Shown piece after piece: positions 1-64,000 of a stretch of 64,000 nt of DNA (positions within the stretch are counted from its first letter, which is position 1; each line of letters opens with the position of its first letter). Under the pieces are notes generated by a model. It was given only the letters and a program-made list of their open reading frames with translations, did no database searches and had not been told where the DNA came from. The position numbers and the translations under genes are program-made. Source of the stretch: a virus; the IMG/VR virus record IMGVR_UViG_3300046519_000190, positions 32,001 through 96,000 of that record, one strand, 5' to 3'.

Positions 1-290
1 ATCACCTGGAGAGGGTCTTGGTTCGCGATTTGAAGGAGCGCTGCGGCTCTCTCGTTGTTGTGCTTCTCGTTTGCGTTCCTGACGGCCGCTGTTTTCAGCT
101 CCATCTGGTTCATTTCGTATTTCTTGGTCTCTTCTTCCAAGCTCTTCTGCCAGTGGTTCAGACTGGCTTCGCGCTCTTCGACTTGCTCGACCAGATACTT
201 GGCCTTCTGAGAGACAACGTGGTTTTCATACATCATTTTTTCGAGGTAGTTTTTCGCTGCCTCGTAATCTTCAACGGTTTTGAATTCCAT
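1..290 (-). CDS. hypothetical coiled-coil protein (5' part; runs off the window edge)
   Basis: ATG at 290 with GGAG upstream; frame open to position 1 (MEFKTVEDYEAAKNYLEKMM...LLQIANQDPLQV). Not in the ORF track. Confidence 0.7.
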   Translation of the reverse strand, partial: MEFKTVEDYEAAKNYLEKMMYENHVVSQKAKYLVEQVEEREASLNHWQKSLEEETKKYEMNQMELKTAAVRNANEKHNNERAAALLQIANQDPLQV

Positions 291-291
291 G

Positions 292-678
292 TTACCACTC
301 CGGGATCAGCAGACCGAATTTCTCACGAATCCGCAGTGCGATGGTAGCTGGATCTTCATCCAGCTCCAATAGCAGAAGTGTTTCACGAACGATGTTGGCC
401 TCTTTCAGCAGGTCCAGCTTGGTGAGCTGGATTGACCGATCGTTCGCCAGATTTACACGGTGAGCCTCTTCACGCTTACTGAATTGAACCTCCAAACCCT
501 GGTAATGGGCTTCAAGGGTTTTCAGCTCAGCCATACGCTCTTCGACGCGGATCTTTTCGATTTCACGCTCGGCTGCGAACAGCCGGCGTGCTTCTTCCAG
601 TTCGCGAACCTTCGAGTCAGCGTCAAGTGAGGCCCGCTGACGCATCTTTTCGGCGGTCTTGCGCTGCTTGGCGTTCAT
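292..678 (-). CDS. hypothetical coiled-coil protein
   Basis: 128 aa, E/R/K-rich helical sequence; start overlaps the upstream stop codon. Confidence 0.75.
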   Translation of the reverse strand: MNAKQRKTAEKMRQRASLDADSKVRELEEARRLFAAEREIEKIRVEERMAELKTLEAHYQGLEVQFSKREEAHRVNLANDRSIQLTKLDLLKEANIVRETLLLLELDEDPATIALRIREKFGLLIPEW

Positions 679-1619
679 CAGTTGATAGTCCGGTTGCCGT
701 CGAAGCGGAACGAATCAGGCTTGGCAGCAGCGATGTGGGTCGCTTCTGCTTGCACCTGGGTCTTCGGAGCCGCTGTCGCAGGCTTTGCAGTCTCATCGCG
801 AAGTTTCATGCTGGTCGCTACAGCGCGCTTGGTGTGCTCGCCTACGGTGTAGGTCATCGTATCGACCAGATCAGCCGCGCTCATGGAGTAGACAGCGACG
901 TTGGCAATGCTCAGAGCTTGCTTGGCACCAATGACACTCTCGATGGTGGCACGGGCTTGTGTCACGACCATTTCAGGGCTTGCGGAACGAGCGGTGATTG
1001 CGTGCATGACCGCACCGATCATCTGCCCGGTGAACAACACAGATGGATCGTTCATCTCCGTAATCTCTTTCGGCATGCCGGCAACGATATCGCGCTGAAT
1101 CTCCGCGAACTGCATGTGGCCGCCGGCCGCTGCAATGCCCGCTGACATGATTGCCATCACACGCGGATCGAGCTTGGCGAAACCAGTTTGACGCTGTTCG
1201 GTGTTGAAGCTTTCCAGCCTTTCGATTTGCTCCTGAGTCAAGCCTTCCATTGCCGTAGGGGCTTCGATGCTTTCAATCAGCTTGGTGATCGGCAGTTGCT
1301 GCATCGCCACGCTGACGTCGGTCAGAATCTTGATCAGGTAGGTGGACTGGATTTGTTGGTTGATCCCAAACAGATTGCTGACCTTGTTCGAGATTTCTTC
1401 ACTCTCTGGGCCAGTGCCGGAGTCGTAGTGCTCGACCAGCATAGCCATCAGCTCAGTGTAGTTTGCCTTGAACAACGGGCCAATCACCGGGTCGTCTTTC
1501 ATTTCGACCTGCATGGCGCCTGGCTGAGTCAACAACGCTGCCGCTCGCTCGATCACTTCCCAGCACTGCTCTTCGGACATCGCGTCCATTTCAACGGTTT
1601 TTGCCTTCAATTCGATCAT
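678..1619 (-). CDS. hypothetical protein
   Basis: 313-aa ORF with phage-like codon bias, downstream of a conserved promoter-like motif. Confidence 0.8.
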   Translation of the reverse strand: MIELKAKTVEMDAMSEEQCWEVIERAAALLTQPGAMQVEMKDDPVIGPLFKANYTELMAMLVEHYDSGTGPESEEISNKVSNLFGINQQIQSTYLIKILTDVSVAMQQLPITKLIESIEAPTAMEGLTQEQIERLESFNTEQRQTGFAKLDPRVMAIMSAGIAAAGGHMQFAEIQRDIVAGMPKEITEMNDPSVLFTGQMIGAVMHAITARSASPEMVVTQARATIESVIGAKQALSIANVAVYSMSAADLVDTMTYTVGEHTKRAVATSMKLRDETAKPATAAPKTQVQAEATHIAAAKPDSFRFDGNRTIN

Positions 1620-1657
1620 TGCTAGAGTCTCGCGCTGTTTAAAGAATTAGAGCGCTA

Positions 1658-1689
1658 ATAGTAGCGCTCTAAAGTAGGGGTTAGATGGG
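1658..1689 (-). promoter_or_regulatory. conserved phage promoter-like element, copy 1
   Basis: CCCA-TCTAA-CCCC-N13-TACTAT; the -10 lies at the loop of an 11-bp inverted repeat (1647-1672). Confidence 0.6.
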
Positions 1690-1719
1690 AGTCAGCTCTT
1701 CCCTGAGCTGCTACCTATG

Positions 1720-4053
1720 TCACTGACAGGCTTCGCATTCGAAGTAGGTTGCTGGGCCGGTCGCTGAAATCAGATCGAGGTTCGATTCGAAACCAGCTTC
1801 CGGCATGTTCGCTGCAACGATCGATCCTGCTGGGAACTTTTCTGCGATCTTCTCCAGCTCAGTCTTCTCAGCCTTGTCTTCGATACGACCGGCGCCGTCT
1901 TGCTCACCCTGGTTGCGGAGGTAGTAGGTCGTCTTCACGTCCAGTTCCCATGCAGTGGTGTACCAGAGGTCAAGAGTACGGCCCTTGATGTTCTTGGTAC
2001 GGTACAGATTCAGCGACTGCGACTGGTCGATCCACTTCTGACGCTTCGCAGCGGCACGGATGGACCACAGTTGATCAACTTCCCAGACGGTCTTCACCAG
2101 CTCCGGCTTGTTGTACTTGTGAAGAGAGCTGATCTGCAAGAAGCGACCGGACAGGTTCTCTTTGGTGATGGCCAGCTCGTTCGGCAACTGAATGCACTCG
2201 GTCGTGCCAACGATGTTGGCGATCGTTGCAGTCGGGGCCAGTGCGGTGATGTTGCTGTTGCGGATACCGTACTTGACGACATCTTCACGCAGCAATTGCC
2301 ATTCCATCGGCGAGAAGAAGTTGACCTTCTGATCTTTGGCCGTGTCGATGGTCAGCTTACCCTGGCTCCAAGTGGAACCTGGGAACGTTTCGTAAGCACC
2401 GCGTTCTTTGGCCAGCTCCATCGAAGCCTTGATCGAGTAGAAGTTGATCTGCTCGAAGGTTTCGTCAGCCCATTGCAGGTGATCATGCGACTCCCAGTCG
2501 ATGTCGCATTGCAGCATGGCTTCTGCGTAGCCCATGACGCCCAGGCCGATTGGACGGTGACGCATGTTGCTGCGCTTGGTTTCCGGCGTTGGGTAGTAGT
2601 TCAGGTCGATCACGTTGTCCAGCATACGCACAGCGGTGTTGACAGTGCGTTGCAGCTTGTCGCTGTCGATCTGACCGTTGCGAACATGGTTGCCCAGAAC
2701 GATAGAGCCCAGGTTGCAGACTGCGGTCTCTTCCTTGCTGTTGATCAGGGTGATTTCAGTGCAGAGGTTGCTATTGTGAACCACACCGACGTGAGCTTGC
2801 GGGTTGCGACGGTTGCAGGCGTCTTTGAACGTTACCCAGGGGTAGCCGGTACGAACGAGCTTGTCCAGATGGTTCTTCCAGACATCCATTGCCGGCAGTT
2901 GACGACGAGCCAAGCCTGCTGCTTCTGCTGCCTCGTAGGCTTTCTTGAAGTCGTCGCCGTACAGATCGTGCAGACCCGGTACGTCGCTTGGGCAGAAGAA
3001 CGACCACATGCCGCCGGCGTTCTTGCGTTCCATGAACAGGTCAGGCACCCATGCGGCCGGGTGAATGTCGTGAGTTCGCAGGTTGTCATCACCGGTCTGC
3101 AAGCGCAGGTCACAGTAGTCCATGAAATCGTCGTGCCAGTTTTCGAGGTACGGACTGAACGCACCCTTACGCTTGCCGCCCTGGTTCACTGCGACTGCGG
3201 TCTGGTTGTAGATTTTCAGGAACGGAATGATGCCGTTCGATTTTCCGTTGGTCGACTTGATCACGGACTTGTTCGCACGGACTTCGGTCCAGTCGGTGCC
3301 CACACCGCCTGCGAACTTGCTCAGCAAGGCAGACTGAGTGATACCCAGGTCGAAGATCAGTTCCAGGTCGTCTGGTACGTAGGACAGGTAGCAGCTCGAC
3401 ATCTGGCTGTGACGAGTGCCGGAGTTGAACAGCGTTGGGGTCGACGGAACGTAGTCCATCTGGCTCATGACGTTGTAGAACTCGATGGCGCGTTCAGTTG
3501 GGTTCTGCTCAGTCAGAGCCAGGCCCATTGCGACACGCATCCAGAAGTGTTGCGGCATTTCGTAGATCGCTTTGCCGCTGTTGTGTGCCAGTGGGCGGGT
3601 CAGCAGATAGCGGTCAGCGATGGTCTGAATGCCCAGATAGGCGAACAGATCGTCACGCTCTGGGTTGATAGCGGCATCGATTGCTTCGAGGTCGAACCGG
3701 CCATCCATCAGACGGCTGTCGAGCTGTTGGTACAGAATGCCCTGGCTGAGCATTGCGCGGATCGAAGGGTACTTGATGTCGCCGCCGGTGACTTGCTTGT
3801 AGATCGACTGGAGGATGAAGCGCGCCGTTACCTTGTCGAAGTCCGGCTGTGCGAGGCTGATCAGAGAGCTTGCGGTTTGAATTTGAGCCTGAGCGATTTC
3901 TTTGGTCGGCATGCCATCGTAGAACTGAATCTGGAGAGAGGCATCAAGCTCGCTCTGGCAGACGTTCAAATCTCGGCATGCCCACTTGCTGTGAGCCATG
4001 ATCTTGGTGATATCCAAATCTTGCAACGAGCCATTGGATTTAGTGACCTGCAT
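1720..4053 (-). CDS. nrdA: class Ia ribonucleotide reductase alpha subunit with N-terminal ATP cone
   Basis: MQVTKSNG ATP-cone start, PSTPTLFNSG, SSCY, NSNLCTEI active site, APTATI, TTYY radical-transfer tyrosines, C-terminal CEAC; AAGGA RBS before ATG 4053. Confidence 0.95.
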   Translation of the reverse strand: MQVTKSNGSLQDLDITKIMAHSKWACRDLNVCQSELDASLQIQFYDGMPTKEIAQAQIQTASSLISLAQPDFDKVTARFILQSIYKQVTGGDIKYPSIRAMLSQGILYQQLDSRLMDGRFDLEAIDAAINPERDDLFAYLGIQTIADRYLLTRPLAHNSGKAIYEMPQHFWMRVAMGLALTEQNPTERAIEFYNVMSQMDYVPSTPTLFNSGTRHSQMSSCYLSYVPDDLELIFDLGITQSALLSKFAGGVGTDWTEVRANKSVIKSTNGKSNGIIPFLKIYNQTAVAVNQGGKRKGAFSPYLENWHDDFMDYCDLRLQTGDDNLRTHDIHPAAWVPDLFMERKNAGGMWSFFCPSDVPGLHDLYGDDFKKAYEAAEAAGLARRQLPAMDVWKNHLDKLVRTGYPWVTFKDACNRRNPQAHVGVVHNSNLCTEITLINSKEETAVCNLGSIVLGNHVRNGQIDSDKLQRTVNTAVRMLDNVIDLNYYPTPETKRSNMRHRPIGLGVMGYAEAMLQCDIDWESHDHLQWADETFEQINFYSIKASMELAKERGAYETFPGSTWSQGKLTIDTAKDQKVNFFSPMEWQLLREDVVKYGIRNSNITALAPTATIANIVGTTECIQLPNELAITKENLSGRFLQISSLHKYNKPELVKTVWEVDQLWSIRAAAKRQKWIDQSQSLNLYRTKNIKGRTLDLWYTTAWELDVKTTYYLRNQGEQDGAGRIEDKAEKTELEKIAEKFPAGSIVAANMPEAGFESNLDLISATGPATYFECEACQ

Positions 4054-4141
4054 GTTTGAGTCCTTACACATGATGTTGTGGGTAAATGGGCTGTCTTACA
4101 CAGCCCATTGTATATCGAGGGGGAGAAAGTGTACCCGGCAG

Positions 4142-4708
4142 CTACTTGGTAAAGCTAGCTGTCATCTTGCGGAGCATGGTGATGAGGGCTTTGAAATCAT
4201 CCTCTGCCATGCCCGCATTGATAGCCGCTACGGCGTCTGCAAGGTGTTCGTTGTTGAGGGTCAGCTTGCCACCGCGCTGTAACCAATTGATATCTGGGAA
4301 CTTGGCGTGTGCCCAGGCGATCATTTCTTCTTTGGTCGCATTGCGATCGCCGGTCGAGTGAACCTTAACCTGGTTCGGGCTGACCTGAATCACCGGGATG
4401 TCCAGCGATGCGATCAGAGCGATGCAAGCCCCGTAGGACTTCATGGCGTCAGCAGACTGACTACCGATCGGCATTTCAACGAATGCGATTTCGGCACCAG
4501 CCTCGGCTGCTTTGATGGCTTCGTAGAGAATCCGGGTGCGGTCGTAGTCGTCGCTGCTCTTGCGAACAGTCTTGGACTTGCCCTTCTCGGTCTTGACCAG
4601 CTCGACCTCTTCCACTTCCCACTCAAGGGTTTTCAAGTCGAGCCAGCCCTTTGCGATGCCGGTGTTCCGAAGACTTGGGTCGATGCCGATGATTTTGATC
4701 TTGCTCAT
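4142..4708 (-). CDS. RuvC-like Holliday junction resolvase
   Basis: IIGIDPSLRNTG, FVE, and HLADA acidic motifs; ATKEEMI helix. Confidence 0.85.
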   Translation of the reverse strand: MSKIKIIGIDPSLRNTGIAKGWLDLKTLEWEVEEVELVKTEKGKSKTVRKSSDDYDRTRILYEAIKAAEAGAEIAFVEMPIGSQSADAMKSYGACIALIASLDIPVIQVSPNQVKVHSTGDRNATKEEMIAWAHAKFPDINWLQRGGKLTLNNEHLADAVAAINAGMAEDDFKALITMLRKMTASFTK

Positions 4709-5229
4709 TTCAGCCAGCTCCAGGTTCTACCGCTTAGAACGTCGTTGATTGTGCGGTGAGAGACGCCAAGGTCTCTTGCCATTTTGAGTTTCAAACTGGA
4801 GCTCCACTTCTTCACTCTGCGAATTCGACGCACTGCTGCCGGGTTCAGCTTCGCACCCGTCACGTCAGAACCCCAGAGTTTGGTTCCGTGAAGCTCCTTG
4901 TCATTCTCGTTCTCTTCCTGAGTCGCCCACTTGAGGTTTGCGAGCCAGTTGTTGCGAGAATTGCCATCGATATGCGCTGCCTGATGCTTCTCAGAGGGCG
5001 CACAGCCCACGAACGCTTCCAAGACGAGCCGATGTACTCGTTTGTTCTTTTCGACGCCCATATCGTCTCTGATGCGCACCCGAAGGTACTCGGTCTTCGA
5101 GTCTTTGGTCTTCTTGTGAACGCTCTGCTTGAGGAACAGTGGGTTCAGACCCTTAAACGACCGTACCCGGCCCAGGCTTGACACCTGATAGTCCGGGAAG
5201 CCGTCGATGTTGCGCCAATCTTCTCTCAT
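4705..5229 (-). CDS. NUMOD4-HNH homing endonuclease
   Basis: EDWRNIDGFPDYQVSSLGRVRS (NUMOD4), VHRLVLEAF, HIDGNSRNN...NLKWATQEEN (HNH), C-terminal HTH; GGAGG plus TAATG coupling. Confidence 0.9.
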   Translation of the reverse strand: MREDWRNIDGFPDYQVSSLGRVRSFKGLNPLFLKQSVHKKTKDSKTEYLRVRIRDDMGVEKNKRVHRLVLEAFVGCAPSEKHQAAHIDGNSRNNWLANLKWATQEENENDKELHGTKLWGSDVTGAKLNPAAVRRIRRVKKWSSSLKLKMARDLGVSHRTINDVLSGRTWSWLK

Positions 5230-6080
5230 TATGCCCAACCTCCAATCTCGTATTTTGCGTTTGGATTATTCTCGGCTTTGAACTCAGCCTTAACGATCAC
5301 TTCCGGCTTCTTGAACAGGAAGCGCTTGTCGTTCAGCACGCCCTGGCGCTCAAGTGGTTCAGCCAGATCGAGGATCGCATCGAACACCGCCATCGATTCG
5401 TTGACCATTTCACTGAACAGAGCGATGCCTGTGTCACGCGAACAGCCTCTGTGACGACCAGCCATTCGAACCTTCGAACCGTGCTCGTACATTTCCGGCA
5501 GATCGATCAGGAAGTCTTCACGAAGCGGGCCTTCTGGGTCACCACCATCACGATAGGTGCCGGTGCTGACCGATATCATGAACTTCTTGTTTGTGCCGTC
5601 ATCGTTCTCGGCCGCTACCAGACTCGACAGACGATTGGGTACTTGATCGATCGGCAGATTTCTTTCTTCGGGGGATCCAACAATGACGTCAGCTTTCGTT
5701 CTCCACACACGGGTGACTTTCATCGGCCCGTTGTAGATTGGTCCCCAATGCCGAGCATTCGCAATCCATCTGGTGAACTCGTCGAGTCGAGCTCCAACTC
5801 GCCTGACCCCGTTGATAGCAGCCAGACGATCTTCGTTGGTCTCTTCCGAGAGAAGGGTGCCTTCGATCCTGGTCAGCCAGCCGTTGACCTTTCTGACCAG
5901 CTCATTGGGCGTCTTGATGATGAAGCCAAGAATCTCTTCTGCTGTCACCTTCGGTTCATCGATGAACCGCCCAAGTGGCGTCGGTATGCCACCGTAATTG
6001 GCAAGAACGTCATAGTTCAGCATTGCTTCGCGGAACTCATTGACGGTCTTGTAGCCGGCTGTCTTGAGGAAGTATTGCAT
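5229..6080 (-). CDS. hypothetical protein
   Basis: 283 aa, TAATG-coupled to both neighbours; ends ...KYEIGGWA. Confidence 0.75.
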   Translation of the reverse strand: MQYFLKTAGYKTVNEFREAMLNYDVLANYGGIPTPLGRFIDEPKVTAEEILGFIIKTPNELVRKVNGWLTRIEGTLLSEETNEDRLAAINGVRRVGARLDEFTRWIANARHWGPIYNGPMKVTRVWRTKADVIVGSPEERNLPIDQVPNRLSSLVAAENDDGTNKKFMISVSTGTYRDGGDPEGPLREDFLIDLPEMYEHGSKVRMAGRHRGCSRDTGIALFSEMVNESMAVFDAILDLAEPLERQGVLNDKRFLFKKPEVIVKAEFKAENNPNAKYEIGGWA

Positions 6081-6775
6081 TATGCCCACCCACCAAAGTC
6101 TGTCTGCCCGTATTGCTTCGCTCGCTCAGCCATCATTTCGTCTTTGTAGGCTTGCGGTCGCAGAATAGAGCCAAGTCTTGTGAATGCAGCCCGGACATCA
6201 GCGTCGTCCATCGCCTTGCTCTCAAGCTTGGTGATGTACGCTGCGATTTCAGGGCTTACAGTGTTCAGGTACTCACGGGTGTAGCCGATCGTACCGGTAT
6301 TCATGCTGTGTAGCTTGGTTGAGCCCAGCGCTGCGACTCTGAACAGGTACACACGCTCATCGCCAACAACGTGGGCACACATCGGCACCCAGACCAGCTC
6401 ACAGCCTTTCCCGATGATCGGAGCGTTGGTGTTTGGACCGCCACCCTCGTACATCGCCGCGATCTGCTGTTTCATCTGCACCGGGTTCATACCCAGGTGA
6501 CGCACAGTCTGGAACAGGCTGTTCATCTTCCGGCACAGCCAGTCTTCTGCATCTGCATAGACTTGGAGAACGTCGTCGTTGATGACCACATTGTCTTCGC
6601 TGACTTCACGCAGGGCTTTGATGATCGCCGCCCCTTTGATAGTCACCGCGCGAATGGACACCTCTTTACCAAGCTCCATTCTGCGGATGTAGTCTTTAGA
6701 GAGTGCCCACTCTCTGCGGCGAAAAGTCTCGCCGCAAAGATCGGGATCAGTCTCTAATCCTTTGATTAGAGGCAT
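6080..6775 (-). CDS. hypothetical protein
   Basis: GAGGA RBS before ATG 6775; ends ...QTDFGGWA. Confidence 0.75.
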   Translation of the reverse strand: MPLIKGLETDPDLCGETFRRREWALSKDYIRRMELGKEVSIRAVTIKGAAIIKALREVSEDNVVINDDVLQVYADAEDWLCRKMNSLFQTVRHLGMNPVQMKQQIAAMYEGGGPNTNAPIIGKGCELVWVPMCAHVVGDERVYLFRVAALGSTKLHSMNTGTIGYTREYLNTVSPEIAAYITKLESKAMDDADVRAAFTRLGSILRPQAYKDEMMAERAKQYGQTDFGGWA

Positions 6776-6782
6776 CTTTTCC

Positions 6783-8735
6783 TCACAGTACAGTGTTAGG
6801 TTCGATGGTAGATTTACCACCCTTCTTCGTGACGGTCACGCTGTTGCGGATACTATCACGAAGATCACTATGGCTAATTACCAGCACAGTACCCTTGTCG
6901 CGAGACTTGGCATCGAGGATTGCCATCAGACGCTCAAGACCGGCTGCATCGAGGGCCGTATCGATTTCGTCCGCGATGAAGAGCTTGATCGGCTTGTTGG
7001 CTCGACTTGCAACCAGGTCTTGCAGGGCCATTGCACACGCCAGACGGACCTTACGCTTCTCACCACCGGACAGGTCTTTGAAGCTCTCGCCACCAGTCTT
7101 GGACTGGACGTCGATCACGAACTTCTCGCGCAGCTCACCTTTGGCGGTCTTGCTGACGGTCGACCAGATCGCTGCGACGTTGCCGTCAGTCAGCGTGGAC
7201 AGGTAGTGCGACGTGCGGGCGTTCAGATGCGGCGTGACTGTATCCAGGATGTGAGCACGAACGCCGGCCGGGTTGTACACGCGAAGGGCTTCTTCGGCTA
7301 CGAACAGGTCTTTGGCTGCGTCGACGCGCTTCTCTTCCACTTCCTCGATCTTGGCATTGATCGTGTCGATCTGGTCACGGGCATCGTCGATCTGTTGGGT
7401 GTACGGGTCTTTCTTGTCTTTCTCAGCCTGCACGGCCGATTTGGCTGCTTCGAGCCCGGTCTTCTGACGATTCCAGGCTGTCAGAGCCGCGTCCAGCTTC
7501 GCGACGTTCTCTCCAATCGTCGTCAGCTCTGCTGTGAGCGCTGAAACGTCTGTCATGCTCGCACGATACGCACTGAGCGCGCTTTGCGCTGCTGCTTTCG
7601 CTGTAGACGCTTTGTCGTGCGTGTCTGTTGCTGCTTTCACTTTCGCTGCTGCTGCGTCACGCACGTTCGTGGCACGATCAAGGCTGGCCTTGAGGTCGAC
7701 TTCTTCTGAACCCAGAACGTGGCCGCAGGTCTTGCACGGTTGACCGACGTCTTCACCGACGTGCTCAAGGTTGTGCTGAGCCTCATCCAGACGCTGCTGG
7801 AACGACTTCACTTGCATACCGGCATGAGCATCAGCCATACCAGCATCGCCTGCTACGTCAGCCAGACGACGCTCTTCCACACGCTCTGCATCCGACCCGG
7901 CGATCTTGTCGCGGGTGTCAGACAGTTGCTTGGTCAGTTGGGCCTTCTTCTTGACGATCCGGTCGCCCAGAGCATCGTCGAAAGAGGCTTCGAGTGTGAC
8001 CACGTTCGCTTCTGCGTCTGCGATATGGACAAGCTTGCTCGCTTCCCAGTCGGTCGAACGCACACCCAGCGATGCGATGTTGCTGTTCAGCAATTCGATG
8101 TTGGACTGGAGCTTGTCGATCTTGGCCTGATGGTCTTGAACGATCAGCTTGCGGTCTTTGACATGACGGTTCGCGATGTCTGCGGCCGCTTGAAGTTGTG
8201 CAATGCCGGCGCTCTCTTCGATCAGCACCTTCAATTGCTTGTCAGTCATGCCTGGCAGATCGGGCATCGCTTCTTGCCCGGCGTAGATCGCGCTGGAGAA
8301 GACTTCGAGGTTGCAACCAATCACCTTCTCGACCAGCGCTTGGGTGATCTTGTCGGTGCCACCAGTCAGGTCTTTCCAACCCGACGTACCGACTTGCAGC
8401 TCCAGGCGCAGCATGTTCTTGAAGGTCTTGTGCTTGCGGTAGCGGGCGATGCGGTACACGTCATCAGTGTCTTCGTCGACCACAGTCACTTCGACAGCGG
8501 TATCTTTCTTCGCTGTGCGGTTGACGATCTTGTCACCAGACTGACCTTTCGCAGTCTCGCCGTAGAACGCCCAGCACAGGGCATCCGGGATGGTCGACTT
8601 GCCAGACCCGTTCGAGTCTTGCGAGGTGTCATCCTTGTTGTCGCCTTGCACCAGAACCAAACCCTTGTCATCAAGGGCAACTTGTACTTCACCGATCGCG
8701 GCGAAGTTTTGAATTGTCAGGCCAAGAATCTTCAT
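6783..8735 (-). CDS. SbcC/Rad50/gp46-like SMC ATPase
   Basis: Walker A NGSGKST, coiled coils, CKTC zinc hook, LSGGE signature, Walker B FIADE; ATGA overlap with the upstream nuclease. Confidence 0.92.
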   Translation of the reverse strand: MKILGLTIQNFAAIGEVQVALDDKGLVLVQGDNKDDTSQDSNGSGKSTIPDALCWAFYGETAKGQSGDKIVNRTAKKDTAVEVTVVDEDTDDVYRIARYRKHKTFKNMLRLELQVGTSGWKDLTGGTDKITQALVEKVIGCNLEVFSSAIYAGQEAMPDLPGMTDKQLKVLIEESAGIAQLQAAADIANRHVKDRKLIVQDHQAKIDKLQSNIELLNSNIASLGVRSTDWEASKLVHIADAEANVVTLEASFDDALGDRIVKKKAQLTKQLSDTRDKIAGSDAERVEERRLADVAGDAGMADAHAGMQVKSFQQRLDEAQHNLEHVGEDVGQPCKTCGHVLGSEEVDLKASLDRATNVRDAAAAKVKAATDTHDKASTAKAAAQSALSAYRASMTDVSALTAELTTIGENVAKLDAALTAWNRQKTGLEAAKSAVQAEKDKKDPYTQQIDDARDQIDTINAKIEEVEEKRVDAAKDLFVAEEALRVYNPAGVRAHILDTVTPHLNARTSHYLSTLTDGNVAAIWSTVSKTAKGELREKFVIDVQSKTGGESFKDLSGGEKRKVRLACAMALQDLVASRANKPIKLFIADEIDTALDAAGLERLMAILDAKSRDKGTVLVISHSDLRDSIRNSVTVTKKGGKSTIEPNTVL

Positions 8736-9820
8736 ACGGTAATGCTCTCGACTTCGGTGAGGATGTCCATGCACAGCTTCTCTACTTCTGGCTGTGTACT
8801 GGTCGCGGAGTTCGCACGAATCCAATCAGTCACAGACTGACGGACAGTTGGTGCGGTTGGAGCTGGAGTACCCGGCGCTGGACGCGCTGTCGCAGTACCC
8901 TTTGGAACCGGGATTGCATCGACGTTGCAACCGAGCGCGCCCAGACCAACGATGTGGTCACGGATCATGTCGATTTCGTCGTTGTCAGCTTCACCCAGGC
9001 GAACACGAATGAACGAGCCTTTGCACTGCTCGGCCGCTTCGTCATCGTCCCAGGACAGGTCGAAGTCTTTGAACTGCGGGCTGTTGTTCTTGAAGTGATT
9101 CACGCCAGTGTCATCGACGATGATGTGGCCGGCCAGAGTCTTCACGTCGCTCCAGGTTTGATGCGTCAGAGCACCCACGCTGTAGACTTCGCCTTCGAAC
9201 GCTTTGTGATTGTGGTAGTGACCGGAGAACACACGCTTGAAGCCCAGACGCTCCAGCTCTTTGGCGTAGAAGCCGTGATCAGGGATACCGAACAACACGC
9301 CGTTCACGGGCGCATGCAGCATGAGAGTGTAGCTGGAAGCGTCGTCGCCCAGGTCTTGAATCTCTGCAACCGCGTCGATGATGTGCTTGCGGACGTCATC
9401 GAGACTGTCATACCAGGGGATCATGACCACGCAGTCATCGTGGAAGGTCTTCGGACGGCTGACGATAGTCACGCCTTCGATTGGGCTCAGAGCTTCACAG
9501 GCGTTGCTCAGCGCTTCACTGTCACGGCTTTCGAGGTCGTGGTTGCCGGTCAGCACACGAATCTTCAAGCCTTTGATGGCGAGCTTGATGAACAGGTCTT
9601 TGACAGGGTTCAGAACCTTCGGGCTGACAGAGCCACGAACATGAAACAGGTCGCCGGTGATGTACAGGGTGTCACCACCGCTGCTCAGAACTTGATCGCC
9701 GGCAAGCTCAGTGGCATTGAGAATGTCTTGCAGTCGGCTGTTCACGCCGCTCGGGAGAATTCGTGAAAACTGGGACCATCCGTGCATGTGTACATCGGAG
9801 ATTACGCCATAAGGTTTCAT
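8732..9820 (-). CDS. SbcD/Mre11/gp47-like metallophosphoesterase nuclease
   Basis: SDVH, GDLFH, GNHD, GHYH motifs; adjacent to the SbcC-like gene. Confidence 0.92.
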   Translation of the reverse strand: MKPYGVISDVHMHGWSQFSRILPSGVNSRLQDILNATELAGDQVLSSGGDTLYITGDLFHVRGSVSPKVLNPVKDLFIKLAIKGLKIRVLTGNHDLESRDSEALSNACEALSPIEGVTIVSRPKTFHDDCVVMIPWYDSLDDVRKHIIDAVAEIQDLGDDASSYTLMLHAPVNGVLFGIPDHGFYAKELERLGFKRVFSGHYHNHKAFEGEVYSVGALTHQTWSDVKTLAGHIIVDDTGVNHFKNNSPQFKDFDLSWDDDEAAEQCKGSFIRVRLGEADNDEIDMIRDHIVGLGALGCNVDAIPVPKGTATARPAPGTPAPTAPTVRQSVTDWIRANSATSTQPEVEKLCMDILTEVESITV

Positions 9821-9854
9821 TGGTTGAGCGTCTCGCTGTTTGATTTGAGTTGCT

Positions 9855-9886
9855 ATTCTGCGCGATTGCGCATGGGCTTGCGTGGG
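9855..9886 (-). promoter_or_regulatory. conserved phage promoter-like element, copy 2
   Basis: CCCA-CGCAA-GCCC-N13-CAGAAT, upstream of the sbcD-like gene. Confidence 0.55.
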
Positions 9887-9914
9887 GTCTGCTAGCTACC
9901 CGAAGGTAGAATAG

Positions 9915-9939
9915 AAAAAGGACGGTTTCCCGTCCTTTT
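9915..9939 (-). terminator. Rho-independent terminator
   Basis: GGACGG-GAAA-CCGTCC followed by a T-run on the minus strand; A/T tracts on both sides. Confidence 0.75.
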
Positions 9940-9956
9940 CTTTGTCGCTCTGGAGC

Positions 9957-10376
9957 TTATGACCGACTGTTATTGATGGTCACGTTCTTGCTTTCTGCCG
10001 CTCGACGCTGAGCTGGCGACTTGCGCACGATCTTCCAGAGCAGGATCAAAGCTGCGAAACCCCAAGCGAAGTGCCAGTATGGAATCGTCTGATACACCGG
10101 CGGCAGCGATGGGAAGTACGTCAGACCCAACTGCATGTAGGTCCATGCGAACCACACGAAGAAGCCGACGACCATACCCGGCAGAAGGACCATCACGAAG
10201 ACGACCGCTGCGATTGCAGCCAGAAACAGCGCGACACCGACGATCACGACACCGGCCAGAATCAGGAACGATACGACCGGGCCGGAAGCTTTGATCTTCG
10301 CATCGATCTTCGGCTTGATGGTGCTTGCGTACAGGTTCTTCAAGGCTTCGAACTTGCGTTTCAGGTACTCTTTCAT
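9957..10376 (-). CDS. hypothetical membrane protein
   Basis: 139 aa with about 3 hydrophobic segments; ATGA overlap with recA. Confidence 0.75.
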   Translation of the reverse strand: MKEYLKRKFEALKNLYASTIKPKIDAKIKASGPVVSFLILAGVVIVGVALFLAAIAAVVFVMVLLPGMVVGFFVWFAWTYMQLGLTYFPSLPPVYQTIPYWHFAWGFAALILLWKIVRKSPAQRRAAESKNVTINNSRS

Positions 10377-11494
10377 TCTGCTTCTCCAACTTCTGTTTCG
10401 CCGCCTTCGGTCGGCAGGGTTTCGGACTCAGCGTCCGCTGTAGCCAGGTCTTCCACCTTCTCAGGAAGGAATGCCCGGAGTTTCTTCATCGCATCAGGGT
10501 CAGCCTGGAGCTTGGTTTCAACCTGGCTCTGATACAGCTTCTTGCCTTCCCAGATGATGTACTTGCCATCACGCGGCAGCAGGTCTTTGCGGACCAGGAA
10601 GTCGAGTGTAGACCCAACAACGTCAACTGTCGCACCAAAGCCGGTCATGTTGTACATCACACGCCACTTCGCACGCTGGAACGGACGAGTCACTTTGTTC
10701 TTGACCACGTTCGCGGTGATTTCCTGACCCAGCGTCTGCTTCTTGTCAGCGTCCTTCTCACCGTTGGTGATCATCTTGCGACCCAGGCTGATACGGATCG
10801 AAGCGTAGTATTCGGCAGCGTTACCACCTGGGGTAGTGGTTGGGTCGCCGTACATCACACCCGGCTTCATACGAATCTGGTTCAGCAAGATCACGGTCAT
10901 GTTGTAATCTTCCGCGAACTGAGCCAACTGAGGGTAGTTCTGACTGGTCGCAGTAGCGAGAGCCAGCTTGTCCTTCATGTTGATCCGGTCAGTGCGACGC
11001 TTGCCTTTGTCGTCGTACAGCTTGTCGTAAGGCACCATCGACGCAACCGAGTCGAACACCCAAACCAGGGGAGCTTCGTCCGGGATGAGCTTGTTCTTGC
11101 GAACGCCTTCGCAGAATGCCATTGCAGTCTGGATCGACTCTTCGAACGTCTCTGGGCGCTTGTAGACGAAGTTACCTTCATCTTCACCCACATTCATGCC
11201 CAACGACGCAGCGAGCAGTGGTTCGAAGCTACGTTCGTGGTCAGAGAAGCCGGCGATACCACCAGCGTCTTGCGCGGCCTTCATGATCATTGTGGCCAAG
11301 AAGGTCTTACCCGACGACGCTGGACCGAAAATCTCGATCATGCGGCCGCCTGGTACACCACCATCGTCGAAGCGACCGGAGAGTGCAGCGTCCAGCTCAG
11401 GGATGCCAGTAGACATCCAGTTTTTGATACCGACACGCTTAGCGTTACCGCCAATGATGCCTTCGAGTGCCAATGCGAGTTTAGACTTTGCCAT
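10373..11494 (-). CDS. recA: RecA/UvsX-like recombinase
   Basis: STGIPELD, GRMIEIFGPASSGKT, VFDSVA, NQIRMKPGVMYGDPTTTPGGNA, VVKNKV. Confidence 0.93.
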   Translation of the reverse strand: MAKSKLALALEGIIGGNAKRVGIKNWMSTGIPELDAALSGRFDDGGVPGGRMIEIFGPASSGKTFLATMIMKAAQDAGGIAGFSDHERSFEPLLAASLGMNVGEDEGNFVYKRPETFEESIQTAMAFCEGVRKNKLIPDEAPLVWVFDSVASMVPYDKLYDDKGKRRTDRINMKDKLALATATSQNYPQLAQFAEDYNMTVILLNQIRMKPGVMYGDPTTTPGGNAAEYYASIRISLGRKMITNGEKDADKKQTLGQEITANVVKNKVTRPFQRAKWRVMYNMTGFGATVDVVGSTLDFLVRKDLLPRDGKYIIWEGKKLYQSQVETKLQADPDAMKKLRAFLPEKVEDLATADAESETLPTEGGETEVGEAE

Positions 11495-11505
11495 CTGTTT
11501 GATCC

Positions 11506-12462
11506 TTATGCGAAGGTTTTGCGCCAGTTCTTCATGTCGGTGATGATCGTCATGAAGGCGTACTCGTGGCACAAATCAATGAAACCACTCTCGTTGAATG
11601 CCGACTTGAGAATGATCTGGTTGTTGATGATTTCGTTGCTGCGATGGCGCTTGCTGAGCAGGCTCATCAGTTGCATGTTCCGCTTGAACACTTCCCGGCC
11701 ATCACCGAAGACGAAGTTCTCGATCTTCTTGCGCCAGAACGACAGCTCTGGTGGCAGGTCAGACTTGCTGACTTCTTTCACAGGCAGACTGTCTGCCCAA
11801 GCGAACAGCTTGGCTACGCTGCCCCACTGCTTGAAGATCAGCGGTACTGCTTTGTCACCAATGCCTTCGACGCCTTTGATGTTGTCGCTGCCGTCGCCGA
11901 TCATTGCTTTCGACTGAGCGAACTCGACCACGTTCTTGCAGCCGGTCACTTCCTCGAAGTTGTTCACGTCGACAAACAGACCCTCAGTGCGAGGATCGAA
12001 CCAGTCAACGTCATCACAGACCATTTGAAGCCAGTCGTGATCACCGGATACCAACAGAATCTTCTGGTTCGGTGTGCGGTTGTGGACGATTGCTGATGCG
12101 AGGTCGTCTGCTTCATCGCCCTTTGCGAAGCGTTGCTCCAGACCCGCCAGCGACAGCGCTTGGCGAAGAATCGGAACCTGGCGCTTGTACTCACGGCGAG
12201 AGACTGCTTTCTCGGGAGTGTTGTCGCGCTTGCCTTTGTACTCAGGGTGAATCGCGTAACGCCATTTTGCTCTGTCATCCCACAAGCAGGCTGACTGAGT
12301 GCGCCCGGGTGTACCGAACTGCTCGATTGCCTTCTTCATCATTTTCAGACCGAAGAAGACAGCTTGAATTTCGCCGGTGCGGTGTTTCAGCACGCGAGCA
12401 TTGTGAGCGGCATACCCAATAGAGTTGCCGTCGATCAGGATCAGATCGTATTGCTTGGTCAT
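11506..12462 (-). CDS. 5'-3' exonuclease / flap endonuclease (T4 RNase H, PolI N-terminal family)
   Basis: LIDGNS, EYKGKR, DEADD, SGDHD, GDGSDNIKGVEGIG. Confidence 0.92.
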   Translation of the reverse strand: MTKQYDLILIDGNSIGYAAHNARVLKHRTGEIQAVFFGLKMMKKAIEQFGTPGRTQSACLWDDRAKWRYAIHPEYKGKRDNTPEKAVSRREYKRQVPILRQALSLAGLEQRFAKGDEADDLASAIVHNRTPNQKILLVSGDHDWLQMVCDDVDWFDPRTEGLFVDVNNFEEVTGCKNVVEFAQSKAMIGDGSDNIKGVEGIGDKAVPLIFKQWGSVAKLFAWADSLPVKEVSKSDLPPELSFWRKKIENFVFGDGREVFKRNMQLMSLLSKRHRSNEIINNQIILKSAFNESGFIDLCHEYAFMTIITDMKNWRKTFA

Positions 12463-12480
12463 GATTTGCGCCTCGAAAGA

Positions 12481-12507
12481 GAAGAAAAGGGGCTTTGCAG
12501 CCCCTTC
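12481..12507 (-). terminator. Rho-independent terminator after ssb
   Basis: AAGGGGCT-GCAA-AGCCCCTT followed by TTCTTC. Confidence 0.65.
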
Positions 12508-12526
12508 ACTTGATCCGCTTGGGTGA

Positions 12527-13369
12527 TTAACCCAGCAGCTCGTCCAGCTCGTCGAGGTCCGACAGATCGTCGGCAGCGGTGCTGCCACCTACAGAGCCTT
12601 TCGCAGTCGGACTGACCGTTTCGAACTCTGCATCATCGGCATCCGCGGACAGATCCGCCAATGCAGGATGGCTACCACGTTTTGCAGGGGAACCCGAGTT
12701 GCTCGGCAGGATGCCCACGATTGCGCCGACAGAGGTCAGAGCTTTCGTTTCACCAGCCGGGTTCTCTTGAGCTACGAACTCGTCGAGGTTCGGGAGGTTG
12801 GTCAGGAACTTCGCAGGAACTGGTTTCGACTTCGCAGCCGGCATGACAGTGTACTTGGTGTCCAGACCGGAGCCGGTACGGGTGATCTTGAGGTCTGTAC
12901 CTTCGTTGAGGTCGGTGATATCACCGTACTCGCCGATGAGGCCGCAGATTGCTTCGAACACGCCCTGGCCGACTTCCATGATCTGCACTTTTTCTGGCTC
13001 TGGGCCGGTCAGGTGCAGAACGTTCAGCAGGTAGCGCTGAGCGGACAATGCTTCTTTCAGCATCTTGGTCTGATCGTCCGAAGTCGATACAGCCATCAGC
13101 TTTTTGGCTGCTTCGCAGACTTCGCAAGGCTTGCCGAAAGTCTTGTCGCTGCATACGTACACCGCAGCAGGCTTACCAGCGCTTTCAGGGGTCTTGATGA
13201 AGTGCATGGCAAAGTCATGCCAGAATTGCTTCTCGTCACCACCACGCCAGCTTGGCAGCACGCGGTAGGTGTGAGTACCAGGTTGCGGCTTGAGAGTGTT
13301 CTGGCGCGATTTCTTCGCGGCCATGTCTTTCTGTTTGCCAGCAATCAGGTCTTGAATCGAAGTGCCCAT
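12527..13369 (-). CDS. T4 gp32-like single-stranded DNA-binding protein
   Basis: RVLP...HF...C..TFGKPCEVC zinc motif, D.TDLNEG.DLKI.RTG.G.DTKY, acidic tail DDLSDLDELDELLG. Confidence 0.85.
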   Translation of the reverse strand: MGTSIQDLIAGKQKDMAAKKSRQNTLKPQPGTHTYRVLPSWRGGDEKQFWHDFAMHFIKTPESAGKPAAVYVCSDKTFGKPCEVCEAAKKLMAVSTSDDQTKMLKEALSAQRYLLNVLHLTGPEPEKVQIMEVGQGVFEAICGLIGEYGDITDLNEGTDLKITRTGSGLDTKYTVMPAAKSKPVPAKFLTNLPNLDEFVAQENPAGETKALTSVGAIVGILPSNSGSPAKRGSHPALADLSADADDAEFETVSPTAKGSVGGSTAADDLSDLDELDELLG

Positions 13370-13553
13370 TTTGTATCTCCGCTTATATGTCGATCATGTC
13401 GATTAGGTTTGTATTGCGAGGTGTCGAACTGTCGAAATTTTCATCAGAAGGGATTATGCACCTGGGCTACTAACCTGGGCTTTAGCGCCCTTCTGATGTT
13501 GTCATTCTACTGCGTTGTTTCTTGCTGTGCTACAGGCAGATCAGAGGCAGAAA

Positions 13554-14183
13554 TCAGTCGCTCGAAGAGCTGCACGAACCGGAGTCGGAGCTGCTCGAAG
13601 AGGACGAAGAGCTGCACGACGAAGAGCCGCTGCTATCACCCCAAGAGCCGCTTGCACCACCGCCACCGAAGCTACCACCGCCACCGTGATGCGACGAATT
13701 GTGGCTAGAGCTACGAACAGGCTCATCGTCTGCGCTGCTGTTGAAGGCATACAGATCACGCTGCCGGCGTTGCTCTTCCTGGGTGTCATTGTCACGACGG
13801 CGTGCATCATCCGCTTCACGACGCTGGCGATCGTAGTAGGCATCGTCGCGCTCACGCTTGGTCTTGTCCTGACGATCATTGACCCGGGTTGGGCGAGGGT
13901 CGATTTTCGGGATAGGGTAGTTGGACTGCCCTTCCCGAGTAGAGCCCATGCGAACTACGCCAATTGGCTTGCGTGCGATGTCTTGCGGGCCTGCATCGAG
14001 TCGTGATTCGCGTATCGCCTTGTACAGATCACCACCTGGACGAAGACGGTCGGCTTCACGACGCTCATTTGCGCGGCGTTCTTGTGCTGCGATTTGACGA
14101 CGGCGCTTACGGTTCAAATAAACCGTGACGCCGGCTGCAACTACGAGGGAGGTCGTAGCGCAGCCTGCAATCAGTAAATCCAT
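13554..14183 (-). CDS. hypothetical membrane-anchored protein with Gly/Ser-rich tail
   Basis: N-terminal TM helix, Arg-rich region, GGGGSFGGGGASGSW then poly-Ser; AGGAG RBS. Confidence 0.75.
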   Translation of the reverse strand: MDLLIAGCATTSLVVAAGVTVYLNRKRRRQIAAQERRANERREADRLRPGGDLYKAIRESRLDAGPQDIARKPIGVVRMGSTREGQSNYPIPKIDPRPTRVNDRQDKTKRERDDAYYDRQRREADDARRRDNDTQEEQRRQRDLYAFNSSADDEPVRSSSHNSSHHGGGGSFGGGGASGSWGDSSGSSSCSSSSSSSSSDSGSCSSSSD

Positions 14184-14198
14184 TCTTCACACTCCTGG

Positions 14199-14279
14199 TT
14201 AGAAATCGCCGTAGCCTGTACCTGGACCATCATCGCCAGGCTTTGGGGCATCTTCATTATCGGGTTCGTCTTGGATCAT
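14199..14279 (-). CDS. putative 26-aa acidic peptide
   Basis: MIQDEPDNEDAPKPGDDGPGTGYGDF; ATG directly after the upstream TAA, GGAG RBS, fills the intergenic gap. Confidence 0.55.
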   Translation of the reverse strand: MIQDEPDNEDAPKPGDDGPGTGYGDF

Positions 14280-15584
14280 TTACATATTCTCCACAGCACG
14301 TTGACCCGGGTGTTCCTTCATACGAAGTTCACCCTGCTTTTCCAGTCGCAGGTCTGCACCCACTTGGATCAGCATGTCTTTACGATGACGGAAGCTGTCC
14401 GCCGCAGATGAAACCATCGATGCGATCGCTCGTGCCTCGTGAGCGCGTTCCTGAGCAGCTTGATAACCGCTGTCCTGGATGACCATCGCGTCGATGGATT
14501 TTTCGGTGAACTTCGTGCCGGCCATGACCATCGAATCGCGGAACTTCTGGTTCAGTTGCGCTTCCAGGAGTTCGACTTGCTGCTTCGCACGGTCAGACTG
14601 ATACGTAGCGTCTGCCGACAGTCGTGCGTAGTGGGCAAACAGCGCCGCTTGGCGAGTCATGCCGTCGTTGATGGTGGCTTCGGTGAAGTGCAGGTCTTTT
14701 TGAAGCTGGTCAGCGTCGATGAACGTGTTCAAGCCACCAACTTTCTTGGTCGGGGTCACAGACACCGGCTTCGATGGCGAGCTGACTGCCGCTTTCGGGG
14801 CAGGTGCTGCCGATGGTACTGACGCGAGCAATGCGTCCAGCTCGTCTTCGGTCGGTTCATCGCTGCCGCTCGCTTCTGCGTCTGCGAAAGCCTTTTCGAC
14901 TTTCTGGTTGCGCTCAGAAGCTTTAGCCGTCAGATCATCAACGACATAAGTGCCGTCAGCCTGCATGCCTGGTTTCAGCCTGGTTTCAGCCTCTACCGTG
15001 ATCGTCTCTTCGGCTTTAGGCTCGGTGAGTGCTTTCGCTTTCTTGAACGCCGCGCGCAGGTCTTTCTCGATCTGACCGATTTCGGAGTTCGCGTCAATCT
15101 TGGCGAGAACAGGCTCGGTGATTGCAGAGTGATCGGCATCAGGGTCCAGGCCAAATTCACCCGGCAGGCTCACCAACAGATCGATCACTTGCTCGGCCAG
15201 AGCAAGCTCTTTAGCCTGAGTGGCGTCTGGCGTTCCAACCATACCCAGCATCTTGGCTTGCTCAACGTCACCGCCGGCTGCTTCAAGCAATGCTGCGTCC
15301 AGTTGCTCCTGGGTGATTTCGGTTTCGAGGTCAGCAAGTGACGCCAGGTCATCGTCTTCGGCCGAAGGGGCGGGTTCAGCAGGCTTCGCAGCTACTGCTC
15401 TTGGACGAGTCTTGCGAGGTGGTTTCGGCAGCTCTTCAACGATTTCAGCATCGGTCACGTCGCTGTCGGTAACTGGATGCTTAGCCGTTGGGGCGTCAAG
15501 CTCGTCCAGTTGGCTGAGTTCGTCATCGTCAAGACCTGCAAGCAATGCTTCCAGTTCGTCGATGTCGTTCACTTCTTTGGTCAT
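14280..15584 (-). CDS. UvsY-like recombination mediator with long acidic disordered N-terminus
   Basis: C-terminal ~140 aa helical region (QAALFAHYA...KFTEKSIDAMV...SFRHRKDML) of UvsY type; lies upstream of ssb and recA. Confidence 0.6.
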   Translation of the reverse strand: MTKEVNDIDELEALLAGLDDDELSQLDELDAPTAKHPVTDSDVTDAEIVEELPKPPRKTRPRAVAAKPAEPAPSAEDDDLASLADLETEITQEQLDAALLEAAGGDVEQAKMLGMVGTPDATQAKELALAEQVIDLLVSLPGEFGLDPDADHSAITEPVLAKIDANSEIGQIEKDLRAAFKKAKALTEPKAEETITVEAETRLKPGMQADGTYVVDDLTAKASERNQKVEKAFADAEASGSDEPTEDELDALLASVPSAAPAPKAAVSSPSKPVSVTPTKKVGGLNTFIDADQLQKDLHFTEATINDGMTRQAALFAHYARLSADATYQSDRAKQQVELLEAQLNQKFRDSMVMAGTKFTEKSIDAMVIQDSGYQAAQERAHEARAIASMVSSAADSFRHRKDMLIQVGADLRLEKQGELRMKEHPGQRAVENM

Positions 15585-15623
15585 TGGGTGAGTCTCGCTG
15601 TTTGTGTGAGTGCGTCAGACGCT

Positions 15624-15656
15624 ATTAAAGCGTACTGACGCTGGGGCTTCTATGGG
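15624..15656 (-). promoter_or_regulatory. conserved phage promoter-like element, copy 3
   Basis: CCCA-TAGAA-GCCC-N14-TTTAAT; -10 in the loop of hairpin 15612-15641. Confidence 0.6.
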
Positions 15657-18600
15657 TTACAAGTCGAAGATGTCAGCTACCTGCTGGAACACCTGGTCGA
15701 GTAAGGCTTGTTTGCTGGCGTCGAAACAGATCATCGCCGGGTTGAATCCGCTGACCACAGTACAGTCGGTCTTTGGATCGAAGAAAGACTTGCCGCAGTT
15801 GTCTTCCCAGCCACCCTTGATATCCGCAACAAGCTGTCGAACCGCTTTGCTGCCGAGTGCGACGATCACCGGAGGCTTCAAGAGGGCGATTTCTCGATCC
15901 AGGAAGCGGGCACATCCGTTTGCGGTCGTGTTCTCAATCTCCTCTTCCTTGAGCTTGCGAGCCTTGATGAAGCTGGTGACGTACACATCGGACATCTTCA
16001 AGCCGGCTTTCGTCATCGCCGCTTTGATGAATGCTCCAGTATCACCCACCATCATCTGACCCTTCTCTTCCTCTTTGTACGATGGGCCGTCCAGAACGAT
16101 CATGACCTTCGGCTTCTTGCCCAGGACAGGTTGAGGGTGTCTGCGCCCAATAAAGGGACAGCCGTCACAACCTTTGTTCGTTTGGAAGTCGTCGACAATC
16201 TGGATCAGTTCAGCGCTGACGTCGCCAGTGATTTCGATCACGCGCTCTGCCTTGACGTTGCTAACCACGATCCCAGGGAGAAGCTCCTTCTGGTCACGCA
16301 GACGATCCGGGTGTCGGCTGTCCAGTTGACCTGGCTCGATCTTCGCGAACGCACCGATCTTATCCAGAACCTCCTGGTGACGCTTGTTGCATGCGCGCCG
16401 GTCAACTTCGAGGATCAACTCCGCTTTGTTCTTGAACCCGCGACCCAGCTTCTTACGAGCTTCCACGATTGCGTTGGCAGACTTGTCGCTCATGCCCTTG
16501 ATCGATTGGAACGGTGCATACAGGATCTTCTGCCCTCTCGCTGCGTCAAAGCCGACCTCGTAGCGGTTCGAGCTGTGGTTGATGTCAGGGGGTACGATGT
16601 AGATATCGTTCGCCTGAGCATCTTTGGCGAGCCCTGAGAGCTTCTGTTCATCCAGAATCGACAGACAGGCTGCATAGAACGCTTCGGGGTAGTAGACCTT
16701 CACCCACATGGTCATGTAGGAAATGAGGGTGTACGCAACTGAGTGGGATTTGTTGAAGCCATAGCCAGCGAACTTCTCGATCTGCTCGAAGATGAAGGTC
16801 GCGGTTGCGTGATCCAGGCCCGACGTTGCAATACAGCCGTCTACGAACTTGTCGCGCTGTTCGGCCATCTTCACCGGGTCTTTCTTACCCATGATCTTCC
16901 GGAGTCCGTCAGCCTCTGGGAACGTGTAGCCCGCGAGGTCTCGGGAAATCTGCATAACCTGCTCCTGGTACACCATCACAGACATCGTGGGTTCCAGTGC
17001 CGCTTTCATGTTCGGGTGAAGGTACTCAGGCTCGGTGAATTCCTTCTTGATGGACACATACATATCCATCAGACCTGCTTTGATAGGGCCTGGTCGGAAC
17101 AGAGCTGTTGCGGCAACACAGTCGTCGAAGGTCAGATTGCCCCCGCTACCGAGTTCCTTGAGCAGCTTGCGCATACCCCCAGACTCAAACTGGAACACCC
17201 CGTAGGTCTTGCCCTCTGCGAACGACTGGAGAACTTTCGGATCGTCGAGTGGAAGGGTGGTGAAGTCCACATCGATGCCGGCGCTCTCACGAATGTAATC
17301 CCGTGCGAGTCGAAGGATGTCCAAGTTGGACAGACCCAGCACGTCGAGCTTGATCAAGCCGAAGTCTTCGACGACCCGCTTGTCCCAGTTCACGATGCCC
17401 ACGCCCTGGCGAGTGTTGACTACGCCACGTTCAACGATGTCTGTTCCTGCTACAACCACACCCGCTGCGTGCTTGGCGAAGTTCTTGAACGTGCCCTGCA
17501 AACCTACAGATGCCGCCCAAACTTCCGGGTGGTTCAGTGCGAGCTTCTCCAACTCGGGTACGAACGCAACCGCTTTCTCAAGTGGGATTGGTACGCCCGA
17601 CTCTTTCGGCACCAGCTTCGAGCAGTCGTACTGGTTCTCATGCAGACCATGAGCCTTGCCCACCGCTTGAATAGCGCCAGCACCCGCGATGGTGTTGTAG
17701 TTCGCGATCTGGACGACACGATTGCTGCCGAACTTGCCCACCAGATGATCAACGATGTCCTGACGGCGACTGGACATGAAGTCGAGGTCGATGTCGGGCA
17801 AGTCGATACGTTCCGGGTTGATGAATCGCTCGAAAATCAGGTTGAAACGGATTGGGTCCACGTCAGTGATGCCCATCAGATATGCAACCAGGCTACCACC
17901 TACCGAACCCCGACCCGGGCCTACCATGATGTCGTCGTTCTTCGACCAATTGACGATGTAGTGAACCAACTGGAAGTAGGGCTCGAACTCCATCTTCTGG
18001 AGAATGCTCAGCTCGTACTTCAACCGCTCCTGATACTTGGGCAGCAGACTTGCGTCGGGCTTGTAGCCGAACACTTCTTTACCCAGACGCTCTTTCCAAC
18101 CCTGCTTGCAGATGGCCACGATGTCAGCCATTGGACTCGACGACATGACGGGCAGACTTGGGGTCATCTTCGACCACTTGTAAGGGTGGTCTTTGAAGTA
18201 GGCTTGAGTTTTGCACCAGGCTTGGTTGAAAAGATCGGTCGCTGCATCGTCGTCGAAACCCATAGCCACTACACGATCGATCGCCAACCCCATGTGTGTG
18301 ACAACCTCAGTTGCCTCGATCACATGAAGGTCTTCGGGCGGCTCACGGCGAAACATCCCATCAACTTTGTCATGCGACAAGATGGAGTTCATCGTGTTGC
18401 GGAACTTCGCCTCGTCTTTCTGATTGAGCGTGGGCCGGGTCATGATCCCTTCAATGCCCCGTTCCTGCATGAGTTTCAGCGTGTTGAAGTTGTGCGCGTT
18501 GTAGTACGCACTATCAACTGGGATCAGCTCGCACAGTAGCTGTGAGACGTCGAGCGCATAGCAGAGTGAATCTAGTACGCTCTCACGATGTTTGTGCTGT

Positions 18601-19049
18601 AGCACGCTATAAGCGCTGCCCAGGGTCATCGTTAGGTTGCCCCGAGTCATGAACCAGATCAACTCGTCCAAGCTGATCTGCATACGAGCAGGCTTGGTGC
18701 AGTAGTGGTCTTCACGCTGCGCGAGGGTCAACAACTCGCACAAGTCTTTGAAGCCCTCCTCGTTCCTCACATACAGAGAGGGTACGAAGAAAGGATTGGG
18801 CGCTTTCTTTGGCTCGCCCCGCTTCGCTGCTACCCAGTCCAAGTCATGGACGACCGCAATCTGCACGCCCAGTCCTACTTTCAGGCCCTTTGCTTTGCCT
18901 GCGATGATCGGCATCGAGTCGATTGACTCCACGTCCGTCACCACGATGCCATCATACCCGGCAAGCTCCGCTTTCTTTGCGAGGGCTTCCGGGTCGTAGA
19001 TGGACTCTCCAAGTGAAAAATGGGTCTTGGCCCCCAACAGGTTATTCAT
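15657..19049 (-). CDS. dnaE: DNA polymerase III alpha (family C) fused to a C-terminal family-4 UDG-like domain
   Basis: PHP-like N-terminus, GPGRGSVGGS, FERFINPER, PDIDLDF, KLDVLGL, GVFQFES, YGFNKSHS; C-terminus CDGC...KVMIVLDGP...C..FLDREI.LLKP.VIVALG. Confidence 0.95.
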   Translation of the reverse strand: MNNLLGAKTHFSLGESIYDPEALAKKAELAGYDGIVVTDVESIDSMPIIAGKAKGLKVGLGVQIAVVHDLDWVAAKRGEPKKAPNPFFVPSLYVRNEEGFKDLCELLTLAQREDHYCTKPARMQISLDELIWFMTRGNLTMTLGSAYSVLQHKHRESVLDSLCYALDVSQLLCELIPVDSAYYNAHNFNTLKLMQERGIEGIMTRPTLNQKDEAKFRNTMNSILSHDKVDGMFRREPPEDLHVIEATEVVTHMGLAIDRVVAMGFDDDAATDLFNQAWCKTQAYFKDHPYKWSKMTPSLPVMSSSPMADIVAICKQGWKERLGKEVFGYKPDASLLPKYQERLKYELSILQKMEFEPYFQLVHYIVNWSKNDDIMVGPGRGSVGGSLVAYLMGITDVDPIRFNLIFERFINPERIDLPDIDLDFMSSRRQDIVDHLVGKFGSNRVVQIANYNTIAGAGAIQAVGKAHGLHENQYDCSKLVPKESGVPIPLEKAVAFVPELEKLALNHPEVWAASVGLQGTFKNFAKHAAGVVVAGTDIVERGVVNTRQGVGIVNWDKRVVEDFGLIKLDVLGLSNLDILRLARDYIRESAGIDVDFTTLPLDDPKVLQSFAEGKTYGVFQFESGGMRKLLKELGSGGNLTFDDCVAATALFRPGPIKAGLMDMYVSIKKEFTEPEYLHPNMKAALEPTMSVMVYQEQVMQISRDLAGYTFPEADGLRKIMGKKDPVKMAEQRDKFVDGCIATSGLDHATATFIFEQIEKFAGYGFNKSHSVAYTLISYMTMWVKVYYPEAFYAACLSILDEQKLSGLAKDAQANDIYIVPPDINHSSNRYEVGFDAARGQKILYAPFQSIKGMSDKSANAIVEARKKLGRGFKNKAELILEVDRRACNKRHQEVLDKIGAFAKIEPGQLDSRHPDRLRDQKELLPGIVVSNVKAERVIEITGDVSAELIQIVDDFQTNKGCDGCPFIGRRHPQPVLGKKPKVMIVLDGPSYKEEEKGQMMVGDTGAFIKAAMTKAGLKMSDVYVTSFIKARKLKEEEIENTTANGCARFLDREIALLKPPVIVALGSKAVRQLVADIKGGWEDNCGKSFFDPKTDCTVVSGFNPAMICFDASKQALLDQVFQQVADIFDL

Positions 19050-19051
19050 GG

Positions 19052-19594
19052 TCAACTCCTGATGATCAATTTCTCATCGGCGATCCTGGCAATACCAAGA
19101 CCTGTCACGACCGACACCCCAATACTTGCCTGCGATGCTGCTACAGACGGGCTGTGCCCTAGTTTGTCTTTCAGTTCCAGCATGTAGGTGTAGCGATCAA
19201 CTGGCCCTTTCAAGAGCAGGTCGAACAAAACAGAAACGGCGAGAGGCTTCTGATCCCGGATTGGGTTCACACCCTCGATCAACATCTTGCGAAAGTTGAC
19301 CTTCGTCCTGAGTAGGGAAGCTGCTACGCGCTGCGCGTTCTCAGGAATCATACTGATTAGTTTCTGGGCAGTCTCAGGCAAGTCAGCGTCGAATCTGGGT
19401 TGCTCTGCGAGCTTCTCAGAGCCTTTGTGAGACATCTTGAGGATTGCATCTACGCTGATGAGGGGTCGAAGCTCCTCGATGCGCTGGCGAGCTGCTGTGC
19501 GGCACTCTGACGAGTATTCGCATGCCTGGCATACGATGGACTTGACGCTGTAGGTAATGGCGTTGCCAAAGCACCCGGGTTTGTCGAATTGCAT
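19052..19594 (-). CDS. hypothetical protein with N-terminal Cys cluster
   Basis: PGCFG...CQACEYSSEC putative metal-binding motif; AGGAG RBS. Confidence 0.75.
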   Translation of the reverse strand: MQFDKPGCFGNAITYSVKSIVCQACEYSSECRTAARQRIEELRPLISVDAILKMSHKGSEKLAEQPRFDADLPETAQKLISMIPENAQRVAASLLRTKVNFRKMLIEGVNPIRDQKPLAVSVLFDLLLKGPVDRYTYMLELKDKLGHSPSVAASQASIGVSVVTGLGIARIADEKLIIRS

Positions 19595-19618
19595 CCACCG
19601 AACTCCTACGTTGAAGAC

Positions 19619-19646
19619 AAAAAAGCAGGTCACGAAGACCTGCTTT
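19619..19646 (-). terminator. Rho-independent terminator
   Basis: AAAGCAGGTC-TTCGT-GACCTGCTTT followed by T-run. Confidence 0.75.
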
Positions 19647-19663
19647 CTCAATTGCTGCCGATG

Positions 19664-20893
19664 TTACGCGAGGATACGTTTCGCGACACCCAGCGCAGCT
19701 TCTTTTTCTGCTTCTGGCAGACGGTTGCAGTAGGCATACATCGCGCCTTCTACGAAGTCCGCTTTCATCATGCCGATGCGAGCGATGTTGATGGCAACGC
19801 GAGGCCCGATGGTCAGCGAAACGATGTTCGGGAACGACTTGTGACGGATTTCGTCAGCGAACTGGCGAATACGTTTGGCGTCAGCTTCTGACAGGCCAGT
19901 CGCAGCGGCGATCATCGCGATTTCTTGCTTCTCTGGTGGGTAGTCCACCATCGCTACAACACCGAAACGCTCGATGGTCGCGGCGTCTTGGGTGATGGTT
20001 GCTTGGTACAGGCCGGATTGGTCGCCAGTACCGTTCGTGTTGCCCGTTGCTGCGAATGCGAACAGAGGGTGAGGCTTGATCACACGCAGATGTGGCGGGG
20101 CGTTTTTGATGATCAGCGGCTCGCCTTCGAGGATCGCTTGGTACGCAGACAGAACGGTTGGGCTTGAACGGTCGATTTCGTCAGCCAGGTAGGTCCAGCC
20201 GTTCTGCATGGCAGTAGGCAGTGGACCCAGCTCGAACTCAGTGACCGATACAGCAGAGCCATCCGGGTTGATGTGAGGCTTGACGACCCACTGGCCGACG
20301 ATGTGCGACTCTTCGGTGTCGACAGTGTGCTGGAAGCGGAACAGACGACGATTCAAACCGGCGCACATTTGCTTGAAGATCGAGGACTTACCAACGCCAG
20401 AGTGGCCGTACAGGAAGATCGGGGTACGCAGTTCGAGCGCCATCATCACGGTCTTGGTCAGATCGGGGTTCAGGATGTAGTTGTCGTTCCAGGCTGGGAC
20501 CATGTGCTCGTCAGTACCGCCGCGACGGGCGTCAGCAGTGCAAGGGATGCCGGTGCCAGCTTTGGTGTACGCAGACTTGGTGCTCTTCGGGAAGCGGAAG
20601 ACTTCGTGGAAGAAGACCTTCTCGACATCAGGATCGGCCGATGCAGCGGGTTTCGCGCCAGCACCAGGGTTGGCGGCGGCAACTTTAGCCTCTTCGGCTT
20701 CGCGCTTCGCTTTCATTTCGGCCATTTTCAGCTTGGCCGTTTCAGACAGCAGCTCTGCGTCTGGGAATTTGGCACGATAAGTTTCGAGGTCCATCGAAAC
20801 GGCCGAGTCCTCGCTGTGCGCAGTCTTGAGGTGGTTTGCAATGCTGTGTACTTCTTCGCCGCATACTTCGCACTTGATTTTATCGTTGCTCAC
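19664..20893 (-). CDS. MoxR/CobS-like AAA+ ATPase with N-terminal C2H2 zinc finger
   Basis: CEVC...H...H, GHSGVGKS, LADEIDR, ATGNTNG, A..ERF; GTG start with GAGAGGA RBS. Confidence 0.88.
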   Translation of the reverse strand: MSNDKIKCEVCGEEVHSIANHLKTAHSEDSAVSMDLETYRAKFPDAELLSETAKLKMAEMKAKREAEEAKVAAANPGAGAKPAASADPDVEKVFFHEVFRFPKSTKSAYTKAGTGIPCTADARRGGTDEHMVPAWNDNYILNPDLTKTVMMALELRTPIFLYGHSGVGKSSIFKQMCAGLNRRLFRFQHTVDTEESHIVGQWVVKPHINPDGSAVSVTEFELGPLPTAMQNGWTYLADEIDRSSPTVLSAYQAILEGEPLIIKNAPPHLRVIKPHPLFAFAATGNTNGTGDQSGLYQATITQDAATIERFGVVAMVDYPPEKQEIAMIAAATGLSEADAKRIRQFADEIRHKSFPNIVSLTIGPRVAINIARIGMMKADFVEGAMYAYCNRLPEAEKEAALGVAKRILA

Positions 20894-20948
20894 TGGTGAA
20901 TCCTCTCTTCGTTTAAGTTTAAGTTGTCGCGTTTGATTCAGTGAGCGC

Positions 20949-20981
20949 ATTTTGTACGCTCACTGACGGGCGTTCAATGGG
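20949..20981 (-). promoter_or_regulatory. conserved phage promoter-like element, copy 4
   Basis: CCCA-TTGAA-CGCC-N14-CAAAAT (also reads TTGAAC-17-CAAAAT); -10 in the loop of 10-bp inverted repeat 20938-20966. Confidence 0.65.
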
Positions 20982-20983
20982 GT

Positions 20984-23068
20984 TTAGCTGGCAAGCAGCG
21001 CGTCCCGGAGTTGCTTGAGGACGATGCCTGGCAGCTCTTCGACGTTATCCAGCTTGACGTTCTTGCGGTAGAAGTTCTGCACGGCGTTGGACATGATGCC
21101 GACACCGACGATGTTCGTACCGTCTTTCTCGATGCGCTTGACCACTGCTTTCAAGTGGGCGTTCAGCTTGGCACCAGGCACACCACCAGCAGGTTGACCA
21201 TCGCTGAACACGATCATCATCTTGCCTTTCTTCTTGCCCCGATTGGCATGTCGGCACAGGGACTCGTAGGCATACTGCACAGACTCGCCGTCGATGTTCG
21301 AAGCCATCGATGACTGGACGTGAGCGTAGCTCGCCATGCGCTTCTTGACTTCGATGGAGAACTTCTCTTTGAAGGTCTTGAACATCGGCAGTCGAAGTGG
21401 CTCACAGCGATCCCAGGACCGGCCGCTGTTGTGCTCTTCGCACATTTCTTTGTACAGGTCTTTCGACCGCTGAGCGTACAAGTCGCCAGTCGTGAAGCCC
21501 ATGATTTCGCAATCGACACCCAGACGACCCAGGACGTCTGCAAGCACCCACGCAGAACACATGGCTGTATGAATCTTGGCACCGCCCATCGAACCAGAGC
21601 AGTCGATCACCAGCGACACGGCTACTTCCCGGGTCTTGTGCTCGATCTTGTTCTTGTAGATGTGGTCGTCGCCGGCAGTCAGACGATACAGGTTGTTCGA
21701 CGACAGCTTGCCTTTACGCAGACCCTGTTGAGTCAGCGACTTGTTCCGGGCTGCGAACGCTCGTTCGAGGTTGCGAGACACTGGGCCGACCATGCCCATG
21801 ATGGCTTTTTCCATGTCTTCGAGCCATTTCGGGCTGTAAGATGATGGCACTTTGGGCGCTTCGAGCTGATCCCATTCGCGAGTGAAGACGGTGTAGTCTT
21901 CCTCTTCCATTTCTGTCGAACACAGATCGGTGACGTACTGGCCAAACTCAGTGCCGATATCCTGGGTTTTGTTCCAGTCGAAGTCCTTGAGGTAGTTGGC
22001 GCCACCGTATTCAGCTTGTGCGGACTCGGTGTCTTCTTGAGGGCCTTTGTTCTCTTGCTGGCTGCTGATGCCGTCACCGCCGTCGCTAGCTTCTTCCTCA
22101 CGACGCTCACCATCATTGCTGCCTTCGCCCTCATCTTCCTCGTCGGCATCGTCTTCGCCGTCTTCCTCTTCGCCGGCCCCATCTTCGGCTTCTTCATCTT
22201 CGGGAAGTTCTTCTTTGTCGCCTTTGCCGCCAGAACCTCCTTCTTCCTCTTCACCCTCTTCGTCGAGGGCACCGCCACCAGCGCCTTTGTTACCCTTCGG
22301 TGGCTTGCTGCCCTTTTTGCCACCACCTTTACCGCCCATGCCGCCCGCACCACTGCCACCACCCTTGCCCGATTTGCTCGGGTCTTCATCACCGAATGGG
22401 TTGTTGCCGTCGCCTTCTGGGGGTTCACCCATGACCACGTTGCGAATCTGCTTCGCCATGTCGTAGCAGTCAGACGCTTTGGTCATCGTCTTCATCTTGG
22501 AAGCGATTGGGTCAAGCTGCTTCTGAATGCCGGCGATCAGGGACCACTTGTCGCTCATGTAGTCCTGGAAGAACTTCTGACCACCCCAAGCACGCAATGC
22601 GGGGATCGCGAGGACTTGGAACAGCTCTTGCTCTTCGGCGCCGTTTGCGAGGGCTTCTTTCAGCTTCGGCGTGATGAACTTGTCCACGAACGTTTGGTGC
22701 ATGTTCGCGAGGTTGTGGCGAGAACCCTGGAAGTTCTTGACCATTTCCTTCTCGCAGAAGAAGGATTCGAGCGGGTTATACAGACCGCTCATATTCTCGT
22801 GAGTCGCACGCAGGTTCGATTTGCCGTCTGCGTACAGGACTTTGGAGATTTCGCTGTCGAGGAAGCCTTGAATCGCGTCGATCAGCTCTTCGCTGGCGTC
22901 GTCCGGGATCATCGGCAAGTTGACGCGCGTTGCCTTCATGGTACGTTCGTCATACTTCACGAACGCCTTTACACCCGATTGGGTGACGAGAACTTTGCCG
23001 TCAGAGAGGATTTGCGCAATCTTGGTGATTGCTTCCCTCATGATAACGACGCGTTGAGTGCGATCCAT
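20984..23068 (-). CDS. CobT-like VWA-domain protein
   Basis: MIDAS DCSGS, GFTT, NIDGES, FSDGQP; central acidic/Gly linker; paired with the AAA+ ATPase. Confidence 0.88.
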   Translation of the reverse strand: MDRTQRVVIMREAITKIAQILSDGKVLVTQSGVKAFVKYDERTMKATRVNLPMIPDDASEELIDAIQGFLDSEISKVLYADGKSNLRATHENMSGLYNPLESFFCEKEMVKNFQGSRHNLANMHQTFVDKFITPKLKEALANGAEEQELFQVLAIPALRAWGGQKFFQDYMSDKWSLIAGIQKQLDPIASKMKTMTKASDCYDMAKQIRNVVMGEPPEGDGNNPFGDEDPSKSGKGGGSGAGGMGGKGGGKKGSKPPKGNKGAGGGALDEEGEEEEGGSGGKGDKEELPEDEEAEDGAGEEEDGEDDADEEDEGEGSNDGERREEEASDGGDGISSQQENKGPQEDTESAQAEYGGANYLKDFDWNKTQDIGTEFGQYVTDLCSTEMEEEDYTVFTREWDQLEAPKVPSSYSPKWLEDMEKAIMGMVGPVSRNLERAFAARNKSLTQQGLRKGKLSSNNLYRLTAGDDHIYKNKIEHKTREVAVSLVIDCSGSMGGAKIHTAMCSAWVLADVLGRLGVDCEIMGFTTGDLYAQRSKDLYKEMCEEHNSGRSWDRCEPLRLPMFKTFKEKFSIEVKKRMASYAHVQSSMASNIDGESVQYAYESLCRHANRGKKKGKMMIVFSDGQPAGGVPGAKLNAHLKAVVKRIEKDGTNIVGVGIMSNAVQNFYRKNVKLDNVEELPGIVLKQLRDALLAS

Positions 23069-23104
23069 AGTTTCAACCTGTTTGAGTGTTTGTTTACAGA
23101 ACAG

Positions 23105-23136
23105 AGTATGCGCGAAAGAAACTGGGGACACGCGGT
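23105..23136 (-). promoter_or_regulatory. conserved phage promoter-like element, copy 5 (degenerate)
   Basis: ACCG-CGTGT-CCCC-N13-CATACT. Confidence 0.45.
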
Positions 23137-23149
23137 CCCCAGCAGGTAG

Positions 23150-23338
23150 TTATTCGAGAGGTATCACCTGCTCGACGTAGAAGGCTCGACCATTGTGAAA
23201 GTCCTCATCCATTGCATTGGCTGCAACGTGACCCATTTCGCGAGCGGCGTCTTCGTCATCGGCATAGACGCTGATGTGGCGAGTCTCTGGCGACCCTGAA
23301 CATTCGCGGATCACGATCAAGAAGTTGGTTCGGCTCAT
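23150..23338 (-). CDS. hypothetical protein
   Basis: 62 aa, ATGA overlap with the ligase gene. Confidence 0.65.
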   Translation of the reverse strand: MSRTNFLIVIRECSGSPETRHISVYADDEDAAREMGHVAANAMDEDFHNGRAFYVEQVIPLE

Positions 23339-24735
23339 GCTGGTTCCACCGCGTTGTCGAACTGTTCCACAACCTGGGCGTAAGTGTCAGCCACAGACTT
23401 GTCCAGGCGACGATCGACATAGACTGGCAGAAACAGGCTGTGCTTCTTCTTGCCGTCTTTGCTGACCATGATTTCGTTGGACTTAACGGTGATGATGGCC
23501 CCGATCCACTCTTCGCGAGCCTCGTTGATTTCACGGCGCAGTTCATCGCTGAACCCGGTGCCCACGTTGACTTCGAGCAGGCTATCAGAAGTCCGGCACA
23601 TCAGTGATCCGAAAGTCAGTTCGGTCTTGGCGCCCTCTTTGCCCTCTTCGAAGTCGAATACTTCCAGCTCGACAGGCACTTCCTGCTTGAGCTTGACCTG
23701 ATCTTTGGAAGTACCGTCCTTCCAGATCATCGTCGGCTTCTTGACGATCGTGCCTTCTTGCTTGCGACGGCGAGCAGCCATGTAGTGGTCCATCGCTTCC
23801 TGATAGCTGCGAACCACTTTCGTTTCGATGATAGCGATCAGACTATCTTCCCGCTTCGCTCTGAGCATGCCCACAGCGCTGTTGAGCATGCGCAGACGAT
23901 TCAGATAGGGGACGTTGTAGCTTCCCTTCTTCACAGCGCTGGTCAGCGGGATAACATCCCACAGAACCGCTGTCAGCGTGTAGCCGGGTTGCAGCTCGGT
24001 GCCCTGGATCAGCTTGTTGATCATGCCGTTGCCGACTTCGCGAGCCAGGATATTGCCGGCCGAGTCTTCGACAAGAAGCTCACCGTGAGTCTGTGCGCCT
24101 GCTTCGAAGTCTTCGGTCAGCAGACCTCCAAACGCGATGCGGAATTGCTCAGCCAAACGGTCGAAGCTTGGGCTGCTTGGGAACGGTTGACCCTGACGGC
24201 TGGTGAAGTTGACGAAGGTCTTGTCGATGTTGCCATCAAAGAACATGCCGTCAGCTTTGATCTGGCTGATGACACCGGTGTTGAACGGCCATTCATCCAG
24301 CTTCGAGTCTTTCGGCAGCGAGCAGCGCATGTACGGGAAACAAGGGATGAAGTCTTTCTTCACCTTGTTCACGCTGTTCTCACCGAAGCCTGCTTTCAGG
24401 TCTTTGTTCATCACGCGCCACAACAGCTCGGCCGACTTCTCGTCGAGGCGTTTGTACTCAGTTTCGATGGCTGCTTTCGCTGCATCACCGGTCAGCGTGC
24501 GATCTTGCAAGTCTTTAAGCAGAATGAACGTCGATTCGCCCCACACGAAGTTGCCAGCGAAGCCGGTGTAACGAGCGGGACGAACCCCGAACGTGACGAA
24601 AGGGTTCAGAGCCAGGCTGAGGATGGACAGAAAGTCAGCCTCAGCCATGTAGCGTGTGAGCAAAGCCTGCTTGTCGTTCTTGCCGCTGACGAAGGCGATT
24701 TCTTCGATCGCCTTCATGACGTTTCTGGAGTTCAT
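23335..24735 (-). CDS. ATP-dependent DNA ligase
   Basis: QIKADG (KxDG motif I), HGEL, LWDVI, EGTIVK, KLK, OB-fold GTGFSD, SLFLPVY..RRLDK. Confidence 0.93.
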   Translation of the reverse strand: MNSRNVMKAIEEIAFVSGKNDKQALLTRYMAEADFLSILSLALNPFVTFGVRPARYTGFAGNFVWGESTFILLKDLQDRTLTGDAAKAAIETEYKRLDEKSAELLWRVMNKDLKAGFGENSVNKVKKDFIPCFPYMRCSLPKDSKLDEWPFNTGVISQIKADGMFFDGNIDKTFVNFTSRQGQPFPSSPSFDRLAEQFRIAFGGLLTEDFEAGAQTHGELLVEDSAGNILAREVGNGMINKLIQGTELQPGYTLTAVLWDVIPLTSAVKKGSYNVPYLNRLRMLNSAVGMLRAKREDSLIAIIETKVVRSYQEAMDHYMAARRRKQEGTIVKKPTMIWKDGTSKDQVKLKQEVPVELEVFDFEEGKEGAKTELTFGSLMCRTSDSLLEVNVGTGFSDELRREINEAREEWIGAIITVKSNEIMVSKDGKKKHSLFLPVYVDRRLDKSVADTYAQVVEQFDNAVEPA

Positions 24736-25412
24736 TGCTTAGCCTTCTCTGCTGCCCGGCGCTTGATGAAGTCCGCAGTGGACTCACCTGGCAATGGGCG
24801 AAGTGGATTGATGGTTGGGACAGGTGCTTCTGGTTCTTTCCAGGTGGGCGGCGGTGCAGCTTTCTTCACTGCCGGGACACTTTTCTCCGCGCTCTCTTTC
24901 ATGAGGACGTTGACGACATCGGCCATGCCCGCTTCGACAAAGCCTGATTTCGGTTTGGGCGCTGGACGAGGTGCAGGTGGAATACGCTTCTTGGTTTCAC
25001 GCACTTCACCTGGTCCACCACCGATCGCCCAACCGCGTGCATAGCTTGGGTTGGTCATATCGTACTTGCCGCTGCTGACTGCGCCGGCCGACTTGTTGTC
25101 TTTCTCGACAGCGACCGGGTCGGTGATGTGACGTGGGCGAGGCTTGAAGTACAGCGCGTGACCTGCTGCAACCTCTTGTGCTTTGTGCTTCTTCGCAATG
25201 CAGTTGTTATGGCAGTAGGCTCGCTGGCACTCGACTGCGATACCAGACGGCAGATCGTTGTTCTCGATGCGGCGGATGGTGTGCAGGCAGACGGCATAGC
25301 TCGCATGCTGCCCACGCTCTTCACAGAAGTTATAAACCGAATTGCGGCCGGACATGCTCGCTTCGACCGGAAGTAGAACTGCTAACTCCGGGTCTTCTTT
25401 TACTTCGGACAT
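24732..25412 (-). CDS. hypothetical protein
   Basis: Cys-containing N-terminus, Pro-rich C-terminus; ATG at 25412 downstream of a promoter motif. Confidence 0.7.
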   Translation of the reverse strand: MSEVKEDPELAVLLPVEASMSGRNSVYNFCEERGQHASYAVCLHTIRRIENNDLPSGIAVECQRAYCHNNCIAKKHKAQEVAAGHALYFKPRPRHITDPVAVEKDNKSAGAVSSGKYDMTNPSYARGWAIGGGPGEVRETKKRIPPAPRPAPKPKSGFVEAGMADVVNVLMKESAEKSVPAVKKAAPPPTWKEPEAPVPTINPLRPLPGESTADFIKRRAAEKAKQ

Positions 25413-25443
25413 GGGAATGCTCTCGTTTGATTTGCACGCTTGC

Positions 25444-25475
25444 AGTGTACAAGCGCGCTTTAGGGGATGTGCGGG
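25444..25475 (-). promoter_or_regulatory. conserved phage promoter-like element, copy 6
   Basis: CCCG-CACAT-CCCC-N13-TACACT; -10 in hairpin loop 25434-25458. Confidence 0.6.
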
Positions 25476-25482
25476 CTTGCTG

Positions 25483-26262
25483 TCAGCCGAAAGCGCCCCA
25501 GCCGCTGCCGTAGACCTCTTCACGGTCGATCTTCGGTTCTGGTTCGCGAACACCATGCGGGACACTTGCAACGTCTATAAACGTGCCGTCAACCGAGTGC
25601 ATAATGCCTTCGACCACATCGGCGGTTTGCGGACTCGCGGTTTCACTGCGAGCTTGAGCGAGCAAGGCGCCTACACTGTGACCCTTGCCGTTGATGTTGC
25701 TCAAGAAGTTGCTTGTCGGCAGAAGGTTAGCAAGAGCTTTGCCCATGATGCGGCCGATCTTGTCATGACCACCCTCAACTCCATATGTCCCGGCCTGTAT
25801 GTCTGTCATAGCAAGAATGGGCAGAGCTGCGTTTTTCGTACCTTTTGAAAGTTCGACAACGAACTCATGACCAACTTGGAGAGGCACTTCACGGCCAATG
25901 TAGTTCTCAACCGTGTAGCCTTTCGAGACTGCTTTGGACTTGACAACCGAGTACCACTCTCTTTCGCTGACGCGCTTGCATTGCGCCTGGCCTTTTACCT
26001 GATCATCTTTGCCCCACCAGGTAAGGGAGAAGCCGTCAACACCAGTAGGCGTTGTCGCGATGAACATCGATCGCCACAGCTTTCCTTCCGGGTGGCGGCA
26101 CTCGATCATCGAAGCTGGGTAGGCTGAGCTTGAGCAATCGATCAGAGAGTGGACGGTTGGGTATTCATCTGGGCCGGTGTGATGTCCAGAAAGTTGCCAT
26201 CTGACTGTCTCTGAAATCAGCTTGATTCCACAATCTGCTGGGCTGTAAGGGGTGATAAGCAT
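25483..26262 (-). CDS. hypothetical protein with WGR-like domain
   Basis: K.W...WWGK....GQ...KSK..SKGY pattern; ends YGSGWGAFG. Confidence 0.6.
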   Translation of the reverse strand: MLITPYSPADCGIKLISETVRWQLSGHHTGPDEYPTVHSLIDCSSSAYPASMIECRHPEGKLWRSMFIATTPTGVDGFSLTWWGKDDQVKGQAQCKRVSEREWYSVVKSKAVSKGYTVENYIGREVPLQVGHEFVVELSKGTKNAALPILAMTDIQAGTYGVEGGHDKIGRIMGKALANLLPTSNFLSNINGKGHSVGALLAQARSETASPQTADVVEGIMHSVDGTFIDVASVPHGVREPEPKIDREEVYGSGWGAFG

Positions 26263-26287
26263 GTCGAGCGATCCTGTTTATTTCTTG

Positions 26288-27394
26288 CTATAGACTGAAT
26301 TTTGACATGATCGATACGGCATAGAGCGGGGTTAACTCTTTTGCCTGTACGAACGCCTGGCGAACGACTTCGGTATCTACTTCGTTCGGGTCTTTGTCGT
26401 TCGGGAGAATGGCCAGCTTGACCTTGAACCCATATGTGCGCAGCTTCACACCCGTCTTGACAGCGTTGAGGATTGCGCTGGGTGATCCGTCCCACATCAT
26501 GGTGATTTCTTGCAGGCCGGCTGCTTTCATCCGTTTCAGATCGGAGAGCTGGTCGTTTTCTGCGCCGGATTCAGCCATCGACAGGTGCATACCGAATGTT
26601 CCGCAGATACCCACATCCCTGAACGTGATGTCTTCGTCGAAAGCCTTCTTGATTGCAGCCACGTCGAACGCGCCCTCGCCCAGTACGACCTCTTTCAAGC
26701 CCAGTGCGTTGTGTGCGTTGTAGATGAACCGCCCTGCACCCGCGAGTCCTGGTGGGAACAGGTACTTCTGGAAAGAATTAGGCTCAGTGCTTCGACCCTG
26801 GAACGTTACAAGCTTCCCGTCGATGCCATATACAGGAATGATGACTCGGTTTTCCCAGTTCTGGGTCTTCTCTTCACCACCGAGAGTGTAAGAGTAGACC
26901 CCGTGCTTGCTGTATCGCCACCCGAAATACTCGGCAAGCTCAATACCAAATCCACGAGCCGACAGGTACTTGAGAGTCTTTCCGTTAATGGGCAGGGCGT
27001 AGCTGTCCGGGATGTTGATTTCATCGGGGTTCTCGTCTGCTGGGCGTGGAGCGCGTTTGCGGGTAGAAGACCAGCCCAGGGTCTTTGCGTAGCGCTTGAG
27101 GGCGTTGATCGTCTCACGGTGAGATTTGTCGTTGAGGTGATGGATGAAGCTGTACTTGTTGAAGCCGGGTTCGCCTGAGCATGACCCATGAAAGCAGCTA
27201 CCCAAGCCTGTATCAGCGTTCAGGTAGACCTTCCAGTCGCGACCCCCACAGCGAGGGCACTCCTTTAGGTTGAGCTGAGTACCGGATCGCCCGCGAGTGA
27301 CCCGGTAGTCGATGCTCTCCACGCTCAGGAAATCCTCCATGTCGACCATATCAATCAGGTCTTGAATCTCGGAGTCATCCTTCGCAGTGGCCAT
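26288..27394 (-). CDS. DNA primase (zinc finger + TOPRIM)
   Basis: CPRC...CFHGSC, RVIIP..FQGR, KY, EGAFD, WDG, KDPN. Confidence 0.9.
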   Translation of the reverse strand: MATAKDDSEIQDLIDMVDMEDFLSVESIDYRVTRGRSGTQLNLKECPRCGGRDWKVYLNADTGLGSCFHGSCSGEPGFNKYSFIHHLNDKSHRETINALKRYAKTLGWSSTRKRAPRPADENPDEINIPDSYALPINGKTLKYLSARGFGIELAEYFGWRYSKHGVYSYTLGGEEKTQNWENRVIIPVYGIDGKLVTFQGRSTEPNSFQKYLFPPGLAGAGRFIYNAHNALGLKEVVLGEGAFDVAAIKKAFDEDITFRDVGICGTFGMHLSMAESGAENDQLSDLKRMKAAGLQEITMMWDGSPSAILNAVKTGVKLRTYGFKVKLAILPNDKDPNEVDTEVVRQAFVQAKELTPLYAVSIMSKFSL

Positions 27395-27395
27395 T

Positions 27396-27605
27396 TTACT
27401 TGCTCAGCATTTCAGGGTGGTCGTGAAGAGTCGCCAGCATCAGGTTCATCTGGCTCATGTCCGCGATGACTTCTTCGTTCGGACCCTGCTCGGCGATCTT
27501 CTCGTCGAGGTACTTCACTGCGGCCGATTCTTCACCGAAAGCCAGACGAGCGATTTCGCGCCAGTTGCCCAAAGTCGAATCATCACCACTCCACAATTTC
27601 TTCAT
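27396..27605 (-). CDS. hypothetical protein
   Basis: 69 aa, GAGG RBS. Confidence 0.7.
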   Translation of the reverse strand: MKKLWSGDDSTLGNWREIARLAFGEESAAVKYLDEKIAEQGPNEEVIADMSQMNLMLATLHDHPEMLSK

Positions 27606-27633
27606 GTTGCACCTCTAAGTTATTGAAGTTGAA

Positions 27634-27665
27634 AGCATAACAGCCCGAAAGCGGGCTGTTATGGG
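27634..27665 (-). promoter_or_regulatory. conserved phage promoter-like element, copy 7
   Basis: CCCA-TAACA-GCCC-N13-TATGCT with TGn extension; overlaps 12-bp inverted repeat 27636-27663. Confidence 0.6.
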
Positions 27666-27680
27666 TGTCGCAAAGGTAGA

Positions 27681-27890
27681 TCAGTCTTCGTCGGCTTCGT
27701 AGAAGTCGAAGCCTACAGCGTTCAGATCCAGGTCGTCAGGAAACTCGAGGGTGCGGCTATAGCCCTCATTCATGCCGAAACTGTCGTCCTCTTCGCACAG
27801 CTTGTCCAGAAGATCGGGGTCGCGGGTGAAACGAACGGCGCTGCTGCCGTCGCCCAAGTCTTGGGTGAACAGATAAACTTTCTGGGTCAC
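27681..27890 (-). CDS. hypothetical protein
   Basis: 69 aa acidic ORF, GTGA overlap. Confidence 0.65.
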   Translation of the reverse strand: MTQKVYLFTQDLGDGSSAVRFTRDPDLLDKLCEEDDSFGMNEGYSRTLEFPDDLDLNAVGFDFYEADED

Positions 27891-28228
27891 AGGATTTTTC
27901 CTTTCAGGGATTTCACATGAGTTTTGAGGTCATCGAGCTTGTCGAGGTCAATCTCGATCAGCACGGTGGTTGTGGTCAGTGACTTGCGCCACTTGCGAAA
28001 CACGGTCTGCAAGTCACGCCCATCGTCAGTGCTAGTGGCATCGCAGATGCAGCCAGCAATGATGGTGATTTGATCGGTGTCAGCGCAGGAACCGGGTTCG
28101 AAACTGTCATCCGTTTGAGCGCCGTTGACAGTGTAGGAGTCACCTTCTACAAAGCCGTCTTTTGGCCACCAGGGTTCGCCCAGCTCCCAGAACTCTTTCA
28201 GCTCTTTGCCGTTTGTCTTAGTTGCCAT
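27887..28228 (-). CDS. hypothetical protein
   Basis: 113 aa, AAGGAG RBS, TAATG coupling. Confidence 0.7.
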   Translation of the reverse strand: MATKTNGKELKEFWELGEPWWPKDGFVEGDSYTVNGAQTDDSFEPGSCADTDQITIIAGCICDATSTDDGRDLQTVFRKWRKSLTTTTVLIEIDLDKLDDLKTHVKSLKGKIL

Positions 28229-28644
28229 TACAGCTCCTTCCTTCGCACGTCGGCTTTCTGCATTTCGATCTGGGTCCAGGTATCTGGAGTGATCGCGTTG
28301 AGACGGTACTCAGCCTCTTCCAAGCTGATCTGTCTGTGATGCGCCACGAACTCTGCCTGAGAGCTGAACACGGACTCATGATCCGCTTCCAGGCCGAGCA
28401 GTGTCGGGTGGTTCTGGTTCTCGATGTTCGCACGGAAGATTCGACTACCGGCACACTGAGGTGCTTGCAGCGCTTTCTCCTTCCAGTCGGGCGTTTCACT
28501 GGTGTAGTGACAGTGGCACGGGATGTAGAAAGGCCCGTTGGTCTGTCCCACGTACACCTCTGGAGCAGACCCTCCCAAAGCCCCTGGGGCGATATCGCGA
28601 CGGAACGCACACTCACGGCATGCTTTCTTCGGATCGCGGCTCAT
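28228..28644 (-). CDS. hypothetical Cys/His metal-binding protein
   Basis: CRECAFRRD...PG..., PCH, CAG motifs. Confidence 0.7.
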   Translation of the reverse strand: MSRDPKKACRECAFRRDIAPGALGGSAPEVYVGQTNGPFYIPCHCHYTSETPDWKEKALQAPQCAGSRIFRANIENQNHPTLLGLEADHESVFSSQAEFVAHHRQISLEEAEYRLNAITPDTWTQIEMQKADVRRKEL

Positions 28645-28982
28645 ACAGCGAACCAGGGCTTTTTGTGCCCAATCTTGCCAGTACCCCTGTTCGGGTTTGG
28701 ATCAGTGGGTTTGAACCAGCCCACGTAGGTGATGCTCTGAACTTCCATCGAGCCGTTTGTACGATACTGTTTGGGCAAATCAATGACGAAACGAGGCAGA
28801 AGCTCCTTCTTCAAGAGGCGATGATTGCCCAGCACGTTGCGGTCTTTGACGCTAAAGGTCATCGACTTCGTTGCGCTACCGCCGTTCGGCTGACCCGGGT
28901 TCATGTGGTAGACGAACGTGATGAAGTAGTTCCAGTTGCGGCCGGTCAGCTTGGTGATCAGACGATCCATTGAGAATCTCAT
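28641..28982 (-). CDS. hypothetical protein
   Basis: 113 aa, ATGA overlaps on both sides. Confidence 0.65.
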   Translation of the reverse strand: MRFSMDRLITKLTGRNWNYFITFVYHMNPGQPNGGSATKSMTFSVKDRNVLGNHRLLKKELLPRFVIDLPKQYRTNGSMEVQSITYVGWFKPTDPNPNRGTGKIGHKKPWFAV

Positions 28983-29281
28983 TCGTCGTCTCCATCATCA
29001 GGTTTGGTTGCGAACATCGAGTTGTATTCGTCGATCACCTTCTTGGCGGTCTTGTATGCGAAGGCTTCGTCCATCGCGACAAAGCTGTCTTCGCCCTTTA
29101 CCCAGGCTTCGTCTTCGTCCTTGCCGAAGTTGGACAGCTTGACTGCACAGACGCCCAAGTTTTTAGGCTTGAAGGTGATCTTGATTTCAGGGCCGTAGGT
29201 GTTCGGCTCTTCCGAAGCATCGATGGTTAGAAGCACCTGGCCGATGTCTTCGAACTGGAACAGTTTGGCGAACTGTTTCAT
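28979..29281 (-). CDS. hypothetical protein
   Basis: 100 aa, ATGA overlaps. Confidence 0.7.
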   Translation of the reverse strand: MKQFAKLFQFEDIGQVLLTIDASEEPNTYGPEIKITFKPKNLGVCAVKLSNFGKDEDEAWVKGEDSFVAMDEAFAYKTAKKVIDEYNSMFATKPDDGDDE

Positions 29282-29511
29282 TTGGCTTTATCCCCGCTCA
29301 TTGCCGCACGAATGGCACATGCAGCGGTGTCACCCTGGCTAGAGTAAGCACATTTGGCGTCGATAGGGTTTGCACCAGCCTGAATCGCCTGAGCGATCTT
29401 TGCATTGCCATCCATTGAGCAGCTAACCGGTGCCCATGCGATGAACACTGCGGCTAGCGCAACGACGATCCAAGCTACGATGTTGCGAAGTTCTTCCCAG
29501 TCCATATTCAT
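29278..29511 (-). CDS. hypothetical membrane/exported protein
   Basis: N-terminal hydrophobic helix, C..C-containing C-terminus. Confidence 0.65.
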   Translation of the reverse strand: MNMDWEELRNIVAWIVVALAAVFIAWAPVSCSMDGNAKIAQAIQAGANPIDAKCAYSSQGDTAACAIRAAMSGDKAK

Positions 29512-29547
29512 TCTCGTTTGATGTGTAAAGAAAAAGACTCAGACGCG

Positions 29548-29579
29548 AGTATGCACGTCTGAGTCTGGTGTGTTGCGGG
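29548..29579 (-). promoter_or_regulatory. conserved phage promoter-like element, copy 8
   Basis: CCCG-CAACA-CACC-N13-CATACT; -10 in the loop of 11-bp inverted repeat 29535-29566, followed by a T-run (may also act as terminator for dnaB). Confidence 0.55.
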
Positions 29580-29585
29580 CTACGA

Positions 29586-31058
29586 TCAGGTGATTTCGAG
29601 AATCCCTGTCATGAAGCGCATCTTGCTGAGCTCCTGCGTAATTTTCAGGGTGAACTCGCCGGCCTGGTTACGAGAGGCTGCAAAGTAGATTCGGGCTTCG
29701 CCTTTGGTCTTCTCTTCGTCCGTGCGGTTGATGGTCAACACCAAGTCAGCGATACGGATTTTGTTGAAGTCTTCTGCGGCGTGTTCTGCTTTGGCCACGT
29801 CTGCTGTGAAGCCAGCTCGGTTGGTCTGTGTCGCTGTCAGAACTGCGGCGTTCTCTTCGTGTGCGATTGCCCGCAGACCCAGCCAAACCTGCTTCGACTC
29901 GTTGATGTCGTTACCGGATTTGATTTCAGCGGCCATGATGTCGGCGTAGTCGACCACGATCATGTCGAAGATGATGCCTTCGGCACGGTAGAATTCAATC
30001 ACCTTGCGCAGATCAGCGCAGGTCATTTGACCCGACGGATACTCGACGACCTTGAGGTGGCCAGGCTTGCGAAGGCCAGCACGGTCTTTAACGCCCTTCT
30101 CGACGTCATTGCCCCGTGAACTGAGGTCGCTCATGTCGATGCCCGCCACGTTGGCGTCCATACGTTCCATGATGATCTTGGCGGCTACTTCGAGGGTCAC
30201 GTACAGAACGTTGAAGCCTTTCTGAGAGCCCGCGAGAGCCCAGTGAAGCAGACCCGTTGACTTACCCTTCTTGGCACCACCCATGACGACGGACAGTTCT
30301 TTACGGCCCCATCCGTGGTGGTACAACATCTTGTCGAGTTTCGGTAGACCCGAGGTGATACCGTCCTTCGTGATCAGGCCGGCTTCAACATCACGACGAT
30401 ACTGTGTCCGGGTTTCGATGTCGTTCCAGTAGTCGTTGTCTTCGACCACAGCCTGCGCGCCCGTTGCGAACGCCTTCTGCATGATCTTCTGAGCCTTCTC
30501 ATGCTCGCCTTTCTCGACGAGTGGAATGGTCATCATGTATGCGGCTGTGATTGCTTGCTTCTTGGCGAACTCTGCGACCTTATCTACAGCGTAGTCACGG
30601 GCCGGGAGAGCTCCAGTCAGGATTTTCTTGAGCGCTGTGACCATATCCGGGACGTCATCGTCACGAATCGCCTTCTCAGCTTTCGCATCCTTGATCAGTT
30701 CAGCCCATTCACTGCGCTCGGGCAGACGACGGTACTTCTCATGATAGGTCGTTGTGATGTGAACCAGCGCCGACAGTGAGCGCTCTTCGAAGTATTCAGG
30801 TCGTACCAGGCCGTCTACGCGACGATAGAAAGCTTCGTCACGGCAGATCAGCGCCGCGATCTTCTGCTGAAACTCACCTTCGAACTGAAAGGCTTCTGAG
30901 CCTTCTGGGAGAGTAGGGAGCGGGGTGATGCGCTTTGCTGCCTGCATCACGGTTTCGAGTTCGTCATCCAGGTCGAGGTCTTCTTCCGGTGCGACGATAC
31001 CCATCTGTCTGGCCATCTGCTCCGCCAGACTATCCTTGATTTCGGATTCGTCAGACAT
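29586..31058 (-). CDS. DnaB/gp41-like replicative helicase
   Basis: GGAKKGKST Walker A, YVTLE, VVDYAD, TATQTNR, ASRN; GGAG RBS inside the hfq-like gene. Confidence 0.92.
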   Translation of the reverse strand: MSDESEIKDSLAEQMARQMGIVAPEEDLDLDDELETVMQAAKRITPLPTLPEGSEAFQFEGEFQQKIAALICRDEAFYRRVDGLVRPEYFEERSLSALVHITTTYHEKYRRLPERSEWAELIKDAKAEKAIRDDDVPDMVTALKKILTGALPARDYAVDKVAEFAKKQAITAAYMMTIPLVEKGEHEKAQKIMQKAFATGAQAVVEDNDYWNDIETRTQYRRDVEAGLITKDGITSGLPKLDKMLYHHGWGRKELSVVMGGAKKGKSTGLLHWALAGSQKGFNVLYVTLEVAAKIIMERMDANVAGIDMSDLSSRGNDVEKGVKDRAGLRKPGHLKVVEYPSGQMTCADLRKVIEFYRAEGIIFDMIVVDYADIMAAEIKSGNDINESKQVWLGLRAIAHEENAAVLTATQTNRAGFTADVAKAEHAAEDFNKIRIADLVLTINRTDEEKTKGEARIYFAASRNQAGEFTLKITQELSKMRFMTGILEIT

Positions 31059-31296
31059 TGCAGGCTCCAAAGCACTTGATGGCCGACTTGAAGATTGTGC
31101 GGTACTGACCATCGCTGTGACGGGTGATGGTGATGGTGTAGTTGTCGAACTGCGTTACCTGACCGCGTAGCTGCGTGCCGTCGAGCATGTCGAATACAGC
31201 CAAGCTGTTCTCACGAATCAAGGTCTTGAGGATCGTCTGATGCCCGTTCTTGAAATCCTGGGGCTTCTTGTTGGAGTGGGTGTTCGGAGAGTTCAT
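31051..31296 (-). CDS. hfq: Hfq-like (Sm-fold) protein
   Basis: L..L.RE...DG..LRGQV..FDNYTI......IFKSAI aligns with Hfq Sm1 (NG.KLQGQI.SFDQF.I) and Sm2 (YKHAI); AGGA RBS. Confidence 0.8.
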   Translation of the reverse strand: MNSPNTHSNKKPQDFKNGHQTILKTLIRENSLAVFDMLDGTQLRGQVTQFDNYTITITRHSDGQYRTIFKSAIKCFGACNV

Positions 31297-31367
31297 GGTT
31301 GATCCTGCTAAGGGTGAGTGTTTGAGTGTTGCGATTGCGAGTATACGCGCAGCGAGAGCGGCAAAAA

Positions 31368-32153
31368 CTATTGGGAGAGAACTGCCGCACGGCGAAGCAG
31401 ATCATTGCCGGTCTTGGGGAATGCGAACATGACCTGATCGCGGGTGATTTGGTTCTTGTCCATGATCGTGGAGAGCACACCTTCCGGCATGTTCGAACGC
31501 TTGATCTTGGTGAACAGGAAATTCAGGTAGTCGATCTGCTCCGGGCCTTCCTGAAAGTTGTCGGTGTTGAATGCTTCGTGGGCTGCGTAAAACGTGCTGT
31601 GAGACGTGCGGGCTACCCAACGCTCAACAACGTACTCGACCAGTGACGGAAGCCCTTGTAGGTGCTCTGGGACCGTTCTGGTGTACATCTGCGAGCTGCT
31701 GGGCAAGAAGTGCATGCGGGCTTTGTCGGCAAACAGCATTGCGTGCTCGCAATAGAAGTCATACGGACACCCAATGCGGTCTGCCATCTGACGACCCTTC
31801 CAAAAACCAGTGATCGAGCGAGCGTCCAGTTCGAAGATGCAAGCCTTCTTCAAGCCTTTCATGTTCAAACCCATCCACAGGTCTGTACGCCGGCTGACAG
31901 CACGCTTGAGAGCCGCAGCATAGTGCTGAGCGTAGAGCTGGGTTGCTTGGGTGGGGTGCAGGAACCGGTAGTCCCAGAACTTGGTCTTATTGAGCTCCGC
32001 CTCTTCCTGGAGAAGCTTGATGGGGATGAACCGGAGTGCGAGCGCATCACACTCAAGAGAGGACCATTCAGCGCCGGGATTTTGAGGGTTCATCGTGGAG
32101 TGCTCTGCGTGATTCGAGCGACGATGATAGAGAGAAATGATCTGGGTTTGCAA
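31368..32153 (-). CDS. hypothetical protein upstream of the helicase (start uncertain; alternative ATG at 32093)
   Basis: 261-aa ORF containing TKFWDYRFLHP; first gene of the replication block. Confidence 0.75.
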   Translation of the reverse strand: MQTQIISLYHRRSNHAEHSTMNPQNPGAEWSSLECDALALRFIPIKLLQEEAELNKTKFWDYRFLHPTQATQLYAQHYAAALKRAVSRRTDLWMGLNMKGLKKACIFELDARSITGFWKGRQMADRIGCPYDFYCEHAMLFADKARMHFLPSSSQMYTRTVPEHLQGLPSLVEYVVERWVARTSHSTFYAAHEAFNTDNFQEGPEQIDYLNFLFTKIKRSNMPEGVLSTIMDKNQITRDQVMFAFPKTGNDLLRRAAVLSQ

Positions 32154-32177
32154 CGTGGACTTGCTTGGTGTCCGCGT

Positions 32178-32240
32178 CCAACTCTTCCCTATTTATAACA
32201 ATCTTGTCTTGTAAGAAGTATTAAATAAGGGAAGAGTTGG
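32178..32240. repeat. AT-rich inverted repeat element A
   Basis: CCAACTCTTCCCT / AGGGAAGAGTTGG 13-bp arms around an AT-rich spacer containing CTTGTAAGAA. Confidence 0.7.
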
Positions 32241-32250
32241 CGTGGATTTA

Positions 32251-33021
32251 TCAGTCGCGGTAAGCCTTCACGACTTCACGAACCAGAGGGTCGCGGGTGA
32301 TGTCGTCTTCGTCGAACTCGAACCGGCCCATCGTCTTGGCGTTGCGGAAACGGTGGGTGGCGTCTGCCAGGCCATTGTCATCGCCGGCACGGTCAGACTG
32401 ACGCAAGTCACCTGCTACGACGACCTTCGAACCTTCACCCAGGCGAGTCAGGAACATCTGCATCTGGCCTTTAGTGCTGTTCTGAGCTTCGTCCAGCAGA
32501 ACGAAACTGTTACGGAAGGTCGAACCACGCATCATCATCAGAGGTGCGCCGACGATCTTCTTGTAGGCGACGTAGCTTTCGACCTTCTTGGCGCCCAGCT
32601 TGCCTTCCAGAACTTCAAGAGCTGGGCCGATCCAGGCTTTGAACTTCTCCCATTCGGTGCCAGGCAGGAAGCCCATGTCTTCGTCGCAACCCACCATTGG
32701 ACGAGTGATGATGATCCGTTCGATTTCGTTGGCTTCGAGCATTTCGCAGGCCAGGCTGATGCTCAGGAAGGTCTTGCCGGTGCCCGCGGGACCGGTGATG
32801 AATGCCAGCCGGGTGTCTTCGATGACCTGAATGCAGCGCGCCTGTGATTCGTTGCGAGGCTCCAACTCGCCAAAGCGGATTCGGTTCATTTCGCGTTCGA
32901 GCTTGGCATCCGTTTCCCGTTGGGATGCGTTCAGCTCTGGGAACTTTTGACCATGCTTACGCTCGCGGCGTGCTTCTTCGCGGCGTTCACGACGATTTTG
33001 ACGGCTTTGATTCCCGGACAT
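32251..33021 (-). CDS. phoH: PhoH-family ATPase
   Basis: GPAGTGKT, ITRP, GFLPG, RGSTF, LLDEAQN, LTRLGEGSK, GD..QSD. Confidence 0.93.
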   Translation of the reverse strand: MSGNQSRQNRRERREEARRERKHGQKFPELNASQRETDAKLEREMNRIRFGELEPRNESQARCIQVIEDTRLAFITGPAGTGKTFLSISLACEMLEANEIERIIITRPMVGCDEDMGFLPGTEWEKFKAWIGPALEVLEGKLGAKKVESYVAYKKIVGAPLMMMRGSTFRNSFVLLDEAQNSTKGQMQMFLTRLGEGSKVVVAGDLRQSDRAGDDNGLADATHRFRNAKTMGRFEFDEDDITRDPLVREVVKAYRD

Positions 33022-33031
33022 AGCTCATTCC

Positions 33032-33382
33032 TTACTTCAATGGCGAGGGTTTGACTGTCACCGGCTTCTTGACGGGAGCGGTTTCAATCTTGATCTTCAA
33101 CGGTGAAGGCTGCTGCTTATCACCGCCGTTGATATTCTGGATAGAGATACAACGCAGAACCTGGATCGAGCATGACTTGAGTTCAGCCTCAAGATCATCT
33201 ACCGCTTTGGTCCAGTCTTCGTTACTTTTTGGGCGCGCTCTTCCCGGCATTACGCACGGGACTAGAGGACATGCTTCCACTTGCCCCGTATTTTGTGGGG
33301 TCAGTGGTTGCGGCGCGCTCGTACTGCATCCCGAGCTTATCAGGCACAGCCATAGCCATGTAGTCGCGAATAGCCTTGTCAT
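33032..33382 (-). CDS. o-spanin (Rz1/LysC-like lipoprotein)
   Basis: lipobox ISSGC, CP.VPC.MP...N..W...L..C; overlaps the 3' end of the i-spanin in another frame. Confidence 0.8.
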   Translation of the reverse strand: MTRLFATTWLWLCLISSGCSTSAPQPLTPQNTGQVEACPLVPCVMPGRARPKSNEDWTKAVDDLEAELKSCSIQVLRCISIQNINGGDKQQPSPLKIKIETAPVKKPVTVKPSPLK

Positions 33383-33671
33383 TTTTGATCAGCTCCTGGA
33401 GCGTGGCAGCGCGCGCTTTGTCTTGCTGCCTGATTTCATCCTGCATGTTTTGGACGTCTTTGCCAATCTCTAAAAGCGACTTGATGACGTTTTCACGACT
33501 CTGTGCCCACTCTCGTTCTTGGCTGATAGTGATGGTGTCTTTCTTGGCCTGGTCTTGCAGCGCAGTGATGGTCGCATCTTGCAAGGCGACACGACTCCGG
33601 CTGCGTTCAAGTTGCCAGGCACTGCCCAAACCAATCACTGCGATCAGGAGAACCACACACAATCTCATCAT
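33222..33671 (-). CDS. i-spanin (Rz/LysB-like)
   Basis: N-terminal TM helix, coiled coil, IRDY..MAVP; follows the endolysin. Confidence 0.8.
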   Translation of the reverse strand: MMRLCVVLLIAVIGLGSAWQLERSRSRVALQDATITALQDQAKKDTITISQEREWAQSRENVIKSLLEIGKDVQNMQDEIRQQDKARAATLQELIKNDKAIRDYMAMAVPDKLGMQYERAATTDPTKYGASGSMSSSPVRNAGKSAPKK

Positions 33672-34165
33672 GGGAAAGCACTCATGCAATAGGCTTCCTC
33701 GCGAAGCCGGCGTTGCCATACACCATAGCAGTTGTTGTCACGAACCGAGCAGTCCTGGCCACCTGCAAACTTCCAGCGTGGGAGCTGGTGACAAGCGTCC
33801 TCGAATTTACCCTGGACGAGCAGAGAGCGCGCTGTAGACGTTTTGAACTTCTGCCCACCCACGTTGAACGTGAAGCTTGTGAAAGAGACCAGAACGGGCT
33901 CAGGGAGCGTTACGCCCTGTGTTGTATCGAGCACGACTTGCATAGCTTTCCAGATGTCTGTGCGAAACAGGGTTTCGCAGGCAGCATTGGTGAGCACAAG
34001 ACCTTTCTTCACTTCCGGGCCAGTGTGACCTCGACAGATCGTCCAGATTTTCACACTGTCCTGGTAGGCTTTCATGCTGATGCCTTCCTCTGGACCAATG
34101 AATGCGGCTGCGGCTGCGATGGCTCCAGCGAAAGTGGTGGCGATTACCTTGTTCTTAATCTCCAT
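33668..34165 (-). CDS. endolysin, GH24 lysozyme with probable SAR anchor
   Basis: Ala/Gly-rich N-terminal helix, EG..KAYQD...WTIC.GHT catalytic E-D-T, SFTFNVG, RRLRE. Confidence 0.9.
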   Translation of the reverse strand: MEIKNKVIATTFAGAIAAAAAFIGPEEGISMKAYQDSVKIWTICRGHTGPEVKKGLVLTNAACETLFRTDIWKAMQVVLDTTQGVTLPEPVLVSFTSFTFNVGGQKFKTSTARSLLVQGKFEDACHQLPRWKFAGGQDCSVRDNNCYGVWQRRLREEAYCMSAFP

Positions 34166-34394
34166 TTTTCTTCTCCTCTTTTGCCATCTTGCGTTTTTCG
34201 ATCCAGCCTCTTCGCCACTCCATGATCTGCGCCCAGTATTTTGGAATCAAAAGACCGATCGACATCACCAGGTAAAGGAGCGTGAGGGCAGTGATCCATT
34301 CTGCTGGGGTCATGCCCATGAGAAGCGCTCCCGTTACTGCCGCCGGCGGTGCAATCTTTACTCCTTCGATGGAGATATCCAGGCCGGCGCTCAT
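34155..34394 (-). CDS. holin (small class II, T7 gp17.5-like)
   Basis: APPAAVTG...G.T..EW...LTLLY hydrophobic segments, basic C-terminus; directly upstream of the endolysin. Confidence 0.75.
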   Translation of the reverse strand: MSAGLDISIEGVKIAPPAAVTGALLMGMTPAEWITALTLLYLVMSIGLLIPKYWAQIMEWRRGWIEKRKMAKEEKKNGD

Positions 34395-34489
34395 CTTTGA
34401 AAACCCTCGAATGGGATACAGAGCTTCATCATTGATCCAAAGTTGATGGAGTGCCGACATTCTATTTCATGGAGTGGCCTTTAGAGAAC

Positions 34490-34514
34490 AAAAAAGGGCC
34501 AGACGGCCCTTTTT
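34490..34514. terminator. bidirectional Rho-independent terminator
   Basis: AAAAAAGGGCC-AGAC-GGCCCTTTTT. Confidence 0.8.
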
Positions 34515-34531
34515 GTTTCATCAATTTGACA

Positions 34532-34747
34532 TCACTTGGTCTTTGCGACGCTCGCCTTCTCAGGCACGGCAACAGAGACCGAAACTTGAGCGGTGTAAGT
34601 GCCCAAAAGTTCAGCGACGTGAACGACCGCTTGAGGGGTTACAGCCATCACTTCCTTCGCTCGGGCATCGGCCGCTTCTTGGGTGTCGAAGCGCTCAGCG
34701 TTGACCGGATCGAAAGGACTGGTGGTATTGTAAACGAAATAGGACAT
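34532..34747 (-). CDS. hypothetical protein
   Basis: 71 aa, GGAG RBS. Confidence 0.7.
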   Translation of the reverse strand: MSYFVYNTTSPFDPVNAERFDTQEAADARAKEVMAVTPQAVVHVAELLGTYTAQVSVSVAVPEKASVAKTK

Positions 34748-34765
34748 GGTGTTTCTCCGATTGAT

Positions 34766-35146
34766 TTAAGGTTGTTTCGCGGCGGCGTAAGACTTCGCGC
34801 CACCAATGCGAACTCCGGCCCAGAAGAGCCACGCTCGCCATTTTGCCACACCTTCTGCTCGAAGTGCTCGGTACAGAATATCGTCGCAGTCTTTGCGGCT
34901 CAAGTTCCGTACCGAGTACAGGTAGTCATGAACGGTGGCGCTGTAGTTGCCGTACCCAGCCACCAGGGCATAGAGCACGAACAGCAGGATGTTATGCAGA
35001 GAGCGGATGCTGGCGTAGTCGGTTTCGAACTTGGCTGGGACAGTGATCATCCCGGCCTTTTCGTCTTCGAAAACGAGCACGTCCAGAAGAACGTGCTCCC
35101 ACTTGCTGATTTGTTCCGTTTTCAGAGTGGTCCAGAATTTGCTCAT
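34766..35146 (-). CDS. DUF1353-family protein
   Basis: ITVPAKFETDYASI, ATVHDYLY, RKDCD...AL..EGV..WR...WAGVR.GG. Confidence 0.85.
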   Translation of the reverse strand: MSKFWTTLKTEQISKWEHVLLDVLVFEDEKAGMITVPAKFETDYASIRSLHNILLFVLYALVAGYGNYSATVHDYLYSVRNLSRKDCDDILYRALRAEGVAKWRAWLFWAGVRIGGAKSYAAAKQP

Positions 35147-35649
35147 GCAGAGGTTCCTTTGTTCGCAGAAGTGTTTGGCCAGCCTTCGTCAAGCATCGAC
35201 TCAGTGTAGCTGCCATCCAGAACGGCGTCGACCAGCTCAGACTCTCTGTTGTAGCACTCCTGAACGTAGTCACCAACCTTGTCGCCGATGTAGATCAGGG
35301 TTGCTGCGTCCAGTGTCATGAAGCCGCCTGTGGTGAGCTTCCAGTTCACCGTGTAGGCCGAGTCACGTTGAGCCCGTAGCGAAGCCGCTGTGAGCTTCAT
35401 CTGGGTTGTCCGGTCTGTGTAGACCGGCATCCCCTGGACTTCCATGCCGGCCGTCTCTTCGATGAAGCGACGATCAGCGATGGCTTTCAAGTTGTTGGCT
35501 TTAATTTCGTCCGCAGTGTACTCCGGGTCGGGAGTGTTTCCACCCTCGACCCAAGCCAGGTATTCCTGATAGCAGCGGTTTTCTGGATCGACGGGGATGA
35601 TTGCCCCGTCTTCCACTCGCTCGATCCCATATGGATTCAATTTGTACAT
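35143..35649 (-). CDS. tail fibre assembly/accessory protein (DUF4376-like)
   Basis: IPVDPENR.YQEYLAWV..GNTP, RR..ETAG.....TDR.TQ, NWK...GF, YVQECY.RE...GWP. Confidence 0.75.
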   Translation of the reverse strand: MYKLNPYGIERVEDGAIIPVDPENRCYQEYLAWVEGGNTPDPEYTADEIKANNLKAIADRRFIEETAGMEVQGMPVYTDRTTQMKLTAASLRAQRDSAYTVNWKLTTGGFMTLDAATLIYIGDKVGDYVQECYNRESELVDAVLDGSYTESMLDEGWPNTSANKGTSA

Positions 35650-35659
35650 GGTCTTCCCC

Positions 35660-38600
35660 TTAGAAGTCGCAGTCTGCGGCCATAGTGAAGTCAGCGTCAG
35701 AGGTTGAGAGAGTGTTACCAGGCAAACGGAAGCTGCCCACCCCACCACTCGAATCCGGGCCGTAGTCTGCGCCACCAGTGTTACCCACAGTCAGATACAG
35801 AGTTGGCGAAGCGCGCTTCGTTACCTTGTACGGTCTGTGGTTCCAGCGAGGCTGGTTGGTTGCAACAGTACCTGGAACCTCTTCGTAATACCGTTGGCAA
35901 CGACGAATCTCTTCGCTGTAGTCAATCCGCTCGAAAGTGGTTGCAGCCAGACCTTGCTCAAGCTGCACGTATGCAACCTGAACCCATGCACCAGCAGAGC
36001 TGCCCCATGCAGAGATGCCAGTACCAGCCGGGCCGGTGATGTAGTTACCACTCACCCACTTGTTGAGGTTTGCAGCAGTTACAGCCAGCGAACCGTTGTT
36101 CAGACCGCAGAAGAGGATCGACAAGCCGGCGCCCGTACCCTGACTGATGGTAAATGGCAGAGCTGGAAGGTTGATTTCCATTTTCTGCGGCGTACCAGCA
36201 GTCGCGGTGTAGCTGAACTGTGCCACATACGAGAAGGCGTTATCACCACTGCGAATCGAAACGTAATACTTGCCGCCTACCGACGCTGCGAACCAGAAAG
36301 ACAAGCTGGCTGGCTGCGAGGAAAGCTCGTAGCAGTTGGCTTGTTCGATGATATGGCTCGGGCCAGCCCAGTAGAAAGCACTCCCCAGGTTCGTTACCAC
36401 GGCGTTACAAGTGGTTCGAGCCCAGAAGGTCGGAACGTTGTTCACACCAACAGCGGCATTTCGAGACCCGGCGATAGTCCCGCCAGCCCCACCGTTGGTG
36501 AATTTCCAACGGTCACAGATGTAGCCGTTTGCAGTGCCTGCAATAGCTGCACTGGTAGGACGGTTAGCAACCTGGAACGCGCCGTTCATGACGCGGTTAC
36601 GACCCATCACGTTGAGCGAAGCTCGGTTACGATCAGGCCAGGCGTTGCTGAACACTTCATACCAAATGCCAGTGAACACACCCCCGGTGACGATACGCCA
36701 GAACTCACGGTTGACGTTGGTGCCGCTGTAGCAGCGGTAGCGCTGATATTGGGTGTTCGCATCCCACTGCTGAACTTCCAACAAGTCACCGGCAGCGGAA
36801 GCGCCAATATCTGGAGGGAAGCCGGTAGCGCCAGTAGTAATACGGTACGCACCGGAAGCCAACAGTTGGTTAATGTTGGTTGTCGATTGAGCTGGACCGC
36901 CGATACCGAAGTCACCCACCTTGAGCAGACGACCGGTAGTAGCGTCGAGACCAGAACTGGTTGGAACCAGACCCAATGCAGTCTGAGCACCCGCTTGAGT
37001 GGTCGCACCAGTACCGCCCTGTGCAATCGACAGCGCTGTAGTCAGACCAGCCAGAGAGGTGATGTCAGAGTTTGCACCAGCAGCAGCGCTCTCTTTCCAC
37101 GCAGTCCATACGCCACCAGCCTGAGTACGCCAGAACATACGGCTCGTGCCGCCCAACTGAACCGCCATCTGCATGCAGCCGCCAGCGTTGTATGGGGCGG
37201 TGATCACAGACAGGTTGCCCGCAAGCGGGATGTTCAGCGTCGTGTTAGTGGTACGACAGAAACCGCCCAGAGTCTCAGCGTTCAGATCGGTAGCCAGCGG
37301 GCCAATCGCAGTACCCACACCCAATGCAGCCAGAGCGTTCTGGACAAACGCGGTGCTCGCGGCGTCAGCGGTGTTGGTGCCATCAGCCAGAGTGGTGATA
37401 CCCAGGCCGTTGTTGATGTTGACCTTACCAGTTGTGAGGTTGACAGCAAACGGGCGGAAGGCGTTGTAGTTGCCGAACTGATCACCACTGTTGGTCAGCA
37501 TCAGGTACAGCGAACCACCGTCGTTACGCCAGAAGGTGCCGTAGTTGCCAGAGACGATTCGGAAGTTGTTGCCGCTCGTGGAAGCAATCTCGCCAGCAGC
37601 GAGGATCGAATCGAAACCGGTGTTCGAGTAGCTGATGCCAGTACCGATCACAGTCAGATCAGCGGAGCGACCTTGCGCAACCGTTTTACCAGCGTTACCT
37701 ACAGCGCCCGCACGAATGGTTACACCGAAGTTGCCCGTGGTCAGGTTGTAAACGGTGTATCTGCCGCTCACTGCCGGAACGATCACGCTCACGTCTGCGC
37801 CCAGAGCCCCTGTGAGGTACAGAACCCCGTTGGCTGCTTCTGCTGCGGTCAGAGTGACGTTGGTGTTGCTCAGCGCCTTACTAGTGATGCCGCTGATCAT
37901 GCCTGCAACCAGAGCTGGGATACCCAGAGTGGCTTGAGCTGCCGCTGCGGTGGTGTCATCCAGCACAGTACGCATGAAGGTAGTCACACCGGTGTTCATG
38001 GAAATGATTTCGCTGAACACAGGAGGGTTTGCAGCCGAAGAGCAGAAACCAGTCCAAGTACGACCGTTCGAGTAATCAACGAACAGACCGGTGTAGCCGC
38101 CCAGAGTGTCGCGACGACCAGTGATAGTCCAGATACCGAAGCTCGGGTTTACGCCAGCTTGGTCAGTCGGCACGGTGCAGCCGTTGGTCTTCGAGGCACC
38201 TACGTCAATGAAGCCGCTCCAACCAGATGGCTTGCCCCAGTCAGCGTCAGAGGCGAGAGCGATCTTGATACCGGCGACGTTGCCGATACCGAAGTCACCC
38301 ACCTTCATCACGCTACCCTGAGTGGTATCCAGGTTCGAAGTGGTTTTGACCAGGTTGCTCGACGACCAGGATTCAGACCATGCAGTCCACACGTTGTTGT
38401 TCGACGAACGCTGGAACATGCGAGTTTGGCTCTGCGGCATTGCAATTTGCTGGCAGTAGTTGTTCGCATTGGTCATGGTGATCAGCTTGCAAGAACCTGC
38501 AACCGGGCCGTCTGTGCAAGCAGAGCCCATCAGGTAGAAGCCAGTCGCCTTCATGTCGTTGTAGCTACCCGACGCTACGTCTGCCAGGTCTGTTGCGCCC

Positions 38601-40582
38601 AGACCGAACGCGCCTACTTGCAGCAGAGCGTTCTTGGTGTTGTCGTAGAAGTCGTCTTGAATCGGCAGAGTCTTGCGCTTCGAGATATTCGGCTCTGCGA
38701 TGTAGATCACACCGCCAGTAGGGAATGTCGATTCAGCTACAACCATCATTCTCATGCGGTAGGTGGTCGCCGAAGCTTTGACGGTGCCGTACACACGCTG
38801 CCAGCCGCCTTTGGTGTTGTCATACGTAGCAACACGAGTGTTCTGAATCGTAGCGCCAGTCGCTGTGTATTCACCAACGAACAGGCTCAGAGTTGTGCCG
38901 GTAGTCGCGTTACCGGTTGCAGTGAGGTATGCAGATAGATCGAGCTTCTCGCCTGGTGCGACTGGAATCCAGTCATCGGCGTTAACAGATGGGAAGACCA
39001 GGTATCCGGCGTTACCAGAAGCTGTGCGAGTCAAGGTTGCCATGCGAGCGCTTGGGCAACCTGCTGGGACGGCAGAGTCTGCTGCTACGGCGTAACCCAG
39101 AGTGTGACCAGCGCTGTTGATGATCGGCAAAGAACCGCTTGCAACCAACATCGGGTTGGCTACCCAGTTGTCCGGCATCTTGTCAGTGCCACCCAGGTTG
39201 CCCGAGGAAGCGGCAGCAGCGGAAGCAGCAGCATCAGCAGCGCTTTGAGCGGCAGCAGTCTTGCTGGTGTTCGCGTTGGTCTCGGACGTTGCAGCGTTGG
39301 TAGCAGAAGTCGCAGCGGCAGTCTTGCTGGTGTTCGCAGCAGTAGCGCTGGCAGCAGCGTTCGTTTCGCTGGTCTTCGAGTTGGTCTCAGAAGTCTTCGC
39401 AGCGGTCTGACTTGCAAGCGCAGCAGCAGCCGAAGCAGCAGCGTTGGTTTCACTGGTGCCGGCGTTCGTCTTGCTCGTTGCAGCCTGAGTAGCGCTGGTA
39501 GCAGCAGCAGTTGCCGAGCCAGCAGCAGCAACCTTGCTGGAGTTCGCGTTGGTTTCACTGGTAGCGGCGTTTGTAGCCGAAGTTGCAGCGGCAGTCTTCG
39601 AAGCCAGAGCGTTCGTTTCAGAGGTCGCAGCGGCCACTTTCGAAGCGTTTGCGTTGGTCTCAGAAGTCGAAGCGTTGGTAGCCGAAGTAGCAGCAGCCAA
39701 TTTCGAGGTGTTCGCAGCAGTAGCAGAGCCGGCAGCGTTGGTCTCAGAAGTACCAGCAGCGTTCTTGCTCGCCAATGCAGCGGCAGCACTCGCAGCGGCG
39801 TTGGTTTCCGAAGTCTTGGAGTTCGTTTCGCTGGTCTTCGAGTTCGTTTCCGAAGTCTTCGCAGCGGTCTGACTTGCCAACGATGCGGCAGCAGAAGTAG
39901 CCGAAGCTGTTGCGGAGTTTGCAGCGGCCACCTTCGACGCATTCACGGTGCTTTCGCTACCAGCAGCGTTGGTTGCGGAAGTAGCAGCAGCAGTCGCAGA
40001 ACCTGCGGCCGCAGTAGCACTACCAGCAGCAGCGGTCTTCGAAGTGTTGGCGTTGGTCTCAGAGGTCTTCGCGTTGGTCTCAGAGGTCTTCGCAGCGGTT
40101 TGGCTCGCAAGTGCGGCAGTGGCGCTTGTCTTCGCAGCAGTCGCTTGGTTCTGAGCATCGGTGTAACCGAACGACAGAAGTTCCGGGCACGCGAACAGGC
40201 GAGTCGTACCGTAGCGGTCAGTGATCGGGTAGAAACCGTTGCCGTTCGGGCCACCAGTCTTCGTACCAGTCTGCCAATCGGTGAACTCGGCCATGTTGGT
40301 CTGACGGTCAGACAAGAAGGCTTCGATCTTGACGGTCAGATCACGGAAGTTGACCGCTTGCACAAAGCGAACGATCACGTATTTGAAGGAGCCGGATACC
40401 TTCGAAGCGACATCGACCTTGATATGAGTGTCGTCATTGACGGACACCGCCTCAAAGCACTGGTTGCTTTCGCAGATGATCAGGTCGCCAGGGGAAACGT
40501 TGGTCGAAAACGCAGTACCAACACCGACGAGAACGTCACTGTTGGCTGTCAGCGTCAGCGTGCCTTCACGATATGCTCTCAC
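35660..40582 (-). CDS. long side tail fibre
   Basis: N-terminal G.GT.F attachment region, Ala/Ser/Thr heptad repeats, repeated knob modules, C-terminal RRCQRYY. Confidence 0.9.
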   Translation of the reverse strand: MRAYREGTLTLTANSDVLVGVGTAFSTNVSPGDLIICESNQCFEAVSVNDDTHIKVDVASKVSGSFKYVIVRFVQAVNFRDLTVKIEAFLSDRQTNMAEFTDWQTGTKTGGPNGNGFYPITDRYGTTRLFACPELLSFGYTDAQNQATAAKTSATAALASQTAAKTSETNAKTSETNANTSKTAAAGSATAAAGSATAAATSATNAAGSESTVNASKVAAANSATASATSAAASLASQTAAKTSETNSKTSETNSKTSETNAAASAAAALASKNAAGTSETNAAGSATAANTSKLAAATSATNASTSETNANASKVAAATSETNALASKTAAATSATNAATSETNANSSKVAAAGSATAAATSATQAATSKTNAGTSETNAAASAAAALASQTAAKTSETNSKTSETNAAASATAANTSKTAAATSATNAATSETNANTSKTAAAQSAADAAASAAAASSGNLGGTDKMPDNWVANPMLVASGSLPIINSAGHTLGYAVAADSAVPAGCPSARMATLTRTASGNAGYLVFPSVNADDWIPVAPGEKLDLSAYLTATGNATTGTTLSLFVGEYTATGATIQNTRVATYDNTKGGWQRVYGTVKASATTYRMRMMVVAESTFPTGGVIYIAEPNISKRKTLPIQDDFYDNTKNALLQVGAFGLGATDLADVASGSYNDMKATGFYLMGSACTDGPVAGSCKLITMTNANNYCQQIAMPQSQTRMFQRSSNNNVWTAWSESWSSSNLVKTTSNLDTTQGSVMKVGDFGIGNVAGIKIALASDADWGKPSGWSGFIDVGASKTNGCTVPTDQAGVNPSFGIWTITGRRDTLGGYTGLFVDYSNGRTWTGFCSSAANPPVFSEIISMNTGVTTFMRTVLDDTTAAAAQATLGIPALVAGMISGITSKALSNTNVTLTAAEAANGVLYLTGALGADVSVIVPAVSGRYTVYNLTTGNFGVTIRAGAVGNAGKTVAQGRSADLTVIGTGISYSNTGFDSILAAGEIASTSGNNFRIVSGNYGTFWRNDGGSLYLMLTNSGDQFGNYNAFRPFAVNLTTGKVNINNGLGITTLADGTNTADAASTAFVQNALAALGVGTAIGPLATDLNAETLGGFCRTTNTTLNIPLAGNLSVITAPYNAGGCMQMAVQLGGTSRMFWRTQAGGVWTAWKESAAAGANSDITSLAGLTTALSIAQGGTGATTQAGAQTALGLVPTSSGLDATTGRLLKVGDFGIGGPAQSTTNINQLLASGAYRITTGATGFPPDIGASAAGDLLEVQQWDANTQYQRYRCYSGTNVNREFWRIVTGGVFTGIWYEVFSNAWPDRNRASLNVMGRNRVMNGAFQVANRPTSAAIAGTANGYICDRWKFTNGGAGGTIAGSRNAAVGVNNVPTFWARTTCNAVVTNLGSAFYWAGPSHIIEQANCYELSSQPASLSFWFAASVGGKYYVSIRSGDNAFSYVAQFSYTATAGTPQKMEINLPALPFTISQGTGAGLSILFCGLNNGSLAVTAANLNKWVSGNYITGPAGTGISAWGSSAGAWVQVAYVQLEQGLAATTFERIDYSEEIRRCQRYYEEVPGTVATNQPRWNHRPYKVTKRASPTLYLTVGNTGGADYGPDSSGGVGSFRLPGNTLSTSDADFTMAADCDF
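39215..40150 (-). repeat. coding heptad repeats (AKTSETNA / AATSATNA) of the tail fibre
   Basis: degenerate 21-bp tandem repeats such as GCGAAGACCTCTGAGACCAAC. Confidence 0.85.
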
Positions 40583-40627
40583 TGTATCGCCTCATGTAGA
40601 TTGGACTATCGGGTGACTATATCACGA

Positions 40628-40798
40628 TCAGGACTTCGGGTACTTGTCCTTGATTGCCTTGATATCGCTGTACATAGGTTCGATCTTTGGAAGAACCCCG
40701 TCGTTCATTGCATGCCAGAGAGCGTCAAGCTGTTCCGCAATGTTCGGGTATTCCTCTTGCCGGAGTTTGACGTGATCCGACTTGTGCTCAATTTTCAT
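40628..40798 (-). CDS. small tail-associated hypothetical protein (56 aa)
   Basis: MKIEHKSDHVKLRQEEYPNIAEQLDALWH...IKAIKDKYPKS, an R..YP...EQLD...K.KYPK motif typical of tail-fibre-adjacent genes; below the ORF track cutoff. Confidence 0.75.
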   Translation of the reverse strand: MKIEHKSDHVKLRQEEYPNIAEQLDALWHAMNDGVLPKIEPMYSDIKAIKDKYPKS

Positions 40799-41210
40799 AG
40801 GTCAGATCCACCTGGATGTAGGGCCAGAGTTCGATGGTGATCGAGTGCTGAGCCTGAATGGAGAAGCTCAGCTCGATGTCAGTGCCGTCAGCCTTGTACT
40901 GCGAGCTGTCGATCTGGATGGATGCCCCTTTCGGGACACCTCTCAGCATATTGTCGTCCAGTGTGACGCTCATGACCGGGCGGTCTGTGACTTCGCCGTC
41001 TTTGACGTACTGAGTCTTTGGGTTGCCCTTCTGTTCGACGAAGCTCTTGTCACCGACTAGCTCCAGCTTAACCGGTGATGCGTGCGTCTCCAGAATCTTC
41101 CCCGAATCTGGATCGTAGACGGTCATGTAATTCATGACCATCCCTTGCAGTGCTTCTGGTTCGATTTCAAGCTCGCTCAGTGCGGCTTGCAGCAGCTCTT
41201 CTTCACTCAT
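40788..41210 (-). CDS. tail-associated hypothetical protein
   Basis: 140 aa, ATGA overlap with J. Confidence 0.75.
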   Translation of the reverse strand: MSEEELLQAALSELEIEPEALQGMVMNYMTVYDPDSGKILETHASPVKLELVGDKSFVEQKGNPKTQYVKDGEVTDRPVMSVTLDDNMLRGVPKGASIQIDSSQYKADGTDIELSFSIQAQHSITIELWPYIQVDLTYEN

Positions 41211-44200
41211 TTCATCGCTCCGAGGATGACGACGCTCGCATTTACCTGGCTGTCACTGTCGATGGTGACGAAGTAGCTGCCGGCGCCCACGTAGAAGTTG
41301 TACACGGCGGTCGCGGTCGATTGGTTGTAGTCACCGTTACCGCCCCAGCCGTTGGTGTAACCAGCAACAACCCGAGCAAGCAGAGAACCCGCGGAGCTGT
41401 AGAGGTTGATGTAGATCGGCTGACCACCAAACGTCTTCGCGGAACGAACTACGCTGGCGATGATGACCATGTTTACGGTGTTCTGGTAGCCAATCACGGC
41501 TGTTTGAGAGCCGCTGCCACCGATTTGACCGTAGTACGGGATCGTCACTGCGTTGTTGCCGATGCGGAACGAGTCTACCTGCAACTGACCGATTTTGGCA
41601 GTAGTGATCGTTGCGTCACCGATGTGAGCAGTACCGATCTGACCTGCACCGATCTTCGCATAGGTGATCGCAGCGTCTTGAATGTGAGCGTTGGTGATCG
41701 TTGCATCTTGGATCACCGCGGTGTTCAAGAACACGATACCGCTGATCAACTGAAACGGCGCTACACCATAGCCGTTTGCAGGGTTCACCATCACTACGCG
41801 GTCGGCTTGCAGCAAGATTTGGCTCTGGCTGATGCCTTGTGCAGTGTTCTGGATACCGATACCCATGCCGGCGACGTAGGTCTGACCGTTTTGCAGAGTC
41901 TGAACCTTCACAGTCCACTGCGAAGACAGCTTGCCATCCATCGATGCCAGAGAAGACGACGCTACCTGAACCGCGGTTGTTGCGTTGTTCGCGGTTGCCT
42001 GAGCTGTATCCACCCGAGAAGACAATGCACCGTCAGAGTTTGCCCGAACACTCGCCTCAGATTGGATAGCCGCGGCGATATCGCCCGCCATCTTCGAGGT
42101 CAGTGTGTCGATCCGGGTGCCCAAAGCGCCGTCAGCGTTCGCCCGAGCGTTGGTCTCATTCTGGATCGCAGTAGCGTTGGCGCCGTTCTGAGCAACAGTG
42201 GTTTCAATACGGCTCGACAATGCACCGTCAGCGTTCGCACGGGCAGTCTGTTCGGACACCAGAGCTGCGTTGATGCTGGTGCCGTTCGAGTTCACCGCGG
42301 CCGTCAGAGCCGACAGAGAGGTGGACAGCGCACTGTCCTGGCTCGCACGTACCGTCTGTTCGTTCTGAATCGCAGCGTTAGCGGATGCGACCGAAGCCCT
42401 GACGATGGTGATGTCACTCGCCATCGCACTGTCAGCGTCGGCTCGAGTTTTTTGCTCGCTGACCAGGTTCGCGTTTGTGGTGTCAGTCTTCGAGTCCAGA
42501 GCTGTCAGCCGGGTTGCTTGAGCGCTGTCAGCCGTTGCTCGGGTAGTCTGTTCAACCGTCAGCGCAGCATTGGTAGCCGCAGTGGTCGACTTCAACGAAG
42601 TGATGTCGGTCGTCTGAGCGCTGTCCGCGGTTGCACGGGTCGTTTGCTCTTGAACCAAAGCCGCGTTGGTAGCGTTGGTCTTCGAGTCCAGACCGTTCAA
42701 CCGGGTAGCAGAAGCCTCGTCAGCGCTTGCACGGGCAGTCTTCTCTTCGATGATGGCTGCGTCTTGCTCTTCGAACTGAGCCTGGACAATCTCCAGCGAG
42801 TGAGCGACAGCCTGGCGATCGGATACCGCAGCCTCTTGGAGAGCAGTTACCTTCGCGTTGATGTTGTCGCCGATCGACACACCCAGTTCGGTGATCGACT
42901 GCTTGATCTGGAAGTTGTCGTCGTTCCGCAGCAGACCCTCAATCGAGTTACCGGAACGAGCAGCTTGTGCCAGAGCGAACGCATCGTCCACGCGCTCTTT
43001 CAAACCGTCGGTGATTTCGTCGTACTTGGTATCGATGCCGTCGGTGATTTCCTTGACGTCATCCAGAATGCCGTCGATACCGTCACCGATGGTGTCGATG
43101 ATGGTGCCCAGGCTTTCGTCGAGGTCAGTACGTGCGATCACACCGGCCACAGCAGATGTGCCGGCGGTGGAGTTCTTCGCAGACTCCATCCCACGACGGT
43201 TCACTGCCGTTACCCAGTACCAATACTTCATCAGACCAGGGATACCGGTACGGGTGTAGGTCTCACCAGGAGTCCTGTCGTACACATACGCGGTCGTCGG
43301 GTCGTCTACGGTGTTCTCGTAGATTCGGATGTAGTCCAGGTCGATGATGTCCGGGTTCTTCCAGTTCAGAATGATCTGACGGAAATCGCCGACTGCTGTG
43401 AGATTTGTAGGGGGCTTGGGTGGGTTCAGCGTGCCCAGTGTCGTGTAAGTGCCCACAAGCTCTTGTGAGAGCTTTCCAGTCAGCGAGACACCCACGACAC
43501 GGAAATCGTAAATGCACTGCCCAGCGACGTTCAGAAGCTCATAGGCTGGCTTCGTGACGTACTCTTGTGTCCAACCTGTTGCACCCGCGCCAGAGTTCAT
43601 TCTCCATTGAACGTAGTAGCCCATCGACTTGCCTTCCCAGGACACGTCGAGCTTGGTGCCGATCTGACCAGACGAAATCAGGTAGGTGACTTCATCGATC
43701 TTCATCGACTCCGGGTTGGAGTTCGTTGGGTCGAGAATGGTGGTCGGGTAGTGCTCAAGGTTCAGACCTTGCTCAATCGAGGCGTACTTGCTCGGGTTGT
43801 GATCCACCACACTGATGGTGAAGCGACCCGGTGTGTCAGTCTGCGACACGCCAACGCATCGAGCGAGTTGTGGAACCAGGCTCAGCTCAGTAAGAATCCA
43901 TACAGAGTTGACCAGAGGCAGCTTCACGTTTGCCTCAAAAGGCGCAGTGAAGGTGATGTCGGTCAAACCTGTGCCGGCCTGTACGACATTCTTCTCGACG
44001 AAGGTGCCGTCGGGCATCTGAATGGCGATCACAGAACCCTGAGCGATATCAGTCGGCGCATCGAGCGTGCAACCAAGTCGGGTCACAGCTTTGATACGGC
44101 CACCGTCACGTTTGCCGGCCTTATACTGGTCGTGAATCTTCACGATGTCGCCAGGAACGCACTGGAGCCCGCTCAAGCCCACATCGAAGGTGGTTACGTT

Positions 44201-45631
44201 CGTCTCTACCGATTCGGTGTAGAGAATCCACAAACCGATCCTGTGAGCTTGTGCGCGAGAGGTACAACCGAATGCGATTGTGTCCGTCTTGCGGTAGCCA
44301 AGGGTGTCGATGAGCTGCTTGTCTTCCACATACTCGATTTTCTGCTTGTACAGGTCAGTCGGGTCGTTCCACTGAACCTGCACGACGCTGTGACGGTCCT
44401 TGCGAGCAGAACCCACACGGTTGAACAGACCATCGACCACGTTGGAGTTGTTGAACAGGAACTCAGGGTCGGCCGGCGAATCCTGTGTGACCTGAACCAT
44501 ACCGCCCGACCAGTACGACATACCCCGGAATACAGAACAGATGTCCTGGATCACCTTGTAGGCTTCGCGCTGTGCAGTGATGACGGTGTTCAGGGTGAAG
44601 CGAGGCTCAGTCCCACCTTGACCGTCGTCCACCAGGCCGTCGCAGTAGCGAGCGATGGAGTACAGCTTGCCGACGTTGATGTTGGACTCTTTGATGAACT
44701 CGCCCAGACCATACCGCTTGTTGATCAGCAGGTCGCGCAGAATCCATGCCGGGTTGTTCGTGTACCCGATCTTGAACGAACCATCCCAGATACCCGTGTA
44801 GGTACGGTCGTCAGGGTTGTAGTTCGATGGGATGTTCACGTACAGACCATCGACCAGGTACGAACGACTTGGGATGTTGGTGAACTGCTCAGCATCGATG
44901 TTGAAACCAAACATCACCGAGTTCGGGTAGCTCAGTCGGCTGTTGATGATTTCGTAGTAGGAGTCGATGTAGGTATCGTTCAGCAGATACGAACTGGTCG
45001 AGTCCGGGGTGATACGAGTGATCTGGATTTTGTAGCTCGAACCAGGCTTCGGCAGACTGATCAGGTGCTCACGCTGGTACTTCGACCGCGACTTATCGTT
45101 GATCGAGACTGCGAAGTCTTCCGTGCCGGCGACCTTCACTGGCAAGAATGGACCGTTGTCGACGGACATGGAGAAGCTGTAGGAGACCAGGGTGCCCGAG
45201 ACGTCACCGCTCGCTTCGTCGGTAGACGACAGAGCTGGAAGCATCATGACGATTCGAACGGCGTCCGCGTCGATGTCGTTGACGGTCAGCACGTATGGAG
45301 TCGCGTAGACGATCTTCAAGCCGATGTTGAACGGCGTGGAGATATCAGGGAAGCCATCGATCACTGTCTGATCTTGGCGGCCGTCACGGAACTCGTATGT
45401 GAAGCCGTTGTAGTTAGTCGTGCCGTCGGCGTTCTGGAGAGAGGTGCCATCCAGGAACACAGACTCGGCGCCGTTGACCAGGCCCTTGATCTGACCTTCA
45501 CCCAGCAAGTCCAGAACAGACAGAAGCGCCTTACTCTTGATCGAGTCCGGTGCTGTGACTGGAGTTCTCGCTTCGTCGTCGCTGGACCCACCGCCAGCAC
45601 CACCGACTCGCTTCAAATTATTGTCTGTCAT
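41207..45631 (-). CDS. central tail tip / host specificity protein (lambda J-like)
   Basis: LDLLGEG.IKGL, TNNPAWIL.DL, YCD.LV..G.GG.EPRF, FN3 domains, coiled coil, WTVKVQ...YVAG.G.G. Confidence 0.93.
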   Translation of the reverse strand: MTDNNLKRVGGAGGGSSDDEARTPVTAPDSIKSKALLSVLDLLGEGQIKGLVNGAESVFLDGTSLQNADGTTNYNGFTYEFRDGRQDQTVIDGFPDISTPFNIGLKIVYATPYVLTVNDIDADAVRIVMMLPALSSTDEASGDVSGTLVSYSFSMSVDNGPFLPVKVAGTEDFAVSINDKSRSKYQREHLISLPKPGSSYKIQITRITPDSTSSYLLNDTYIDSYYEIINSRLSYPNSVMFGFNIDAEQFTNIPSRSYLVDGLYVNIPSNYNPDDRTYTGIWDGSFKIGYTNNPAWILRDLLINKRYGLGEFIKESNINVGKLYSIARYCDGLVDDGQGGTEPRFTLNTVITAQREAYKVIQDICSVFRGMSYWSGGMVQVTQDSPADPEFLFNNSNVVDGLFNRVGSARKDRHSVVQVQWNDPTDLYKQKIEYVEDKQLIDTLGYRKTDTIAFGCTSRAQAHRIGLWILYTESVETNVTTFDVGLSGLQCVPGDIVKIHDQYKAGKRDGGRIKAVTRLGCTLDAPTDIAQGSVIAIQMPDGTFVEKNVVQAGTGLTDITFTAPFEANVKLPLVNSVWILTELSLVPQLARCVGVSQTDTPGRFTISVVDHNPSKYASIEQGLNLEHYPTTILDPTNSNPESMKIDEVTYLISSGQIGTKLDVSWEGKSMGYYVQWRMNSGAGATGWTQEYVTKPAYELLNVAGQCIYDFRVVGVSLTGKLSQELVGTYTTLGTLNPPKPPTNLTAVGDFRQIILNWKNPDIIDLDYIRIYENTVDDPTTAYVYDRTPGETYTRTGIPGLMKYWYWVTAVNRRGMESAKNSTAGTSAVAGVIARTDLDESLGTIIDTIGDGIDGILDDVKEITDGIDTKYDEITDGLKERVDDAFALAQAARSGNSIEGLLRNDDNFQIKQSITELGVSIGDNINAKVTALQEAAVSDRQAVAHSLEIVQAQFEEQDAAIIEEKTARASADEASATRLNGLDSKTNATNAALVQEQTTRATADSAQTTDITSLKSTTAATNAALTVEQTTRATADSAQATRLTALDSKTDTTNANLVSEQKTRADADSAMASDITIVRASVASANAAIQNEQTVRASQDSALSTSLSALTAAVNSNGTSINAALVSEQTARANADGALSSRIETTVAQNGANATAIQNETNARANADGALGTRIDTLTSKMAGDIAAAIQSEASVRANSDGALSSRVDTAQATANNATTAVQVASSSLASMDGKLSSQWTVKVQTLQNGQTYVAGMGIGIQNTAQGISQSQILLQADRVVMVNPANGYGVAPFQLISGIVFLNTAVIQDATITNAHIQDAAITYAKIGAGQIGTAHIGDATITTAKIGQLQVDSFRIGNNAVTIPYYGQIGGSGSQTAVIGYQNTVNMVIIASVVRSAKTFGGQPIYINLYSSAGSLLARVVAGYTNGWGGNGDYNQSTATAVYNFYVGAGSYFVTIDSDSQVNASVVILGAMK

Positions 45632-45633
45632 CT

Positions 45634-46203
45634 TCAACCCATCAGTTGGTCAATTGAAATCGATGCACTCACCGACTGACTGCCAACCAGGCAGCGGCCA
45701 AAAATGAGCGGTACTGGGATGCCCTGCGCTGACGTGTTCACCGGGCCGTTGAAGTAGTAGGACGTTCCGTCATCGCTTGAGCCGTCATCGCTCTTCGGAC
45801 GTGGAGATAGCAACTCGATCAGACCACCCAGGGCCAAGCTGGCACCCATAGAGAATGCGGCCGGGCCAAGCCAGATTGCGGAAATCATCAGGATCACACC
45901 GACAACGATACGAGCACCAGCACTGGCGCCGCGCGTGATGGGTGTGAATCGGATGATCGCTGGTTGGGCTCTCTGCAAGCCGAAGGTGTCGTCGTTGAGG
46001 GCAACTTTCTTGCCGCTCTTGTCGACCACTGTTACTCGGTAGTTTGCATACTTACTGGCGTTGGACTTCATCCAACTGGAGAATCCAGGGTCGTTGGCCT
46101 GGATGATTTGCAGGGCCTGGGCCGGAGTGGAGACAGCCAAGTCCCACTCCTTGCCGAAGCGTTTCCCTAGTGGACCATCAAGAATTACCTTCGTGAGTGC
46201 CAT
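45634..46203 (-). CDS. tail assembly protein I
   Basis: L.G.LGKRFG, LSP.P, SYYFNGPVNT.AQG.PVP..FG..LVGS..SA.I. Confidence 0.9.
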   Translation of the reverse strand: MALTKVILDGPLGKRFGKEWDLAVSTPAQALQIIQANDPGFSSWMKSNASKYANYRVTVVDKSGKKVALNDDTFGLQRAQPAIIRFTPITRGASAGARIVVGVILMISAIWLGPAAFSMGASLALGGLIELLSPRPKSDDGSSDDGTSYYFNGPVNTSAQGIPVPLIFGRCLVGSQSVSASISIDQLMG

Positions 46204-46948
46204 TATTCAATCCCGGATATCTGAGGTGAGCCACAGAATGCTTCTGCCAGTACCCACCATAAATGGACCGGACAGACAATCTGTTTTCGCAATGATGGAG
46301 AATCATATCATCTCCAAGGTAAATCGCGACGTGATTCGCCACATTCCCGCCTGTCTGGATCAAAAACAGGTCGCCCTTTTCTGGTTGAGTGCCGAACAGT
46401 TTCTCGAACCCGAGTGTCTCGACAGCTTGTTCCATGAGCGGGTTGTTGTGCTCCCAGAATCGGGTGTCGCGGTTTTCACGCAGTCGTTCCAGTTCGATGC
46501 CGTACTCGCGCTTGTAGTAGTCCACCACCAGGGAGTAGCAGTCGATCACACCGTAGTGATACGGCCGGCCGACATAGGGAAGCTCGTAGCCGGATGGCTC
46601 ATAGACCGCAGTCTCGCTGAAAACGAAGTCTTCGCCCGACTTGTACACGGCTGTAATGAAGTAAGGCAGTTCAGATGCCTCACACTCAACCAGGTCTGAC
46701 TCGGATGCGACATTCGTCCTGTTCGGATGCGAATGCCAGACACCGATGATTTCGCCCACCTCTGACGCCCGATGATACTCCTCGACACTGATGTCGAAAG
46801 TCGTCAGGGGTTGTAGTGCAGAGTTCTTGCAAGGAACGAACCCTTGCTTCTTCCCTTGCGCTACAACGAACCCGCACGCTTCATTTGGGAACTGAGCTGC
46901 TGCTTCGGTTTGAAACGCGCTATCGAGCGCAGAGACGTTAGGCTTCAT
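46178..46948 (-). CDS. tail assembly protein K (JAB/MPN + NlpC/P60)
   Basis: PNEACG, HSHP....S..D, GR.Y.YG..DCY, NHVAIYLG..ILHH. Confidence 0.92.
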   Translation of the reverse strand: MKPNVSALDSAFQTEAAAQFPNEACGFVVAQGKKQGFVPCKNSALQPLTTFDISVEEYHRASEVGEIIGVWHSHPNRTNVASESDLVECEASELPYFITAVYKSGEDFVFSETAVYEPSGYELPYVGRPYHYGVIDCYSLVVDYYKREYGIELERLRENRDTRFWEHNNPLMEQAVETLGFEKLFGTQPEKGDLFLIQTGGNVANHVAIYLGDDMILHHCENRLSVRSIYGGYWQKHSVAHLRYPGLNNGTHEGNS

Positions 46949-47636
46949 ATCGGGTAGCACCTGGGAAACCGCCAAATGGAAGGACACCTGTACCATACCG
47001 GCACTTGCATCCAGAAAGCATTTTCGAGCACACGTCCTTTGTAGCGTCGGCAGTGGGCTGGTCGAAGCGGTCGAAGAAAGCACCTGTCCAACCACACTCA
47101 GCACCACGATACTTCCAGGGACATGCGGACTTGAGCACCTGTCTGTAGGGCAGCATGACGCCCATCAGGTCGAATACCGATGCCAGTTCGAACTCAAGCT
47201 GGTAACGGTTCTCGGTTGTCTTCTGATCGATGAACCAGATGTCGTCTTCCAGATGCTGACTTGGGTCGGCTTCCGGGTTGACTCCACCTTCGAAGTTCAC
47301 AGCGTCCAGGAAGCGGGCGAACGTGCGCTTGCGGGTCAGAACGCACCCGAGCAGGTCATCGTTGGCTGCAACCTCAGCGCTGAACAGACCACCGGTGTTT
47401 GCGACCTTGATCTTTGGACGAGGCAATGCACCCTGGGTAGTCATGTCGAAACCGGTAGCTTCGATTGGCCAGGGTTGGTACACATTGTCCTGCCACACAA
47501 CAGGTGCATTCAGCCCGTTGGTGCCAGAGTGGAAGTACAGAATGCCTCCGCTCTTCGTGCTGGTCATGTCGAGTTCGAACAACTCGATGAAGGACGAAGG
47601 CGAGAGGCTTTGAAGTTCTTCGGTGAATTTACTCAC
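46938..47636 (-). CDS. minor tail protein L
   Basis: IELFELD, RKRTFARFLD..NF, C.WKYRG.EC, D.CSK.LSGC..R, FGGFP. Confidence 0.92.
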   Translation of the reverse strand: MSKFTEELQSLSPSSFIELFELDMTSTKSGGILYFHSGTNGLNAPVVWQDNVYQPWPIEATGFDMTTQGALPRPKIKVANTGGLFSAEVAANDDLLGCVLTRKRTFARFLDAVNFEGGVNPEADPSQHLEDDIWFIDQKTTENRYQLEFELASVFDLMGVMLPYRQVLKSACPWKYRGAECGWTGAFFDRFDQPTADATKDVCSKMLSGCKCRYGTGVLPFGGFPGATRYEA

Positions 47637-47974
47637 GATTCAAATACCTGCTCGAAGGTTGACTTGAGCACAAGGTAGCCTTCCTCGGATGTGACTGTCC
47701 ATTTTCTTGCGACATACACACCGGGTTCACCCAGCGGGTTGGTCCAGTTGAACGCTTCAACGGCTCGACGAGCCCGCAGAAACGTCCTGATTGCCTGGAT
47801 TTCACCGCTTGGGCGACCGCGACTGAACGTCACGGCCCAGCTTTGATGGTTCACGTTGATCACGTTGGAGAAACGGGATTCATACCCGTCTCCAAACTGG
47901 ATGATCGACACTCTTGGCTCCTCGGTATTCTCCGAAGAGATATCGGGAAGCCAAGTGAATGTCTGTCTTGCCAT
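47633..47974 (-). CDS. minor tail protein M
   Basis: TFTW.P, QFGDGYE.R, FL....AF.WT.P, TFEQVF. Confidence 0.9.
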   Translation of the reverse strand: MARQTFTWLPDISSENTEEPRVSIIQFGDGYESRFSNVINVNHQSWAVTFSRGRPSGEIQAIRTFLRARRAVEAFNWTNPLGEPGVYVARKWTVTSEEGYLVLKSTFEQVFES

Positions 47975-47984
47975 TTGCTTCCCC

Positions 47985-50900
47985 TTACTTCCGCTTATCG
48001 ATGATGCCGCCAGGTCGAGTCTCGGTCAGGAGGGTTTCCCGAACGATGTTTCGAATCTTGCCGGCCATGTCAGTCAGTGTGCTCTCGCTGGAGTCGCTGC
48101 TGGTGTTCTCGCTGCCATCGTTGTTGACCGTGATGTTGATGTTCACGGACCCGATGCCACCATCACCGCCACTCGATGCGCCAGCTCCAGTCATTGTAAC
48201 CGGAATGGTTCGACCGTCGGGCAATGGCACATAAGCTTCTGGCTTCTTGCCTTCACCGTAGATCGCAACTTGTGGAGTGTTTGCGACACCGCCGTTTGCG
48301 TACTTCTTCAAGGCGAGCTGACCGTACTCAGTCATGATGCCGCCGTTGGCGAACTTGTAGGCGCTGCTGTAACCGGCTTGCGAAGCACCCAGGCTCGAAG
48401 AGGTTGCTGCGGCCGAACCTGCTTCAAAGCCGTTTGCGCCTGTACTGCCACCGAATGCAGCCATACCGAGAGACAGCGCGCCGCTCAACCAACCACCGGC
48501 CGCAGAAGCGCTCGACGCAGCCTGAGCCATTGCTCGGGCGATCTGGATCTTCAACAGCTCCTGGAGGACGTAGACAACGAAGTCCTTCATGGCGAACTTA
48601 CCAGTGGTCAGACCGGTAGCCAGCGTGTCGTTGAACTTGTCCATCGCGTCGCCCCACAGCGACTTGTACTGATCGGTTGCATCCTTGTTCACACGAATCC
48701 ATTGCTCCAGACCGGATTCAGTGTCGCGCTGGTATTGCAGATCCAACTGAGTGCGGTAGGCGTTGTAGGAGGCCATCGCGTCGGAGTCTTGCGCGAGCTG
48801 TTTCTGGTGGTTGGCGTAGAACTCATCCGCCCACTTGCCCTGCCGATCGTACTGCTGTTTTACCTTCTCGGTGTTGGTCAGCAAAGCATCGCTGATCGCG
48901 TTGGCGTCTTCCTGCATCTTCTTGGCGGTATCGCTGACCTTGAGGTCTTCGATTTTCGCCTTGAGCACGTCAATCTGAGCCGCAGTGACTACCGCTTCGC
49001 CTTCGAGCTTCTTGAGCAGACCTTCACCCGAGCCGGCTACTTGAGCGTCATAGGCTTTCTTCTTGGTTTCTTCCAGTTTGGTTTGCAGGTCGACGAGTTC
49101 TTCCTCGTAGCGAACTGCATCCGCGGACGCTTTCTCCCAGGGGTTGAGAGTCTCGACCTTGGCCAATTTGGCAGTGATCAACGAGCTGATCTGGCTGATA
49201 CGCTCCTGAGCATCCTTGTACTCATTCGAGGAAGCGGTTACAGCCTTCTGAGCTTTCTCCAGCGCGAACAGTTGCTCGGCATACGACTTGCCGTCGGACA
49301 CCATCTTGTCGAAGTTGGGCAGGTGTACGCCGCCCAGAGACTCCACAGTCGCTGCAAGTTGCGCGAGGTATGGGTTGGTCTCCTCAACCTTCGCATCGAG
49401 CGTAGCGAGCTTCTTACGCATCCCATCAACGAAGATGGTCAGCATGTCGAAAGCAACCTTCTGAGGTTTGCCGCCACCGGCCAGGAAGGTGTCGCTGAAC
49501 TCTTTGGAAGATTCGAGCAGAGCTGTTTGCTGGTTGCCCAGTTCACCCAGAGACACACGCAGTTGGTTGGCAGCGATGACTTTGGCTTTGACAGCCTTGT
49601 CGTCGAGACCGATCACTGTGCCGTTGCTGGTGATTTCAGCCTTGTCGTTGATTTCCTTCTGGATCTTGTCGAGCTGCTGATTGTACAGATCGGCTTGAGC
49701 TTGCAGCCGGGTTCTTTCCAGGGCCAGTTTCTGCGACTTGGTTTCGGCTTTGAAGGTATCAGTCTTGTCAGCGCCGGACTTCTCGCCTTCGGAGAGACGA
49801 TCCGAGAACTTCTTCATGCCAGCTTCGTATTCTTTGTCGACCTTCGCCATACCGTCAGACACAGCGGCGCGCGCAGCCTCAAACTCTACGTTGGCTTTCG
49901 ACTTGATTACGTTGGCTTCACCGGTGCTGATCGCATCGAGCAACTGGGCGCTTTGCTTTTTCAGCTCATCGATTTTCTTCTTGTTGCCTTCAACGTCGAT
50001 GTACTGACCGCTGAGAGCGCCAAGAGCACCCATGATCCCCGTTTTCTTGCCGGTAGCGAGGTCGTTGTCGTCTTCCAGACTCTTGATGTCTTTCGCGTTG
50101 GTCTTGATCTGCTCCTGAGCATCCATAATCTCTTTGAGACCGGCGCCCTGACCCTTCGCATCGATCATCGCCTGGATACCAGCTTGTGCGGCCTTCTTGT
50201 ACTCCCACCAGGAGTAAGCGCCGGCTGCAACTGCTGCTGTCAGCATACCGATTGGACCGGTGGCGACCGCTGCGATACCACCGATCGTACCCAAAACACC
50301 GCGCATGGCTGTCATCGCACCAGTAGCTACACTGGATGCGCTCCGCATTTGCATCACGCCGTTGCTCAACTGAGTGAAGCTGGAAGCGATGTTTGCAAAC
50401 TGGGTGCGTACTTGACCACCTGCACCCGCGAGCGAGCTGATGAATGTACCAGTGGCCGCTGTCAGAGCCCTGAGAATCGTCACAGCTTTGGTCGCTGCAT
50501 AGATCGTCAGGAAGGCTTTGCCGAGTTCGATGATTTCAGAGCGATACTGGATGATCCACTTGAGGCCATCGATTGCGCTGTTCATGACCTCAGTCAGACC
50601 AGCACCGAACGCTTTAGCGCTGGCGATAGTCGAAGGGTCTTTCAGGATATTGGTCAGCTCACGAATGCCCGACGTTACGCCGTGCATATAGGTGCCTTCA
50701 CCGTAGCCTTCTTGGAAGCCACCAACGGTCAGCATCAGCTTGGTGAACTCTGTGCTCAATTGAGCAACAGCGCCGTTCCAGGTGTTCATCATCCGATCAG
50801 CAGCACCGGACGATGCAAGCTCCATTTCACGGAACATCGCGATGATCGCAGGCTCAGATTTGACCTTACCCTGGGAAATCTCTTTCACCAGTTTGGAGTA

Positions 50901-51545
50901 GGTTACGCCCAGGCCGTTGGCCATCTGTTGGATTGCGGTCGGAACAGCCTCACCGAGTTGCTGACGCAGCTCTTCCATCGAGACAACACCCTTACCGGCC
51001 ATCTGTTGAATCGCAACAGAGGCTCGTTTCAGGGCTTCGTCGTTACCACCGAACTGTGCAACCGAGTCGATCAGAGCGTTGAAGCCTTGTTCGATCGGCT
51101 CAATGCCGGACACTCGCAGCTTCACGAACGAGTCGGTGATTGCCTTGAGAGAGAAGGGTGCGTTCGAAGCTTTGGTCAGCAGCATGTTCACGTCAGCCAT
51201 TGCCTGAGCAGTAGCTTTGACAGGATCAGTTTCCTTGGAGAAGGACTTCATGAGCTGGATCGAACGCTGCATGTCGGCGTTGACGTCGATAATCGCCTTC
51301 TGCCAGCCCACAGTAGCGTCTGCGACCGTTCGGAACGCATCACGCACAAGGGCAAGGGTCAGGACTGTATCGCGAAGCAGACGCCCAAACGCACTGAAAC
51401 TGGAATGGGTACTGTTGACTGCCCGGTTCGCACCTTGCGCACCGAGCACAAACTGACCAAGGGCACCGGTGGCTTGACGCAAGCCCACGGTGAATTGACT
51501 GCCGTTAAGACTCAGGTCTAGGACCAGTTCGCCCAGGTTGGCCAT
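47985..51545 (-). CDS. tail tape measure protein
   Basis: QMAGKG.VS.EELRQQLGEA.P tape-measure motif, long helical body, C-terminal A.GG / GE..PEA..PL / RPGG. Confidence 0.92.
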   Translation of the reverse strand: MANLGELVLDLSLNGSQFTVGLRQATGALGQFVLGAQGANRAVNSTHSSFSAFGRLLRDTVLTLALVRDAFRTVADATVGWQKAIIDVNADMQRSIQLMKSFSKETDPVKATAQAMADVNMLLTKASNAPFSLKAITDSFVKLRVSGIEPIEQGFNALIDSVAQFGGNDEALKRASVAIQQMAGKGVVSMEELRQQLGEAVPTAIQQMANGLGVTYSKLVKEISQGKVKSEPAIIAMFREMELASSGAADRMMNTWNGAVAQLSTEFTKLMLTVGGFQEGYGEGTYMHGVTSGIRELTNILKDPSTIASAKAFGAGLTEVMNSAIDGLKWIIQYRSEIIELGKAFLTIYAATKAVTILRALTAATGTFISSLAGAGGQVRTQFANIASSFTQLSNGVMQMRSASSVATGAMTAMRGVLGTIGGIAAVATGPIGMLTAAVAAGAYSWWEYKKAAQAGIQAMIDAKGQGAGLKEIMDAQEQIKTNAKDIKSLEDDNDLATGKKTGIMGALGALSGQYIDVEGNKKKIDELKKQSAQLLDAISTGEANVIKSKANVEFEAARAAVSDGMAKVDKEYEAGMKKFSDRLSEGEKSGADKTDTFKAETKSQKLALERTRLQAQADLYNQQLDKIQKEINDKAEITSNGTVIGLDDKAVKAKVIAANQLRVSLGELGNQQTALLESSKEFSDTFLAGGGKPQKVAFDMLTIFVDGMRKKLATLDAKVEETNPYLAQLAATVESLGGVHLPNFDKMVSDGKSYAEQLFALEKAQKAVTASSNEYKDAQERISQISSLITAKLAKVETLNPWEKASADAVRYEEELVDLQTKLEETKKKAYDAQVAGSGEGLLKKLEGEAVVTAAQIDVLKAKIEDLKVSDTAKKMQEDANAISDALLTNTEKVKQQYDRQGKWADEFYANHQKQLAQDSDAMASYNAYRTQLDLQYQRDTESGLEQWIRVNKDATDQYKSLWGDAMDKFNDTLATGLTTGKFAMKDFVVYVLQELLKIQIARAMAQAASSASAAGGWLSGALSLGMAAFGGSTGANGFEAGSAAATSSSLGASQAGYSSAYKFANGGIMTEYGQLALKKYANGGVANTPQVAIYGEGKKPEAYVPLPDGRTIPVTMTGAGASSGGDGGIGSVNINITVNNDGSENTSSDSSESTLTDMAGKIRNIVRETLLTETRPGGIIDKRK

Positions 51546-51551
51546 TGCTTT

Positions 51552-51896
51552 TTAACTCCCGCCTAAAAGTTTGTTGAATTTGGCGGAAACAGATGGTTCC
51601 GGGGCTACGATTGCGTTCCGCCGAATCGTCACTTTCTCGCCAATTTCCAGAGTAAGTCGACCAACGTGGTCGTTGATACGCTGGAGCTGTTCTTGGGATT
51701 GCGGCGGATGGACAAGCAGGTCTGACTGAATGTTGCGGATTTCGTGTTCCGCTTGAATCCTGCCGATCTGTTTCTCCATCATCCAAAACCGACGTGCTGG
51801 CATAGCCAGCACATGGGTATCAGTCCAACCGTAAAACCAGCAGAAGCGGGAAAAGATGAACGAGAAGTCAATCGCTTCGACGGTTAAACCTTTGGG
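51552..51896 (-). CDS. tail assembly chaperone T segment (reached by -1 frameshift)
   Basis: the -1 frame after CCCAAAG reads KGLTVEAIDFSFIFSRFCWFYGWTDTHVLAMPARRFW... to the stop at 51552. Confidence 0.75.
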   Translation of the reverse strand, partial: PKGLTVEAIDFSFIFSRFCWFYGWTDTHVLAMPARRFWMMEKQIGRIQAEHEIRNIQSDLLVHPPQSQEQLQRINDHVGRLTLEIGEKVTIRRNAIVAPEPSVSAKFNKLLGGS

Positions 51897-52264
51897 GCTT
51901 CGACCTCAGACTCGACGACACCTTCACCGTTCAGCTTTGCTTCCTGCGCGGCCAGTGCTTCTTCGGCCATCTTCTGCGGGTCGCGGTTGGCGAACTCGAA
52001 TACCGCCAGCATCTGCGGCATCGACAGACCACGTACCACCGATTCCGGGCATTCCGGGATGATGGTTTGAATGGTCTTGATCATGTTCTCGAAGAAGGTT
52101 TCTTCACTTTGGCCCTTGCCCTTCCCTTTGGAAGCGGCGGCCTTTGCTACCTTGATGCTGTCCAGCAGTACGCCGACAGAGCGTTCGACCACACCGTATT
52201 CGACACCACGAATGGCGATCACACGGTTCAGTTCGGTCAGTTCGTCCAGGTTCAGAAGATCCAT
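51884..52264 (-). CDS. tail assembly chaperone G
   Basis: position between tail tube and tape measure; GGAG RBS; slippery site at the 3' end. Confidence 0.8.
   Translation of the reverse strand: MDLLNLDELTELNRVIAIRGVEYGVVERSVGVLLDSIKVAKAAASKGKGKGQSEETFFENMIKTIQTIIPECPESVVRGLSMPQMLAVFEFANRDPQKMAEEALAAQEAKLNGEGVVESEVEAPKV
51890..51896 (-). other. programmed -1 ribosomal frameshift slippery site C CCA AAG
   Basis: X XXY YYZ heptamer in frame just before the G stop codon, between tail tube and tape measure genes. Confidence 0.8.
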
Positions 52265-52315
52265 TGTTTAAGCTCCAATGCAGCGCCCCACAGGAGGGGC
52301 GCTTGGTGAGGATGA

Positions 52316-52858
52316 TTAAGGCTTGTTGACGGTAACAGATTTGTCGCCGTAGGTGAACAGGATACCGGTTTCGGAATCCGGGTAGCCTTTGAACTCGCAG
52401 TTGAACACGCGCTCGGCGTCGTACTTGTATGCGAAGTTCATCGCACCAGCAGTAGCGGCCAGCGGGATCACCAGGTCTTCCGAGTGGTCGCTGTCGGCGT
52501 TGGCAATCGGGTGCAGGGTCAGAGTTTTGGCTCGTTCCAGCAGCGACAGACCAGTACCGGAGCTGACGACAACGTTCTTCTTCGGCGCCTGCGGGTCAGT
52601 GTTGTCGGTCAACAGGGTCGCACCAGGGATGATGGTGGCCATGTTTTCCAGAGTGGTTTCCACCAGCGGGCAAGTGACCGTGATGGTACGACCCATGATG
52701 TATTCGTTGGCGACGGTATCGCCGAACTGGTCCACCTTGGTTTCGTGAGTGGTGGTGGCAACAGCAACTTCGACACCACCAGTGGTGAAGCCCAAGTCAA
52801 CGTTGTCGTAAAGCACGCGGCAGGTGCCCATGCGGATGTTTTCGGTACTCGATGCCAT
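52316..52858 (-). CDS. major tail tube protein
   Basis: DLGFT.GGV.V, DQFG, PL.ETTLEN, ERVF..EFKGYPD; synteny. Confidence 0.8.
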   Translation of the reverse strand: MASSTENIRMGTCRVLYDNVDLGFTTGGVEVAVATTTHETKVDQFGDTVANEYIMGRTITVTCPLVETTLENMATIIPGATLLTDNTDPQAPKKNVVVSSGTGLSLLERAKTLTLHPIANADSDHSEDLVIPLAATAGAMNFAYKYDAERVFNCEFKGYPDSETGILFTYGDKSVTVNKP

Positions 52859-52865
52859 TTTCGGG

Positions 52866-53243
52866 TTACTCCCAGTTAGCTGCAAAATTGTAGTTCACGG
52901 AAGCCTCGAATTGGCCTCCTTCGGTGCGTGGAAACACCAATGGGTCGTGTTCTGGCTTGATGAACCGGAAGTTCACCTCACCTCGTACTGCGCCCTCTGT
53001 CGTCAGCACCGGCATCAGATCGTTAGCCAGGTTGTAAGCGGCATCGATAGTAGCTGCTCGGACGATGACTTGGAAAGTGCCTTTTTTCAGACCGTGATAC
53101 GGGTCGATGCCGACCGGTACGCGAGCCATCACCAGAATGCCGGTGTTGATACCAGCCGGCATGTGGGTGTGAAACAGTGTGCGGCCCGGGATACCCAGGC
53201 CAGCTTGCTGAATGGTTGCTACAACCGCTTCTTGCAACTTCAT
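52866..53243 (-). CDS. tail terminator / head-tail completion protein
   Basis: LF...MP, FQVIVRA...AY pattern; synteny. Confidence 0.65.
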   Translation of the reverse strand: MKLQEAVVATIQQAGLGIPGRTLFHTHMPAGINTGILVMARVPVGIDPYHGLKKGTFQVIVRAATIDAAYNLANDLMPVLTTEGAVRGEVNFRFIKPEHDPLVFPRTEGGQFEASVNYNFAANWE

Positions 53244-53692
53244 CGGATCGCTCCTTTAACGGCTGCTACGATGACTGCGCGCGCCTCTTTGGACTTCTCT
53301 TTCAGAGCCCGTGTGAGGTACTTGTAGCCAACAGTGTGACTGCTACCATCCTGCTTTGCCTGGGACAGCGGCCCCAGGTTGTAATTTGGGTCTTCGTGCA
53401 TCTTGATCGAGTAGTCGTAGCCGTCGTGCGCTTCCAGATTGAGACGGCTGACATCGACACCCACTTGAACTTGAACCTGGCCGAACTGACCCAGAGAGTT
53501 ACGCTCCCTGGTTTCACTTGCGACGATGGCATTCTCAAGATCACCAGTGTCGATTGGCGCGTTTGCACGGGCTTCCTCGACAATGATTTGGGCAGCTTCA
53601 CGAAGACCTGCAAGAGAACCGGCTTTGGTCCTGGCTTCTGTACGAGCAAGGTTTTTCAGGACTTTATCCAGACCGGTGATCTTCAAACCCAC
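53240..53692 (-). CDS. HK97 gp10-like neck/tail completion protein
   Basis: ITGLD, APIDTGDL, KYL.RAL. Confidence 0.75.
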   Translation of the reverse strand: MGLKITGLDKVLKNLARTEARTKAGSLAGLREAAQIIVEEARANAPIDTGDLENAIVASETRERNSLGQFGQVQVQVGVDVSRLNLEAHDGYDYSIKMHEDPNYNLGPLSQAKQDGSSHTVGYKYLTRALKEKSKEARAVIVAAVKGAIR

Positions 53693-54033
53693 GTCTGTAG
53701 CTCCACCTGGTAGTGATCGATCTGGCCGTACATATCGTAGACAGGTCGAACACCTTTGACCTCGTATTCATCAGCACCAACGGTCAGCAGATCGTTGTTC
53801 TGAGGTACGAAGCTCGGGTGGATGAGGGCTCGTCCTTGCTCGACGTTCTCGTCAGCGAAGGACTTGGTGCCAGATTTGTCTGCACGCACGGAAGTTTGCT
53901 GCACGCCATCCGTAACACGGACGATGGACAGACCAACTTTCACTTTTGGACCAAAGAGACGATCGCCAGTGACTGTGAAGTCTTCACTGGCGCGTTTGAT
54001 GTACCCGATGGTCGTAGGGATAAATGCGCTCAT
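53683..54033 (-). CDS. head closure / head-tail adaptor
   Basis: beta-rich 116-aa protein in the head-completion position. Confidence 0.6.
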   Translation of the reverse strand: MSAFIPTTIGYIKRASEDFTVTGDRLFGPKVKVGLSIVRVTDGVQQTSVRADKSGTKSFADENVEQGRALIHPSFVPQNNDLLTVGADEYEVKGVRPVYDMYGQIDHYQVELQTWV

Positions 54034-54040
54034 GCCCACA

Positions 54041-54745
54041 TTATATGCCGACGTCAAGGGGTTGGAGAAGGGATTTCGAGTTGTGGTGGAAATATTTCCC
54101 TTGAACCTGGTCGTACTGCATCAGGTTTATCTCTTCACCGTCCTTGCTACCACCATCGATCCGGGCTTGCTCGATGTCTCGGGCTAACATCACATGCACC
54201 ATGATGGTGTTGTACTGCTGACGGAAGGCCCAATTCACTTCCCGGCCTACGTACTCGACTGTTGGGATGGCCATCTTGCCCGTGATGTTGAACGTCAGGT
54301 CATGCGTCAGTTGCTCGCTGGTTGCCACAAAGCGACCTGCGATCAGTTGCTGCCTGACGAATTCGAGGGCTGTCTTTACGTCTCGCGCTACAGCTCGCTC
54401 AATGACGTTCTCAAGCTCAGCGGCAAAGCCCCTGTGAAGCGCGTCAGCGACTGATAGAGCTTTCGGGCTGATCGACGCATCAGTCAGGGCTTTGCTCGTC
54501 TCTAGCGCGCTCTCAGCGACTTGGCCCAGATCATCCAGGATGTTCATTCGACTTGTGGACAGATAGCTCTGACCGATCGACTCCACAACCTGGTTCATGG
54601 ACATCATCGTGACAGTCCCATTACCCAGACCGGACAGCAGCTCGACAACCGCTCCACGAAGGGCTGTCTCAAACTGAGCGTAGCCCGTCCGAAGACGAGC
54701 CACACTTGCCGTCAGGTCAGCGTTATCCCGCGATACGTGTGACAT
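54041..54745 (-). CDS. hypothetical head-associated protein
   Basis: 234 aa; C-terminal FHHN resembles the HPN end of head morphogenesis proteins. Confidence 0.6.
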   Translation of the reverse strand: MSHVSRDNADLTASVARLRTGYAQFETALRGAVVELLSGLGNGTVTMMSMNQVVESIGQSYLSTSRMNILDDLGQVAESALETSKALTDASISPKALSVADALHRGFAAELENVIERAVARDVKTALEFVRQQLIAGRFVATSEQLTHDLTFNITGKMAIPTVEYVGREVNWAFRQQYNTIMVHVMLARDIEQARIDGGSKDGEEINLMQYDQVQGKYFHHNSKSLLQPLDVGI

Positions 54746-55511
54746 AACTGATGATCCCTTTCAAAGCGAGAGCAGTTGCACGGCACACCGGGAGTTCCAG
54801 TGGTTTGACTGTGCGGTAGAAGTGAGCGGATTCACCGGCGCTGTGCGACAGCAGACCAGCGAGACGTTGTTTCTCGGGCGTGTTACCAGAGAGCAGGAAG
54901 TTGGCTTCAATGACCTGTGCGCGGATCAGTCGCTCTTTCTGGTCTGGGTGAAGCTTGGCCCAGGTTTCAGTCTTGAGCTGGCGAGTGGAGTAGATTTTCT
55001 CCAGATCGCTTTCGAAGATGCCGGTGTCGTCCCACATACGGTTCTGCGGCCAGTAACGAGCGCGACGATGCGGAGGACAGAAGTCCACATGAACGTCACC
55101 GATGTTGTGGTATGCCTGGATCAACGCCGCTTTCTGCTGATCAACCGGGCTCAGGTTGAACGGTACGATGTCGACCATGAATTTGGCTTGCAGGGACAGA
55201 TCGCCCCAGGTGCCGAAAGAGTTGTCGAGTACCCGAAGCAAGTCCTTGGCTTCGATGATGACCTCTGTTCGTTCTGTGCCGATAGAAACATCGGCCGCGA
55301 ACAGCTCGACCACAAACACAGCGAACGCACTCCAGCCACTGATTGCAGATGCCTCAGCAGGGAAGGTGACAGTTGCGCCTGTTACGTCGATTTGGTCCGG
55401 GCTTTGCCACGCCACTGCACCTGCGATTTCGACAGAGAGCGATGCTTTGTCAGCACCACTCAATGTCAATGGCAGAGTCAGGGCGGAACCGCTCAGAAGA
55501 ACGTCCGCCAT
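54723..55511 (-). CDS. head-tail connector-like protein
   Basis: AALIQAY, AQ.IEA..L, G..S.S.GES...Y pattern; synteny. Confidence 0.6.
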   Translation of the reverse strand: MADVLLSGSALTLPLTLSGADKASLSVEIAGAVAWQSPDQIDVTGATVTFPAEASAISGWSAFAVFVVELFAADVSIGTERTEVIIEAKDLLRVLDNSFGTWGDLSLQAKFMVDIVPFNLSPVDQQKAALIQAYHNIGDVHVDFCPPHRRARYWPQNRMWDDTGIFESDLEKIYSTRQLKTETWAKLHPDQKERLIRAQVIEANFLLSGNTPEKQRLAGLLSHSAGESAHFYRTVKPLELPVCRATALALKGIISYVTRIAG

Positions 55512-55516
55512 GACGG

Positions 55517-56179
55517 TTACTCCTGCTCGGCAGTAGCGTCGGCTACTGGGGCTTCAACAGCGTCAACCGGCACTTCGGTCGGAGCAGGGCGCTCTTCTTC
55601 CTTGCTTTCGAGGTCGGTCACGACATTGCCATCGGCGTCGGTGGTTTCGACAACAGTGGTCGAAACAACGTCAGCGTCGGTTTGAGCGGTCAGAGCTTGC
55701 TCGACAGCAGGCTTGTCGTGAAGAGCCTTCTCGGCCATCAGGTCAGCGATGATGCCCTTGATGCTCTTGCCGTTGACGCCGTAAGTTTCAGCGAAAGCAC
55801 GCAGGCCGGCGATACCTTCGCCGTCAGCAAGCTTCGACAGGTCGTCGTGAGTGAAGCTGTAGTCAAAGCCGGGTTTGACTGGATCGATCACTGCGCCTGC
55901 GGTGACGACAATCGGTGGTGGAGTCGGCAGAGAGCCGCCCTTTGTCAGAACGGGGTTGGAGTTGATGCCCATTTCGTCGGCGTTCTTGTTGCTCAGGTCG
56001 ACCATACGCTGAGTGACGGATGGGTTGGCGCCAGTTTCGAACTCTTCGACGCGGACGATCGATGCCATGCGCTCGGCTTCACTTGCCGACACGTCTTCGC
56101 AGACGCCATCGACGAAGTAGGAGTTGCCCAGGTAGCCGGTGTAGTTCGCAAAGCCAGGGTCAGTGATGCGGATCTTCAT
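55517..56179 (-). CDS. hypothetical virion-associated protein with HeH-like motif
   Basis: GAGG RBS; L..LAD.EGI.GLR..A..YGV.GKSI helix-extension-helix-like segment; acidic tail. Confidence 0.7.
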   Translation of the reverse strand: MKIRITDPGFANYTGYLGNSYFVDGVCEDVSASEAERMASIVRVEEFETGANPSVTQRMVDLSNKNADEMGINSNPVLTKGGSLPTPPPIVVTAGAVIDPVKPGFDYSFTHDDLSKLADGEGIAGLRAFAETYGVNGKSIKGIIADLMAEKALHDKPAVEQALTAQTDADVVSTTVVETTDADGNVVTDLESKEEERPAPTEVPVDAVEAPVADATAEQE

Positions 56180-56205
56180 GTGATTTTCCTCAGATTCAGA
56201 ATGTG

Positions 56206-56237
56206 AAAAAGGGGGCTTGGTTTCCCGAGCCCCCTTT
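56206..56237 (-). terminator. Rho-independent terminator after major capsid gene
   Basis: AGGGGGCTCGG-GAAA-CCAAGCCCCC followed by TTTTT. Confidence 0.75.
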
Positions 56238-56265
56238 ATAGCAGTTGCCGGAGCAACCTGCCACC

Positions 56266-57168
56266 TTACACGTTGGTGATGCCTTTGACAGCAGCCAGCG
56301 ATTTGGTGGACTTCAACGCCAGACCCACGTACCACTTCAAGCGAGTACGGGTGGCGTCTTTGTTCTGCACGGTGCCGATGTCTTCGACACGAACACCAGC
56401 AGAATCACCGCCGTACAGGCCGTGCAGGCCGTCGACTTCGTTCAGGCGCAGTGCGTAGACCGAGCAGGTCTGAGCAGTGGTGCCTTGGGCAGTCAGCGGG
56501 ATGAAGTCGTTGATGATGATCGGGATGCCGTCGTGAGCCGGAATCTGACCGTAGTTGTCCAGTTGCAGCATGCCGCCGGTGTTACCACCAGCCAGACGCC
56601 ACAGGGCTTTCAGAGCACGCAGAGTGCCGGTACGCATCATCAGGGCGTCAGGACGACGACCTTCCAGTTTGTCGATCAGCTCGTCCAGCATGGACAGGCT
56701 GATAGCTGCGCCGTTAGCGCCAGCTTCGAAGAAGTTGCCGGTGTCAGCAACCAGCTTCGCGATACCGTCGAAGGACTTCGGATCGACGTCGCTGTTACCT
56801 TGCACCAGCGCGCGGCGGAAGGTAGTAGCCATACCCTTGGCTTTCATGGCGATCTGAAGAGCCAGTTGGCTGTTCTTATCGGACATGGTTTGGTCCAGGA
56901 ATTTGTCGACGTCAACGTCGCCAGCGATGATGCGCAGCTTGGTCACGACCTCTTCAACGTCGCTGGTGCCTTCTGGCACTACGTCGTTGACTTCGAGGAA
57001 GGTGCCTTCGCTGTTGGTCAGTTCACGGATGTACACCAGGGCTTTACCCTCGGTGCGTGCGAACGGCAGGAGAGCGAGCAGATCATCGCGATGGATGATT
57101 TCCTCGATCACGCCGCGGAGCATCTCCTCTTGGGAGAGCGTTTCAGCTACAGATCGCAACAGTGGCAT
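56266..57168 (-). CDS. major capsid protein (HK97 fold)
   Basis: GVIEEII...LPF, GDVDVDKF, FDGI, DELID, GIPI..ND.I, R..WY.GLA; strong RBS and downstream terminator. Confidence 0.88.
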   Translation of the reverse strand: MPLLRSVAETLSQEEMLRGVIEEIIHRDDLLALLPFARTEGKALVYIRELTNSEGTFLEVNDVVPEGTSDVEEVVTKLRIIAGDVDVDKFLDQTMSDKNSQLALQIAMKAKGMATTFRRALVQGNSDVDPKSFDGIAKLVADTGNFFEAGANGAAISLSMLDELIDKLEGRRPDALMMRTGTLRALKALWRLAGGNTGGMLQLDNYGQIPAHDGIPIIINDFIPLTAQGTTAQTCSVYALRLNEVDGLHGLYGGDSAGVRVEDIGTVQNKDATRTRLKWYVGLALKSTKSLAAVKGITNV

Positions 57169-57239
57169 TCTCTAACTCCTTCGTTAGATATTTGAATCAA
57201 TTGGGTTCTTTAACCATCAGCACCGAACCAATCAGGCTC

Positions 57240-58139
57240 TTACTGATTTTTCTTGGCCAAACCCGCAGCAATTCGTGCGACACCAGGAGAAATAGTCTTC
57301 GACTCGTCTTCTGGCTTCTTGCCGCCCAAATCAGCGTTCTGCGAACCTGCACCTGGCTTGCCCTGCGCACGAACCATCGCTTTGGCTTCCGGGTGTGCAG
57401 CATACAACGCCGCGATGCCATCTTCAAACGATTTTGGCTTGCCGTCTGCACCCACGATAGGGGTACGTTCGGAGGCGCCGCGTGGCTTGTCATAAACAAC
57501 TGCCACACCGTCCACGATGTCTACGTGAGTACCGAACTCTTTCCGGGCAATCGATGCCGGGATGAGGGACTTCTCACGGATGAACGCGCTCTCGCTGAAT
57601 GCGCGGCCAACGGTCAGGTTCACAAGGCTCTCGTCCTTCTGGCTCAACAGGAGCGTTTGTTGCTCCAACTGGCCTTTCAGGGTTTCGATTTCCTTCGCAT
57701 GCTCGGATTTGACCTGCTCCAAGATACGGTCGTACTCGCCGCGTTTTTCGAGCTGGAGGCGCTCGGCCTCTTTCTTCGCTTCGATCAACGCCTTCAACTC
57801 GTCAGGCTTGCTTTCGCCGGCAGCGTCTTTGTACGCTTTCAGCTCAGCTTCGGCGCTCTTCGCCTTGTCCTTCAAAGCCATCAGCTCTTTCAGCAGTTTC
57901 GCTTCTGCGTCGGAGGGTTTGCCGTCACCAGGGTTTTGCTTGTTCTTCTCGGCTTCCAGACGGTCGGCTTCGGCCTTGTCAGCAGCGGCTTTATCAGCAG
58001 CAGCCTTGTCGGCTTTGTCCTTTTCGGCAGCAGCGAGTTGCTCGGCGGTCAGACCACCTGGCAGATCGTTACCGTCGCCATCAGCTTCTTCGAGATAGAC
58101 GCCTGCGCGACCCAAGAGCTTGATCAGATTCTGGTGCAT
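57240..58139 (-). CDS. capsid scaffolding protein
   Basis: coiled-coil charged protein between portal and capsid genes, C-terminal KPGAGS and IAAGL. Confidence 0.8.
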   Translation of the reverse strand: MHQNLIKLLGRAGVYLEEADGDGNDLPGGLTAEQLAAAEKDKADKAAADKAAADKAEADRLEAEKNKQNPGDGKPSDAEAKLLKELMALKDKAKSAEAELKAYKDAAGESKPDELKALIEAKKEAERLQLEKRGEYDRILEQVKSEHAKEIETLKGQLEQQTLLLSQKDESLVNLTVGRAFSESAFIREKSLIPASIARKEFGTHVDIVDGVAVVYDKPRGASERTPIVGADGKPKSFEDGIAALYAAHPEAKAMVRAQGKPGAGSQNADLGGKKPEDESKTISPGVARIAAGLAKKNQ

Positions 58140-58163
58140 TTTTACGTTCTCCTGGCTGTTCTC

Positions 58164-59771
58164 TTAGCCATTGGTTTTGCCGGTCTCTCGGCTTTGTGTA
58201 TCGGTTTTCTTCGAGGAAGCGTCTGCGCGGTTGCGTTTGGCTTCTTCTACGACTCGGCTCGCTGTCGAGGAACCGGCCCCGTTTGCCGCCAGCGCTTTCT
58301 CTTGCTCTGTCGGCTCGTTGGACCACTCTTTGACTTCTGCACGAATCTTGTCCATCAAATCCTTCGACAGATCGGGGAACAGCTTGGCAACCAGACGGTT
58401 GACTTGCTCTTCCATTACCAGCGGTGGCAGGCCCATCAGGCGCAGCTTCATCGCGGTATCGATTTCGTCGTACATGGTACGAACGTCGAATTGGCTTTCT
58501 ACCGGGTACGTTACCAGATTTGCATCTTCTGGCAAGGTCTCACCGGTCCAGGCTGCAATCACCTGCATCATTTTGTACTCGACAACTTCCAGCGCGTCGG
58601 CCTTGGCACTGAGCAGCGCTACTACGCGCTCGAAGTCCTTGGTCTTGGCAACACCGGAGCTGTTGTCGATACCCTGTGAGTTGTCCTGCTTGGTACGTTC
58701 ACCAGCAAGACCCACAGAATGGTAGATTTCGTTGATCAGTTGGCCGATGGCCGACAGGATCAGGGTAGCCTGACGAGGGTCTGGAGACAAGAAGACTGGG
58801 GCGTTGCCCGCTTCACCGTCATACAGGAACACTCGCTTGGTGCCCATTTCGAGAACCTTGTTGTACGCATCGTCACCTGGGAGAACGCCCTGTGCTGGCA
58901 TTGCCAATTGGGAGAACGCCTGGTCCTGAATAATTGCGTCAAGGTTCGAGGCGTAGTTCGAGACTGCGCGGTCGAGGTAGGCAACGTCTGCGATCAAAGC
59001 AGGGCAATCCCACTTGTCGCTACCGATGCTGTTGTTCGCCGGGATGACTGGAACCAGACCGAGATTGTGTTCGCCGCTACCAACGACTTCCCACTTCCCA
59101 CCGTCCTTCGCTTTCGCGTTCGCCTTGAACTCGAACAGAACCCATTCCATCCGGGTCCACAGACGATAGCGTTTGTACAGCGCACCCGATCCATTGATTG
59201 GGTCAGCGTCGTCACGGCAGTGTTCTTCGATCAGAACCCACAGCAGCTCACCAGCTTCGTCGAATGCGTAGTCAGGAACTTGCTGAGGCGGAACCAGGTA
59301 GGCGTACAGATCAGGCTCAGCGACTTCGGCAGCAGAAGCGTCGACCGGGACATCAGTCACGCGGTTGTCGATGACAATCCAGGGACGACCGAAGATCGAC
59401 TGCTTGAGCGAAACCACACGCATGAATTCGTCGATGTCCAGACCGGTCGAGTCGACCTTCTTCCAGAACTTCTGGATGGATTCTGGGGCATCGTCAACCC
59501 TGCGGTTGATTGGAGCGCGGAACAGGTACTTGTTGACCAGATCCACAGTCTCGCGGGTATGGTTGAAGCGGTAGGCACGCGCAACACGGTCGCTGTATTC
59601 GCGATCACCTTCCTTGATGTAGCGGAAGATGTTCTCTTTGAACCAACCGCGCCCGCCCTTGTAACTGGCTTCGAGGAAACACCAATGCGGCACCAACTCT
59701 TCGTAAAGAGGGTGCTTGCGCTCAACGATGGCTTTAGCCGTTTTACTGTCGATTGGCATTAGGGTATCCAC
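58164..59771 (-). CDS. portal protein
   Basis: HP.Y..., Y.GG, E....Y..R..RA...N, H.LG.VP; immediately downstream of terL. Confidence 0.85.
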   Translation of the reverse strand: MDTLMPIDSKTAKAIVERKHPLYEELVPHWCFLEASYKGGRGWFKENIFRYIKEGDREYSDRVARAYRFNHTRETVDLVNKYLFRAPINRRVDDAPESIQKFWKKVDSTGLDIDEFMRVVSLKQSIFGRPWIVIDNRVTDVPVDASAAEVAEPDLYAYLVPPQQVPDYAFDEAGELLWVLIEEHCRDDADPINGSGALYKRYRLWTRMEWVLFEFKANAKAKDGGKWEVVGSGEHNLGLVPVIPANNSIGSDKWDCPALIADVAYLDRAVSNYASNLDAIIQDQAFSQLAMPAQGVLPGDDAYNKVLEMGTKRVFLYDGEAGNAPVFLSPDPRQATLILSAIGQLINEIYHSVGLAGERTKQDNSQGIDNSSGVAKTKDFERVVALLSAKADALEVVEYKMMQVIAAWTGETLPEDANLVTYPVESQFDVRTMYDEIDTAMKLRLMGLPPLVMEEQVNRLVAKLFPDLSKDLMDKIRAEVKEWSNEPTEQEKALAANGAGSSTASRVVEEAKRNRADASSKKTDTQSRETGKTNG

Positions 59772-59780
59772 TTTTGAATG

Positions 59781-59815
59781 GCACTATGGTAAAGGACTTC
59801 TTCGCCATAGTGCAA
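59781..59815 (-). promoter_or_regulatory. possible sigma70-like promoter within an inverted repeat upstream of portal
   Basis: TTGCAC-18-TACCAT overlapping GCACTATGG / CCATAGTGC. Confidence 0.35.
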
Positions 59816-59819
59816 GCGT

Positions 59820-61091
59820 TTATAGAGAGTGTCCAACGAGAACGATTTTCTTCACCGGATGCTCCAGTTCGATGCAGTAGCCCATTGCGTCCGTGATGTG
59901 CTCCATGCTCGCTGCCTTGTCGATGTCTCGACTGCCAGCCTTGTACAGCGTCTGCTCCAGCGACTGAACCACGTTCGTGCAACCTGGGTTCACTTTCAGG
60001 GTGATCTTCCCGCTGGCGTCCAGCAACAGACGGTTCACGCTGTTCACCCGATCTGCAATGAGTGGGTGCTTGCGACGGAACTTGATCCGATTGAATCCCT
60101 TCTGCCTGAAAATCTCAAGGTCAGATTCACCGCGAGCGTGCTGGCGTGCAGCGCCGGCCGGGTCCGGGAAGATCGTGATGTTGCTCATGTACCGCCAATA
60201 ACGCTTCTCCAGCTCCTCGCACACTTCCAGGGTGTTGGAGTTGTGCAGGAAAATCTCGTCGACGATCCACAGTTCACCGTTCGTTTGAGGCTGCATGATG
60301 CACGCGGACATTGGGTCGATGTTGAAGTCGACGCCAACGAAGATCGGGCGGCCCGGGTTGAACTTGACCTTTGGGTCGCAGTGTACGTGCCGATCGAATG
60401 GGTAGTAGACCCTACCACTCATTGTCTCGAAAGATGCCTCAAACTCCTGTCTGAACGTGCGAGGGTCCATGTCTCGCCGAGCTTCGATGATTTCGCTTTC
60501 AGGGATGAAGGGCGAAGTGATCGTTGGGAACTGATACGAGGACCAGGCTTTGCGAGCAGCGTCCTGACCGAACTGATAGACCTCATACAACTGGTTGTAG
60601 GCTTTGGGGGTGCCGATGAACAGCGCCTCACCGCGGTCTTTTGCCAGCGTAGGTCGAATGATCGTTGTCCAGGTGTCTGGACGGATGTCTTGGAATTCGT
60701 CCATTACGACGAAGTTCAGACCAACACCCCGGAGTGTGTCAGGGTTATCAGCGCCCTTGCACTCGATGACCGACCCGTTCCGCAGGGTGATCGACATTTC
60801 GGTTTCGTGTTCGCGCACAATCCACTTGCGCGGGATCGAAGCCTTGAGGTCGTTCCACATGATCTGCTTCGCCATCCGATAGGTCGGGGCGATGTACCAG
60901 ATTTTCTGGTTCGGGATTTTGGCCCGCTGGATCATTTCGGTTTTGGCGAGTGCAGTCTTACCCCAGCGTCGGCCGGCTACAACGACTCGAAACCGGGTCG
61001 TGTCCAGAAACACCTCAGCCTGCTTTGGATGCAGGCCGATTTGTGTGGCGAGTGGGGTTAGGCCGCTTGGCGCAGCGTTGGTGATCTTCAT
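59820..61091 (-). CDS. terminase large subunit
   Basis: AGRRWGKT, YIAPT, LRG..L..VVMDE, IGTP, QEFEASF, GVDFN, HITDA.GY. Confidence 0.95.
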   Translation of the reverse strand: MKITNAAPSGLTPLATQIGLHPKQAEVFLDTTRFRVVVAGRRWGKTALAKTEMIQRAKIPNQKIWYIAPTYRMAKQIMWNDLKASIPRKWIVREHETEMSITLRNGSVIECKGADNPDTLRGVGLNFVVMDEFQDIRPDTWTTIIRPTLAKDRGEALFIGTPKAYNQLYEVYQFGQDAARKAWSSYQFPTITSPFIPESEIIEARRDMDPRTFRQEFEASFETMSGRVYYPFDRHVHCDPKVKFNPGRPIFVGVDFNIDPMSACIMQPQTNGELWIVDEIFLHNSNTLEVCEELEKRYWRYMSNITIFPDPAGAARQHARGESDLEIFRQKGFNRIKFRRKHPLIADRVNSVNRLLLDASGKITLKVNPGCTNVVQSLEQTLYKAGSRDIDKAASMEHITDAMGYCIELEHPVKKIVLVGHSL

Positions 61092-61810
61092 CAGGTCACC
61101 GCCGGCTCATCACCTTCGACTACGATGTCATCTTCACCTTCGTCAAGCGCGGCATCCAAAGCATCCAGGTCGTCTGGACTCAGCTCGGTGCCCAGAAGAT
61201 CGTCATCGTCGATTTCACCGTTCGCTTCTGCTTCCTCGCGACGCTGCTGGTCACGAAGTTCAGCCACGTCGTTTTCGGTCATCAACTTGATGTGGAGTTC
61301 CGGCATCTGCTCATCTGGATTCAACGCCTGGTCGAGACCCAGGATACGGGCGCCGGTGTTGTAGTTCAGGTGAATGATCTTCGAGGCTTCGTTCAGAGCT
61401 TTCAGGTCATTGAGCTTGTCGGACAGAGGCGTATTGTCCTTGATGGACTTGGCGACGTCGGAATAAGCCTTCTTGTTGAACAGCTCCAGAGCCTTGAGCG
61501 CGACCATTTTGATGTCGTGCGCCTGGACAGCAAGCTCTTCGGCCTGAGCAGCACTGGTTTTTTCGATGGCACGTTTGACCGCAGCGCTCACTTTCTTGGC
61601 GTCGGAGCCTTTCGTGAGGGTGTCACGCTTGAACCGGCGACTCAATGCGGTTGCACTGACCCCGACGGTATCGGAAATTTCTTTGAGGCTGTAGTCCCCG
61701 GAAGTCCACATCGTCTTCGCCCTGGCGTATTCGCGGGGCGTCAGTCGTTTGGCTTTTTCATCTTCCGGCACAGATGGAGTATCAATGGTTTCGGTCATAG
61801 CATCCGTCAC
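61091..61810 (-). CDS. terminase small subunit
   Basis: N-terminal HTH (SLKEISDTVGVSATALSRRF), acidic C-terminus; TGATG coupling to terL (alternative ATG start at 61798). Confidence 0.75.
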   Translation of the reverse strand: MTDAMTETIDTPSVPEDEKAKRLTPREYARAKTMWTSGDYSLKEISDTVGVSATALSRRFKRDTLTKGSDAKKVSAAVKRAIEKTSAAQAEELAVQAHDIKMVALKALELFNKKAYSDVAKSIKDNTPLSDKLNDLKALNEASKIIHLNYNTGARILGLDQALNPDEQMPELHIKLMTENDVAELRDQQRREEAEANGEIDDDDLLGTELSPDDLDALDAALDEGEDDIVVEGDEPAVT

Positions 61811-61811
61811 G

Positions 61812-61840
61812 AAAAATAGGTGAGAGGCGGTCCTCTCACC
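61812..61840 (-). terminator. terminator-like hairpin immediately upstream of terS
   Basis: GGTGAGAGG-ACCG-CCTCTCACC-TATTTTT. Confidence 0.6.
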
Positions 61841-61980
61841 CTCATGGACTCACTCGTTAGCGCCATCATTGGACCGGATCACCTGGAAAATGTCAAATAA
61901 ACGCTTTTTCTAAGGCATCCTTGAGGCAGTACGGTATTGCCTCTTGCTTCCGGGCTTGCGCTCGACGATTATACTGCTTG

Positions 61981-62036
61981 TCCCTTCTAACAACTTGTAA
62001 GAACTCTAAGAAAAAGAAGTAGTTATAAAGAAGGGA
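61981..62036. repeat. AT-rich inverted repeat element B
   Basis: TCCCTTCT / AGAAGGGA arms; spacer contains CTTGTAAGAA as in element A. Confidence 0.6.
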
Positions 62037-62052
62037 AAACAAGGCACCCGGA

Positions 62053-62391
62053 TCAAGTCAGTTCCAACAAGACCACATCATCTTCCTCAGACTCTACATA
62101 CACCGGAACATGAGCAGGTTTTGGAGGTGTAACAACCCGGATTGCTACCGCTGTTGGTGCCAACGTCTGCTTCATCCTCCCATCTCTCATCTCTTTACCA
62201 CCCGGAATGATCCAGCCCTGCTTTTTCAGGATAGCAAGGCTACACATCATGGACTCACGGGTGGATTCGTAGGGAACCCGGCTCATGATTTGGTAGACGT
62301 CAACGTCTGAAACCCGGGTGCCTGATGCGTCCAAGTTTCCACGTACCACCACTTTCATGATTTCGCGTTGTTTCGTGGTCATCGCTTTCAT
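62053..62391 (-). CDS. putative winged-helix DNA-binding protein
   Basis: T.KQ.EIM, helix-turn-helix ending SL..L...GWI, wing R.GR....L.PT. Confidence 0.6.
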   Translation of the reverse strand: MKAMTTKQREIMKVVVRGNLDASGTRVSDVDVYQIMSRVPYESTRESMMCSLAILKKQGWIIPGGKEMRDGRMKQTLAPTAVAIRVVTPPKPAHVPVYVESEEDDVVLLELT

Positions 62392-63269
62392 AGCAGGTCC
62401 AACCTCAATGGCTCTGACGGACCTTGCAAGTCGAAAGCCCGGAGCGGTAACGATTGTGGAATCTCCCTACCCAAGTCCGGGTTGGTCCAGATTCCGTAAA
62501 CTGGGCTCGCGAACACAAGCTGCTGTAGCTCACGCAGGAGGTGCTCCGGCTTCATCCCTTGCACTTTCCCTGTACCCGCATTCAGATTGCTCCCTGTCTT
62601 CTCCCTCGCGCTGTGACGGTAGTAGAACTCTTGCATCGCGGTCATCACACGCGCTCGGTGAGCTGGAGTGAAGCTGTTGAGCTCCTCCATGATCGCCTGG
62701 TGGTCAGCAGGGTGGCCTGCAAACTGGCTCCGCATGAACTTCAAGCCCTGCACGTAGGCAGCAGCAGGCTTCAAATGAGCATGTTGGAACCCGGCTTTCA
62801 CATCAAACGGATTGAATTTGGACATCGAGGACTGAATCTCGATGAACCTCATCCCATCCATTCGCATGGCCAGGTTCACCATTCGATACGAAACCCCAAC
62901 ACCGCGGTACATGGTGTCCGTCACGATCCGTGCAGCCCGGCGAAAGTTCGCATTCAGGAACGTTGCCCGGTGTACGTTGGTGAAATGGCTGTCATTGCCC
63001 GGTTTCAGCTTGGGGAATACCTGGTGACGAGGCGCCAGAAGCAGGCTTACCGTGCTGAGTACCACAATACCAACGAGACAACCATCATCAGTAACACAAC
63101 GCCAGTACCTGGGTCCGGCGGGTAGATTCTCAGCCTTGTAGTGAAGGTCGTGAAGTTCATCCCAGTCTTCCTTGGTGCCCCGTTCGACACGCATGGTATC
63201 CAGCAGAGAGAACCGCGGCTTGGCGGCCGGGTTCCGTTCGACAACGATTTCCCATTCAGGCTGGCTCAT
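62388..63269 (-). CDS. GNAT-fold acyltransferase (Mom-like; often ABC-ATPase-associated)
   Basis: N-terminal LHY, ARIV...YRGVG acetyl-CoA-binding motif A, SSMSKFNPF..KAG. Confidence 0.7.
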   Translation of the reverse strand: MSQPEWEIVVERNPAAKPRFSLLDTMRVERGTKEDWDELHDLHYKAENLPAGPRYWRCVTDDGCLVGIVVLSTVSLLLAPRHQVFPKLKPGNDSHFTNVHRATFLNANFRRAARIVTDTMYRGVGVSYRMVNLAMRMDGMRFIEIQSSMSKFNPFDVKAGFQHAHLKPAAAYVQGLKFMRSQFAGHPADHQAIMEELNSFTPAHRARVMTAMQEFYYRHSAREKTGSNLNAGTGKVQGMKPEHLLRELQQLVFASPVYGIWTNPDLGREIPQSLPLRAFDLQGPSEPLRLDLL

Positions 63270-63591
63270 CTTCACCACCGCTATCAACATCGACCTTGCT
63301 GCATGCCAGCATCAGCGCGTCCGACACCTCTTGGTTGGTCTGGATGTTCGAGTCCCAGATCGTGAAGCACGCACCGTTGGGGCCAGCAGCCTGGTCACAC
63401 ATGACGATGATGGCTTTGCTCCAGTCACCGCCCATTGCGTGAAAAGCTTCCGCGGCGAGAGCCAGGCCGGCGACGTAATCCTTGAAGATCGGGTCTTTCG
63501 CAGCTTTCCATTCGGTCGCTGGAACCACATCAAGGTCTTGTCGACCGACAACCTGACGGCTCTTGAAGTTTACTTTGATCAGCTCAGACAT
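63256..63591 (-). CDS. hypothetical protein
   Basis: 111 aa, GGAGG RBS, overlapping neighbours. Confidence 0.7.
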   Translation of the reverse strand: MSELIKVNFKSRQVVGRQDLDVVPATEWKAAKDPIFKDYVAGLALAAEAFHAMGGDWSKAIIVMCDQAAGPNGACFTIWDSNIQTNQEVSDALMLACSKVDVDSGGEDEPA

Positions 63592-63964
63592 TTTTCGCGC
63601 CTCCAATAGCAGTAGTGGCTTCGTTTCTGATCAGAGTGTTGATTCTGGTGGCGAGAGCTGCATCGCCAGCATTGGCAACGGCACTGATGTTGATGCTCGG
63701 GTTCATTTCCGCGCGGAGCTCCATCGATCGCAGGCCAGTGTTGTTCTTCATGAAACCTGGAGCGACGGCAACACCGCCACCCCACATTCCCATGTCAGCG
63801 GTCTTTTCTTCGTCGCGCTTGGTGCTCAGCACCTCACCGGCCCGGGCTTCGCAGACTTCAGCCAGACGATCACGGATCTTATTCCACTGATCCTCAGTTG
63901 GAGCTGTGTCGCCGTTGATGTCTACGAAGCCTTTCAGCCAGATTGCGAAGTCGTTGGAGTTCAT
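63584..63964 (-). CDS. hypothetical protein
   Basis: F..WLKGF......PT..QW..I...L N-terminal motif common in small phage proteins. Confidence 0.7.
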   Translation of the reverse strand: MNSNDFAIWLKGFVDINGDTAPTEDQWNKIRDRLAEVCEARAGEVLSTKRDEEKTADMGMWGGGVAVAPGFMKNNTGLRSMELRAEMNPSINISAVANAGDAALATRINTLIRNEATTAIGGAKNV

Positions 63965-64000
63965 GCTGCCACCTCTACTTTGATTTTGTCCTTGAAGCGC

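Follow-up and report, generated by a model that had tools for sequence, protein, structure and literature searches.

Hfq is a central RNA chaperone in many bacteria, and phages both exploit the Hfq of their hosts and encode sRNAs that bind it. The bacterial proteins (PF17209, TIGR02383) share an N-terminal helix followed by five strands, residues G34 and D40, an aromatic residue at F42, K56, and the Sm2 core F/Y-K-x-A-I (numbering of Escherichia coli Hfq). H57 recognizes the 3′ end of the RNA and helps organize the hexamer. In the Gram-positive Hfq proteins of Bacillus subtilis and Staphylococcus aureus, whose chaperone activity is limited, a reduced patch of rim arginines goes with weak RNA annealing; these proteins keep the aromatic distal residue, Q8, and H57 and are the products of chromosomal housekeeping genes. 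Several viral proteins in BFVD have Sm/Hfq-like folds (mycobacteriophages Phabba and Tonenili, ATV ORF86, and Gordonia phage proteins). They are small Sm-like barrels that carry a domain label only, and they show 14 to 20% identity and weak structural scores, with no evident signature or gene context in common. A small gene adjoining the helicase gene is also a feature of the phage helicase loaders lambda P, SPP1 G39P, and T4 gp59. Full-text literature searches gave no study of a phage-encoded Hfq, in agreement with an earlier note on this DNA, which had stated that no well-characterized system of this kind was known. A survey of jumbo phages takes PhoH to be RNA related and does not mention Hfq (PMC7824862), and in the paper on phage Nican01 the hfq orthologue of that phage goes unmentioned (PMC11256456).

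The locus described here encodes an 81-aa protein that has all of the above-listed shared features of bacterial Hfq. It differs from the bacterial proteins in that Q8 is replaced throughout its subfamily by an invariant His following a Gly, preceded by a basic N-terminal extension of 17 or more residues. Further, it lacks an aromatic residue at Y25, has Ile in place of R16 and, in its own clade, Ser in place of H57, and belongs to a group of proteins with a loop 4 of variable length. Unlike the bacterial genes, the phage gene always lies before dnaB and is dispensable. We estimate with a probability of about 0.5 that the product acts as a nonessential RNA-binding ring that uses one face. What was already known is that an orthologue is labeled hfq in one GenBank record (Nican01); what is new is a branch of Hfq so far seen only in phages, conservation of the proximal but not the distal face, a fixed four-gene block, protein evolution 4 to 6 times faster than that of the neighbors, and dispensability.

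An Hfq-family protein so far seen only in phages

The window, i.e., the whole stretch of 64,000 nucleotides that was analyzed, lies in a virus record of 110,851 bp that is complete and has direct terminal repeats. The window flanks show ~84% DNA identity to phages of Pseudomonas syringae belonging to the genus Nickievirus (nickie, Nican01, phiK7B1, ZY21, and hairong). On the minus strand, the hfq-like gene runs from an ATG at 31296-31294 to a TGA at 31053-31051. Its product matches the Pfam Hfq profile PF17209 (37.5 bits, E = 1.9e-9; gathering score, 27 bits) but falls short of the equivalog cut-offs in NCBIfam (TIGR02383, 31.5 versus 61.7 bits; NF001602, 27.1 versus 95 bits). Sequence searches of the PDB placed the Hfq proteins of Bacillus subtilis and Listeria on top (E = 2e-7 to 6e-6; B. 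subtilis, 1.9e-7), whereas those of Pseudomonas aeruginosa (1U1S; E = 0.36) and E. coli (E of about 0.4) scored far lower; a BLASTP comparison with the E. coli protein aligned 35 residues at 31% identity. The highest-scoring relatives, which include B. subtilis Hfq and Staphylococcus aureus Hfq (1KQ1), likewise have a reduced rim patch (RKEN in B. subtilis versus IREN here). Searches of PHROGs returned no family for the protein, and PADLOC, with its models of antiphage defense and known counterdefense, returned no match. In size the protein is close to Hfq, and it is basic overall.

An AF2 model built on an alignment of 36 homologs reached a pLDDT of 86; it replaced a run on only 10 close homologs (pLDDT, 58.7). 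The predicted structure has a helix (residues 18 to 28) and five strands (32 to 37, 42 to 50, 54 to 59, 65 to 69, and 73 to 78). Foldseek searches with this model retrieved solved Hfq structures as the top hits with a probability of 1.00 and TM scores of 0.8 to 0.93 normalized to the target. The closest solved structures are those of B. subtilis (3AHU and 3HSB) and Listeria (4NL2 and 4NOY), followed by that of Caulobacter (6GWK). The Sm fold anticipated in the earlier note is thus predicted with confidence, and its claim of an Hfq homolog is borne out by the profile match, which extends to all 36 aligned relatives (best E = 1.9e-13). Moreover, the gene has synonymous divergence equal to that of its neighbors and dN/dS below 1 (see below), as expected of a real gene. 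We consider it confirmed that the reading frame is a genuine gene of the Hfq (Sm-fold) family. By homology and fold, and from the conservation of the β4/β5 residues F69, I73, and F76, the protein is also expected to form a ring.

An orthologue is present at the same place in all six records of the five Nickievirus phages, and among those six it is named hfq in the Nican01 record only. A profile of the 10 close homologs, searched against 1.84 billion representative proteins, recovered 51 clusters at E ≤ 1e-3, and several members of the resulting subfamily reside on contigs of 105 to 113 kb. No relative was found when the core motif of the subfamily was searched against 185,579 prokaryote species (one genome each) or when JGI metagenomes were scanned for the family motif; in a set of 50,697 phage records, the subfamily was recovered in Nickievirus only. 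The protein is therefore a member of a small, distinct subfamily that has so far been seen only in phage records and phage-sized contigs. As for canonical Hfq in phages, tblastn searches with the E. coli protein in the same 50,697 records gave matches only to bacterial or misfiled entries. One of these candidates, MT835489.1, has the gene order and sizes of the bacterial mutL-miaA-hfq-hflX locus, and Stenotrophomonas phage Moby, suggested by a weak BFVD match, has no match to PF17209.

A four-gene block ending in dnaB

The features of the locus are collected in Table 1. The block of genes for PhoH, the phrog_2500 protein, the Hfq-like protein, and DnaB is present in every locus with the hfq-like gene, down to a DnaB identity of 38 to 45%. 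The phrog_2500 gene occurs in all of the loci examined and the phoH gene in every locus that reaches far enough upstream; the phrog_2500 protein itself had no match in Pfam, NCBIfam, the PDB, or Atlas.

Table 1. Features of the hfq-like/dnaB locus, in window coordinates
Feature	Position	Strand	Basis or remark
Terminator-like hairpin (intrinsic), 13 pairs and T run	29535..29566	-	Follows dnaB
DnaB-like replicative helicase gene	29586..31058	-	Pfam DnaB_C, E = 2e-15; phrog_19, E = 1e-73
hfq-like (Sm-fold) gene, 81 aa	31051..31296	-	ORF, PF17209, AF2, Foldseek, Nickievirus orthologues at the same place
GGAG Shine-Dalgarno sequence of dnaB	31065..31068	-	Within hfq-like codons G77-A78
AGGA ribosome-binding site	31303..31306	-	6 nt 5′ of the hfq-like ATG, read from the sequence
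CACTCAAACA leader motif	31319..31328	-	Conserved in the Nickievirus-clade intergenic alignment
GCGCGTATACT promoter-like/regulatory element, 11 nt, holding TATACT	31340..31350	-	Identical in four Nickievirus relatives
Conserved 241-aa protein gene (phrog_2500)	31368..32093	-	phrog_2500, E = 2e-74; directly upstream of the hfq-like/dnaB unit
Sigma-70-like promoter match (TTGCAA, 18 nt, TATCAT)	32124..32153	-	Ahead of the phrog_2500 gene; consensus match only
PhoH-like ATPase gene, first of the conserved four-gene block	32251..33021	-	Pfam PhoH, E = 1e-64

The overlap of 8 nt between the hfq-like gene and the start of dnaB, already described in the earlier note, is present: the hfq-like TGA and the dnaB ATG (31058-31056) are joined as ATGTCTGA. 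The junction lies between -8 and +8 nt in all nine loci in which it was measured. In the five loci with an 8-nt overlap, GGAGC is found 6 to 11 nt 5′ of the dnaB ATG; in two more distant loci (L017 and L018), the overlap is 1 to 4 nt and a primase gene follows. As the ribosome-binding site of dnaB sits in the last hfq-like codons, the Hfq-like protein is probably made together with the helicase. The position of the AGGA upstream of the hfq-like gene is occupied in relatives by a purine-rich stretch.

The gene had also been assigned a -10 element of its own, TATACT. The hexamer is there (31340-31345) and forms part of the conserved element GCGCGTATACT, which occurs once in the window and has a single base changed in hairong (locus L005); however, it has no usable -35 and goes uncalled by a generic sigma-70 scan. 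Because both of the relatives from which hfq has been deleted keep the element (L026, with one change, and L030), we assign it to the hfq-dnaB unit as a whole and not to hfq by itself. In the proposed arrangement, the hfq-like gene would come first in a two-gene unit composed of GCGCGTATACT, the leader, hfq, dnaB, and the terminator. Within the leader, CACTCAAACA has a second exact copy in the window (23079-23088) upstream of a cobS-like gene, which is likewise preceded by a similar GCGCATACT and then CACTCAAACA. As a genome-wide motif, CACTCAAACA was rejected, with 9 matches in the window versus 6.1 expected, which is not significant. Scans for Rfam families and tRNAs in the window returned nothing.

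The association with dnaB brings up the possibility that the protein is an accessory factor of replication, i.e., a ring that acts with DnaB and the primase, for example, by holding an origin transcript, an R-loop, an RNA primer, or single-stranded DNA, and so modulates helicase loading or priming, though not as a strict requirement. The hfq-like gene lies directly 5′ of dnaB wherever it is present, and the pairing persists in relatives with a DnaB identity of only 38 to 45%, with the primase gene coming next in the two loci mentioned above. However, this gene order could simply have been passed down in a single phage lineage, the genome commonly has tight gene junctions, and the conserved residues correspond to the RNA pocket of Hfq (see below). 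Taken together with the natural deletions described in the last section, these points make such a role rather unlikely in our assessment.

Unequal constraint on the RNA-binding faces

We evaluated conservation face by face over 36 relatives, with the faces assigned by alignment to E. coli Hfq and the AF2 model being that of a monomer. The alignment runs without gaps through Sm1, as the earlier note had it, and then requires a 2-residue insertion ahead of Sm2. Its lists of residues proved accurate: at an offset of 11, L12, L15, R17, E18, G29, L32, G34, F39, D40, I44, K56, A58, and I59 are kept, and the changes Y25D, I30T, K31Q, R16I, R19N, Q8H, D9Q, and H57S are all present. Across the 36 relatives, H19 (at the Q8 position), L23, G45, D51, K70 (K56), and F76 are invariant, and G18, T/S-Q-F at 48 to 50, T-I-T at 54 to 56, T67, and F69 are nearly so.

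The positions of the proximal uridine pocket, Q8, Q41, F42, K56, and H57, correspond here to H19, N52, Y53, K70, and S71. His occupies the first of these in 36/36 relatives, N or K the second in the subfamily, and Y, F, or W the third in 32/36, and His is retained at the last in 31/36, Ser being found there only in the Nickievirus clade. The distal ARN-site positions Y25, I30, and K31 are D36, T41, and Q42 in this phage; these columns are among the most variable of the alignment (entropy, 2.9 to 3.5 bits) and are never aromatic. The rim patch R16, R17, and R19 has become I27, R28, and N30, leaving R28 as the only arginine, with Ile at the R16 position in 28 of the 36 relatives. In loop 4, insertions range from 0 to about 30 residues and differ in length even between close relatives. 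The basic N-terminal extension is conserved within the clade and contains K-K-P-Q-D-F-K-N-G-H in this phage. By the measure of sequence conservation, the constrained surface is the proximal face together with the N-terminal extension, with the distal face unconserved and the rim weak. The earlier description of the RNA-binding faces as altered is accordingly apt for the distal face and the rim. For the proximal face it goes too far, since this is the most conserved surface rather than an apparently disabled one: Q8H is an invariant hallmark of the subfamily, Tyr at F42 is a conservative change, and the Lys of K56 persists. Proximal binding may nevertheless be altered to some extent in the Nickievirus clade, as H57 is Ser there.

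The rates of evolution follow a similar pattern. In comparisons of the window with four close relatives, dS of the hfq-like gene (0.67 to 0.98) equals that of the genes for PhoH, the phrog_2500 protein, and DnaB, and its dN is 4 to 6 times that of these neighbors; over all 10 pairs among the five phages, dN/dS ranges from 0.2 to 0.7 for the hfq-like gene and from 0.04 to 0.19 for the other three. Since its dS is the same as that of the flanking genes, the swapping of cassettes is ruled out as the source of the low identity of the Hfq-like proteins. By segment, dN/dS among the close relatives is 0.12 in the helix, 0.16 in the Sm1 strand, and 0.28 in Sm2 and rises to 0.62 in the distal β1-β2 region and 0.70 in loop 4.

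Rapid evolution and frequent loss are typical of host-interaction genes, and an antagonist of host Hfq would fit this behavior. Its subunits might mix into host hexamers, as the earlier note had proposed under the heading of a dominant-negative poison, or a separate ring might soak up sRNAs through its proximal face without passing them to mRNAs. The RNA sink is the more plausible of these two versions. Retention of the proximal pocket with loss of the distal face and rim is what a sink would need. We found no support for the poisoning of host hexamers. The protein resembles the Hfq of gamma-proteobacteria very little (E = 0.36 for P. aeruginosa; 31% over 35 residues for E. coli) and is not a recent copy of host Hfq; kinship does not favor mixed rings, since the Gram-positive Hfq proteins score better. 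Further, the sequence signature is common to phages that are only distantly related (DnaB identity, 38 to 45%) and come from varied samples, and a tightly matched heteromer is hard to reconcile with loop 4 insertions that reach about 30 residues in close relatives. H57S in the Nickievirus clade makes binding of RNA 3′ ends less likely. Antagonism of host Hfq in either version thus appears improbable.

The preferred reading is instead that of an Sm ring in which the proximal face, with its Gly-His, N/K, aromatic, and Lys positions, would be the conserved working surface, most likely binding single-stranded U-rich RNA. Matchmaking between sRNAs and mRNAs or repression of the Hfq/Crc type is unlikely, as the distal ARN site is absent and one rim arginine is left. 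Of the roles offered in the earlier note, a respecified RNA binder fits best.

Natural deletions and the proposed role

Using the phrog_2500 protein as an anchor, we recovered 17 IMG/VR loci and searched them with HMMs for the Hfq-like reading frame. It was present in 11 of the 17, as well as in L017 and L018, and absent from L026, L030, L036, and L037 to L039, all of which keep dnaB. Two of the latter are close to the phage of the window, with DnaB identities of 86% (L026) and 87% (L030). L026 retains a 14-codon remnant together with the leader, the start codon, and the ribosome-binding site; the remnant still contains GGAGC at the usual distance from the dnaB ATG, and its end still overlaps the start of dnaB as ATGTCTGA. 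L030 has a clean deletion in which the leader joins the dnaB ATG directly. The L026 genome (G001; 108,018 bp), which is bounded by direct terminal repeats, is rated 100% complete by CheckV, and no Hfq-like match was found elsewhere in it or in genomes G002 and G003. The DnaB tree groups L026 with L030 (support, 96/97) in a clade that nests within phages carrying the gene, with L036 and L037 making up a second clade. This distribution requires no fewer than two changes, of which the first, on the branch of L026 and L030, is identified as a loss by the 14-codon remnant. The hfq-like gene is hence dispensable, an accessory gene rather than a part of the replication core.

These deletions bear directly on the link to the helicase. 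Constant adjacency and coupling agree with the earlier note's idea of a helicase partner, but an obligatory loader or subunit is contradicted by the six loci that keep dnaB without hfq. The complete genome G001 and the genome G002 retain dnaB with the hfq-like gene deleted and no copy elsewhere, which also weighs against the less stringent accessory role in replication considered above. The protein also differs from the above-mentioned phage helicase loaders: it has no similarity to them in sequence or fold, and complete relatives that look viable have the helicase gene without the hfq-like gene, which would not be expected of an essential loader. Of the 161 ORFs of the genome containing the window, none other than hfq was shared by three complete Hfq-bearing genomes and lacking in the two Hfq-less genomes; a co-lost gene for a protein partner was thus rejected.

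The 14-codon remnant also raises the alternative of a decaying passenger, surviving mainly as a leader cistron that brings ribosomes to dnaB and encodes a protein devoid of independent function. The last hfq-like codons contain the dnaB ribosome-binding site, and the remnant of L026 is enough for coupling. Against this stand position-specific selection, with residues invariant over 36 relatives and dN/dS values of 0.12 to 0.28 in the helix, Sm1, and Sm2, and a confident model of the Sm fold, and we regard a functionless product as highly improbable.

Returning to the one-faced RNA-binding ring, the constant position ahead of dnaB is a feature that a role in RNA binding alone leaves unexplained. 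A more specific and distinctly tentative proposal is that of a phage-only, one-faced Sm ring acting where RNA and DNA replication meet. Such a ring might capture, for the helicase-primase, the U-rich 3′ ends of origin transcripts, of primers, or of host sRNAs, or it might serve as a sink for sRNAs that disarms host Hfq regulation during replication; either version, if true, would be the first defined function of a virus-encoded Hfq. The subfamily presents a natural experiment in which one RNA-binding face has been kept and two discarded, an N-terminal tail has been added, and the gene has been tied to the replicative helicase, all while staying dispensable. Its function is directly testable, as there are phages and hosts in culture (nickie, Nican01, phiK7B1, ZY21, and hairong on P. 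syringae) and natural deletions that spare the expression of dnaB.

Leader sequences and translational coupling of hfq

The leaders of hfq and of the cobS-like gene have in common the element GCGC(G)ATACT, followed 11 to 16 nt downstream by CACTCAAACA (see the table), and may represent a phage-specific promoter and leader class. The relationship of hfq to the downstream dnaB is illustrated by a complete Hfq-less relative (108,018 bp), where a remnant ORF of 14 codons (L026:4211-4318) retains the hfq start, together with both the dnaB Shine-Dalgarno sequence and the ATGTCTGA overlap. This remnant is a natural case of a leader cistron, retained for translational coupling only. The DnaB helicases of the ~110-kb clade display a conserved D-S-L-A-E-Q-M-A-R-Q-M-G motif in their acidic N-terminal extension. 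The helicases of two more distant loci (L017 and L018) are without this motif, though they are still preceded by an Hfq-like gene.

Features in the window, with their coordinates
Feature	Window position	Strand	Remark
Leader with GCGC(G)ATACT and CACTCAAACA	31319-31350	(-)	upstream of hfq
Leader with GCGC(G)ATACT and CACTCAAACA	23079-23112	(-)	upstream of cobS-like gene
DnaB acidic N-terminal extension	30920-31058	(-)	residues 1-45
phrog_2500 protein gene	31368-32093	(-)	241 aa
1640-codon ORF	35660-40582	(-)	67660-72582 in the complete genome (G000)

The phrog_2500 protein and the wider lineage

In all of the relatives examined, the phrog_2500 protein gene lies between PhoH and Hfq/DnaB. Its product has a strongly conserved core, W-K-G-R-Q-M-A-D-R followed by Y-D-F-Y-C-E, and searches of Pfam, NCBIfam, PDB sequences, and the Atlas recovered no match to it. 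This protein could fill the missing role of replication initiator or helicase loader; alternatively, it could be an RNA enzyme partnering PhoH. The same block (PhoH, phrog_2500-like, Hfq-like, and DnaB) is present in L033, a locus of a distant relative (G004; IMGVR_UViG_2711768162_000009) that IMG/VR classes as a provirus; therefore, part of the wider lineage may be temperate.

A hypervariable gene and outlying Hfq records

The 1640-codon ORF is a large hypervariable gene, with none of five related genomes giving a tblastn match that spans half its length, and is possibly a host-range determinant.

A canonical hfq (47% identity to E. coli Hfq) occurs in a record filed as "Bacteriophage sp." (MT835489.1, 6134-14343). 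Because the order and sizes of its ORFs, with those flanking hfq being 677, 311, and 405 aa, are those of the bacterial mutL-miaA-hfq-hflX locus, this record is probably a misfiled bacterial contig.

One metagenomic member of the subfamily (P0039; 190 aa) combines two Hfq-like domains in tandem in a single protein.
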